From Squalus acanthias (lineage: Eukaryota): a DNA stretch of 64,000 nt. The translations under genes and the position numbers were made by a program. The notes under the pieces were generated by a model. It was given only the letters and a program-made list of their open reading frames with translations. It made no database searches and was not told the origin of the DNA. Each line of letters opens with the position of its first letter. Position 1 is the stretch's first letter. The stretch covers positions 137,270,001 to 137,334,000 of the forward strand of contig CM059431.1 in assembly GCA_030390025.1 (NCBI GenBank), written 5' to 3'. This document shows, one piece after another, positions 1 through 64,000 of the stretch.

Positions 1-164
1 AATTGCAAATAACCACCATTGTAACACATTGTTTCCACACTAAATGAAACATTATCTGTTATTTAAACTGAGAGTTTCATTCCAGTACCTACGGTGTGAG
101 GCAGTTAACGCTGACGCCCACATGTTCTACTCCACTGCTGAAGCTCAATCATGACCGTTCTTTC

Positions 165-845
165 ACAGTATTGCATAGTATTTACAGCAGAGAAACAGGC
201 CATTCGGCCCAACAGGTCCAAGCTGGTGAAAATGCTCCACACGAGCCTCCTTCCACACCTCTTCCTCTAACTCCATCAACATATCCTTCTATCCCTTTCT
301 CCCATATGAGCCTATCCAGCTTCCCCTTAAATACATCTGTTATTCGCGTCAAATATTCCGTGTGGCAGCGAGTTCCACATTCTCACCACTCTCCGGGTAA
401 AAAAGTTTCTCCTGAACTCCCTATTGGATTTATTAGTGACTATCTTATATTTATGGTCCCAAGTTCTGGTCTCCCCCGCAAGTGAACACATCTTCCCTAC
501 GTCTACCAATGAAACCCTTTCCTAATCTTAAAGACATCTATCAGGTCACCCCTCAGCCTTTTCTTTCCGAGGGAACAGAGCTCCAGCCTGTCCAATCTTT
601 CCTGCTATGTATACACTCTCAGTTCTCGTATCATCCCAGTAAATCTTTATTTACATCTTCTCCATTGTCTTTATGTCCTTGTTTATAATATGGAGACCGG
701 TAATGTGCGCAGTTCTCCAAGTGTGGTCTCACCAAGGTTCGATACAAGTTTAACATAATGTAACTACTTTGCAACTCTATTCCTCTAGAAATAAACACTA
801 GTGCTCGATTTGCTTTTTATGGCCTTATTAACCTGCCTCATTAAC
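165..845 (-). mobile_element. CR1-type LINE 3' fragment
   Basis: Minus-strand ORF 327..509 has the CR1 ORF2 C-terminal motif (FRRNFFTRRVVRMWNSLP). The CR1 tail stem 'ggccattcggccc' lies near 198. Boundaries approximate. Confidence 0.85.
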
Positions 846-865
846 ATCTTGTTATTGTTGAAAAT

Positions 866-1157
866 GGAGTTATTTACTGAGATCAGCAAACAATCTCTGA
901 TCAATTACACTACAACAACAACTTGAGTTTTTGACTGAGCTCAGCAAACAATCTCTGATCAATTACACTACAACAACAACTTGAGTTATTGACTGAGCTC
1001 AGCAAACAATCTCTGATCAAGTACACTACAACAACAACTTGAGTTATTGACTGAGCTCAGCAAACAATCGCTGATCAATTACACTGCAACAACAACTTGA
1101 GTTATTGGCTGAGTACAGCAAACAATCTCTGATCAATTACACTACAACAACAACTTG
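866..1157. repeat. 58-bp tandem repeat, about 5 copies
   Basis: Unit ttgagttattgactgagctcagcaaacaatctctgatcaattacactacaacaacaac; 'cagcaaa' recurs at 884, 942, 1000 (period 58). Confidence 0.95.
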
Positions 1158-1400
1158 CATTGATAGGAAATCTCTTTCAATATTGAGCGGGAAGGGCGCT
1201 GTTTTAGCGGGAATCGATTATGTTCACCCGGGGAAAGCAGCAGACATCAAACACCCAGCACAAAGTAGAGGAAATGTTTTCTGATTCCTGTTGATTTTGT
1301 TCAAATTGTCTTTGGTCACAACAGAAAGACGTTCATTCCAAAATAGAACACGGGCAAATGAACTTTAGCAAGGACAGGAAGCCTTGGCTTAATGTTCCAT

Positions 1401-2302
1401 TTATTTAACCAATATCAGAATCAATGTCCAAGGAGATTTCACCACCGTCTTCAGCTCTTCTCTTAATTTAGTTTGTGCAGCTTCATAAATACACGTGTTT
1501 GTACAGGAACTCAGATGCATGAGCATAGATCAGGCTTCTGTGGGGATGTATGCAGGAGATGTATAATCACCTTGGTAATGCGCGGTGTTTCGCAGTCTGG
1601 TAGTTAAAAGACTAACGATAGCTGTCAGCCATAACAGTATAAAACTGCCCGATACACTGAACAGTAAAATGATGGATTTCCCTCTATTCTCCATCTCTCG
1701 ATCGCTCTGATTCTCACTGCTGTGACCCCGGAGTTCCCTGCGGTCTCTACTGGCCATTAGAATACGTCTGATTGTCAAACAATTAAACAGTAATATCAAA
1801 GCAAATGGACTCCACATCGTTAAAATACCTTGTAACCGGGAGAACCCGACCCCTGCAGGCGATGAAAAATCGTCCAGTCCGGGGTAACAACCCCAATGAA
1901 TAGTGTTAATTATTCGATCAGGTTTATAGACAATCAAACCTGGAATGCTTTGTAAACAGATCAGGACAGAAACCGTTGTTATGGCCACAGCCGCAGTTCT
2001 CACTCTGCAATAATTTGTTTTAAACTTCTGACAACATAAGGCTAGAAATCGGTCAAAGGTAAACATGATTGTAACCCACACCGACATATCCAGGCTGGTA
2101 GAATTGATGTAAATAATGCACTTAAAAACTGCAGTGTAGAACAGGAAGGACCGAGGAAAGTGATTTATACAAATGTGATACACTATTACATTGAGGATCA
2201 TGACCAGTAGATCTGCTGTTGCCATGGTCACCATGCAGACAGAGATACTTTTGAAAAGGCCGCAGTTTCCTCTGGAGAGAATCACCATTGTCAGTAGGTT
2301 CG
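1401..2302 (-). pseudogene. GPR139-like class A GPCR, copy 1, main coding exon (TM1 end to C-terminus) with premature stop
   Basis: Acceptor TCTTACAG|CG at 2302; translation NLLTMVILSRG..MATADLLV..FTFDRF..SIILLFSVSGSFILLWL. In-frame TGA at 1530-1532, after which the frame continues SMLMHLSSCTNTCIY..ILVK* to 1401, matching copy 2. The TM3 Cys of copy 2 (AVCK) reads AVFK here. No matching exon 1 found directly upstream. Confidence 0.85.
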
Positions 2303-3911
2303 CTGTAAGAAAGAGAGACAAGAGGTCAGTAACAGGGACACTCGGATAAATCTTACAGCTTATTGTGGGCAAATGTTGAGATGTGTTCCTATTATTTGTA
2401 ATACAGGAGAGCGTTGTCGACATGTTGTTCAAAGGAAATGCTTGATTCTACACTCCCTATAGAGGGACTGAGAATGACCATCCTTCCAGCATACTTCAGT
2501 CAGGCGTTGTCAAGGCGGCGCGGGGAGCAGGGTCGCTCGGATTCAGTATCGGGAATGGACACGGAGAGCGATCCCCACCACCACAGACACCCAGGCACTG
2601 ATATAGGAGGATATTAACTTTGTGCGATAATGTAAAACCGGCGACATTGGATCAGCCGTCCGTCATACATCTCTCCCGATTGTCATTTCAATCGCTATTG
2701 CCCCTGACACTGGACTGAGTCTCCATTCACACTCTAACTGTGCGATCCAGGTCAAGCCGGAGTACCTCGCAGGGACGGTGCAGTTACAGATAAAAGCCCC
2801 TTAAAGTGAAACCATGGCTGGTTCTGTAACTTGTTCATATTCGAGAGACAATAAAGAAGCGGATTCCCTTACATGCATCCAAACACACATTCCATTGCAG
2901 TGTGGAGCGCTGAAACCATCCCGCCATGAGGCTGGGACCATGTGATGCACCGAGCCAATTTGATGAGTTACTACAGCGGCCCCAGGGAGCAATCGATGGA
3001 ATTTTACATTTAATCTCATCGGTTTAATTGGCGATGGGGCTCTCGGGAGCGGCATCCGATGTCAGCTGTATTCAATATAATTTACAAACAATTACTGGAA
3101 AGTTATGAATTCAAACTTAATATTCAGCTGAGACACAAAGCATTATAACCACAAACCGCGACCGCTGCTGCAGACCAGGGGATCACAGGATGGTGAAAAT
3201 AACAACCATCGCAAAGAAATGAAGGGACACCTGATCAGTGAACTCCCGGTAAACTAGGGGAGTGAGTAGGAGCTAGAACTCCAAATAGAGAAATACTACT
3301 GATTAAAAAGGATTCGATTCCTGAACTTACTGTTCATAGAGTTAAACCCATGGGGCTGAGGGCTTAGGAGTAAAACTGTGAGAAAGGCCTTGATGGTTGT
3401 GACTGCTCCCGTGAGACGACGCACTGGATCCCAGCAGAGGATCGGGCTGTAGATCCCACAGTCCATGGAGGGAGTGCAAGGTACTGAAGGATTCTTTCCC
3501 GGCTCTTTAAAGGGAGGAAACATTCCGGACAGACCATTCCGGACACAAACGGATAGCCGCAGAAATCCCCGACCCATGGGCAGAGCTCTTGGAGTCTGTC
3601 CACAGCTGAATGGGACCTTGAGGTCCAGTGTCGATTGATGGAAATTCAGCCCCAGCATCAATGGGTCTCAGACTCTCTTCGCCGAATTCACTGATTTCCG
3701 GCCACTCTGAGCAAAGCCGAGCCGCTCCCGCCATGGCCAGTGATTCCGACAGGGGAAAGTTGGCATTTGCAGCCCAGAGCAAAGGGCTTTCACCCACTGG
3801 TGGACTTTCTGAGTTCACTTGGTTCCAGTCATTCTGCTATAATCTGAATCAACCCAGCATCTCCCGGGGTGTCATTTTCAAACTCTAACACTGTGCTGGG
3901 ACGGCATTGAA

Positions 3912-4260
3912 GTGTCGGCCAGAGGCAGCACATGGGCCTCAGCAACAGACTCAGAGAGACTCCCAGTACAACATGGTTTCATTCCCCACACCAGCCCCAT
4001 TGTAGTGTCAACCAATGGCAGCACATGGGCCTCAGTAACAGACTCAGAGAAACTCCCAGTCCAACATGTTTTCATTCCCCACACCAGCCCCATTGTAGTA
4101 TCGGCCAAAGGCAGCACATGGGCCTCAGCAACAGACTCAGAGAGACTCCCAGTACAACATGGTTTCATTCCCCACACCAGCATCATTGTAGTATCGGGAA
4201 AAGGCAGCACATGGACCTCAGCAACAGATTCAGAGAGACTCCCAGTACAACAGGGATTTA
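3912..4260. repeat. 93-bp tandem repeat, about 3.7 copies
   Basis: 31-codon periodicity visible in three overlapping ORFs (e.g. minus strand AEAHVLPLADTTMGLVWGMKPCCTGSLSESV). Confidence 0.9.
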
Positions 4261-4799
4261 ATCTCCACACCCTTGCCAATGTGGTCTCTCTAAGGGGAAT
4301 TTCCTGCCACTTTTGCGAGGCCAGGATTGTTTTCTGTGGTGCGGGCCGATAATATAAAGAACTGACGCTGATTTTATATACTAACTGGGACTAGAGAAAG
4401 GTCTCTGGTTTCACAGAACAGACCTGGTGTGACCAACACTCACATTGGACAAGACGGCATAAACCAGGAAGCTTCATCAATGATTGGAAAGGCTGCGAAT
4501 CCCATCAGTACAGGATTTTTTCAAGGTGAGATTCTATCAAGCTATTGGGCGCCGTTTAATTTCTGGCAAAAAGGCTCGGTGTTTGATGCGGTAATTTGAC
4601 TGTGGATTCACTGGTATGTAAAGCTCGCCCATACCTCACCTGGGAGTGCGTGATGCTTACATGTACAAGGATTTCTGTCCTGTATTCATACCATGCTGTG
4701 CGTGAGATGGTGAGCTTCATTGGGTAAGAGGAGCTGTACGCTGCTTTGGCCACATGCTGTATTTGAGTTCACTGTGCTTGATGAACGATAATACTGTGA

Positions 4800-5280
4800 G
4801 ATTAACAATGTATCCAAATCCTGTCTACCTGCCCTGTGAATGTTTGATGGAACAGTGTCGAGGGAGCTTTCTGTATGCGAACCGTGCTGTACCTCACCTT
4901 GGAGTCTTTGATGGGTTAGTATGGAAGGAGCTTTACTCTGTATCTACCCCGTGCTGGACCTGTCGTGAGAGTCTTTGATGGGATAATGTGGTGGGAGCTT
5001 TACTCTGTATGTAACCCATGCTATTCCTGACCTGGGAGACTTTGATGGGATAGTGTGGAGGGAGCTTCACTCTATATCTACCCGGTGCTGGACATATTGT
5101 GGGAGTCTTTGATGGGATAGTGTGAAGGGTGATTTACTCTGTATGTGACCCGTGCTTAACCTGCCGTGGGAGTCTTTTATCGGCAGTTTAAATATGCTTT
5201 ACATTGCATGTAACCCATGCTGTACCTGAATTGGCAGTGTTTGATGGGACGGTGTAGAGGTAGCTTTAATCTGCATGTAT
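4800..5280 (+). repeat. 67-bp satellite, diverged copies
   Basis: 'tttgatggg' at 4907, 4974, 5041, 5108 (period 67). The same unit occurs inverted at 43.85-44.2 kb and 45.4-45.65 kb. Confidence 0.9.
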
Positions 5281-5953
5281 ATGTTGCCTTTCAGCAGCAG
5301 CAGCAGCAGCAGTAACCCTGTCACGAGCCAATTGCTGAAGGGCCAGAGATTGTCCACAATGGCCTTTCACTTGGGTCAGAGGGCTCCAGTCACGGGGTAG
5401 GGGAAAGCGCAGGAGACATTAGGGTGTCACCTATTGCACAATTCACCTCCTTCGATCCTCAGGCACAGATGCGAGGGGGATATCAGTCAATGTTTTAATG
5501 TTTGCTGTTATTTAAATGCTGGCGTTGTGTTATTTCGTGAAATTTATATTTCTGACTCATAGCGTATTTAAACATTTCGTTTTATATGTAAAGCCTCCAG
5601 TCACTTTATTTCTTTATTCAACTTTTTTTTATTAACAACCAATTGAACATTACAACTGTTTAAAAAATTAGAAAATAGCTAGATTTCATCTTGAATGTAA
5701 ATTCTTTATTGCACTAAGTAACGCAAAAAGTCACATTAAACGGTTTACATTTTTTATCAACCAATTTATCTTTGCAAATGCTTACAAAGTAGAAAATAGC
5801 TAGCTAACAATTTGTATTTCAAGACGGAGAACATCAAAACAGTATAACAAAAGTCTTTAATGGTGCAATAAACGTTCACTGTTTCACATTAAATTGTGTC
5901 TGTTCTTTCCTGTGCCTTGCTGGGGGAGGGGGAGGTAGGAGGCGACACTATCA

Positions 5954-7085
5954 TCACCTCGGAAACGTGTTGGCTACCAGCAGTTCCCTGGCAGCTTTGG
6001 TTTCAGCAGCACTTGGCTCCTCCCCATCAGGCCTGGCCACAAAGATATTGGCATCCTCCATGTCCTCCATTTCAGCAGGGAGCTCGTCTGCTGGGTTAAG
6101 GGTCAGTCCTTCCCGCAGGGCAAAGTTATGCAAAGCACAAAAGGCCACCACAATCCTTGCCACTTTCAGAAGAGAATACTGCAAACTCCCCCCCACCCCC
6201 GCCGTCCTGTCCAGGCACCGGAAGCGTGATTTCAGAACCCCGATTTTCCTCTCCACCACTTGCCGTGTGGACACGTGTGCCCGGTCGTATCTCTCCTGAG
6301 CCTCATTATTGGTCCTGTGGTATGGTGTCATCAACCATGGTTTTATTGGGTAGCCCTTGTCGCCCAATATCCATGCGGATCCTGGAGGCAATGTAATGTG
6401 GGTGCTATATAAGTCCGAGTGACGGAGGACGAAGGAGTCATCAGCACTTCCCCGGTGAACTGCATTCATGTTTAGAATCCTGAGTTGCGCATCACAGACG
6501 ATTATTACATTTAATGAATGAAACCCCTTCCTGTTGTTGTATGTGACAGGTGCATGAATTGGTGCCTGCAATGCAACATGGGTTCCACCGACGGCCCCAA
6601 TCACTTTGGGGAAGCCAGCAATCCTATAAAATAAAAGGGCCTCTCCTTTTGCTGCCGAGTGAACAAGTCGAAGTCTATGAACTCTGAATCCCTGCGGAAT
6701 ATGGCATCTGTGACCTGGTGAAAGCAGGTCCTCGAGCACTCTGGGAGATGTTTGAAATGTCATCGGTGCCTGACTGAACTGACCCGCATGCAAAGAAGTT
6801 CAGTGCTGTGGTTACCTTCATGGACACTGACCAGGCAGTGCGGGTCATTGAGCGTGTCACATAATAGGTCAAATGTCTCTTTACAAAACTGCAGCCTGCT
6901 CACACACACATCCTCCAACAGCATCTGAAACGACAGCCTCTCCCTGTACCCTCTCTGGGTGGGTAGTAGTTCCTCCTGATTAGGTGGCGGTCATTGTTCC
7001 TCAGTCTTCTTTGTTGTTCCCTGGCGTTTTCGAATCTATGGGCCAGAATCACAAACAAGATCGGGGCTGACTCCTCATGAGGCAT
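5954..7085 (-). pseudogene. PIF/Harbinger transposase (HARBI1-like DDE nuclease), decayed
   Basis: Motifs GFPKVIGAVGGTHV (first catalytic D replaced by G), YNNRKGFHSLNV, ILGDKGYP, RQVVERKIGVLKSRFRCL, LHNF. The N-terminus is split over ORFs 6900..7085, 6675..6872 and 5954..6793 by frameshifts. Confidence 0.9.
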
Positions 7086-7177
7086 GATTCTCCCTCACAG
7101 GCTTCCTCTTTAAATAGATGCAGTAAATGTAGGGAAGAAATGGAAAGAGTTGTAAACGTCATATTAATAAAGTGAGT

Positions 7178-7280
7178 GGGTAGAAATTCACGGCGGGCGG
7201 TGGCGGGAAACGGCCCGTATCGGATCGGCCGCCCGTCAGACCCGCCTGATCAATATCACCGCCTGAGAACAATTTCTAAC
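7178..7280. mobile_element. Short MITE-like element with terminal inverted repeats
   Basis: GGTAGAAATT (7179-7188) versus AATTTCTAAC (7271-7280; reverse complement GTTAGAAATT), enclosing a GC-rich core within AT-rich DNA. Confidence 0.5.
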
Positions 7281-7719
7281 TTTTAAAACATTTTACAAAG
7301 TCATACATTAATTTGTAAACAGCATAAAAAAGTTAACATTTAAAACATTCATATATTTTGTCATAATTTTAAACATGAGTAAATGTGACCAAAATCATTT
7401 TTAAACAGTCATTTTCAATTTAAAAAAAAGAAATCTATTTGAATAGAATGCTCACCTTGTCCACAGCGAAATCTTCTAATCACCGACACTCCTCAGAACT
7501 AGATCAAAAACCAATGAAATATTTAACAAATTAAAGTTGTTGCAAACTTAAATCAGGCTTTGTATCAAGAACTTTGTTAACTTTAAAAGCTAAAACAGTC
7601 CGGTTTCCAGCCCCCTGACTTCCACGTCTTCTTCCTGCTCCTTCTTTAGATAGAATGCCGGCTGTCCGCCTGCTTTATTTCTGTCGTTGCAGTTTCGTCA
7701 ATAACTGCTGGCCAGTAGT

Positions 7720-7863
7720 TGGACAAATAGCGCAAATCTGCACCAGATCGCAATTTCCAATTTTTTAGGGCATGCGCTTCGCATGCCTAAACCCGGAACT
7801 TGCGCGGCCCCTACGGAGTCCTGCGCACGTCGTACGAACCCGTAGGGTCGCAAAATACGGCCC
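7720..7863 (-). mobile_element. Probable Harbinger element terminus (TIR and subterminal palindromes)
   Basis: Minus strand begins GGGCCGTATTTTGCGACCC. Contains inverted repeats CCCTACGG/CCGTAGGG and GGCATGCG/CGCATGCC. A related sequence starts at about 63581. Confidence 0.55.
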
Positions 7864-8099
7864 GTATTGTATTGTAGCTGGCTTCAGCACCAGAAGTTGC
7901 ATTACCTTCTTCATGCTAACAATCCTATGACAAACATAAAAAGGCCACAGGAATATCCGGGACCTGAATACGTGCGAGACACTGCTCTTTATCCACCAGG
8001 TAATGTGGACCATGACGAGCTGTTTCACCTTGTCCAGAACTGTAAAACCAGAGAGCATGGCCAAAGATTGGTGGGGGTAAATTCAAAACTAATTTCTGG

Positions 8100-8710
8100 A
8101 ACCGTTATTTCAATGAGCGACGGTCTATCTATGGAACAGACTTGCTCCTAATCTTTAGAATTAAAACTAAAGGACAGGGGAATTCAGCGAAACACGAAAA
8201 GCAAAATTACAAATATAATAAAGGGGAATTTTGGGGAACACTGTAACTGTTTAGTTAGAAATGGAGAACAGGAAAATTAAGTGGAAAAAATGAACTGTTA
8301 ATTAGAAATAGAATAAAGGGAATATAGGGGAATGCAGTAATGGCTTAATTAGAAATAGAGGTCAGGGGAATATGGCAACTGATATTAGAAATAGGGACCA
8401 GAGGAACACAATAACACTTCATTTAGAAGTAGGGGACAGGGGAAGACAGCAACGGTTCAATTAGAAATAGAACAACAAGGACATTCAGGGGAATAAATTA
8501 ACTTTCCAATTAGAAATAGAATAAAAGGAGACATGGGATAACACAGTAAATAACTGTTTACTTAAAAGCGGGGGACTGGGGAGACAGTAACTGTTTATGT
8601 AGAAATGGAGGAGACGGGAATGTCAGGGAAACACAATAACTGTTTGATTAGAAATAGAGACACACAAGGGAATACAACAACTGGTTAATTAGAAACAGGG
8701 GACGGGGAAT
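8100..8710. repeat. Degenerate purine-rich tandem repeat (about 35-45 bp units)
   Basis: Recurrent 'attagaaatag...aggggaa...cagtaactgttt' units. Confidence 0.75.
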
Positions 8711-9924
8711 CACAACCGCATAAGATTGAATGTGACACGGTAATGTAATGGTTAATTATTCATGCCTTTGCTTTCTAATTTGCCTGTGGAGTTTGGATGA
8801 TGTGGTTGATTGAAGGTCGCCTTCTCAGGATTGTAGCTGGGTGCAGAACATCGCTGACTGATGGAACTAAAACCTCTGCCGGCTGCCTGACTCGGGCTTT
8901 AAATACTACTGGTTGTCCTCATCAGGTAAATGAGAATGTGGCTCTTAGACAAAACCGCCCACAACTAATCACCACTTTCTCCAGAAGCTGGATGCTAGCC
9001 GGATTGGCAGAGCTCGGGCTCCACGGGGCCCTGCAACCAAGAGGAGTTTGGTTCTGGAGAACGTCTGGGTCAAGTGGAACGTTAAAGAGTGACGGGTAAA
9101 GCGGGCTCTTAATCAGGTTAGTAAATGGAGCCCATTCACAATTAAAGTACAAAGGCTATTGTCAGCATAAGCTTTTCAATAATGTTCCTGAACATTGGAG
9201 TGAGGTGTCATGGATTTATTAAGCACATAATACATGCAATAGTACTTACACACACACTTAAAAGGTAGGAATGAGAAGCAGGCGTGATGATGTTGGTGTA
9301 GAGACCAAACATGTCACAGTCCTGAGCTCAGTATCTTAGGACTTTACCAAACCGGATATTCATTAAAAACTGTTAGTTTTTGTTCATTTTTCTCACTCCC
9401 TGTACTCGATATCCTCACATTTCTGCATTACACAATTATATCAAAGTTAAAATAAAACTCCACATAAAGATAATTTAATTGATTTATCTGATCGATAGTT
9501 TCACCCTTGACACTTATAATTGCAATTGTACCAAATGAAACCTTTAACAGTGAGACTATCTGTTTCTGTATCTATTGTACTAATTGAAAATGATGATGGA
9601 TGTCCAGATGTTTTCCTTTGCAGAACTTACTCTCTTCCCAAACTGGTACCAAATGATAAAATTTCCCTGAAATTGATGAATCTGTTTGAAATGTCATGAG
9701 TTTCATTACATCGCTTATTAATTCATCCTGAAACTGACCATTGCTGCAGAGTCAGCCCTGGTCCAACAGCCCAGTGGTACTTTAAACAGACTTGTACTTC
9801 CCTGCTTAACAGGAAACGGCTAAAGGTTAACATTGCTACAAAATAAAGATAAACCCATACAGTATCACATTAGCTGACTTTATGATATTCAGATTAGTGG
9901 GAAATGATTATATTGACCCGGGGT

Positions 9925-10384
9925 AAAAGAAAGAAAAGGAAAGATGTGTATTTATATAGCTCCTGTCACGACCACCGGCCCTTTGGTGCCAATGAAGTAC
10001 TTTTTGAGGTGTAACCACTGTTCTAATGTAGGAAACACGGCAGCCAATTTACGCACAGCAAGCTCCCACAAACAGCAATGTAATAATGAACAGATAATTA
10101 GTTTTTTAGTGATGGTGATTGAGGGATAAATATTCGCTGGGACACCCGGGATTACTCCCTGCTCCTCTTCGAGATAATGCAAAGGATTTTTACGTCCACC
10201 TGAGAGGGTAGACGGAGTCTCAGTTTAGCGTCTAATTCGAAAGAGGGCACCTCCGACAGTGCAGCACTCCCTCAGCCCTGCACTGGAGTGTCAGCCTAGA
10301 TTAGGGTAGATTATTGAGTCTCTGGAGTGGGACTTGAAGCTACAACCTTCTCACAAGGTTGCTACCAGCTGAGCCACGGCTGAC
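9925..10384 (-). mobile_element. DeuSINE (SacSINE1/AmnSINE1-like), inserted downstream of GPCR copy 2
   Basis: Deu-domain-like core (ttttacgtccacctgagagggtagacggagtctcagtttagcgtc..ggcacctccgacagtgcagcactccctcag), tRNA-like head near 10330-10384, and imperfect flanking duplication tgacccgggg/tgacccaggg. Absent at the homologous position (about 1227) of copy 1. Confidence 0.75.
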
Positions 10385-10549
10385 CCAGGGAAAGCAGCAG
10401 ACACAAAACACACGGCACAAAAAGGAGGAAAGGTTTTCTGATACCTGTTCATTTTCACAGCAACAATCGGCTTTCGTCCTAACGGTAAGACGGCCATTCT
10501 AAAATGGAACACGGGCTGTCATTTTACTCTACTTAAAGGAAGCTGTTGT

Positions 10550-13047
10550 TTAATTTTTCATTTTTTTAACCAACATCAGAATCAATGTCCAAGGAGATTT
10601 CAGCACCTTCTTCAGCTCTTCCCTGAATTTAGTTTGTGTAGCTGCATAAATACACGTGTTTGTACAGGAGATCAAATACTTGAGCATATATCCGGTTTCA
10701 GTGGCGATGTATACAGGGTCTGTATAATCGGGTCGGTGATGCACGGCCAGGTTGTTAACTACAGAACTCACGGCAGATGTCAGCCACAACAATATAAAAC
10801 TGCCCGATACAGTGAACAGTAAAATGATGGATTTCCTTCGGCTCTCCATCTCTGGATCGCTCTGATTCTCACTGCTTTCAGCCCGGAGTTTCCTGCGGAC
10901 TCTACTGGCCACTAAAATACGCCTGACTATCAAACAATTAAACAGTAATATCAAAACAAAAGGAACGCATGGGTTTAAAATATTTTCTAACTGGGAGTAG
11001 GCTACACCTGCAGGCGATGAATAAAAGGCCGCACTGGGGCGGAAACCCCAGGGAACATTGTTGATTATTTGTTTGTGTTCAAAGGCAAACAAATAGGGGA
11101 TGTTCTCTAAATAAATCAGGACAGAGACCGTTGTTATAACCGCGGCCGCAGTTCTCACTGTGCAATACTTGGTTTTAAATTTCTGACAACATATAGCAAT
11201 AAAACGGTCAAATGTGAAGGGGACGGTAAACCACACCGACATATCCAGGTTGATACAACCCATGTACATCATGAGTTTACAAACGGCAGTGTAGGACAGG
11301 AATCAATATGGGAAGTGTTTACTCAAAATGCGGTACACGATTACATTGATGATCATGACCAGTAGATCTGCTGTTGCCATGGCCACCATGTAGACAGAGA
11401 TACATTTGGAAAGGCCGCATTTTCCTCTGGAGAGAATCACCATTGTCAATAGGTTCGCTGTAAGAAAGAGGGACAAGAGTAAGTAATGGGGACAGTCGGA
11501 TAAATATTACAGCGTATTGTGGGGAGATGAACCGATGTGTTCCGACTGAGGGTTATGCACACGGATTCTGTTTATAATTTAGGCGAGCATTGACCTTATA
11601 TTTTTCAAACGAAAGTAATCATTAAACACTCAATATCGAGGAAGTGGGAATGCGCCGTCATTCCAGCACACTTCAGTCAGACTGTGTCAAGACGGTGGGT
11701 GAAGGTGAGTGCTGGGAAGGTCGCTCGTATCCAGTATCGGTAATGGTAACGGATAGCGACCCCAGCATCACCGACAGCCAGGCACTGATGGCTCAACGGA
11801 GGGGAATTTTGACTTTTGGCGATAGTGTAAAACCGGCGACAAAGAATCAGTCGACCATGATGCATCTCTTCCGACTGAATCTCCATCGCTATCGCCACTG
11901 ACACTATATTCATGCATAAAAACTGAAAATGCTGGCAATACTCAGCAAAACCAGCATCATCTGTGGAGAGGGAAACAAAGTGAACTTTTCATGTCGAAAC
12001 CTTTCGTTTGAAATCCATTGCGGGTCCATTCACACTTTAACGGTGCGGTCCAGGTCAAGCCGCAGTACCTCGCAGGGACGGTCCAGTTACAGATTAAAGT
12101 CCCTTAAAGGGCAACCTTGGATAGTTATATAACTTGTTAATTTTCACAGTCAATAAAGAAACGGATTGCCTTACATACATCCGAACACACATTCCATTGC
12201 AGTGTGTCGCGCTGAAACCATCCCGCCATGAAGCTGGGACCATGTGATGCATCGAGCCAATTTGATGAGTTACGACAGCGGCCCCAGGGAGCAATTGATG
12301 GAATTTTACATTTAATCTCATCGGTTTAATTGGCGAGGGGGATCTCTTGAGCGGCATCAGATGTCAGCTGTATTCAATATAATTTACAAACAATTACTGG
12401 AAAGATATGAATTCAAATAATACATTCAGCTGTGCCAGAAACATTCGATGTAGGTCGAAACTCTGCGCTTTTTCTATTTATAATGGCCCCGAGGAAGCTG
12501 CTCGGTAACAGAGCGGGAGCTGGTGGAGCCGCGAAGGTTCATTGCAGCCGAGGGGAGGGGAGCAGCTCCCGTGAGCGGCAATTATTGCTCAAAATATCTT
12601 TCATAGTCCTCTGATGGGTGGAGGTGGCTGCAGTTCAAGGAAATATCAAATTAAAGTAGACAGGGAACAACGGTACAGATTAAATGATTACCATGGACAC
12701 AAAGCATCACATTATTTAATGATCTATGTACTGTTGGAGGGGCCGGGGAATCAGCCTGGCCCTCCCTCAGTAAGCGGGGAAAAGTTGAACTCCCGGTGGT
12801 CACGATCGAGCGACCAGAACAGCGCCTCAGCGGCCGCGCGGACTAATCGGTTTCCCGCTGATATTCACCGACTGATCCCGGTGGATCAATGACTCTGCAA
12901 TGAGGACATGCTCGGAATCTGTTACATTAACACTGAGATAGTCAACAGTTATTAGACAACAGAATACATTAACTCACCGGCAATGCCAAATGTTGCGAGA
13001 ATAGGATAGTAAATTTGCATTATCTGTAGAATTGTTGGCAGTTCCAT
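10550..13047 (-). pseudogene. GPR139-like class A GPCR, copy 2; two exons (13047-12978, 11457-10550) with one premature stop
   Basis: Exon 1 MELPTILQIMQIYYPILATFGIA with phase-1 donor G|GTGAGT; acceptor TCTTACAG|CG at 11457; 7TM motifs MATADLLV, FTFDRFIAIC, SCTNTCIYAATQTKFR. In-frame TGA at 11303-11305. The ECL2 Cys of copy 1 (WGCY) reads WGFR here. Confidence 0.9.
11912..12015. mobile_element. Short non-autonomous retroelement fragment (probably Penelope-derived) in the GPCR intron
   Basis: aaaactgaaaatgctggcaatactcagc..gcatcatctgtggagagggaaac is absent from the homologous intron of copy 1 (about 2710). It is related, inverted, to 16300-16373. Confidence 0.55.
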
Positions 13048-13379
13048 TATAAGAAAATATGCGAAATCTGTCCAGCTTTACGGTTCGGACTGGAGTGTAT
13101 CTGAGATCGGTAAATACTCCTCATTTCTGGAACAATCGGAGCCCCGATCAGAAAAACAGGTTACTCAATATTTGGCGTTAGTTACAGTCACTTAACAAAC
13201 AAGGGGCGATTTTCCGCTTCAGTGCGCCCGGGCCGCCAATGGGGAAATTGTACGGAACGCTAAATGGAACATCCCTCCTGGACACTGCGTTAGGCTCTTG
13301 GGATCTCAAATTCATTCGGTGAAAACTTCACTCATCCATTGTCTAATTTAAATTTGTTTTGTTACTGTTATGATACCTA

Positions 13380-14838
13380 GTGATTACTCCGCTCTAATAT
13401 TACTGGCAATGATTCATCGCTAACAATACTGGTGACGACTCCTCTCTAACATTGCTGGCGGTGACCCTACCCTAATATTACTGGTAATGACGGTACACTT
13501 ACATTAATGCTGGTGCTCCAATTCTATCGTTACTGGTGGTGATTATACTCTACGAGTACCGCTGGTAACCTAACCCAAAAAGTAATGGTGAGGGTACACT
13601 CTAACATTATTGCTGGTAATCTTACTCTAACATTCCTGGTGGTGATCCTACACTGTAATTACTGGTGGTGACCCTACTCCAACATAATTGTGGTGACCCG
13701 ACTCTAACATTACTGGTGGTGACTGTATTCTGCCATTACTGGTGGCGACTCTACTCTAACATTACTGGTGTTGACTTTACTGTAACATTAATGCGGGTGA
13801 CCGTACAGTAACGTTACTGGTGGTGTCCCTACTCTAACATTACTGGTGGTGACTATACCATGATATTACTGGTGGTGGCTTCACCATAACATAAATCGTG
13901 TTGACACTACTTTAATATTAGTGGTGGTGACTCTAATCTAACATAAATCGTGGTGAGTCCACTCTAACATTACTGGTGGTGACCCTACTCTAACATTATT
14001 GGTGGTGACACTACTTTAATATTACTGGTGGTGACCCTACTCTAACATTACTGCTGGTGACCGTACACTAACGTTGCTGGTAGTGTCCCTACTCCAACAT
14101 TAATGGTGGTGACTCTACTCTAATATTACTGCTAGTGACTCTACTCTAAAAGAAATGATGGTGACCCGACTGTAACATTACTGGTGGTGAAAGTACTCTA
14201 ACATTACTGGTGGTGACTCTACTCTAACATTACTGGTGGTGACTCTACACTTACATTACTGGTGGTGAAACTACTCTAACATTACTGGTGGTGACCCAAC
14301 TCTAACATTACTGGTGGTGACTCTACTCTAACATTACTGGTGGTGACTCTACACTTACATTACTGATGGTGACTCTAGTCTACCATTACTGGTGGTGACC
14401 CTACTCAACCACTACTGGTAGTGACCCTAATCGAACATTACTGGTGGTAGCCTTATTGTAAATTTGCTGGTAATCCCCCTACATAACATTAATGGTAATG
14501 GCCGTACACTGACATATGCTTTGCGGACTCTATGTTAGCATTACTGGTTGTTATTCTACTGGTGAGGACTATACTCTAGCGTTACTGGTAGTGACCCCAC
14601 TCTAACTTTGCTGCAGGTGACTATATTCTAATGTCATTGGTGGTGACCTTGATCTAACATAACTTGCGGTGACCGAACTGTAACCTTACCGATGGCGAGT
14701 CTACACTACCATTACTGGTGCTCAGTCAACTTTTACATTTTTGGTGATAACCCTATTCTAACATTATTATTGATGTATCTACACTAACATTAGAGGTAAT
14801 AACGACACTTTAACATTTCTGATGGTAACCCTACTCCA
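13380..14838. repeat. 26-bp minisatellite, about 55 copies
   Basis: Consensus tggtgactctactctaacattactgg; homogeneous in the centre and decayed at both edges. Confidence 0.95.
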
Positions 14839-16260
14839 CATAAGAACATAAGAATAAGGAGCAGGAATCAAAGAGTCATAGAGTCATTGAGTCATATTCA
14901 TAGACACATACGGCACAGAAGGTGGCCATTCGGCCCATCGAGTCCGTGCCGGTTCTCTGTAGAGCAATCCTGTCAGTCCCATTCCCCCGCTCTATCCCTG
15001 TAACCCTGCAAGTTTATTTCCCTCAAGTGCCTAGCCAGTCTCCCTTTGAAAATATTGTGTGTCTCCACTTCCACCACTTCCGTCAGCACTGAATTCCACG
15101 ACCTCACCACTCGCTGCGTAAAAAAGTTTTTCCTCACGTCCCCACTGTATCTCTTGCCCAAAACCTTAAATCTGTGTCCCCTTGTCCTTGTTCCACCAAT
15201 TAGTGGGATCAGCCTTTCCCTATCTAGCCTATCCAAACCCTTCATAATCTTGTACACCTCTATAAAATCGTCCCTCAACTTCCTTTACTCGAATGAAAAC
15301 AAGTGCACTTTCTCCAAACAGTCCTTACAGCTAAGATCCACCAACCACGGAACTATTCAGCAAATCTCCTCTGCACCCTCTCAAGGGCCTTCACATCCTT
15401 CCTAATGTTTGGTGACTAGACCTGGACACAATACTCCAGTTGTGGCTTAACCAGCACTTTATAAATGTTCAGCACAACTTCTCTACTTTTGTACTCAATA
15501 CCTCTATTTATAAAGCCCAACATTCCATATGCTTTGCGAACCATTCTCTCAATATGTCCTGCCACCTTCAGGGATCTATGCACAACAACTCCCAGGTACC
15601 TCTTTCTCTGCACGCTCTTTAAATCTGTGCTATTCCGTGTATATTGCTTCTCCTTGTTCCTTCTGCCAAAATGCTTCACCTCACAATTCCCTGTATTAAA
15701 TTGTATCTGCTACTTGTCTGCCCATTATGCTAGCCTTTCTATGTCCTGTTGCAGATTCATCCTCTAAGTTTGGTGTCATCGGCAAATTTAGAAATTCTAC
15801 TCTGTATTCCAATATCCAGGTCATTTATATATATATCAAAAAAGCAGTGGCCCCAGCACCGACCCTTGGAGAACACCATTGTCTACCATCCTCCAACCTG
15901 AAAAACAGCCATTTAACACAACTCGCTCTTTTCTGTCCTTAAGCCAATTCATTACTGAAGCTGCTGACCCATCTATTCCATGAACCTCAAATTTGTTAAC
16001 CAGCCTTCTATGTGGTACTTTGCCCAACGCCTTCGGAAAATTCATGTAGATAACATCCATTGCATTCCCTTCATCAATCCTCTCTGTTATTTCATCAAAA
16101 AATTCAATTAGATTAGTCAAACACGATCTGCCTTTTAGAAATCCATGTTGGTTCTCCTCAATTAGCTTAAACCTCTCCAAGTGCCCGTAAATTTTTTCCT
16201 TGATGATTGTTTCTAAAATTTTACCCACCACTGATGTTAAACTGACCGGCCTGTAGTTAC

Positions 16261-16373
16261 ATTACAAAAGCAAAGTACTGTGGATGCTGGAAATCTGAAA
16301 CGGTAACTCTGTTTGTCTCTTCACAGATGCTGTCTGACCTGCTGAGTATTTACCGCATTTTCAGTTTTTATTT
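16261..16373. mobile_element. 113-bp insertion with 10-bp TSD
   Basis: CTGTAGTTAC at 16251-16260 and 16374-16383; same family as 11912-12015. Confidence 0.8.
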
Positions 16374-16512
16374 CTGTAGTTACTAGGATTGTCCTTACAA
16401 CCTTTCTTGAACAATGGTGTCACATTTGCCACTTTCCAATCCTCAGGCACCTCCCCCGCATCTAGGGAAGATTGGAAAATTCTGGCAAGCCTATTCACTA
16501 TCTCCTCCCACA

Positions 16513-19462
16513 AGGGTATTCAGTATTTAGGAAGGATCGACAAAAAAGAAAGGGAGGAGGGGTAGCATTGCTGGTAAAAGAAGGGATAAATGCAATTGAA
16601 AGGAAGGATATTAACTCAGTTAATACAGAATCTATATGGGTGGAGCTAAGAAATAGCGAGGGGCGAAAAACATTAATAGGAGTGGTATATAGGCCTCCAA
16701 ATAGTAAAATAGAGGTTGGGGAGGGCATCACGAGGGAAATTAGAGAAGCGTGCAATAAGAGCACAGCTGTCATCATAGGTGACTTTAACTTACATATAGA
16801 TTGGAATAGCCTAATCAGTAAAAATAATGAGGAGGAGGAATTCCTTGAGTGTTTAAGGGATGGTTATCTGGATCAATATGTCGAGGAACCAACTCGGGAA
16901 CAGGCTATATTGGACTGGGTACTGTGCAATGAGAAGGGACTAATTAGTAATCTTGTTGTACGGGGACCCTTGGGTCAGAGCGATCATAACATGATCGATT
17001 TCTCACTCGAAATGGAGAGCGAAGAAATTGACTCAGATACTAAGGTCCTGAATTTAAACAAGGGGAATTATGATGCCATTAGACGGGAACTGAGTAGGTC
17101 TGATTGGACAACGTTCCTGGGAGGACTGGAGGTAGATAAACAATGGCAAGCATTTAAAGGTAGAATGACAAAATTGCAAAAATTGTTTATACCAATCTGG
17201 CATAAAAGGAAATCTAAAAAGGTGACTCAACCGTGGATAACAGGGGAAATTAGAGACAGCATAAAATCCAAAGATAGGGCGTATAAATTAGCAAAAAAAA
17301 AGCGCCAGAGCGGAAGATTGGGAACAGTTTAAGATAGAGCAAAGGAGGACAAAGGGCTTAATCAAGAGGGGCAAAATAGCTTACGAAAGCAAGCTGGCGG
17401 AAAATATAAAAACTAACTCCAAAAGCTTTTATAAGTATATCAAGAGGAAAAGACTGGTGAAAACCAAAGTTGGCCCATTGCAGTCAGATACGGGGGAATA
17501 TATAACGGGAAATAAAGAAATGGCAGACCAACTAAATGCATACTTTGGGTCAGTCTTTACGAAGGAAGACACAAAAAACCTCCCTGGGATATCGGGAAAA
17601 ATAGGGACATTTGCAAAGGAGGAACTGACGCAAGTCAATATCTCTAAGGATATGGTGTTAAGGAAGCTAAAGGGATTGAAGGCGGACAAATCCCCAGGGC
17701 CTGATAACATGCATCCTAGGGTGCTGAAGGAGGTGGCCCTAGAGATAGCGGATGCACTAAGTATGATTTTTCAGAATTCATTAGACTCGGGAACAGTGCC
17801 CATGGATTGGAGGGTAGCTAACGTTACCCCACTATTCAAAAAGGGGGGTAGGGAAAAAGCAGGTAATTACAGACCTGTAAGCCTTACATCAGTTGTGGGC
17901 AAAATGCTGGAGTCCATCATTAAGGATGAAATAGCGGAGCACTTAGCAAATGGGGACAGGATAGGACAGAGTCAACATGGATTTACAAAGGGTAAATCGT
18001 GCTTGACTAATCTATTGGAATTTTTTGAGGGAGTAACTGGTAAAATAGATGGGGGAGAGCCAGTAGATGTGGTGTACCTGGACTTCCAAACGGCCTTCGA
18101 TAAGGTCCCACATAAAAGATTAGCAGGGAAAATTGAAGCTCATGGGATAAAGGGGAAAGTATTGACGTGGATAGAGAACTGGCTGTCAGATAGAAAACAG
18201 AGAGTTGGAATAGAAACATAGAAACATAGAAACATAGAATCTAGGAGCAGGAGTAGGCCATTCGGCCCGTCGAGCCTGCTCCGCCATTCAATACGATCAT
18301 GGCTGATCATCCAAATCCAGTACCCTGTCCCTGCTTTAATCCCCACAGTACACATATCCCACCCTACCCCCGTAACCCCACGTATTTAATTCCCCCTAAC
18401 GGCTCATTTTCTGAATGGCTGGCAGTAACAAGTGGGGTACCACAGGGATCTGTCCTGGGTCCCCAGCTGTTCACAATTTACATTAATGACCTGGATCAGG
18501 GAGTCGGATGCAGCATTTCCAAATTTGCAGACGACACTAAACTAGGAGGAGGGGTGGGCTCAGAGGAGGAGACCAGGAAGCTCCAGAGCGATTTGGACAG
18601 ACTGGGTGATTGGGCGGATAAATGGCAGATGCACTATAATGTGGACAAGTGCGAAGTTATCCACCTTGGGTGCAGGAACGGGAGGGCAAATTATTATTTA
18701 AATGGCAATAAATTGGGAGAGGGGGAAGTACAGAGAGACCTGGGTGTTCTTGTACACCAGTCACTGAAGGCGAGCATGCAGGTGCAACAGGCGATCAAGA
18801 AGGCAAACGGTATGCTGGCCTTCATAGCAAAAGGGTTGGAATACAGGAACAGGGATACCTTGCTGCAGCTGTACAGGGCACTGGTGAGACCACAGCTCGA
18901 GTACTGTGTACAGTTTTGGTCGCCTCATCTGAGGAAAGATGTTCTTGCCATGGAGGGGGTGCAGCGGCGATTCACCAGGCTGATACCAGGAATGGCGGGA
19001 TTGACCTATGAGGAGAGACTATGTAGTTTAGGGATGTACACACTGGAGTTTAGAAGATTGAGAGGGGACCTCATAGAAGTGTATAAAATTCTGACAGGTC
19101 TAGACAGACTAGATGCAGAAGAAATGTTTCCCTTGGCGGGTGAGAACAGAACTAGAGGACATAATTTAAGGATAAGGGCTAAACCATTTAGGACAGAAAT
19201 GATGGGGAATTTCTTCACTCAGAGGGTGGTGAACCTGTGGAACTCATTGCCACAGAGGGCAGTGTACGCCAGCTCATTAAATATATTTAAGAGGGAATTA
19301 GATATATTTCTACAGGCAAAAGGGGTTAAGGGTTACGGAGAGAAGGCGGGGACGGGATACTGAATTGGAGGATCAGCCATGATCTCATTAAATGGCGGAG
19401 CAGGCTCGAAGGGCCGGATGGCCTACTCCTGCTCCTATCTTCTATGTATCTATGTATCTATG
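16513..19462 (+). mobile_element. CR1 LINE 'B', 5'-truncated, ORF2 (APE endonuclease + RT) largely preserved
   Basis: ORFs 16472..17332 (IIGDFN, SDHN), 17457..18221 (KSPGPD, YRPVSLTS) and 18299..19363 (GVPQGSVLGP, FADD). One frameshift at an A-run near 17295 plus a SINE insertion; (TATGTATC)n tail. Confidence 0.95.
18211..18400 (-). mobile_element. 5'-truncated V-SINE (tail-swapped subfamily) inside CR1 B
   Basis: Essentially identical to 40075-40255; interrupts RT between QRVGI and NGSFSEW. Confidence 0.85.
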
Positions 19463-22400
19463 TAATTCCCTTAGCAACCTGGGATCGCAGCCATCTGGAC
19501 CAGGTGACTTATATACTCTTTGCATACCCAGCCTTTCTAGTACATGCTCTCTGTCAATTTTCACCCCTTCCATTGCTTGCAGCTTGTCCAATTCTACAGA
19601 TATTTTTCAGCATCCACCTCCTTAGTAAACACCGATACAAAGTTCTCATTGAGTGTTCTAACCTTGCCCTGCACCGCTAAGCATATATCACATTTTGTTG
19701 TCCCTAATAGGCCCCACCCTGCCTCTTACTGCCCGCTTACTGTTTACATGCCGGTAGAAGTTTTTTGGGTTCCCTTGTATGTTAACAGGAATTCTACTCT
19801 CATATTCTCTCTTTGCCAATCTTGTTTTCAACTTCACTTCCCCTCTCAACTTATTGTATTTGGTCTGGTTCTCCTTTGAAGAGTTCACCTGACATGCATC
19901 ATGCACCCTTTTCTTTGTTTCATCATCTTCTCTGTCTCGCTCGTCATCCAAAGAGCCCCTACTTTGTTTCCTTTTCCCTTCCCTCTTGTTGGAATGTTCC
20001 TAGCCTGTACTTGCAACATCTCCTCCTTAATGATCATCCATTGTTCCATTAAGTTGTTCCTCTAAGTCTTTGGTTCCATTTTAATTTTGCCAGATCCTTT
20101 TGCATCCCATTGAAGTTAGCTCTATCCCAGTTTAGATTTAGACCTCCAGGTTGTTCCTTGATCCTCACCATTGTTAATCTAAATCTTATGTTAGGATGAT
20201 CACTCATACCCAAGTGTTCTCCCACAGACACTTGGCCGACCTGGATCACCTAATTCCGCAGCACCAGATTCAGCAATGCCTCCTTCCTAGTTGGGCCAAG
20301 AACATATTTGTCAAGGAAATTCTACTGAGCACATTTCAAAAATTTCTACTCCATTTTCCTTTTACCCTAGCATTACCCTAGCGGCAGCAGGGCATTTGCA
20401 ATATCATAATGCAATCAATCTGAGTCAGCATGGTTTTATGAAGGAGAAATCATGTTTAACAAATTTGCTGGAGTTCTTTGACGGTGTAACGAGCAGTGTA
20501 GATAAAGGTGTGCCAGTGGATGTGGTGTATTTAGATTTCCAGAAGGCATTCGATAAGGTGCCACATAGAAGGTTACTGCATAAGGTAAGAGCTCACGGAG
20601 TTGGAGGTAATATATTAGCATGGATAGAGAATTAGCGAACTAACAGAAAGCAGAGAGTCGGGATGAATGGGTCATTTTACAGTTGGCAAACGGTAACTAG
20701 TGGGGTGCCACAAGGATCGCTGCTTGGGCCTCAACTACTTAAATCTACATTAATGACATGGATGAGGGGACCGAGTGTAATGTAGCCAAATTTGCGGATG
20801 ATACAATGCTGGGTGGGAAAGCAAGTTGTGCAGAGGACTCAAAGAATCTGCAATGGGATATAGACAGGCTAAGTGAGTGGGCAAACATTTGGCAGACAGT
20901 GTATAATGTGGGAAAGTGCGAGGTTATCCACTTTGGCAGGAAAAATAAAAAAGCAAATTATTATTTAAATGGAGAGAGATTACAAAATGCTACAGTTCAG
21001 AGGGACCTGGGGGTCATTGTGCATGAAACACAAAAAGTTAGCATGCAGGTACAGCAAGTAATCAAAAAGGCAAATGGAAGGTTGGCCTTTATTGCAAGGG
21101 GGTTGGAGTATAAAGGCAGGGAAGTCCTGCTGCATCTACACAAGCTTTTGGTGAGATCACACCTTGAGTACTGCATCCAGTTTTGGTTCCATATTTAAGG
21201 AAATATACACGTCCATTGGAGGCAGTTCAGAGACGATTCAATAGGTTAATTTCAGAGATGAGGGGGTTGACTTATGAAGAAAGGTTGAGCAAGTTGTGCC
21301 TAAACTCATTGGAATTTAGAAGAATGAGAGGTGATCGTATTGAAACATATAAGATACTGAGGGGGCTCGATAAGGTAGATGCAGAGAGGATGTTTCCCCT
21401 CGTGGGGAAATCTAGAACTCGGGGGCAAAGTTTCAGAATAAAGGGTCGTCCTTTTATAACTGGGATGAGGAGGAATTTCTTCTTTCAGAGGGTCGTAAAT
21501 CTGTGGAATTCTCTGCCCCAGAGAGCTGTGGAGGCCGGGTCATTATATACATTTAAGGTGGAGATAGACAGATTTTTGCAAGATAAGGGAGTGAATGGTT
21601 ATGGGGATTGAGCAGGGAAGTGGCTTTGAGTCAATGTTCAGCCATGATCTTATTGAATGGCGTTGCAGGCTCGAGCGGCCAAGTGGCCTATTCATAGAAA
21701 CATAGAAACAGAGAACAGTACAGCACAGTACAGGCCCTTCGGCCCTCGATGATGTGCCGAGCATTGTCCGAAACCAAGATCAAGCTATCCCACTCCCTAT
21801 CATTCTGGTGTGCTCCATGTGCTTATCCAATAACCGCTTGAAAGTTCAGAAAGTGTCCGACTCCACTATCACAGCAGGCAGTCCATTCCACACCCCAACC
21901 ACTCTCTGAGTAAAGAATCTACCTCGGACATCCCTTCTATATCTCCCCCCATGCACCTTATAGTTATGCCCCCTTGTAACAGCTACCTCCACACGAGGAA
22001 ATAGTCTCTGAACATCCACTCTATCTATCCCCTCATTATCTTATAAACATCTATTAAGTCGCCTCTCATCCTCCTCCGCTCTAAAGAGAAAAGCCCTAAC
22101 TCCCTCAATCTTTCCTCATAAGACCTCCCCCCCAAACCAGGCAGCATCCTGGTAAATCTCCTTTGCACTCTTTCCAATGCTTCCACGTCCTTCCTATAGT
22201 GAGGTGACCAGAACTGCACACAATATTCCAAATGTGGTCTCACCAAGGTTCTGTACAGTTGTAGCATAACCTCACGGTTCTTAAACTCAAACCCCTTGTT
22301 AATAAACGCTAACACACTATAGGCCTACTTTACTGCTCTATCCACTTGAGTGGCAACCTTCAGAGATCTGTGGATATGAACCCCCAGATCCCTCTGTTCC

Positions 22401-22756
22401 TCCACGTTCCTCAGAACCCTGCCGTTGACCCTGTAATCCTTATTCAAATTTGCCCTACCAAAATGAATCACCTCGCACTTATCAGGGTTAAATTCCATCT
22501 GCCATTTTTCGGCCCAGCTCTGCATCCTATCAATGTCTCTTTGCAGCCTACAACAGCCCTCCACCTCATCCACTACTTCACCAATCTTGGTGTCATCAGC
22601 AAATTTACTGATCCACCCTTCAGTCCCCTCCTCCAAGTCATTGATAAAAATCACAAACAGCAGAGGACCCAGCACCGACCCCTGTGGCACACCGCTGGTA
22701 ACTGGTCTCCAGTCCGAAAATTTTCCATCCACCACCACCCTCTGCCTTCTATGAGA

Positions 22757-23968
22757 TAAAATTGAGAGGTCGCACAACACCAGGTTATAGTCCAACAGTT
22801 TTATTTGAAATCACAAGCTTTCGGAACTATCGCTCCTTCCTCAGGTGAAGTAAATTGGATACAGAATCGTCAGAGCATATATAGATGGAAAAAAAAGCAT
22901 GTGTACTTTACAATTGCAGACCAATAAATTAAATCATCCTGACTATCTGCCGAGGTGTGATAAAGTTAATTAAGTCAGCCAGGAAGGTACCACATCAAAA
23001 GACATAGCAAGATACAACTGAGACAATGAGGTGAAGTCGCAGGGGTTCTAACGTGTCAAGAGCTGCCGTCTGTATGTAAAACGAAAAGCTTTAAAAAAAA
23101 TTTTACTTTTTTACTGGGAAAAATTTTTACTTTTTTACTGGGAATCACATCTGTGAACAAGCTAACGACGACTCGAGTCCGGATCACGTCATGTATCGTG
23201 ACATAAACCCAAGATCCCGATTGAGACCGTCTTCATGAGTGCAGAACTTGGCTATCAGTTTCTGCTCGATGATTTTGCGTTGTCGTGTGTTTCTAAGGTT
23301 GCCTTGGAGAACGCTTACCCGCAGATCCGAGGCTGAATGTCCTTGACTGCTGAAGTGTTCCCCGACTGGGAGGTAACAATCCTGCCTGGCGATTGTTGCG
23401 CGGTGCTCGTTCATACGTTGTCTCAGTGTCTGCATGGTCTCGCCGATGTACCATGCCGCGGTGCATTCTTTCCTGCAACGTATGAGGTAGACAACGTTGG
23501 CCGAGTCACATGAGTATGTACCATGTACCTGGTGGGTAGTGTCCTCACGTGTGATGGTGGTATCTGTGTTGATGATCTGGCATGTCTTGCAGAGTTTGCC
23601 ATGGCAGGGTTGTGTGGTGTCGTGGTCGCTGTTATCCTGAAAGCTGGGTAATTTGCTGCGAACGATGGTACTTCTGAGGTTAGGCGGCTGTTTGAAGGCA
23701 AGTAGTGGAGGCGTGGGGATGGCCTTAGCGAGGTGTTTGTCGTCATCGATGACATGTTGAAGGCTGCGAAGAACATGTCGTAGTTTCTCCGCTCCGGGGA
23801 AGTACTGGACGACGTAGGGTACCCTGTTGGTTGTGTCCCGTGTTTGCCTTCTGAGGAGGTCTATGCGATTTTTCGCTGTGGCCCGTCGGAACTGTCGATC
23901 GATGAGTCGAGCGTCATATCCCGTTCTTACGAGGGCGTTTTTCAGCGTCCGTAGGTGTCCATCGCGTT
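22757..23968 (-). mobile_element. Penelope-like element 3' fragment (GIY-YIG endonuclease)
   Basis: Reading across frames gives NVVYLIRC..WYIGETMQTLRQRMNEHR..IEQKLIAKF..GLNRD, typical of PLE GIY-YIG domains. Inserted in the RT of element D. Confidence 0.9.
22811..22848 (-). ncRNA. Minimal type I hammerhead ribozyme motif
   Basis: TCAC CTGAGGA A GGAGC GATA GTTCC GAAA GCTT GTGA: CUGANGA and GAAA core, stems I and II paired, palindromic AAGCTT stem III. Confidence 0.8.
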
Positions 23969-26900
23969 CCCAGCCAGTTACTTATCCAATCGGCCAAATT
24001 TCCCTCTATCCCACAACTCCTTACTTTCTTCATGAGCCGACCATGGGGAACCTTATCAAACGCCTTACTAAAATCCATGTATACGACATCAACTGCTCTA
24101 CCTTCATCTACACACTTAGTTACCTCCTCAAAGAATTCAATCAAATTTGTTAGGCAAGACTTACCCTTCACGAATCCGTGTTGACTATCCCTGATTAAGT
24201 TGCCTCTTTCCAAATGGTCATAAAACCTATCCCTCAGGACCTTTTCCATTATCTTACCAACCACCGAAGTAGGACTAACCGGCCTATAATTACCAGGGTC
24301 ATTCCTATTTCCTTTCTTGAAGAGAGGAACAACATTCGCCACTCTCCAGTCCTCTGGCACCATCCCCGTGGACAGTGAGGACCCAAAGATCAAAGCCAAA
24401 GGCTCTGCAATCTCCTCCCTTGCCTCCCAAAGAATCCTAGGATATATCCCATCTGGCCCAGGGGACTTATCGACCCTCAGGTTCTTCAAAATTGCTAAAA
24501 CATCTTCCCTCAGAACATCTACCTCCTCCAGCCTATCCACCTTTATCACACTCTCATCCTAAAAAACATGGCCCCTCTCCTCGGTGAACACTGACGAAAA
24601 GTATTCATTCATCACCTCTCCTATCTCTTCTGACTCCATGCACAAGTTCCCACTACTGTCCTTGACCGGCCCTAACCTCACCCTGGTCATTCTTTTATTT
24701 CTCACATAAGAGTAAAAAGCCTTGGGGTTTTTCTTGATCCGACCCGCCAAGGACTTCTCCTGCCCCCTCCTAGCTCTCCTAAGCTCTTTTTTTTTAGCTC
24801 ATTCCTTGCTACCTTGTACCCCTCAATCGACCCAACTGAACCTTGTTTTCTCATCCTTACATACGCTTCCTTTTTCCTCTTGACTAGACATTCAACCTCT
24901 TTTGTGAACCATGGTTCTCTCACTCGGCCATTTCCTCCCTGCCTGACAGGGACATACCTATCAAGGACACGCAGTAATTGCTCCATGAAAAAGCTCCACT
25001 TTTCGTTTGTGCCTTTCCCTGATAGTTTCTGTTCCCATCTTATGCTCCCTAATTCTTGCCTAATCGCATCATAATTACCCCTCCCCCAATTATAAACCCT
25101 GCCCTGCCGTATGGCCCTATCCCTCTCCATTGCAATAGTGAAAGTCACCGAATTGTGGTCGCTATCTCCAAAGTGCTCTCCCACATACAAATCAACCACT
25201 TGGCCCGGTTCATTACCCAGTACCAAATCCAACGTGGCCCCACCTCTTGTCGGCCTATCCACATATTGTGTCAGGAAACCCTCCTGCACACACTGTGCAA
25301 AAACTTTCCCATCCGAACTGTTTGACCTATAAAGGTTCCAATCAATATTTGGAAAGATGAAGTCACCCATGACAACTACTCTGTGACCTCCACACCTATT
25401 CATATTCTGCTTTGCAATTTCTTCCTCCACATCTCTATTACTATTTGGGGGCCTGTAGAAAACTCCTAACAACGTGACCGCTCCTTTCCTATTTCTAACT
25501 TCAGCCCATATTACCTCAGACGGCAGATCCCCCTCGAACTGTCTTTCTGCCGCTGTTAAACTATCCTTGATTAACAATGCTACTCCTCCACCTTTCTTAC
25601 CACCTTCCCTACTCTTACTGAAACATCTATACCCCGGAACGTCCAACAACCATTCCTGTCCCTGTTCTAAGCATGTCTCCGTAATGGCCACCACATCGTA
25701 GTCCCAAGTACCAATCCACGCTCCAAGTTCTCCTACCCATTCCGGATGCTCCTTGCATTGAAGTAGACACACTTCAAGCCATCTTCCTGTCTGCCGGTAC
25801 ATTCCTGCGACCTTGATACCCTCCTCAGTACCTCCCTACACTCACCACTGGCTCCTGGACTACAGCCCTTTTTCCCATCCCCCTGACAAATTAGTTTAAA
25901 CCCCCCCGAAGTGCCGTAGCAAATTTCCCTCCCAGGATATTGGTGCCCCTCTGGTTCAGGTGCAAACCGTCCTGTTTGTACAGGTCCCACCTTCCCCAGA
26001 ATGTGCTCCAATTATCCACATAACTGAAACCCTCCCCCCTACACTATCCCTGCAGCCACGTGTTTATCTGCACTCTCTCCCTGTTCCTCAACTCGCTAGC
26101 ACGTGGCACCGGCAACAAACCAGAAATTACAACATGGTTTGTACTGGCTCTCAGCTTCCAACCTAGCTCCCTAAATTCATGTTTTAAATCCCCGTCCCTT
26201 CTCCTACCTATGTCGTTGGTACCGATGTGTACCACGACTTGTGATTGTTCCCCCTCCCCCTTGAGGATTCTGAAAACACGGTCCGAGACGTCACGGACCC
26301 TGGCACCCGGGAGGCAACATACCATCCGTGAGTCTGTTTTGCTGCCACAGAACCTCCTATCTGTCCCTCTGACTTTTGAGTCCCCAATAACTATTTCTCT
26401 CCTGCTCTCCCCCCTTCCCTTCTGAGCCACAGGGACGGAGCCAGCGCCGGAGATCCGGTCACCGTGGCTTACCACTGGTAGGTCGTCCCCCTCAACAGTA
26501 TCCAAAGCGGTATACCTGTTACTGAGGGGAACGACCACAGAGGATCTCTGCACTGACTGCTTCCTCCTAGCCCCTCTCACCGTCACCCATCCATCTTCAT
26601 TCTTTGGAGTAATTACATCCCTGAAGCTTCTATCTATGACCTCCTCTGCCTCCCGAATGATCCGAAGTTCATCCAGCTCATGCTGTAGCTCCAGTTCCCT
26701 AACACGGTTTTCGAGGATTCCTGCTCCTATTTCTTATATTCTTATCCCAATTGATATTTCGTTAATTAAAGTCCCACAATATCACCACTCTATAGCTCCT
26801 GCATATCTCTGCGATTTCCCTGCAGATTTGCTCCTCTACCTCCCTCACACTATTTGAAGGCCTATAGAATATCCCCGATAGCGTGAGAATAACCATTTTG

Positions 26901-28174
26901 CTCCTCAACTCTAAACAAATGGATTCTGTCCTTGTCCCCTCAAGAATATGCTCCATTTCCAAAACTACAATGTCTTCCTTAATCAGCAATGCCACCCCAC
27001 CTCCCTTTTATCCTTCCCTATATTTTCTGAACACCTTGTACCCTTGAATATTTAGCCCCAGTCCTCACCATTTTAAGCCACGTTTCCATTAATGCCACGA
27101 CATTATATTGACACACGTTAAATTTAGTTTGCAGCTCAGCAACCTTATTCACCACACTTTGTGCGTTTACGTACATGCATTCTAAACCCATTTTTGATTT
27201 TTCGCAGTCTTTCTTAGGCTGCTCCTATCTAATATTGTACTACATCCGGCTCTGATACTACATTCCTCTCTTGCACTATCCAACACACTCACTCTTTTAT
27301 GCACCGTATTTCTCTTTTCTACATCTATATGCTGGTGCCCATCCTCCTGCCAAGCTAGTTTAAACCCGCCCAACAGCATTAGCAAACCTCCCCGCTCCAG
27401 GCCATACGGCACCTCGAGCCTGCTCCGCCATTCAATAATATAATGGACGATCCTCTAACTCAACTCCACCTGCTCGCCCGATTCCCATATTCCTTGATTC
27501 GGCTACAGTCCAAAAATCTATCTATCTCAGACTTGAATATACTCAACGAAACTGCCAGAGATAACTTTGTCGGTGCCACGGATTCATGGAATAATAGAAT
27601 GATACAGCACAGAAGGAGCCCATTTGGCCCACCGTGCCTGTGGAAAGAGAACGGACTCCCCAGAAAGATGTCAACGTCCTGCAGATTCTCCCGGTTCCAC
27701 TCCGGGGAACGTCTTGTCCTCACTGAGTTACACAGTTCGGCTCTACAAGTGGAACTTATTGGCCTTTCTGTCACCTCACACGGCGTCTTCATTCATCTCA
27801 GAACATGGACAATCTCCATGGACAAGAGAAAGTATGGATAACTAATTTTCTCTGCCGAGTGGATCGAAAACCAGAGGTCATAGATTTTTTTAAATTGGCA
27901 AAAGAAGTAGAGGGGTCATTAGGAGAATGTTTTCACAAAGAGTATTGTTAAGATCTGGAACACATTCCCTGAAAGGATGTTGGCATCAGATTCCATAGGA
28001 ACTTTCAAACGGCAATTAGACATGTATTTGAAGAGATTTATTTAGCAGGGATATGGAGATAAAGCTGGGGTGTGGGACAAAATTGGACAGTTCTTTCTAA
28101 TAGCTGGCACAGGCAGGATGGGCAGAATGTCCTTATTCTGTGCTGCAATATTCTATGATCCTCAGATTCTATGA

Positions 28175-30190
28175 CGAAAGGGTAGGGTAAGGTAACCAAA
28201 GCAAGGGGTTCTTGGATGACGAGAGAGATAGAGCAGATGACGAAACAAATAAAGAGGGTGTTTGTCAGGTGAATTCTTCAAGGGAGAACCAGATCAAATA
28301 CAATAAATTGAGAGGGTATGTGAAAGATGAAAATAAGTTTGGCAAAGAGAGAATATGAGAGCAGCATGGCGGTAAACATAAAAGGGAACACAAAAATATT
28401 CTACTGGCATGTAAACAGTAAGCGGGTAGTAAGAGGTGGGGTGGGGCCTATTAGAGATAAAGAAGGTGATATATGCTATGATGTGCAGGGCAAGGCTAGA
28501 ATAATCAATGAGTTCTTCGTATCGGTGTTTACTGAGGAGGTGGATGCTTACAAAATATCGGTAAAAGTGGAAAGGAAGCAAAGGATGGGGTTACAAATTG
28601 ATAGACAGGATGTACTAGAAAGGCTGGGTATGCTGGGAGTGGACAAGTCGCCTGGTCCAGATGGCTTGCATCCCAGGTTGCTAAGGGATTTGGGGGAGGA
28701 GATAGCGGAATGGCTTGCCATAATTTTCCAATCTTCCCTAGATGCGGGGGCGGTGCCTAAGGATTGGAAACTGGCAAATGTGACACCTTTGTTCAAGAAA
28801 GGGTATAAGGACATCCCAATATCTACAGGCCCGTCAGTTTAACATCAGTGTTGACTAAAGCTTTAGTAACAGTAATCAAGGAAAAAAACTAACGGGCACT
28901 TGGAGAGGTTTAAGCTAATTAAGGAGAGCCAACACGGATTTGTAAAAGGCAGATCGTGTTTGACTAATCTAATTGATTTCTTTGATGAAGTAACAGATAG
29001 GATTGATGAAGAGATTGCAATGGATGATGTCTACATGTGTTTTCGGAAGGCATTTGATAAAATACCACATAGAAGGCTGATTAACAAAATTGAGGCTCAT
29101 GGAATGGGTGGGTCAGTGGCAGCTTGGATAAGAAATTGGCTTAAGGACAGAAAACAACGAGTTGTGGTAAATGGCTGTTTTTCAGACTGGAGAATGGTAG
29201 GCAGTGGTGTTCCCCAAGGGTCAGTGCTGGGGCCACTGTAATGAACGGGCATAGTTTCAGAATAAGGGGTCGCACATTTAAGACGGATATGAGGAGGAAT
29301 TTATTCTCTCAGACGGTCGTGAATCTTTGGAATTCTCTACCCCAGAGAGCAGTGGAGGCGAAGACACTCAATATATTCAAGGCGGAGATTGATAGATATT
29401 TGAACTATAAGGGAGTCAGGGGGTATGAGGAGAGAGCGGGAAAGTGGTGATGAGGCCAAGATTGGATCATCCATGATCTTATTGAATGGAGGAGCAGGCT
29501 CGAGGGGCCGGTTGCCCTACACCTGCTCCTGTTTCTTATGTTCTTACGTTCACTGCGTTTTTGGTATATATAAATAAACTGGATATTGGAATAAAGAATA
29601 GAATTTCTAAATTTGCCGATGACACCAACCTTTGCTGTGTTGCAAACAGTGATGATGATACCAATCGAATGCAAGAGGACATAGAAATTCTAGCAGAATG
29701 GGAAGACAAGTGGCAGATGGAATTCAATACAGAGAAGTGTGAGCTGATGCATTTTGGCAGAAGGAACAAGAGGAGGCAAAATACAATTAATGGCAAAGTT
29801 TTAAAGATTGTGCAGGGAGAGAGGCACCTGGGCGTTAATGTGCATAGGTCCCTGAAGCTGGCAGAACATATTGAGAGACTGGTTAACAAAGCAGATGGGA
29901 TCTTGGGCTTCATAAATAGAGGTATTGAGTACAAAAATAGATAAGATATGCTGAACCTTCATAAACCTCTGGTTAGGCCACAACTGGAGTATTGCCTCCA
30001 GGTCTGTTCACCACACTTTAGGAAGGATGTGAAGGCCCTTGAGAGGGTGCAGAGGAAATTAACCAGAATGGTTCCGGGGATGGGGGATCTTAGTTACAAG
30101 GACTGGTTGGAGAAGCTGGATTTGTTTTCATTTGCGGTAGAGGGGTGATTTGATAGAAGTGTTCAAGATTTCACGGGTTTGGATATGCTA
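28175..30190 (+). mobile_element. CR1 LINE fragment with a nested CR1 3' end (about 29241-29549)
   Basis: ORFs 28327..28842, 28900..29241, 29486..29944 and 29948..30148 are ORF2 pieces. The inner insert is flanked by CACTG. Confidence 0.85.
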
Positions 30191-30194
30191 GACG

Positions 30195-33100
30195 CCAGTG
30201 TTGTAATTGTACTGTAACGGCTTTGCTAGAGGCTCAGCTAGTTCTGGAGCTCAAGTCTTCAGCACGATAGCCGGGATGTTGTCGGAGCCCATAGCCTTTG
30301 CTGTTTACAGTGCGCTCAGCCGTTTCTTGACATCACGTGGAGTGAATCGAATTGGCTGAAGACTGGAATCTGTGCTGGTGGGGACCTCGGGAGTAGGTCG
30401 ATATGGATCATCCACTCGGCACTTCTGCCTGAAGATGGTTGCAAACACTTCAGTCTTGTATTTTGCACTCACGTGCTGGGCTCCACCATCATTGAGGATA
30501 GGGATATTCATTGAGCTTCCTCCTCCCGTTAGTTGTTTAATAGTCCACCACCATTCACGACTGGAATGTACTAGGACTGCAGAGCTTTGATCTGATCCAT
30601 TGATTGTGGGATCGCTTATCCATGTCTACAGCATGATGTTTCCGCTTTTTAGCATGCATGTAGTCCTGTGATCCAGCTTCCCCAGGTTGCACCTCATTTT
30701 CAGGCACGCCTGGTGCTGCTCCCGGCATGCTCTTCTACACTCCTTGTTGAACCAGGGTTGGTCTTCTGGCTTGGTGGTAATGGTAGAGTGAGGGATATGC
30801 CGGGCCATGTGTTTACTGATTGTGGTGGAATACAATTCTGCTGCTGATAATGGCCCACAGCGCATCATGGATGCCCAGTTTTGAGCTGCTAAATCTGTTC
30901 TGAATCTATCCCATTTAGTATGGTGGTAGTGCCACACGATGGAGGGTGTCCTCAGTGGAAAGACGGGACAGCGTCACCAAAGTTAATGTGCGGTGGTCAC
31001 TGCTACCAGTGCTGTAATGGACAGATGCATCTGCGACAGGTATATTGGCGAGGACGAGGTTGTCATAAATCGCAACGTCTTCAAGAAGTAACTCAGGAAG
31101 TACTACTGGGCGGCCAGCTGGGGCGCCCTCCGAGGAGTATAAATACTCGGGCGTGGGCCCACCTTGGGCAGAGACAATCTGGAAACAGGAAGCTCGTGAC
31201 TGCTAACTAGACCTCGATGTTTTGTTACAAGTCGATTAAAGCCTTGCTTTATTTTCAACCGAGTGCTAGTGAGTCTTTATTACGTCAATTTAATCGACTT
31301 GCATCGTCTCCACGCTTTGGATGATTCGGAACAACCAGCTGCAACTCGAACCACAGAAGGGAATTAGGGCAAGAAACTGATCCATCATGGAAAAACTTCT
31401 TAGACCCGCTCGTCTCGACCTGGACCCGAATGCACCTGCGGCAACGAAGGTATGGAAGCATTGGTTTCGTACCTTTAGCAACTTTCTTGAAGAATGTAGG
31501 GCGGATGCCCCTAATAAGTTACGAATGCTTTTTAACTACGTGTCCCCTCATGTGTATGATTATATTGAGGACTGTGTAGACTACGACACTGCAGTCCGAA
31601 TTTTACAGCAGCTATATGTCAAGTCCCCGAATGAAATCTTTGCTCGACACCTTCTGGCCACAACTCGGCAGCAGCCTGGGGAATCACTCGATTAATTCCT
31701 CCAAGAACTTCGCAGGCTCCGCAAGGATTGTAACCTTAAAGCGGTTACAGCTGAACAGTATCAAGAGGAACTAATCCGCGATTCCTTTATCAATGCAATT
31801 GCGTCCCCTTTTATACATCAGCGCCTGCTGGAAAATAAACCCCTCAATTTACAGACTGCTTATGACCAGGCGTGTTCCATGGACTTGGCCAAGAAGAATG
31901 CATACACTTATTTCCCACCACGTGCACGGGCGGCGGCTATCACCTTTAATGAGTCATTCGGTAGGTCTCGGGCGGATGCCCCCGCTGATGTTGACTCTAC
32001 TCAAACGGACGATGGCCCTACCCTCGAGGCCTTCGCTGATGACGACCCCGCCCTAGCAGCATCCTGGCAATCAGGAAGAAATTGTTTCTTTTGTGGCGGG
32101 GCGTGCCATTACAGAAAATTTTACCCGGCTCATAATGTGACCTGCAATCATTGCAGCAAGAAAGGACACCTTTCCAAGGTATGCCAGTCACGGGCCTCTG
32201 CTAACAAGAAAGGCCGTTCCTCTAAAGTATACCGGTCGAGAGCTCCTGTTAGCTTCACAGATGCTATCGATGGAGCTGCTCATCCCCCAAGAACCATTGT
32301 TAAGGAAAATTGCCCCTCCTCCCATCACAGCTGTTTTTCCTCAAAGTTTGTCCCATGCAGCCACGAAGGTTTCAGTAAATGGGCACATTCTAAGCGCGCT
32401 AATCGACTCCTGCAGCTCTGACAGCTTCATTAGTAAGCGGGATGTCAGAAGGTTAAAACTGTGCATTTATCCCTCCGACAGGGAGATTGTAATGGCTCTG
32501 ACGACTCTGACCACCAATTCTTCTGGCTTCTGTCTTGTCAACCTCATCCTCAATGGCCGCACTTATCCCTCCACCCGGCTCGGAGTACTCGAAAACTTAT
32601 GCAGCGATATGCTTCTGGGACAGGACTTCCAGAAGCAGCACAAGAGACTCACTTTTGAGTTTCGAGGGTCAAGGCCGGTGCTTACCATTTCTAAGGTGCC
32701 GTGTTGTGCGCTCTCGGCGGTCTTACTCGGTGAACCCTCCCTGTTTGCCAATCTTTCCCCCCGCTGTAAACCCATAGCCGCCAACTCGCGGTGCTTTAGC
32801 TAAGACGATTGAGCATTTATCGAGGCAGAAATCTCTCACCTTTTAATCGATGGTATTATCGAGCCGTGTTCATCTCCCTGGCGGGCTCAAGTCGTCATTG
32901 TGAAAAATCCCTTAAAACAACATAAAAAACGTCTGTGTATCGATTATTCGCAGACTATTAATCAATATACCGATCTGGATGCCTACCCGCTACCACGCAC
33001 AGATGACATGGTGAACAACGTTGCCAAATGCAAGTTATTTTCGACCTTCGATTTGAAAAGCATGTACCATTAGGTGCCGCTGAAAGACTCCGACAAGAAG

Positions 33101-36100
33101 TATACGGCCTTTGAGATCAATGGTCGGCTTTTTCAGTTTCACCGCCTTCCATTCGGGGTCACCAATGGGGTGGCCGTCTTCCAACGGGCAATGGATGGCC
33201 TAGTCCGGCAAGAGAACTTGACGGATACCTTTCCGTATTTAGACAATATCACTATTCCCGGCCATGATCAAAAGTTGCATGACGCCAATCTTCAGAGATT
33301 TTTTGACGTTTCCGTCATCGCCACTTAACGTTAAACGAATCCAAATCGGTGAAATCGGTGCCATCAGTGAACATTCTTGGCTACTGGGTGGGCAACGGTG
33401 TTATTAAACCGGACCCAGAGCGACTTCGTCCATTTCAGGAGCTCCCTCCCCCTACGAACCTCGGCTCTCTTCGTTGGGCAGTTGGCATGTTTGCTTATTA
33501 CGCAAAGTGGATACCACACTTCTCCGATAAAATACAGCCCCTGCTCCATGCGAAGTCTTTTCCATTGGAAGCTACGGCTATTTCTGCCTTCAACCTCCTC
33601 AAACGACAGCTGGAGAAAGCCACGCTTCGCTCCATTGATGAAAACCTTCCTTTTGTGCTCGAATGCGATGCATCGGAGGTGGCAATCTTGGCTACCTTGA
33701 ATCAAAGTGGCCGACCCGTGGCATTCATATCCAGAACCTTGCAGGGTAGCGAGCTCCATTACACCCCCGTCGAGAAGGAGGCTACAGCCATCATCGAGGC
33801 TGTACGCCAATAGGGTCATTTTCTTGCTCGGCGTCATTTTAGGCTTATAACTGACCAGCGCTCCGTGGCCTTCATGTTGGATAACAGGAAGCGCACGAAA
33901 ATCAAAAATAATAAAATTCAACTCTGGAGGATGGAGCTGGCCGCATTTGGATATACTATCCGTTACCAACCCAGCAAACAGAATGTGGCCCCAGATACAT
34001 TCACACGGGCATTTTGCTCTTCAATGTCAACGTCGACTCCGGCGGATTTGCATATGGACTTATGCCATCCTGGCGTGACCCGCATGTTGCACTTCGTGCG
34101 CTCCAAAGATCTACAATTTTCAACGGAGGACGTAAAGACAACATGCTCATCCTGTAGGATTTGTGCAAAATTGAAACCACAATTCTTCCGCCGATCAGAT
34201 GGCTTACTCATACATGCAATGCAGCCTATGCAGAGGCTCAGCATAGACTTTAAAGGGACATTGCCTTCGTCGACACGGAACAGCTACCTACTTACGATGG
34301 CAGACGAGTATTCATGCTTACCCTCCGCATTCCCCTGTCCTAATATGCTTACCTCTAAGGTAATTAAATGCCTCGATCAGGTCTTTTCCCTTTGCGGGAA
34401 GGCCAATTTTATCCACACGTATCGGGGTCCCTCCTTTATGTAGAGTGAACTTAAAAGTTATCTTTCCCAACAGGGAATCACCTCAAGTAAGACGACACCA
34501 TATCACCCAATCGGCAACGGACAGGTTGAACGATACAATGCCATCATCTGGAATGCTGTCCGTCTGGCACTGAGATCACGCAACCTACCGGACCAGCAGT
34601 GGGAAACGGGGCTCCCCGACGTGTTACATTCTATCAGGTCTCTTTTCTCCACATCTACTAATGTCCCACCTCAGAGCGATTCTTCAAATTCCGGCGTCGC
34701 CCTACACATGGGACGTCTCTATCGTCATGGTTGGTGGCTCCAGGCCCTGTGCTACTCCGGAGGTTCGTCCGGTCTGCCAAAAACGACCCTCTCGTTGACC
34801 AGGTGGAGTTAACAGAGGTAAACCCCACGTATGCGCACGTACGGTACCCTGATGGCCGGGAGGCCACCATCTCGCTCAGAGATCTGGCTCCCTGCCCAAC
34901 CAGTCATATGGGCCCAAATGATGAAGGATCCCACGAGGATGATATCAACACTCTGCATCCTTATGAAAATGACGCCCCACTTGGGATATCGAGGGATCTG
35001 CCGGAAGCGCTACCGGATCAACTCAGGGAGCCGGACGCTCCCCGTAGGATGGCCACCCGAAGCCAGGATGCCGGACAATCTCCAGCCACGACCCGGGATG
35101 AGGCCAGCCCTGCGCCTGTGGGGACCCGCACCCAGAGTCATGATATTCCCAGTCCTCCACAGGATGATCGAGACGACGCAGACTCTACCGACATACCGGT
35201 ATGGGCCAAGCGACCCAGTGACCCAGACACGGTCCGGGGAGACGTGCCTTCCAGTCACAAGCGGAGAGCTAAAGGACTACGGCTATTTCTGGTCCACCTA
35301 GTCCATTAAAGGAAGACTGGACTTCCAAACCTTTTAGGGAGGAAGAATGTCAAAATTGCAAGTTTCTGCAAGAAGTAACTAAGGAAGTACTACTTGGCGG
35401 CCAGCTGGAGCACCGTCCGAGGAGTTAAATACTCGGGCGTGGACCCACCTTGGGCAGAGACAATCTGGAAACAGGAAGCTAGTGACTGCTAACTAGACCT
35501 CCATGCTTTGTTACAAGTCGATTGAAGCCTTGCTGTATGTTCAACCAAGTGCGTGGTGATCTTTATTACATCAGAGGTCAAGTATCTTTTTCCCTCGTGT
35601 TGGTTCTCTCACCACCTGTTGCAGGCCCAGACTGGCAGTTACATCCTTCAGGACTCGGCCAGCTTGGTCAGTAGTGGTGTTGCCGAGCCACTCTTGGTGA
35701 TGGACAATTCCCCCATCCAGAGTATATTCTGTGCCCTTGCTACTCTCAGTGCTTCTTCCAAGTGGTGTTCAACATGGAGGAGTACTGATTCATCAGCTGA
35801 GGGATGGCGGTATTTGGTAATCAGCAGGAGGCTTGCTTGACCTGAGACTTCATGGGCTCCAGAGTCAAGGTTGAAGACTCCCAGGGCCACTCCTTCCCGA
35901 CTGTATACCACTGTGCCGCCACCACTGGTGGGTCTATCCTGCCGGTGGGACAGGACATACCCAGCGATGGTGATGTAGGAGTTCGTGACATTGACTGAAA
36001 GGTATGATTCTGTGAGTATGACTATATCTGGCTCTTGCTTTACTAGTCTGAGGGACAGCTCTCCCAATTTTGGCACAAGTCCCCAGATGTCGGGGAAGGA

Positions 36101-36530
36101 GGACTTTGCAGGGTTGACTGGGCTGGGTGTACCGTTGCCATGTCCGTAGCCAGTGCCGAGGTCGATTCCGGGTGGTCTGTCAGGTTTCATTCTTATTATG
36201 TTATGTAGCAGTTAGTTACAACTGAGTGACTTGCTAGGCCATTTCAGAGTGAAGAGACCAATCACATTGCTGTGTGTCTGGAGTCACATATAGGCCAGAC
36301 CAGGTGAGGACGGCAGATTTCCTTCCCTAAAGTACATTAGTGAAGCAGATGTTTTATTCCGAGAATCTGATAGCTTTATGGTTACCATTACTGATAATAA
36401 CTTTTTTTTCCAGATTTATTTAATTAACTGAACTTAAATTCCCCACATTTCGTTTTGGGATTTGAACTCACGTTTCGGGATCATTATTCCAGGCCTTTGG
36501 ATTACTAGCACAGTGACACTACTACTAAGA
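30195..36530 (-). mobile_element. LINE of a second CR1/Jockey-group family: tRNA-like 5' head, endonuclease and tether, 3' part missing; interrupted by the Gypsy element
   Basis: ORF 35648..36190 (PDIVILTESYL, HRQDRPTSGGGTVVY), 30626..30937 (WHYHHTKWDRFRTDL, PWFNKEC) and 30305..30511. Another fragment lies at about 62610-62945. Confidence 0.8.
31061..35573 (+). mobile_element. Full-length decayed Ty3/Gypsy LTR retrotransposon (gag-PR-RT-RNaseH-IN)
   Basis: TG..CA LTRs at 31061-31287 and 35348-35573; TSD GAGGT (31056-31060, 35574-35578); polypurine tract just before 35348. Gag with CNHCSKKGHLSKVC knuckle, PR ALIDS, RT LPFG..YLDN, RNaseH ECDAS, IN HHCC and SIDFKG. Several stops and frameshifts. 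Confidence 0.97.
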
Positions 36531-37039
36531 ATCCTAACTGCGAGACCACCAAGGAAAACTAAACTAAAATATTGTGCTAACTTTAAATATAAGTTTATCT
36601 ATCCATTCTGGATGCAAATCCATGTTGACTTGTTTTACTTGTAAATGCATTTCATGACACTGCTTGTTACGAATGCTTTCCCTGTACCTGTAATATTTAT
36701 TCCTTTATTGGGTAGCATCTGTCTTCATTCAAATGTATTTTGTATATATTTGTTTCTCAATACGGTACTTTTAAACTACACACAAATATATTTATACATA
36801 ACACAGACACACACGCACACAAAAAAAATAATAAATAACACAAAGATACACAAAAATATATTTATAACTAGTACACAGATACACCCAAGTACAATTATAA
36901 ATATCACAGATGTAATTATATATATTTATAATTTTATAACACGATTTATCATGTTATATAAATAAATTTTAAACTGGTCCACATATAATGCATCGCACTC
37001 ATCACATAAACACTAACTTTCTATGTAAATATCACACAC

Positions 37040-37510
37040 AGACAGGAGGCTTGTTAAGATGATGGAAGCCCATGGAATTAAGGGAAAAGTGATGGTATAG
37101 ATACGGAATTGGCTCAGTGACAGGAAGTAAAGGGTGGTGATGGATGGGTGTATATCAGACGAGGAGATGGTTTGCAGTGGTGTTCCCCAAGGATCAGTTT
37201 TGGGTCCATTACTCTTTGCAACTTTTATAAACGAACTTGACTCGAGCAACATTAAAAAGTTTGCAGATGTTACGAAACTTCGCACCTTAATAGATAATGA
37301 TGAGGATAGTTGTCGACTTCAGGATGACACAGACAGGATGGTGAAATGGGAAGAAGCATGGCAGATGGAGGTCAATGCGGAGAAGCGTGAAGTGATGCAG
37401 TTTGGGAGGACTAATAGAGAAATACAGCACGGCTGCTCTTTCCAAGCCAGGACAGGCACGACGGGCCGAATGTCCTCCTTCTGTGCTGTGAGTTTCTATG
37501 ATTCTATATA
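37040..37510 (+). mobile_element. CR1 RT fragment plus tail
   Basis: ORF 37134..37550 with GVPQGSVLGPLLF. Confidence 0.85.
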
Positions 37511-37654
37511 TACACCCACAGTTTATATTTTCACATGGCCTTGTTTGTAGGTCTAACTACTGTCTCCACGCCGAAAGTTTAATTGTTTTCATAAGCTGTT
37601 CGACCGGTTGTGTATTTTGAGCAATTTCCTGGTTGTATTTCGATGTGCTGTGGT

Positions 37655-37726
37655 GACCTCGTGGCGCAACGGTAGCGTGTCTGAATCCAGATCAGAATGC
37701 TGCGTGTTCAAATCACGACAGGGTCA
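37655..37726 (+). tRNA. tRNA-Trp(CCA), degenerate (probable pseudogene)
   Basis: GACCTCGTGGCGCAACGGTAGCG..CCAGATCAGAA..GTTCAAATCAC..GGGTCA matches vertebrate tRNA-Trp. Mismatches in the acceptor and T stems and at position 32; followed by a T-run. Confidence 0.85.
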
Positions 37727-38101
37727 GAATTATTTTTCGCGTTGATTGGAGTCTGGAAAATTCCATAACAATATTTTCTTTGCTTTTTCACAATAAACAG
37801 AACCATGCTGTAAAGTCTGTCTCACTAGTTCCCCAGTGTCAGGGAGAGAAGCGCCAGATGCCCTCATTTATTTGCTGTAACAAACTCACACCTCCGTTTT
37901 CACATCTGAGGCCGCTGTTAAAGAGCGTGTCCTTTGTGGGAGGGAGACTGTTCCTGAAGTGAAGCCGGTGGGGGCAGTCAGCCTGCGTTTGTGAGAGAAA
38001 TGCGCTGTACAGGCGCGATTATTGGAGAAGCAAATGCAATTTGTTGAGTGTTTAATGCAGCAGGTGAGCCAATGAAAGTCGTATGGTCCACGGCAAGCAG
38101 A

Positions 38102-38174
38102 GCCCGGATAGCTCAGTCGGCAGAGCGTCAGACTTTTAATCTGAGGGTCCAGAGTGCAAGTAACTGTTCGGGCA
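38102..38174 (+). tRNA. tRNA-Lys(TTT), degenerate (probable pseudogene)
   Basis: GCCCGGATAGCTCAGTCGG..TCAGACTTTTAATCTGAGGGTCCAG..CTGTTCGGGC. B box mutated (GTGCAAGT) and T stem disrupted; TTTT follows. Confidence 0.85.
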
Positions 38175-38237
38175 TTGCTTTTAAATCGCGATTCTCATCT
38201 CCACTTGCGTACAGCACCTTGAAGCACGATCATTTCA

Positions 38238-38860
38238 CACTCATCACAGGAACAGGAGTGAGCCATTTACCCACTAGAGCCTGTTCCGCATTTAATGAGA
38301 TCATGTGTGATCTGTGACCCAACTCCGTTTATATCCCTTTTCCCTATATGGTTTAGGTTAACAAAAATCTATCACTCTCAGGTTTAAAATTAACAATTGA
38401 CTCAGCATTAACTGCTGTTTGCGGAAGTGAGTTATAAATTTCTACCACTCATTTCATGTAGAAGTGTTTCCTAACTTCACTCCTGAAATGTCTGGCTCTA
38501 TTTTTTAGACTCTGTCCCCTCGTCCGAGACTCGCCAAACATCAGAAATAGTTTCTCTCTAGCTACCCTGTCAGTTCCCTTTAATATCTTGAATACTTCAA
38601 TCAAATCAACACTTAAGCTTTTAAATTCCAGGGAATACATCCCTAGTTTGCATAGTCTCTCCTCATCATTTAACCCTTGGAGTCTATGTATCATTCCGGT
38701 AAATCTACGCTGCACTCCCTTCAAGGCTAATACATCCTTCCTACGGTGTGGTGACCAGAACTAAAGACATTTAACTAGGGCTTTATATAGCTGTAGCATA
38801 TCTTCTCCCCCTTATATTGTAGTCCACTAGATATAAATACCAGCATTCCATTAGGCTATT
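38238..38860 (-). mobile_element. CR1 3' fragment
   Basis: ORF 38449..38724 is an ORF2 C-terminus; tail near 38240. Confidence 0.85.
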
Positions 38861-38899
38861 ATGTTAAATTCTTTGGGAGGACTAAAATGGAGGACTAAA

Positions 38900-41800
38900 A
38901 CGGTGTCACGTGCTAGTCAGAGTAGAAATAGAAGGATATTTCAGATGAATACGTTGCAAGAGGAATGGTGCAAGGGGGAGGGATTCAAATTCCTGGGACA
39001 TTGGAACCGATTCTGGGGGAGGTGGGACCAGTACAAACTGGACGGTTTGCACCTGGGCAGGACTGGGACCGATGTCCTAGTGGGAGTGTTTGCTAGTGCT
39101 ATTGGGGAGGGTTTAAATTAAAATGGCAGGGGGTTTGGAACCAGTGCAGCGAAACAGAGGAAAGGGAAGCAAGGGCAGAAGCAAAAGACAGGAAGGAGAA
39201 AAGCAAAAGTGGAAGGCAGAGAAATCAAGGGTTTAAATCAAACAGGGCTACAGTAAATAATAATTCTAAAAGGACTAAGTGTTAAAAAAAAACAAGCCTG
39301 AAGGCTTTGTGTCTTAATGCGAGGAGCATTCGTAATAATGTGGATGAATTAGCTGCGCAAATAGATGTAAACGGATATGATATAATTGAGATTATGGAGA
39401 CATGGCTCCAGGTTGACCAAGGATGGAAATTCAACATCCAGGGGTATTCCATATTCAGGAAGGACAGACGAAAAGGAGGTGGGTAGCATTGCTGGTTAAA
39501 GAGGAGATTAACACAATAGTAAGGAAGGATATGAGCTCTGATGATGTTGAATCTGTATGGGTAGAGCTGAGAAATACCAAGACGCAGAAAACGTTAGTGG
39601 GAGTTGTATACAGACCCCCAAACAGTAATGCTGAGGTAGGGGATGGGATGAAACGGGAAATTAGAGAAGCATGCAATAAGGGCGCAGCAGTTATCATGGG
39701 TGACTTTAATCTACATATAGATTGGGCTAACCAAATTAGTAACAATACTGTGGAGGAGGAATTCCTAGAGTGTATACGGGATGGTTTCCTGTCCCAATAT
39801 GTCGAGGAACCAACTAAAGATCAGGCCAACATAGACTGGGTATTATGTAATGAGAAAGGATTAATTAGCACTCTTGTTGTGCGAGGCCCCTTGGGGAGGA
39901 GCGATCATAATATGATAGAATTCTTCATTAACATATAGAGTGAAGTAGTTGACTCAGAGACTAGGGTCCTGAATTTAAATAAAGGAAACTACGATGGTAT
40001 GAGGCGCGAGTTGGCTAGGGTGGATTGGGGAGCGTTACTTAATGGGTTGACGGTGGATAGGCAATGGCAAACATAGAAACATAGAAACATAGAATCTAGG
40101 AGCAGGAGTAGGCCATTCGGCCCGTCGAGCCTGCTCCGCCATTCAATACGATCATGGCTGATCATCCAAATCCAGTACCCTGTCCCTGCTTTAATCCCCA
40201 CAGTACACATATCCCACCCTACCCCCGTAACCCCACGTATTTAATTCCCCCTAACATATCCCATCCTATCCCCATAACCCCACATATTTAATCCCCCCGA
40301 ACACTAAGGGTCAATTTATCATAGCCAAATCAACCTAACCCACACATTTTTGGACTGTGGGAGGAAACCGGAGCACCCGGAGGAAACCCACGCAGACACG
40401 GGGAGAATGTGCAAACTCCACACAGACAGTCACCCGAGGTCAGATTCGAACCCGGGTCTCTGGCGCTGTGAGGCACCAGTGCTAACCACTATGCCACCGT
40501 GTTGCCCATTTAAACATTTAAAGATCGCATGGATGAACTACAGAATTTGTTCATCCCAGTTTGGCATAAAAATAAAACAAAAAAGGTGACTCAACCGTGG
40601 CTAACAAGGGAAATTAGGGATAGCATAAGATTCAAGGAGAGGTCATATAAATTGGCCAAAAAAAGCAGCATACCGGAGGATTGGGAGCTGTTTAGAATTC
40701 AGCAGAGGAGGACAAAGGGATTAATTAAATGGCGGGAAATAGAATATGAGAGTAAGCTTGCGGGGAACATAAAAACTGACTGTAAAATCTTCTATAGATA
40801 TGTGAAGAGAAAACGGTTGGTGAAGTCAAGCGCAATCAGAATCAGGGGAATTTATAATGTGGAACAAAGAAATGGCTGACTTATTAAATACATACTTTGG
40901 TTCTGTCTTCACAAAGGAGGATACAAATAAACTCCCAGAGATGTCGGGGAACATAGGGTCTAATGAGAGGGAGTAATTGAATGAAATCACTATTTGTAGG
41001 GAAATGGTGTTACAGAAATTGACGGGATTGAAGGCCGATAAATCCCCAGGGCCTAATAATCTACATCCTAGGGTACTTAAGGAAGTGGCCCTAGAAATAG
41101 TAGATGCATTGCTGGTCATCTTTCAAAATTCTATAGACTCTGGAACAGTTCCCATGGATTGGAGGGTAGCTAATGTAACCCCACTATATAAAAAGGGTGG
41201 TCGAGAAAACGGGGAATTATAGACTGGTAAACCAGACATCGGTAGTAGGCAAAATGCTAGAGTCCATTATAAAAGATGTAATAGCAGAGCACTTGGAAAA
41301 CAGTGACAGGTTCGGTCAAAGTCAACATGGAATTACAAAAGGGAAATCATGCCTGACTAATCTACTGGAATTTTTTGAGGATGTAACTGGTAGAATAGAT
41401 AAGGGAAAAACAGTGGATGTGGTGTATTTGGACTTTGAGAAGGCTTTCGATAAGGTCCCGCATAAGAGATTAGCGTGCAATGTTAAAGCACATGGGATTG
41501 GGGCTGAGGTACTGATTTGGATAGAGAACTGGTTGTCAGACAGGAAGCAAAGAGTTGGAATAAACGGGTATTTTTCCGAGTGGCAGGCAGTGACTAGTGG
41601 TGTACCATAGGGATCGGTGCTAGGACCCCAGCTATTCACAATATTTATTAATGATCTAGACGAGGGAACTAGATGTAATATCTCTAAGTTTGCAGACGAC
41701 ACAAAGCTGGGTGGGCGTGGGTGCTGTGAGGAGGATGCAGAGAAACTCCAGTATGATTTGGACAGGTTGGGTGATTGGGCAGATGCATGGCAGATGCAGT

Positions 41801-42602
41801 ATAACGTGGATAAATGCGAGGTTATCCACTTTGGTGGCAAAAACAGGAAAACAGATTACTATCTGAACGGCAATAGATTGGGAAAAGCAGAAGTGCATCG
41901 AGATCTGGGTGTCCTTGTGCACCAGTTGCTGAAGGTAAGCATGCAGGTGCAGCAGGCGGTGAAGAAGGCAAATGGTATGTTGGCCTTCATAGCGAGAGGA
42001 TTCGAGTACAGGAGCAAGGATGTCTTGCTGCAGTTGTACAAGGCCTTGGTGAGACCACACCTTGAGTATTGTGTGCAGTTTTGGTCGCCTTATCTGAGGA
42101 ACGATGTTCTCGCCATGGAGGGATTGCAGCGAAGATTTACCAGACTGATACCTGGGATGGCAGGAATGACGTATTTAGAGAGATTGGGTCGATTAGGCTT
42201 ATAGTCGATAGAGTTTCGAAGAATGAGAGGGGATCTCATTGAAACTTATAAAATTAGAACAGGAGTAGACAGACTAGATGCTGGAAGGATGTTCCCGTTG
42301 GCGGGGTAGTCCAGAACCAGGGGTCACAGTCTAAGGATAAGGGGTAAGCCATTTAGTACTGAGATGAGGAGGAATTTCTTCACCCAGAGAGTGGTGAACC
42401 TGTGGAATTCTCTACCACAGAAGGCAGTTGAGGCCAATTCATTAAATATATTCAAGAAGGAATTAGATATATTTCTTAATGCTAAAGGGATAAAGGGATA
42501 TGAGGAGAAAGCAGGGACAGGGTACTGAATTTGGATGATCAGCCATGATCTCATTAAATGGCCTACTCCTGCTCCTATCTTCTATGCTTCTATGCTTCTA
42601 TG
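38900..42602 (+). mobile_element. CR1 LINE related to element B: end of ORF1 and complete but disrupted ORF2
   Basis: ORF1 end (DGLHLGRTG), endonuclease 39423..39938, RT 40977..42204, (CTATGCTT)n tail. Confidence 0.95.
40075..40507 (-). mobile_element. Full-length V-SINE (HE1-like) with CR1-B-type tail
   Basis: tRNA head with A box TGGCATAGTGG and B box GGTTCGAATC; V domain GTGGAGTTTGCACATTCTCCCCGTG..GGTTTCCTCCCACAGTCC; (TTTCTATG)n tail; AAACAT duplicated at 40069-40074 and 40512-40517. Confidence 0.9.
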
Positions 42603-43079
42603 AAAGACAGTATACTACACATGGCACAATTTTGAAAATTGTAAATGATTAGAGAAACCTTGATGTTCATATACACAAATCCTTAAATGTGGCAGGATAA
42701 GTTGACAAGTTTGTTAAAAACCAAATGATTCACTTGTGTTTATAAATAGAGGGATAGAATAAAACAGCAAAGTGATAATGCTAGAACTTTATAAAACACA
42801 TGTAAAGCATCAGCTGGAGCATTGTTGACAATTCCAACAGCACACTTCAGGAAAGATGTAAAGGTCTTGACAAGGGAACAGAGGAGTTTTAACAGGATGT
42901 TACCAGGGATGAGGGACATCAGTTATGATGAGCAGTTGTTAAAGTCAGGACTGTTCTCCTTGGAACAGGGAAGGTAAGAGGTGACCTAATAGAGGTTTTC
43001 AAGATTGTGTGCGGTTTGATAGAGTAGATACAGAAATATTATTCCCTCTGGCGAGTGGGTCAATAACTAGATATATTGG

Positions 43080-45660
43080 CGAGTTTTATATACCAGAGAA
43101 TTCCCAGTCAAATTAACGCATCAAAGGCCAGGTTTGATGCCAGATGCTAAACTTCTCCCAATAGCTTGTTAGACTCTCACCTCAGCAAAATCATCGGCTG
43201 AAGAGATTCTCAGTAAACATCCTCACATTTCCAATCATTGTTGAAGCTTCCCGTTTCTGGTCTTCGACACTGGGGGTCTTGAACCCAACCTAACGACCTT
43301 TCTCCAGTCCCAGTTACTGTAGTGATGATTCGAATTCTCTCTCTCCACCTTCCTAGGATGCTGATCAATCAAAGAAACTTTTAACATAATTATGATTCAT
43401 CTTGATTATAGAATCCGTTAAAGAAAAACAATGGGACTGTGTTTGTGATTATTAATATATTTAATTTGTTAATATTACAACTTGTTTGTATTACTTACTT
43501 TAATGTTAAATCGTACTTTTGTTTTCCCCTATTTCTAGGCAATACAATCACACAATATCTGCTGCCAAATCCAGCTCCGTCCACAGTGACATCCCACTGA
43601 TGGTGTGCAACTAGGGGCAGGAACCTGTCTCTAGGTGACATCACAAAGGAGACAGTAGCCTATCACACTGCGTCCAAGAATAATGTCACAAAGCAGCCGG
43701 AGCCCCTTCCATTCGATATGATCCAGGATCACATGACCAGGCTCTGCTCCTAGTGTGAATTTCTTTTTAACAAGAAGAAGCAACAGAGACAATAATTGGA
43801 GGGATCATCAGTGCTATCAAGCGGTTGAATCGTCGGGTTAGGAACAGCACGGGTAAGAGATAGGGTAAAGTTCTCTCAACACTGTGGTATGGCATGGGTG
43901 AGATACAGAGTAAAACTCCCTTTACACTGTTCCATCAAACACTCCCAGGGCAGGTACAGCACGGGTTATATATAGTGTAAAGCTCCCGCTACAATGTCCA
44001 ATCAAACACTCCCAGTGTAAGTACAGCACGGGTTAAATACAGAGTATAGCTTCCTTTCTACTGTACCATCTAATATTCCCAGGGCAGGTACTGTAGGGGT
44101 TAAATACAGTGTAAATCTCGCTGTATTTTGGTTCATCAAGCACAGTCAACTCAGATACAGCATCTGCTCAATACAGCGTAACCTCCTCTGACACTATCCA
44201 ATGAAGCAAACCAACGAAGGCACAGCACGGTACGGTTACAGGTTAGAATTCAGTGTACATGTAATTCTTAAGCGATCCCAGGTGAGATGTGGACACGTTT
44301 CACACACGAGTGAATCCCCAGTCAAATTTGCTGCATCAAAGGCCGAGCCTTACGGCAAATGTTGAATAGCTGCCGATACCGGGTTCGACTCTCATCTCGG
44401 CAAACTGCTGGACTGATTGGATTCTCAGGAAAGTTCCCCACCCTTCGAATCATTGCTGAAGTTTCCTGTTTTATCCGGTGTTTCAAGCTGGGCATCATGA
44501 TATCTCCAATTATGTTCTGTGAACCCAATGACGTTTGTCCGGTCCCAGGTAATGTTGTGATGATTCGACTTCACTCTCTCTCCACCTTCCTTAGATTCTG
44601 CTGACTCCAAGAAACTATCAATATAAATATGATTAATATTAATTCCATAAACTGTGATCGGAATACAATGAGAGTAATTTTCCGACTATGAATATATTTA
44701 ATTTGAATATATTTACAATTAATGACATTTGGTTGAATTATTTATTTAATATTGAATTGTTCTTTTCTTTCCTTGTCCCTAGTTATAGAGGCAATACTTA
44801 CTCACAATATCCGCTGCCAACTCCAGCTCCGCCAAGAGTGACTCACCACTGATGGTGCGTAACCAGGGGCGGAAACCTGTCTCCAGGTGACGTCACAATG
44901 GGGCCAAGAGCCAATCATACAGAAGCCAGGAACAATGTCACAAAGCAGCCGGAGCTGCGTCCAGTCGAGGTGTCACAGGGTCACATGACAATACTATTCT
45001 CCTGATGTGCAGTCTCACTGGGAATAAACTCAAGTTGTACATTCGGTCCTGTCTCCGACCCTATTCCAAAGTACTCCGACACCGTTCCCAAGGAGCACAG
45101 CTTCGCAAAATTTCCCCTTAAGCATTCCCTCCCATCCTCCAAATATGAAGACCCACTATTCAATATTCACGTTTTCATTTATACACCCCAAATGCTCCCT
45201 CGCATAATATCAGGCAGTATGTCTTGCTCTTGCCTCGGAAGTGAGAGGCAGTTTCAGGTAATGGTGCTTGGATGAAGATATAACAAGCTGCTCTGCGTTC
45301 TAAAACCAGTCTATTCCCTGTATCAGGAGGGGCGTCAGAGGCAATGTGGAGGGGTCATCAGGGCTCGAAATGGGTTGGTCCATTGGAGCAATAATAGAGG
45401 TGAAATCATGGGCAATAATAGATAAAGCTCCGTCTGAACTGTCCCATCAAACACTCGCAGTTAAGTTACGGCACGAGATAAATGCAGATTAAATCTACCT
45501 CCAAACCGTCCCATCAAACACTCCCAGGTCAGGTGCAGCATGGGTTACATACAGTATAAAGCATGCTTATACTGCCCATAAAACACTCCCACGTCAGGTC
45601 CAGCAGGGGTAGATACAGAGTAAAGCTCTCTCTACACTGTTCCATCCACCATTCTCAGCG
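43080..45660. repeat. Diverged tandem duplication of an about 1.2-kb unit (43080-43750 ~ 44310-44995), each followed by 67-bp satellite
   Basis: Shared blocks such as cccagtcaaatt..gcatcaaaggcc, tgatgattcga..ctctccaccttcct, cacaatatc.gctgccaa.tccagctccg and aatgtcacaaagcagccggagc. Confidence 0.8.
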
Positions 45661-46560
45661 CATCATTGTCAGCAGTGTAGATGGAAGCATAAAGATACAA
45701 AGAGATATTAATAGATTAAGGGAATGGGTAAACGGTGGCAAATGGCATTCAATGTAGGCAAATATGGGGTCATCATCTTTGAACCTAAAATGAATACAAC
45801 AGAATAAATTCTCAAAATTTAAAATCTAAAAACAGTGGAGGTCCAAAGACACTTGGTGGTCCATGTACAAAGATCATTAACATGACATGGATAGTAACAA
45901 CAAATAATCAAAAAGTCTAATTGAATGCTGACCTTTATATCCAGAGAGTAGAGTACAAGAGGTAGAAGTTATGCTACAGGTATTCAAAGCCCTGGTTAGA
46001 CCACACCTGGAGTACTGTGAGCAGTTCTGGGCACCACACCTAGGAAGGATATATTGGCCTTGGAGGGAGTGCAGCCTAGATTTACCGAAATCATACCTGG
46101 ACTCCAAGGGTTACATTAAGAGGAGAGGTTACACAGACTCTGGTTGTAGTCTCAGTTATTTAGAAGACTAAGGGGTCATTTGATTGATGTTTTAAAGATT
46201 TTCAGAGGAACTGAAGGGGTAGATAGAGACACGATTTCCGCTGGATGGGGAGTCTAATACTTTATGGGCATCGTCTAAAAATTAGAGCCATGCCTTTCAG
46301 GAGCAAAGTTAGAAAAACCCCTCGACGGAAAGATCGTTAGAAGTTTGGAATTCTCTTCCGCAAATGGCAATTGATGCTGGGTCAATTATTAATCTTAACT
46401 ATAAGATTGATTGGTTTCTGTTAACCTAAGTTATTAATGGGTATGTGCCAAAGGTGGGTATATGGATTTAGGTCACAGAGTAGCCAGGATCTCATTGAAT
46501 GGTAGAACAGGCTGGAGGGGCTAAATAGCCTACTCTTGTTCCTCTGTTCCTAAGTTCCTA
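45660..46560 (+). mobile_element. CR1 3' fragment, degraded
   Basis: KALVRPHLEYCEQFWAP (45971..46171) and a CR1 tail. Confidence 0.85.
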
Positions 46561-49079
46561 TTCTAACATAGGTAGGATGGGGAATGACAAGCATCATAAA
46601 GGAAAGCGTGCAGATGTGTTTGGAGGGAAAACAGTGGAGGGAACTTCAGTTATCAGTAGTATTGGTAAACTAGAGGGAAGCAACGGAGATTTCCAGGAAG
46701 TTGCTAAGTATCAGCGAGAGGCATCGATGAAACTTATTTGTGCGTTATAGGGGACCGAAGAACTGTTGGGAAGATAAAAACTTGGCACAGACGAGAAAAT
46801 CTGAGGATTTAGTGCAGTTTCAGCACTGGACATATTTTGGACGCTCCATTTGAGCTGAAAAGAGGGCTGGTACAGCCAGTACTGACAAGGAATGACGAAT
46901 GGTGGGCCCAGCGATGGGAACAGACAGTACATGAAGGACACAGTGATCTATGGATTCATTTGAACGAATTAAAGAAACAACATTTAAATTGCACAATCAA
47001 AGATCAAATTGAAGTGATGCAACACAATCAGTATAAAATCAGCAGCAGCTGTCTTCAATCTGGGCGCCTGACTCTAGGAGCTCTAAGCCTACAAATGGAG
47101 AGTGCGACAGGGGGCACTGACGAGCAGAATGTGAGATATTATAAAGAAGCTGTGGTTCAGCCCTTTTGATTCAGAAAGAGTAGAACAATGACCAATCAAA
47201 TATGATATACACAGAACGGTTTGAAAGAATGCTAGATGGGGAGAAACGACACTGTAGTTGTAGATAATGTAACATATAAGGTTTAATATGCATCAGTAGG
47301 GATTGGTCTAATATTTCCGAAATGTCAAACTTCATATCAAAAAGCGACACTAATAGAGCGAAAATTGAGAGGTTAACTGGAACTGTGGAGGGGGAGGAAA
47401 TGTCAGAAGTTTCAAAGTCAGTGATAATTTGAGTTAACCGTTGTTATAATGAATTGTAATTTGAATATGCGGCCAACTCGATATAACTAATTTACTCTAT
47501 CGTTCAAAGATAAAGTTACCCTCAGCTAGTCGTCACTTTGAAAAAATATGCTAATAAGGAGATTGTTTCTGACTCGCTGTAACCCGAGCAACTATCAGAG
47601 ACAAATTCGTGATATAACTGAGTGTTTTACTTACTTGTTTCTGTTGCTACATCTTGTTATTTTTTGCATGAAGTGCGCACGCGCAGACACATTGCATGGA
47701 GAAGTACCTGCCGCTGGCGGTGAGCCAGAAATAAACTGCTTCTAACAACAACTGTACCACAAGAGTTGTTTAACCAGCAAATAAACAGAAACTACATTTT
47801 CTCACGGAACTGGAGCCGGATTTTGGATATTATTAAACGTTATAACTCCAAATAAAGAGGACTCCACTGGAACAAGTCATTTGATCAATACTGCTTCAAA
47901 TAAAATAAAAACAATAAATTACAAGAACGATGTGGGTTCAAAGAAAAACAGCAAGCGAGGCAGCGACCACATATTTCATTGGTGACAGTACAGGTCTGTA
48001 CAAAGGTGGTCCGTCTCTATGGTAACTCATTGGAAAGTGATCATACACAGGGCGCGTGGTAACCAGCATGTTAATTCCCCAAACTGTGATTACTTCAGCT
48101 CCTGTCACTGTGCCTGTTTACAGAACAGGAACTGAGTATAAAAATTATTGACGATTTTCTCTGCATTAAAGAAAGGTTCATATCTTGCGGGTCAATCGCT
48201 TAACCTGTTAATAGCGAGTACAATAATTCTAATGGGAGCTGACAGAGATCACAGTCATGAGAGAAAGTCGCCTTGTACGAGGAAATCAATCTCAATTATA
48301 GCATTTCCTTTTACTACGAGGTCACTGTGAACTTCACAGTCACCCTGTATTAGCCACTTACTTTGTGGTTATTAGTCTACCTATATTCGGAAGTGACTCT
48401 ACGCGAATGTGAGTCTGCACTGGAAAGACACCCTTACTGCACAGTGTCTTGCACAGACAGCACTGAGAGTCGTTCTGCGCGCGCACATGTACACGTGCAC
48501 TCACTGCTTCAGAAAACGTCCTCCGTGCTCGTGCACAGAGGGCATCGTGAGCCAGTCATAGACGGTCTACATTACAATATTCTCCTCAAGGGTTAACGTA
48601 ACAATACACAGACTATAAGCGGCATAATGTTCACAACAAAAGCAGAACGCCAATTCTCTCACAGAACGTCATCGTCCTTTAGGGGGTTAGATGCAATTAG
48701 AATTCCGGAAAACTCGCCTGGTGTCAGAGCTGTAACTGATGCTCGCTCAATGTCCTTCGAGGAAGCGCAGACCAAAAAGACCCTCAGGGTAAGTCCCTGC
48801 AACGCTCTGGTCCACTACCCAGTGCTTAATGATCATACATGATCCCTGAGGGTGAGTTACTGAGTCTAATAGTGCCACAATCGACTCCAATCCCACCTTA
48901 GCACAAGCTCTTCCAAGAGGAACCAGCACATGGGGAACCTGCTACAATCTCCACTCCTTAACTAAATGGCGCATCGACAATATGTTATAAAACTGCCAGC
49001 TCAGTTGTATGACAGCATAAAGACTTAATTTCTCAATGTGACCGAAGTGTGTGCACATTCTGCGGCGTATAAACAGTTA

Positions 49080-52000
49080 CATATGAACATACGAAATTAG
49101 GAACAGGAGTAGGCCATTTCGCCGCTCGAGACAGTTCCTCTATTCAATTAGATCATGTCTGATTTGTGACCTAACACCACATACCCGCCTTTGCTCCGTA
49201 TCAGTTAATACCTCTGGTTAACAGAAATCTATTAATCTCAGATTTAAAATTAACAATTGACTCAGCAACAACTACCATTTGCAAAGAGTGTTCCAAACTT
49301 ATACCACACGTGGTGTGTAGAACTGTTTCCTTTCTTTTATGCCACGTCCCCTAGTCCAAGATAAACCAACCAGCTCAAATAGTTTATCTTCATATCTTGT
49401 AAATTTCGATCAAATCACCCCTTAATCTTATGATTTCTAGGGAATACAATCCTAGATTGTGCAATCTCTTCCCGTAATTTAACCCTTGCTTTCCAGGTAT
49501 CAATCTAGTAATTGTACGCTGCACTCCATCCAAGGCCAATGGGTTCTTCCTAAGAGTTGGTGCCCAGAACTGAGAAAAGTACTCAAAGAGTGGACTAACC
49601 AGAACTTTGTATGGCTGCAAAATGACTTCTAACCCCTTGTAATCTATTCCTCTGGATAGAAGGGCCAGCATTCCATTAGACTTTTTGAATATTTTTATTA
49701 CCTGTCATAAGAACATAAGAAATAGGAGCAGGAATAGACCATACACCGTTCCACACAATTATGGTTGATCTTCGACCTGAACTCCAATTTCCCACCCAAT
49801 CCCCATATTCCATAATTCCCTTAGAGTCCAAAATGTATCGATCTGAGCCTTGAATGTAGGCGACCACTCAACATACACTGCCTTAAATATTGACAACACT
49901 TTGAGTGAAGAAATTTCCCCTCATGTCAATCCGAAATAACCGACCCCTTCTCCTGAGACTATGTCCTCTAGTTTCTAGACTCGCCAGCCAGGGGAAACAG
50001 CCTCTCCGCAATTGCCCTTTCAAGCCCTCTCAGAATGTTATATGTTTCAATTAAAGCACCTCTCATTCTTCTAAACTCCAGTGTAAATATCCATTCTACT
50101 CAATCTCTCCTCATATGACAACGCTCTCAACCCAGGAATCAATCTACTGCACCTTTGTTGCACCACCTCTAAGGCAAGCATATCCTTCATGAACTGTGGA
50201 TACCCAACTGTACACAGTACTCCAGGTGTGGTCTCAACAACAGCTTGTACAATTGTAGCAAGACTATCTTGCTCTTGTACTGCAACCCCCTAGCAATAAA
50301 GGCCAACATATAATTTGCCTTCCTAATTGCGTGCTGTAAATGCATGTTAAATTGCTGTGTTCAATGTACAAGGACACCCAAATCCTTCGAAATAACAATA
50401 TTTACTATCTTCTCAGCATTTAAAATATTATGTTTATCTATGCTTCGTACCAAAGTGAATAACCTCTCATTTCTTCACATTATAGTCCATTTGTCACCTT
50501 ATTGCTCACACACTTAAACTGTCTATACTTCTTTGTGTCCTCCTCACAGCTTACTTTCCCCCCTAGCTTTGTATGGACAGCAAAGTTGGATACATTAACT
50601 CGGTCCTTTCATCTAAGTCATTAATTTAGATTGTGAATAGCTGAGGCCCAAGCATCAATCCTTTTGGCACTGCATTATTACAGCCTGCCAAACTTAAAAT
50701 GACACCTTATTCATACTCTCTATTTTCTTTCCTTTTACCAGTCCTCCAGCCATGCTAATATATTACCCCAAACCCATGAGCCCTTATATTGTGTAATAAA
50801 CTTTCATGTGGCGCCTTATGAAAATCCAAATAACCTACATCCACTCAACTCCTTTATCTACAGTGCTAGTTACATCCTCAAAAACTCTAATAGATTCGTG
50901 AAACACCATTTCCCTTTCATAAAACGATGTTGGCTCTGCCTAATCATGTTATAATTTTCTAAGTAACCTGATACGACTTCCTTAACAATGAATTCCAACA
51001 TTTTCCCGACGACTGATGTCAGGCTAACTGGCCTGTAGTTCCCTGTTTACACTCTCCCCCTATCCTGAATGACCTTGTTACAGTTGCTATCTTTCAATCC
51101 ACTAGGGCCGCTACAGAATCTAGGGAATATTGGAAGATCACAATCAATGCATCAACTATCCATGACATTTGAATGATCTATGTTCAAAGATCTCTAAGTC
51201 TCATTTGACCTCCACTGTTTATAGTTGTACGCCATTTATAAAACATTCTGATCGATCACTTTTAGGTCCAAAGTGGATGACCTCAAGATTGCCTATATTG
51301 AAATCCATTTGCACAGTTTCGGTATTCACTTAATATATTTATATCTATTTTTAATTTTATGCTTCCATCTATACTGCTCCCAATGCCACATATACTTGGG
51401 TCATCGGTAAACTTGGATATGTGTCTCTCTATCTAAGTCTTTAATGAAAACAGTGAATAGATAAGGCCCGAAAACAGATCCCCGTGGGCCGCCACTAGTC
51501 ACATTCTGACAATTGGAGTACCTGCTCATTATCCCCACACTCTTTCTTCTGCTGCTCAGCCAATTTCCCAACCAGGTCAAAAATGTTATACTCAATTCCA
51601 TGAGATTCAACTTGAGCAAACAGTCTCTTATGAGGGATTTTATCACATGTCTTCTGGAAATCCATATACATAACATCCATAGCATTCCCCTGTCCACTAC
51701 TTTAGTCACCTCTTTAGCAATTTCTATCAGGCTCGTCAGGCAGGAACTACCTTTACAAATCCGTTCTGTCTCTCTCTGGTCACCTGAAAATTTCAAGCTG
51801 TCCACTTCCTCTATCCTTAATTATAGCCTTTAGCAATTTTCCGGCTTTTGGCTAACTGGTCTATAATTCCCTGATTTCCATCTTCACCTTTCTTAAATAA
51901 CGGAGTGCCCTGCAATTTTCCAATCTGAAGGAACGGTTCCTGAATCGAGAGATCTTTGGGAGATCATAGTAAGGCATCTGCAATTTTCTCAACAATTCCA

Positions 52001-52810
52001 TTAAAACCCTTAGTTGTAAACCATTTGCTGCAGGTATATTTATCACTCTTTAGTGCCATTAATTTCTTCATTATTGTTAATTTGCTAACGTTAATTATGG
52101 TGAATCCCCATCACTGATTCAATATTTGTTTCCTTGGGATGTCCGGAATGCAATCCTCTCCCTCTACTGTAAATACTGACGCAAAGTAATTATTTAGCAA
52201 GTCCACCATTTCCTTATTTTCATTTATAACATCACAATTATCACTTTTTAAGGGGCACACAATGCTCTTAAAAAGCCATGTTGATATTATTTAATTTTTA
52301 CAAGATTTTTTTGTTGATTGTGATAAACCTTGAAAGTTTTTATATTCCATTTTTGTAGCTCTTACTGTCTGTTTTGTCACCCTTTGCTGAGATTTGTATC
52401 TCTCCCATTCGACAGGATATGTGCTTTTTTTGCATTAGGGAATGCTTTTTCTTTTATTTTTATGTTGTCCCTTAACTATTTACTCGTCCGTAGTTATTTT
52501 TGGAAGTGAATATCTTGCACCTTCGGATTATAAACTGCTCCTGTATCACAAAAAATTATTTAGTGGACACATGCCACTGATTTTCTGTCGTTTTACCCGT
52601 TAACATATTTGTCCATTTTACTGTGGACAGTCTCTGTCTCATCACGTTGAAGTCGGACATACCTAAATCTAAAATCTTAGTAGCTTTTTCTCGTTTCTCC
52701 CTTTCAAACAACACTTTGAAATTGATCATATTATCAGCCCTATTAGATAAATTCATCGTTCGACTGTAAATAAATCTGGCCCTATACTCGTTATTTAATC
52801 TAATATGGCC
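49080..52810 (-). mobile_element. Two nested degraded CR1 elements (inner copy about 49706-51160)
   Basis: Two tails (49080 and 49706) and ORF2 remnants 49390..49671, 51401..51805 and 52556..52800. Confidence 0.8.
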
Positions 52811-52812
52811 TG

Positions 52813-52945
52813 AATGGATGGATAGTTGAATGGATGGATGGATGGATGGATGGATGGATGGATGGAATGACACGTGTTTGGGTGAGACGACTGATGGTTT
52901 GATGGATGGTATGACTGTTGGATGTACGGGTGGATGGATGGATGA
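52813..52945. repeat. (GGAT)n microsatellite
   Basis: Direct reading of the sequence. Confidence 0.95.
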
Positions 52946-54494
52946 GAACTTGGGTGGGTAGCTAGAGAGATAGGTAAACTGTCAGATATCTTAAAAGTGT
53001 GAGACAGAAATATAAACAGACAGTCACACTAACAACATACCCCTTTCTCTGCTGTTGGAGGATGAGCTGTTATTACATTCTCACCTTTGACAGAAATGAG
53101 TTATTTGATTATCTTTACATTAGTTTTGATAGTTAAATTCAGTCCATGTAGATTCATGAGCTATGTCCAGTGGACTGTGCTTCTCCCATGCAGTTGGAGA
53201 CGGCGTGGAGCTTGAACCATAAACTGCAGTTCACGCTTTCCAATCTACTGGCGATAAATACATTCTCAAAAGAGGACGTGATGGCTGCGACTGTCCAATG
53301 AAATGGTTCCAGAGACTTCATGTCCACATAGACAGAGTACACATTCTGTGGCATATAAATGGTCATTAAAAGTAAAAGTTGATAATTCAATTTTATAATG
53401 TGTCACAAATGGTTTTCGCACTGGGAAAATCGCGTTCCTCGTTGCTAAAGGATCTATTGCCAATAAGAGACGGAATTTGCTTCCGAATCCAGTTCAATTG
53501 GTAAATTTTCTAACGCTTTCCTCGCAGCTACTAATTATTGGAAAGCAATTTGAACTTGTTTCAATGATAGCAAAAGCATCATGACGAATCTCTGCACGTC
53601 TTTGTGGGTTTCCACGACCATGTTTGCAAACTGGTTGAGAATATGTTGGCGTTTCTGACCAGGTGCAGTGATGCTAAAAAACACATTATAAACATAATCA
53701 CACTGAGTTTTTAATAACTTTAATGTCCAGTATTCAGTCAGAGGTAGGTAGTGTCCTTCTGGGTTGAATCCTTATATTGAGTAATCTCGGTTCGGGTTGT
53801 CATGTTTTGCAACTTTGAAATTTGTGCTCAAATCAATGCCTTCTCGGCCTTTGTTGATTCTTTAAGAGCGAGGATGGGTGAACTAATTCCTGGATGTGTC
53901 GTCACCGAAAACAATTCCCATCGGTTGGCCCTTTCACTGAAAATAAAATGCCTACCTTTGAAAAAAAAACGACTTCAGCACAAATCACTTCTCCTCAGAT
54001 AATACAGTTAGTTCACCTCCTTGTTTTCAAATCCATCCACGGCCTCGCACCTCCTATTTTACACACCTGTCCTAATATCTCCTTATGTGGCTCGGTATCA
54101 CGCTCCTGGGAAGCGCCTTGAGATGTTTAACTATGTTGAAGGCGCTGTATAAATGCACGTTGTCTTTGTTGTTGCAGAAAGTGAAGAGTCTGTTTTAGGA
54201 TTATTAACCATAACACAAAAATTAAAAGAACAGTCCCTATATAACAGAGCCTCTTGACATGGTTAGGTCTCAGCAAAGATGTGATAAAATAATAAGCCAA
54301 TTTACTGATAATCCAAAGTAAACAGTATTTTGCAGGTTTTTTTCCTAACGTTCTGAGACATCGTCGTTGGGGAATAACGGCTAGGTTTGGCATGGTTGGG
54401 TTATAAAGGACTGGAAATTTAAACACTAGGTTTTCAGTAGAGATCTTTGATTCCAATGGCCTGACGTCCTGGAAAGGCAAGAGTTGGAGCGGGA

Positions 54495-54822
54495 GAATCA
54501 CAGAATCCCCACAGTGCAGATAGAGGCCATTTCGGCCCATCGAGCCTGCACCGACACATATCCCACCCTATCCCCGTAACCACACGTATTTAATCCCCCT
54601 AACACTAAGTGTCAATTTATCATAGCCAAATCAACCTAACCCGCACATCTTTAGACTGTGGGAGGAAACCGAAGCACCCGGAGGAAACCCAACCACCCGG
54701 AGGAAACCCAAGCAGACACAGGGAGAACGTGCAAACTCCACACAGACAGTCACCCGAGGCCGGATTCGAACCCGGGTCCCTGGCGCTGTGAGGCAACAGT
54801 GCTACCTGCCACTGTGTTGCCC
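54495..54822 (-). mobile_element. V-SINE (HE1-like) with the alternative short tail
   Basis: Same head and V domain as 40075-40507, but with a different 3' end (gaatcacagaatccccacagtgcagatagaggccatttcggcccatcgag on +). Confidence 0.9.
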
Positions 54823-55818
54823 TGGATGCCCTGAATGGACGATGGGTGTTGATTTTAAAACAGGAAGGATGAAGAATGACAGTCTGAGCCTGTCAGATAT
54901 TTCAAAGTTATGGGTAATTTGAGTTAACCATTGTTTTAGTAACTTTGAAAATTGAATATGTGGCAAATTCGATAGTCCCATTTTACAGAATAGATGAAAG
55001 GCAAAATTACCCGGATGGACTTCGTTTTTTGAAAAATAGAATAAAAATATTTTTTGTGACTGGCTGTGACCCGACAACTATCAGAAAAAAAATCCTAACA
55101 TGAATGCATGTTTCACTTAATTCTTGCTGTTGTTGCATCTTATTATTTGGTGCATGAAGTGCGCACAGACATGCGCGCGCACACATTCCATTGAGAAGTA
55201 CCTGCCCCTAGTGGTGAGCCGGAAATAAACTGCTACAAACAAGAACTGCAACAAAAGTGTTGTTTAACCAAAAATATCAACAGAAGCCGCATTTTCTCAT
55301 GGAACTGGCGCCGGATTGTTGATATTGTTGATATTATTAAACATTAGAAATCAAAACAAAGAGAACGGCGCTCGAACAAGACTCTTGATCAATTCTGGCT
55401 TCATTCTTTTTTTAAACAATAAATTACAGGAAGGATGTTGGATCAATGACAAACAGTAAGTGAGACGGCGACCACGTATTTCATTGGTGACAGTTCAAGT
55501 ATTTACAAAGGAGGTCCGTCTCTATGGTAACTCATTGAAAATTGGCCAGACATCGGGAATGTGACAATCCAGCAAGTTAAATCCCCAAACTGTGATTACA
55601 TCAGCGGCTATTAATGCATCTGTGTAGCTGAGGTCGTCAGAAGCCCTCAGTCATCGGAAACGTGCAAGCTGGTGATGTATTAAATGCGGAGATTTATAAC
55701 ACATAAGGGAGCTGAGAATTGCTGAACTCTGATTCCTTCTATGTGTTGACAGCAGCGACTGCAGGACGCCGCTTTTTCATGGCTGGAGCTGAAAAACGTT
55801 AACTGCAATATCTGATCG

Positions 55819-55900
55819 GTAGTCGTGACCATGTGGTGAAGAAGATAGATTAGAAATCCATTGGGGTCTCCCCGCGTAGGTTCAAGCTCTGAAAGCTACT
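55819..55900 (+). tRNA. tRNA-Ser(AGA) pseudogene
   Basis: GTAGTCGTG..TAGAAATCCATTGGGGTCTCCCCGCG.AGGTTC matches vertebrate tRNA-Ser. Many substitutions in the D arm, T arm and acceptor stem. Confidence 0.8.
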
Positions 55901-56322
55901 GGCCTCCTCTTTCCTTTGAACAACATTCAGTGTTTGGCCTCAATCCACACGGAGCAGACGAGTGAGACATTTGGTCTGTCGGGAATATTGGAAAGATTGC
56001 TGGAGTGGTTGAGCACGGGGTAAATCAACCACACTTTAGACTCTCCCTGTCTAATTCATTTCACATCCTTTGAGTAGCAGTTTTAAACAAGGAAAATATT
56101 ACTGTACTAGAAACAGAGAATGTCCTTGATGGATCAAAGGCATAATCTATTTGTTTGGAATTGAGAAACAGGAAAGAAGCGATTACGTTACTTGATGTAT
56201 TTTATAGGCCAGCAACTAGTAGGAAGGAGATAGAGGAGCAGATTTGCAAAGAAATCACTCGGAGGTGCAAAAACTATAGACGAGTAATAACGGGAGAGTA
56301 TAACTATCCCAATTGTAAATGA

Positions 56323-56813
56323 AAATGAGAAGTCGCACAACACCAGGTTATAGTCCAACAGATTTATTTAAAATTACAAGCTTTCGGAGCTGTCGCCCCT
56401 TCCTCAGGTAGAGTAACTGTGAGAGAATCTCCCAGAATTCACAATATAAACACAGAAAAAATGCATTCAAATCTTTCCCTACATCAAAGAGACACTAAGA
56501 GCACAGCCAAGACAATGAGATGTGTCCCAGGGGGTCCAACGTGTCAAAACACCTGCTGGCTGCATATCCTCAGCAGTTGAGTTTGTTTCTTGTGTTAGTT
56601 TTTTTTTTTAAAAAGCTTGAAAGACCGGCCATGATGTCAAGTCACGTTCTGTATCGTGACATGAACCCGATATCGCGATTGAGGCCATCCTCATGAGTGC
56701 GGAACTTGGCTATCAGTTTCTGCTCGATGATTTTGCGCTGTCGTGTATCCCGAAGGCCGCCTTGGAGAATGCTTACCCGCAGATCCGAGGCTGAATGCCC
56801 CTGACTGCTGAAG
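56323..56813 (-). mobile_element. Penelope-like element 3' fragment with 9-bp TSD
   Basis: HFSSQGHSASDLRVSILQGGLRDTRQRKIIEQKLIAKFRTHEDGLNRD; TGTAAATGA at 56314-56322 and 56814-56822. Confidence 0.9.
56375..56410 (-). ncRNA. Minimal type I hammerhead ribozyme motif
   Basis: TAC CTGAGGA A GGGGC GACA GCTCC GAAA GCTT GTA. Confidence 0.8.
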
Positions 56814-58887
56814 TGTAAATGAGGCAGTGATTGGGTTAAGGGAAGAGAAGGGGGGAATCTTTGAAGTGTGTTGAGGAGAATTTTCTTCAACAGTGTGTTT
56901 CCTGCCCAGCGAGGAACGGGACAGTGCAGGATGTAGTCCTGGGGAATGAAGCGGGTCAGGCGGAGAATGCCACAGTTGGAGTGCATCTCGGGAATAGTGA
57001 TCAAAGTATCATAAACATTAAATTCGTTATTGAGAAGGACAAGGACCAATCTAGAATTTAAAAATAACTTGACTTCACGAGTGCTAATTTTAATGAATTG
57101 AGGAGGGATCTGGCCCGGGTAAATTGGAGCCAAACACTGGCAGGTAAAAATGTATTGGAGCAATTGGCGACCTTTAACGATGAGATGGTTCGGGAACAGT
57201 TAGGTACATTTCTACAAGGGTGAAAGGGAGGGCAATCAAAGCCAGAGCTCCCTGGATGATGATGGGTTTAGAAAGTAAGATGAAGCAGCGAAGGGGGCAT
57301 ATGACAGATGTCAATGTGAAAACACAAGGGAGAATAAGGCTGAATATAAAACGTGCAGAGGAGAAGTGAAAATGAAATAAGAGAGGCAAAGAGACAGTAC
57401 GAGAATAGATTGACAACTAACATTAAAGGAAATCCAAAGTTCTATAGACATATTAACAGTAAAAGGGTTGTCAGAGGAGCATTGGGGCCAAAATAGAAAA
57501 CTATCGGTGGAGGCAGAAGGACTGGCTGAGGTAATAAATGAATACTTTATTTCGGTGTTTACCAAGGAAGCGGAGTTCACCAAAGCTATGGTATGCAGTA
57601 GGCAGCTTGGATACTGGATGAGATAAAAATAGATAAAGAAGAGGTACTAGAAAGGCTGGCGGTACTTAAAGTGGACCAGTGTCCCGGTCCGGATTGGATG
57701 CATCCTAGGTTGTTGGGGGAAGTAAGGGTAGAAATTCTAGAGATGCTGCCCACAATCTTCCAATTCTCCTTAGATACAGGAGTGGTGCCAAAGCACTGGG
57801 GGATGGCAAATGTTACACCATTTTTCAAAAAATTGGACCAGGTTAAACCTGGCAATTACAGGTCAGTCAGTTTAACTGCGCTGGTGAGGAATGCTTCATA
57901 AAAATAATCCGGCAGAAAAGTAGCAGACAGTTAAACTAGCATGGACTAAGAAAGAGAAACAGCAGGGATATTTTAGGAACAAATCGTGTTTGACAAAGCT
58001 GATTCATTAATTTGAAGAGTTAACAGAGAGGGTGGGTGAGGGCAGTGCACTTTATGTTGGGTATATGGACTTCTAAAAGGCATGGCTGAGGTACTAGCTG
58101 AGTACTTTCCATCTATTTTTACCAAGGAAGAAAATACTGCCATAGTCAATAGGTGGTTATGATCTAGAATGCAGTCCCTGAAAGGATGGTGGAGGCAGAC
58201 TCAATCCTGGCTTTCAAAAGGGAATTGGATAAAGACCTGAAAGAAAAAAATGCAGGGCTGCAGGGAAAGGGCGGGGGAGTGGAACAAGCTGAAGTGCGCT
58301 TGCAGAGAGCCGGCCCGGGGTCGACGGGCCGAATGGCCTCCTTCTGTGCTTTAATGGTTACGTGATTCTATGATTCTATTCTATGAAAAGGACATATTCG
58401 ATAGACTTGGATGTACAGAAGACTAAGAGATGGTTAAAGTAGTTGACAGGGTAGAGAGAGACAAAGTATTTCCTTTGGTGGGTAGTCCACAGAAAAGGGC
58501 CATGACATTAAAATTAGAGCTAGGCCGTTCAGGGGTGATTTCAGGAAACAATTGTTCACACGCAGGTTAGTTTAAATCTGGAATTCTCTCCCTCAAATAG
58601 TTGTTGAAGCTGGGGGTCAATGAAGGCTTCAAATCTGAGATTGATATGTTTTATTTTGGGTAAGGGCATTCAGGATTACTGCACCACGGTGGGTAAATGG
58701 AGTTCAGATACAGATCAGACATGATCAAATTGAATGGCAGAACATGTTCGAGGGGCTGATTGGCCTCCTCCTACTTCTATGCACTTGATACAGCCAAGCA
58801 ATCTTAAACTGGAAAGTGTTTCCAGTTTCAATACTCGGATTTCACCCTATTCAATGTGTTTAATTTATTTTACAGGTGATTCAAAAT

Positions 58888-59839
58888 ATGAAGCTATTTT
58901 CTGGTAAAATATGTTGTTTCAACTTACGTCCAAAGAAACGTGCATTTGTTTGTGTCCCTTTTGCTGATACTTATTATACTCGGATATTTAAGCCGCAACA
59001 TTTCTGAACATTCTCATTACCCAGAGTTAAATGACGCTTCCTTCTTAATGCGACCCGACAGCAGGTGTGACGTCAGTCCCCCATTCCTGGTCCTACTCGT
59101 CACCAGTGCCCAGGACCAGTTCGAAGTTAGCTCGGCGATTCGCCAGACCTGGGGCAGGGAGCGGACAACACATGGCAAGAGGGTAGTGACCTACTTCCTG
59201 CTCGGGTGCAGCCGGGAATATCAGGAGCATCTGCTAGAGGAAGTTTGCTGCACAAAGACATCACACAGAAAGAGTTCAGCGATACTTATTACAACCTGAC
59301 CACCAAGGTGCTGATGGGCCTGGAATGGGTGAGACGATTTGGTCCGTCCGCCTCCTTTGTGATGAAAACCGATTCAGACATGTTTGTCAACGTTGATTAT
59401 CTGAGAGAGCTCTTGTCGCGAACCAGTCGCAGGAATATCTTCAACGGCTACATACAGAGCCATGCAAGACCCGTCAGGGAAAAAATCCCGTAAATGGTGC
59501 GTGAGCGAACAGGAATACCCTCTAGAATGGTATCCACCGTACTGCTCCGGCACTGGGCACGTGCTCTCGACCGATGTCGCCTGCCGAGTTTGGAACGTTT
59601 CTAAGAGCGTCCCCAAATTGAAAATCGATGACGTTTTCATCGGTCTCTGCCTGGCTGAGTTGAAGATAGAACCGGTGGAAATCCACTCGCGCAAAATATT
59701 CCAGGAATCAAAGGTCCCGTTTTCTGTTTGTGCCTTTCGGAAACTCGTGACCACTCACAAGGTTAAACCCTACGAGGTGCTAATCTACTGGAAAACACTG
59801 GCAGATGCGGCAACTGAGGCCTGCCCTGGAGATACGTGA
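58888..59839 (+). pseudogene. b3galt5: Beta-1,3-galactosyltransferase 5-like (GT31), single coding exon with three frameshifts
   Basis: Acceptor ttttacag| at 58875/58876 and ATG at 58888. TM anchor, PFLVLLVTS, AIRQTWG, DTYYNLTTKVLMG, FVMKTDSDMFVN, YPPYCSGTG and DDVFIGLCL are spread over ORFs 58940..59299, 59206..59493 and 59462..59839. Exact paralog assignment is uncertain. Confidence 0.85.
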
Positions 59840-61599
59840 AGGAGGCCACCTTGAAGAGGCTTGTCATTTGCCCTGCCAAGTGTCACTTGCCCTCATACCG
59901 TTTAATGCAGCATCATTACACCCTTACGAGATATCATTATTGCTGCTGCTGGTGTGCAGGCATAATACTCACTGCACCTCCAAAACAACCTGTATAAAGT
60001 GCTTTAAAATGTTTCTGGGAGATGTGACAAGGTGTTAGGTTTACCTGTCCTATATCGGAATTTGTACATCTACATTAATTTCCTCCATTCGCTTCACTTT
60101 TATTAAGGATACCTCCTGTATGAACGGGCCATGCTGTAATTACACGCTCCTTCCAGTGGTGGTGCTGTAGAGCCTCAGTTTGACGTCTCCCAGCTCCTCG
60201 AAATATACCACGGAAAAGCCAAATCCACATCTCTGTTTTTGAAGTTGTTATTTACCTCGGTTACTGAACATAAATAATAACATGACATCAGGAAACGTAA
60301 AGATGTTTATTTTTAAGGGAATTAGCAATTGAAGCAGATGGAAGGTGAGGTGAATTTGTCTCTCGCAGCGAGTTGTTATGATTTGGAATGCAGTGCTCTG
60401 AAAGGGTGGTGGAAGCAGTTTCTATAGTAACTTGGAAAATTAATTGGATAAATGCTAAAGGGGAAAATGTGCAGGGCTAGGGGGAAGAAGCAGGGGAGCG
60501 GGAATAAATGGAGGCACTTTCACAGAGCCGGCACAGGAACGAGTTTCTTGATCATGCAATCAAATTAATCAAAGAGCTTGTTGAAAATAATGTCTGTCAT
60601 TTTTTTCAGTAACTGAATGTCTAATCTTCAAAATAACGTTCTAAATAAAAACAAAAATTTCATTTTCGCATCAACATCATTAAATCTAATGATTGCATTG
60701 TTTTTAATATTTATTTGAGGGTCTTGCATGAAGATTTACCTTCAAAGCCTCAGCATGTCTCAAAACTTGGGTTTACATGAAAAGTTTTAACCTCTGAATA
60801 GTTGAATAAATCTTTCAAAGACACATGTACATTCTGAGTTGTTCGAATTTCTGGATACCAGAAAGTCGTGTTTCATATTTCCCCCAACTACCGAACTCCA
60901 GAGCCGTTCTCTGTGTTCACAAACCTTTAGGCCACATTCCCAATGCTGCCTGATCCCAGGTCTTGCCCAGTGCTCTAACACCCTTAGATCCCCAATCATT
61001 TTCCCAAGGTCCTAATACTAATGCTAAACCGTGAGACCTCAATGTACACAAAAATACATCGATGTTCCAACGCGGAAACAATCCATTCCGCCCTACCAGT
61101 CAATGGCTTTCTTTATCTTCCACACGAGCAAATAGCTCCAATCATATTGACCCGCCCTGTTCATACTCTTTTGCGAATTTGAAGGTAATTGACAGAAGAA
61201 CCTGGGGCGACATGAGGGAACTTTTTTTGCACAGAGAGTTGTTCTGATCGGGAATGCAATACTTGAAAGGGTGGTGGGGGCAGTTTCAATATTAAATTGA
61301 AAATGGAATTGGAAACGACGTTAATTGCTGCTGCAAAATCCGCCCTACGGGATGTTATTAAACAAGGAGAGTTTCTTCTGCCCATGTGCTCCTAATTTAT
61401 AGGAGAGGGGAGTCTCTCACTTTTTCCCCATTAAATTAGGTCTACAACGACTTCAGATATAATTTGCGTAAAATCATTTGCGGAGATTACGGAAGTTCCT
61501 TCCAAGAGCGGGGCCTCACACAGAGGGACGATTATTCGAAATTCACAAATTCATTGTCCCCGTTTACACATAAGCTGATAAGGGACAGCTCGATCAGGC

Positions 61600-62610
61600 T
61601 GCAAATGAATGAATGGAAAGCGAGGTTTGTCGTGGTTCATGTCGGGAACAGTGACAAATGGCAAAAAGGGAGGAGTTCTTGCTGAGGGAGTATGTGGAGT
61701 CAGGAGCTAAATTAAAAACCAGGTCTTCAAGGGTTCTAATCTCAGGATTATTACCCGGCCCACGTGCTAATTACCACAGAGGTAAACAGACCAGGAAGCT
61801 GAACACGTGGCTGGATGAGTGGTGTGGGAGGGAGGGGCTCCATTTCTAAGGACACTTTTAAAAGTACTGGGCCAAGAGATAGCTGTGCCGTTGGCACAAG
61901 CTGTACCTGAACCGGGCTGAAACCAAGTTCCTAGTGGAAAGGATAAGTAGCCTGGCAAAAATTGGCATTAAACAATTAAATGGGGTGGGGGAGGGCTCAG
62001 TGATAAACAACAGTAAAAATGATAATTCAACGATAATAAGGATAAGAGCAGATTTCAGTCACCACGTGATACTCCAGTGAAGGGAATACTAAAATAATTA
62101 AAGTAGTTACAGCAGGCGAGACACATAAGAAAGGTGTTAATTTAAACGATGTAAGAAAGAAGGCATTAGGTAAAAGAAGTGTGTTATATACTAATGTATG
62201 GGGTGTAAGAAACAAATTGAATGAATTGGAGGCTCAAATATGTCAAATGGATCCGAGTTTGCTGATGATACAAAGTTGGGTGTGAAAGTAAGGTGTGAGG
62301 GCAGATGCAAAGATGATGCAAAGCGATATAGACAGGTTAAGTGAGTGGGAAAGTACATGGCAGATTGAATATAACATGGAGAAGTGTGAAGTTATCCACT
62401 TTGGTAAGAAAAATAGAAAAACAGAATATTTTTAACTGGTGAGAAAACTGGTCATCTTGGAATTCATAGGGAACTGGGTGTCCTTGAACACTACAAGTTA
62501 GCCTGCAGGTGGAGCAAGCAATTAGGAAAGCAAATGGTATATTAGCTTTTATTACACCAAGGATTGGAGTATCAGAGTAAATAAGTCTTACTGCAATTAT
62601 CTAAGTCCTT
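61600..62610 (+). mobile_element. Highly degraded CR1 ORF1/ORF2 fragments
   Basis: VVVHVGNSD and RVLISGLLP (ORF1 esterase); FADDTK near 62260. Confidence 0.75.
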
Positions 62611-63580
62611 GCTGGGCTCTGCAGTCATTGAGAATGGGGATGTTCATGGAGCCATCTCCTCCGGTTAATTGTTTAATTGTCCACAACCATTCATGACAGG
62701 GTGTGGTAGGACTGCAGAGCTTTGATCTGATCCATTTGTTGTGGGGTCGCTTAGCTCAGTCTTTATCATGCTGCACCGCTATTTAGCATGCACGTAGTCC
62801 AGTGCTGTAGCTTCACCAGATTGGCACCACATTTTCAGGTATGTCCGGTGCTGCTCCTGGCCTGCTCTTCTACACTCTTCATTGAACCAGGGATGTTCCC
62901 CTAGCTTGATGGTAATGGCAGAGTGATGGATATGCCGGGCCATTATTAGATCGCACAGGAAACCTGGTTCCAATGATTCGAGGTTGAACCGTACTGGGGA
63001 GAGTAATTTCACTTTATGCAGCACAGGCAAGGCTTAATACATTCCAGTATTCGCACAGCAGTTTACAGAGGACACATGAGAATTATATTACTCCGTTATC
63101 CTATGGATAGAAACGCAACTGTGATTAAGCTGCGCCCTGTGATTCTGGACTCACTTCTCTCTTTGTCTCCCGGGTGTCTCCGTGAATCTTCCTGAAATCG
63201 TCCACACTTTGTGTCTATTAAAATCCCCTTGTTATGCCCTAACTCTCACTCAAAACCTTTCATATGGAGTCCTACTGAAACAATCGCATGCTGACACCTA
63301 AAAGCCCCCAAATCCAATCACAGAGATGCCACATCCGCACCAACTTGGCTTACGCAGGTTCTAGACTTATGACACACTTACATCTTCTGCTTTTGACCAT
63401 CAAGACTCATATTTGGGGTAGTTATGGCAGAACAACGGAACATGTCTCCAGGGGGAAGAGATATGGCGTCCTTGCTGTTTCTGTGAAAGGTTTATGTTTT
63501 AGTTTCACTGCAGACATCATAACATTCCAACACAGCGGCAGCGACACCTGACCTTGCTTCCCCGGCTAGCTGCACTCTAC

Positions 63581-64000
63581 GGCCCGTATGGTCCGACTCC
63601 CACGGATGTGTACGAGCTGTGTACACACCCGTAGGGGCCTTTCAAATGCCTGTTTCAGGCATGCGAAGCAAATGCGCTGAAAACCGGCACTTTCGATCTG
63701 ATCCTCCGCCTGCCCTGGAGAAGATCCTCTGCGAGTGGAGAGTTCCGCTTTCTGCAGAACTCCACCCGCTGAAAACCTTTAAAAATCTCACGCCTGGAAA
63801 AAGCAGGTGTAAGGCCTTCTTTTACCAGCATAAGTGTTTAAAAAAGTAAAAAATATATCTTGTTTTACTCATTTATAATTTAAAAATACTTTTAAAAAGG
63901 TAAGTTTATTTTAGCCCCGTAAAAAACTTTCAATTATTGTTTTCCAAAAATTAAATTTTTGTTTAAAATATTTAATTTAATGTAATTTTAACTCATTTTA
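63581..64000 (+). mobile_element. Probable Harbinger-related element end, running off the window
   Basis: ggcccgtat..cccgtaggggcc..ggcatgcgaagc..gatctg resembles the reverse complement of 7735-7863. Confidence 0.5.

What the first reader, a model, noticed from the sequence alone, without database searches (positions are those of the whole stretch)
31061..31305. Gypsy element with no tRNA PBS: the PBS position is a perfect 13-nt complement of its own LTR across the poly(A) signal
Seen: after the 5' LTR end (..TCA 31287) there is no TGG-type PBS. Instead TTTAATCGACTTG (31289-31301) is the exact reverse complement of CAAGTCGATTAAA (31228-31240) inside the LTR, which includes the ATTAAA poly(A)-signal variant. 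The 3' LTR has CAAGTCGATTGAA, which can still pair through G-U. Established: fission-yeast Tf1 self-primes by pairing its PBS with the first bases of its own mRNA. Inference: the partner here lies roughly 60 nt downstream of the start expected from TATAAATA (31138), so this may be a different self-priming geometry. The fold-back could also mask the 5' LTR poly(A) signal while leaving the 3' LTR signal free.
Basis: partly seen in the sequence, partly recalled or inferred. Interest (0 to 1): 0.8.

Follow-up and report, generated by a model that had tools for sequence, protein, structure and literature searches.

The report
Self-priming Gypsy lineage of marine animals
This jumping gene and dozens of distant relatives in marine animals seem to start copying their RNA into DNA with a piece of their own terminal repeat instead of a host tRNA, and mutation footprints suggest that piece comes from the far end of the RNA (or a second RNA) rather than from the very front, as in the one proven case in yeast.

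Summary
In detail: 31289-31301 is the exact complement of LTR 31228-31240 in a decayed 4.5-kb Ty3/Gypsy copy (31061-35573, 5-bp target duplication). The pairing holds across the lineage. In 30 of 36 sequence clusters, the PBS position pairs 9-19 nt with the element's own LTR (shuffles about 4). Nine variable positions match fully in 22 of 31 own-family pairs against 7 of 930 cross-family pairs. No PBS begins with TGG. Self-priming is very likely (about 0.93).

Two footprints among hundreds of genomic copies bear on geometry. The base after the PBS varies in 123 of 653 copies (neighbours 1 and 8), marking a 13-nt primer end. C31169, just before the TATA-predicted start A31170, reads G in about 97 LTRs against 1903 C (control site 5), as cap copying would leave. 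So reverse transcriptase probably runs through the 5' partner to the cap, and the primer comes from the 3' repeat or a second RNA (about 0.55). No RNA ends were mapped. Poly(A) masking is not universal (19 of 30). The lineage lacks a chromodomain and mostly has a YxDN polymerase motif. This scan earlier noted self-priming in diatom Copia and moss elements, not in this lineage.

The parts
31056..31060 (+). 5' target-site duplication GAGGT
   Evidence: empty-site joins
31061..31287 (+). 5' LTR (TG...CA), 227 nt
   Evidence: copies start at the same base
31138..31145 (+). TATA box, kept at the same spacing in a diverged sister family (L031, L032)
31169..31170 (+). Predicted transcription start A31170 (U3/R border); C31169 is the site of the C-to-G footprint
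   Evidence: inferred from TATA spacing
31170..31227 (+). Inferred R segment upstream of the partner; proposed acceptor for the first strand transfer
   Evidence: inference from the start site and partner position
31228..31240 (+). 13-nt self-primer sequence (partner), ending in ATTAAA (31235-31240)
31241..31244 (+). Conserved (G/A)CC(T) directly after the partner; opens a small hairpin in 21 of 30 families, decayed in this copy
31289..31301 (+). PBS, one base (A31288) after the LTR end; complement of the partner
31301..31302 (+). Junction holding the hypervariable first base after the PBS (absent in this copy and in L015)
31387..35309 (+). gag-PR-RT-RNase H-IN coding region, broken by stops and frameshifts in this copy; no env, no chromodomain hit
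33236..33247 (+). RT active-site motif reading YLDN instead of YxDD
35336..35347 (+). Polypurine tract
35348..35573 (+). 3' LTR
35514..35526 (+). 3' copy of the partner (one decay change in this copy); candidate source of the primer
   Evidence: role inferred
35574..35578 (+). 3' target-site duplication GAGGT

Best explanation
A non-chromovirus Ty3/Gypsy lineage of marine animals primes minus-strand synthesis with its own RNA, but not the Tf1 way. Transcription starts at A31170, so the 13-nt partner lies inside R and is present at both RNA ends. A second copy of the partner pairs with the PBS: most simply the one in the 3' R of the genome RNA, which circularises the RNA, or else one on the co-packaged RNA. 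A cut or trimming just after TAAA gives the 3'-OH. RT copies U5, the intact 5' partner and R up to the cap, sometimes copying the cap as C. The DNA then transfers to the 58 nt of 3' R upstream of the consumed partner. RNase H removes that RNA up to the border of the RNA:RNA duplex and leaves a 13-nt primer. Plus-strand synthesis copies the primer, runs off its end and adds an untemplated base. Shown: complementarity, covariation, both footprints. Inferred: start site, cut, primer source, order of steps.
For: Covariation: 22 of 31 families pair 9/9 with their own LTR against 7 of 930 cross pairs, with 0 of 100000 permutations reaching the total; 27 distinct PBS 12-mers, none starting TGG. Primer end: the base after the PBS is the most variable of 442 columns in 30 copies (A16 C7 G3 T2 gap2) and needs 13 changes on a tree built without it. 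Genome-wide in the young subfamily it is A in 530 and not A in 123, while the flanking bases change in 1 and 8. T, the base a longer primer would template, is 0 of the 100 non-A listed. Cap footprint: 31169 is C in 1903 LTR matches and not C in 101, with 97 G and 3 T of 100 listed. The next base changes in 7, and the same GGG-C context 11 nt upstream gives 5 G. C-to-G is among the rarest changes in these copies, and only 1 of 21 GGG-C sites shows it. The G stands in both LTRs of L047, L052 and L054 and on several backgrounds; one clade of 11 G copies among 36 is rejected (p-AU 0.013). The last partner base, where a Tf1-type strong-stop end would lie, changes in only 4 matches. An extra G from the mRNA cap is a described footprint in full-length L1 insertions (PMC11702581, passage).
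Against: No RNA end was mapped; the four runs laid were contigs. All 38 G-bearing LTR places fetched belong to the young subfamily, and the window's own older subfamily has C in 26 of 26 readable LTRs. The G could therefore be a lineage marker spread by recombination. The trees are star-like, the G copies were picked for their G, at least 6 of 20 share one sub-lineage, and the AU result may rest largely on L153. A TATA at a fixed distance is not seen outside this genome's families (hits at -90, -89, -62, -31, -98 in a few; none in most), so the geometry is shown for this genome only. C after the PBS (7 of 30; 15 of 100) is what a capped 13-nt primer would leave. A local 48-nt loop should outcompete long-range pairing. 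The absence of a hot spot at 31240 is weak evidence, because mismatches there may extend poorly, and unchanged counts for the patterns were not taken separately.
Confidence: 0.55

Rival explanations
1. Cis self-priming with a long leader. The start is A31170, the 5' partner folds onto the PBS, RNase H cuts after TAAA as in Tf1, strong-stop DNA ends at 31241 and transfers over the 15-25 nt between hexamer and poly(A) site. The leader is trimmed later.
For: The local duplex forms readily (pair probability above 0.8 in 27 of 30 families). The conserved RCC at the junction looks like a cut-site signal. Precedent in Tf1/Tf2 (PMC5341516, passages).
Against: The cap is never met on the minus strand in this route, so G31169 in both LTRs needs a side route or inheritance. 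No hot spot at 31240. An untrimmed leader would template T after the PBS, seen in 0 of 100.
Confidence: 0.2
2. Plain Tf1 geometry. The priming RNA starts at the partner (31228), the capped 13-mer is the primer, and the TATA at 31138 drives a second, longer RNA that is only sometimes copied.
For: The primer's 5' end maps to 31228. C after the PBS fits cap copying. A T-rich stretch plus AGT at the partner's 5' part is conserved across families and resembles an initiator (recalled). One family has TATA at -31 (L068). Tf2 uses alternative starts.
Against: TATA and CA spacing are kept at -90/-59 in diverged families of this genome. The G footprint lies at 31169. A start on C is less usual (general knowledge).
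Confidence: 0.15
3. The duplex is not the primer. It masks the 5' poly(A) signal or does some other structural job, and a host tRNA fragment or small RNA primes.
For: The hexamer lies inside the duplex in 19 of 30 families. The family-wide partner motif loosely resembles a tRNA D-loop (recalled, untested). Host small RNAs were not searched.
Against: The duplex begins 1 nt after the LTR end in 30 of 30 families, where a primer must sit. 27 different PBS 12-mers track their own LTRs, including one with TGAAGA in place of the hexamer (L105). The run-off footprint lies exactly at the duplex end. 10 of 30 families have no canonical hexamer there.
Confidence: 0.07

Closest known systems
Tf1/Tf2 (Schizosaccharomyces pombe), Tj1, Tosmo and the Tf1/sushi group of chromoviruses
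   Same: PBS directly after the 5' LTR that pairs with the element's own LTR; no tRNA; the primer is copied into the plus strand and RT adds untemplated bases (PMC11042837, passages; bioRxiv 10.1101/2022.12.06.519325, passages).
   Different: There the primer is the RNA's first bases and is cut off in cis, within a three-duplex 'pretzel', and the integrase has a chromodomain. Here the partner lies about 59 nt inside R, ends at a TAAA|RCC junction, side duplexes are not general (3 of 30), no chromodomain is found, and the RT motif is mostly YxDN.
Plant Tcn1 (Gypsy) and TAR (Copia) lineages with predicted self-priming
   Same: Predicted from a 10-nt or longer complement between the PBS position and the LTR (PMC6317226, passages).
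   Different: Other lineages and hosts; described as a primer released from the 5' LTR; no footprint analysis in the passages seen.
Ty3 bipartite PBS
   Same: Priming that brings the 5' and 3' ends of the RNA together (PMC5371799, passages).
   Different: Ty3 uses host initiator tRNA as bridge and primer.
Dictyostelium Skipper
   Same: Gypsy elements without a TGG PBS; an unconventional self-priming was suggested (PMC5006619, passages).
   Different: Polypyrimidine tract with no complement in the left LTR; chromodomain present.
Mollusc MolGy clades and the Mag lineage
   Same: Large non-chromovirus Gypsy clades of marine invertebrates; the paired Cys/His gag motif resembles Mag/SURL gag (recalled).
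   Different: Membership not tested: no reference sequences were at hand, and that paper's main text has no PBS or primer mention (PMC6238403); 5 supplements gave no hit and 1 could not be read.

Membership tests
Ty3/Gypsy LTR retrotransposon | Two direct LTRs (TG...CA), target duplication, PPT | tested here: met
Ty3/Gypsy LTR retrotransposon | Domain order gag-PR-RT-RNase H-IN; closest solved relative Ty3 | tested here: met
   (best hit Ty3 Gag-Pol, E 8e-58, for homologue P0004)
tRNA-primed LTR elements | PBS starting TGG, complementary to a tRNA 3' end | tested here: not met
   0 of 31 families start with TGG
Half-tRNA or tRNA-fragment primed elements | PBS complementary to an internal tRNA stretch | not testable with these tools
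   No host tRNA set could be searched; indirect evidence against
Tf1/sushi self-priming group | PBS complementary to own LTR, next to the LTR end | tested here: met
Tf1/sushi self-priming group | Self-primer is the 5' end of the RNA | tested here: inconclusive
   No RNA ends; TATA spacing and the G31169 footprint argue for a start 58 nt upstream, C after the PBS for a capped primer
Tf1/sushi self-priming group | Three-duplex pretzel structure | tested here: inconclusive
   Loop-to-downstream duplex beat 95% of shuffles in 3 of 30 families; only this one side duplex was tested; a local hairpin after the partner in 21 of 30
Tf1/sushi self-priming group | Integrase chromodomain (chromovirus) | tested here: not met
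   No chromodomain hit to E 0.1 in P0004 and P0048; none among the precomputed domains of 120 listed homologues
Tf1/sushi self-priming group | Groups with Tf1/sushi in an RT tree | not tested
   No named reference sequences could be loaded
Tf1/sushi self-priming group | Primer released by the RNase H domain | not testable with these tools
   Needs biochemistry
Mag / MolGy clades | Position in an RT-RNase H tree | not tested
   searches gave no usable references

The most novel reading that the evidence does not exclude
A widespread animal Gypsy lineage primes reverse transcription with the 3' end of its own genome RNA. The copy of R that ends at the poly(A)-type hexamer pairs with the PBS, circularising the RNA. 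Removing the tail frees the 3'-OH, so primer, strand-transfer acceptor and template are one molecule. A naturally YxDN polymerase carries this out. This would be a fourth priming mode beside whole tRNA, half tRNA and the 5' self-primer.
Probability: 0.38. Interest if true: 0.88.

Novelty: new variant of a known kind. Interest (0 to 1): 0.74.

Why it matters
Self-priming is proven only in fission-yeast Tf1-type chromoviruses and predicted for a few plant groups. This lineage has homologues annotated in cnidarians, crustaceans, a mollusc, a tunicate, a nematode, sharks and rays and lacks the chromodomain. That points to a separate or much older origin of tRNA-free priming. If the primer comes from the 3' repeat, it is a new solution that couples 3'-end processing, priming and first strand transfer, and it would leave these elements without the PBS target that tRNA fragments use against other LTR elements (inference). 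The two footprints also give a way to map primer ends and start sites of any high-copy LTR family from genome sequence alone.

Tried and rejected
RNA evidence: no RNA holder was listed. Four runs laid were contigs and cannot show ends; they only confirmed the empty insertion site. Ribozyme or known RNA family in the LTR: Rfam gave only two chance-level hits, E above 1. The one tRNA gene in the window (37654-37727) was not compared with the PBS. Fold energy of the region as evidence: not above shuffles; loop energies were unremarkable in most families. Fixed TATA distance across families: not found. Slippage beside a G run as the cause of C-to-G: rejected by the control site and by 20 other GGG-C sites. 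CpG decay as the cause of variation after the PBS: the site is not a CpG in the common forms. Start-site footprints in invertebrate families: too few copies, nothing clear. The name 'Selgy', recalled as a self-priming Gypsy group, proved to be a Selaginella clade. Six clusters failed the strict test (L063, L106, L113, L121, L128, L133); L113, L121 and L128 show the duplex with one or two mismatches, while L063, L106 and L133 were not resolved. Seven of 83 loci had no anchor or too little upstream sequence, and 5 of 36 clusters were dropped (4 without the motif anchor, 1 too short). The bacterial promoter scan is not applicable. Ten paper searches found no description of self-priming or of YxDN in this lineage; one search was swamped by unrelated words. 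Repbase and the primary Tf1, sushi and Ty1 papers were not available, so prior description there is not excluded.

Full report
Observation. The 13 bases at 31289-31301 are the exact reverse complement of 31228-31240, and pairing ends sharply on both sides. They follow the 5' LTR (31061-31287) after one base. The 3' LTR is 35348-35573, 89.5% identical, with a polypurine tract before it and a GAGGT duplication on both flanks. Public contigs join the flanks, confirming the borders. The coding region holds gag, protease, RT, RNase H and integrase in Ty3/Gypsy order, broken by stops and frameshifts, so this copy is dead. The host is a 3.7-Gb genome with 1369 first-look candidates for the LTR region.

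Conservation in the genome. Among 30 copies of the window's subfamily, the PBS is unchanged in 29 and the LTR partner is exact in 17; most other differences are at its CpG. A younger subfamily has the compensating change in both strands, and a more distant family has a 12-nt version.

Conservation across the lineage. A gag profile fetched 80 metagenome loci. With three loci from this genome, 76 of 83 had an anchor and enough upstream sequence, forming 36 clusters. Thirty clusters have a perfect complement of 9-19 nt beginning at the anchor (26 have 12 or more), against shuffle means of 3-5; six fail (best member per cluster). With anchors set by motif and the first member per cluster, 22 of 31 families pair at all nine variable positions with their own LTR, against 7 of 930 cross-family pairs; 0 of 100000 permutations reach the total; no PBS starts with TGG. 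The layout is constant: partner ending in AAA, then (G/A)CC(T), a 24-76 nt loop, CA, A, then the PBS. Named homologues come from cnidarians, crustaceans, a mollusc, a tunicate, a nematode, sharks and rays. A single host RNA cannot explain 27 different PBS 12-mers that each follow their own LTR. Host tRNAs were not searched directly.

Poly(A) signal. A(A/T)TAAA ends at the partner's last base in 19 of 30 families and one base off in 1. Ten have other hexamers, three of them with a canonical hexamer further on, outside the duplex. Masking of the 5' signal may occur in this family but is not the rule.

Footprint 1: where the primer ends. The first base after the PBS is the most variable of 442 columns in 30 copies and changes 13 times on a weakly resolved tree built without it (four rows had long branches). 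In the young subfamily genome-wide it is A in 530 copies and not A in 123 (85 G, 15 C, 0 T of 100 listed), while the last PBS base changes in 1 and the next base in 8. Some of the G may be inherited. Tf1 RT is reported to copy the primer and add untemplated bases (PMC11042837, passages). The simplest reading is that plus-strand synthesis runs off a 13-nt primer at 31228.

Footprint 2: where the template ends. TATAAATA at 31138 predicts a start at A31170, and the same spacing to a CA holds in the distant family. At 31169, 1903 LTR matches read C and 101 do not (97 G, 3 T of 100 listed), many as LTR pairs 4.3 kb apart. The next base changes in 7. The same GGG-C context upstream gives 5 G and 3 T. 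In 28 young copies only this one of 21 GGG-C sites shows C-to-G. The G is in both LTRs of three copies. On trees it needs 11 changes (20 G of 45 rows) or 7 changes (11 G of 36 longer rows), and a single G clade is rejected (p-AU 0.013). A G just before the start is what copying the cap leaves, as described for L1 (PMC11702581, passage). Against this: all 38 G places fetched are of the young subfamily, the window's subfamily has C in 26 of 26 readable LTRs, at least 6 G copies form one sub-lineage, and recombination could scatter a single mutation. The last partner base, the end point in a Tf1-type cut, changes in only 4 matches, 3 on one contig.

Mechanism. If minus-strand synthesis reaches the cap at 31170, the template's own 5' partner was not cut out, so the primer came from another copy of R. 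The 3' R of the same RNA is the most economical source. It explains the 58 nt of R upstream of the partner as transfer acceptor, the primer ending at the hexamer near the RNA's 3' end, and a primer trimmed by RNase H to exactly the paired length, which varies from 12 to 19 nt between families. A co-packaged RNA would do as well. I put this class at 0.55 (3' copy about 0.38), a cis cut with a long leader at 0.2, plain Tf1 geometry at 0.15 and a non-priming role at 0.07. Self-priming in some form is about 0.93. The start site, the cut and the primer source are inferred; no RNA end was seen, and the start-site evidence holds for this genome's families only.

Comparison. It works like Tf1-type self-priming (PMC4600332, PMC5341516, bioRxiv 10.1101/2022.12.06.519325; passages) but should not be filed in the Tf1/sushi group. 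No chromodomain was found, the one side duplex tested was significant in 3 of 30 families, and the tree position was not tested. Predicted self-priming in plants concerns Tcn1 and TAR (PMC6317226, passages). The RT motif is YxDN in 89 of 114 homologues, a change lethal for Ty3 transposition (PMC5371799 section 3.1).

Literature. Ten searches found no account of this lineage's priming. Passages were also read in PMC3601003, PMC3035444, PMC5006619, PMC6238403, PMC10886601 and PMC11371274; PMC2774666 gave no hits. Repbase, subscription papers and one unreadable supplement may hold earlier notes. Earlier findings of this scan report self-priming in diatom Copia and moss elements and none for this protein family.

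Verdict. A real, lineage-wide self-complementary PBS; a new variant of a known kind, with a fair chance of a priming geometry not described before. Interest 0.74.

Noticed in passing
window 33236-33247; loci L031-L140; proteins P0060-P0173: The RT motif is YxDN in most of the lineage: 89 of 114 homologues, YxDD in 14, no motif found in 11. It is also so in this genome's young copies with long open frames. The same change in Ty3 keeps polymerase activity but is lethal for transposition (PMC5371799 section 3.1).
   Followed up: partly
L159 (G000:C19), L160 (G000:C27); also a match pair at G000:C1:101167156/101167221: Insertions made of two inverted part-LTRs with their own 5-bp target duplications and the same junction (31221 to 31187, 5-nt microhomology) in two loci. 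They look like fold-back products of reverse transcription or a small non-autonomous family. The junction lies 6 nt upstream of the partner, which fits an RNA or DNA end there.
   Followed up: partly
G000:C19:4681441-4688423; G000:C4:937938 and 942233: Three LTR matches about 3.5 kb apart and two PBS matches 4.3 kb apart suggest tandem elements sharing an LTR.
   Followed up: no
G000 genome-wide; L033-L060: A young sister subfamily (about 0.3% end branches, at least 653 PBS-bearing copies, many solo LTRs) differs from the window's subfamily by a compensating C-G to T-A change in the duplex.
   Followed up: yes
L072-L078, L088-L090, L136: In one invertebrate family the 14th PBS base is either pairing (G) or not (T) while bases 15-19 still pair, hinting at primers of mixed length.
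   Followed up: no
L105, L126: A family whose partner ends in TGAAGA with a matching PBS, showing that the hexamer itself can change.
   Followed up: yes
window 30700-31055 and 35579-36260: The element sits inside an abundant older repeat, whose uninterrupted form appears in public contigs; it looks like a LINE fragment (not tested).
   Followed up: no
window 13377-14887; 37654-37727: A 26-nt tandem array of about 1.5 kb and a tRNA-Trp call.
   Followed up: no
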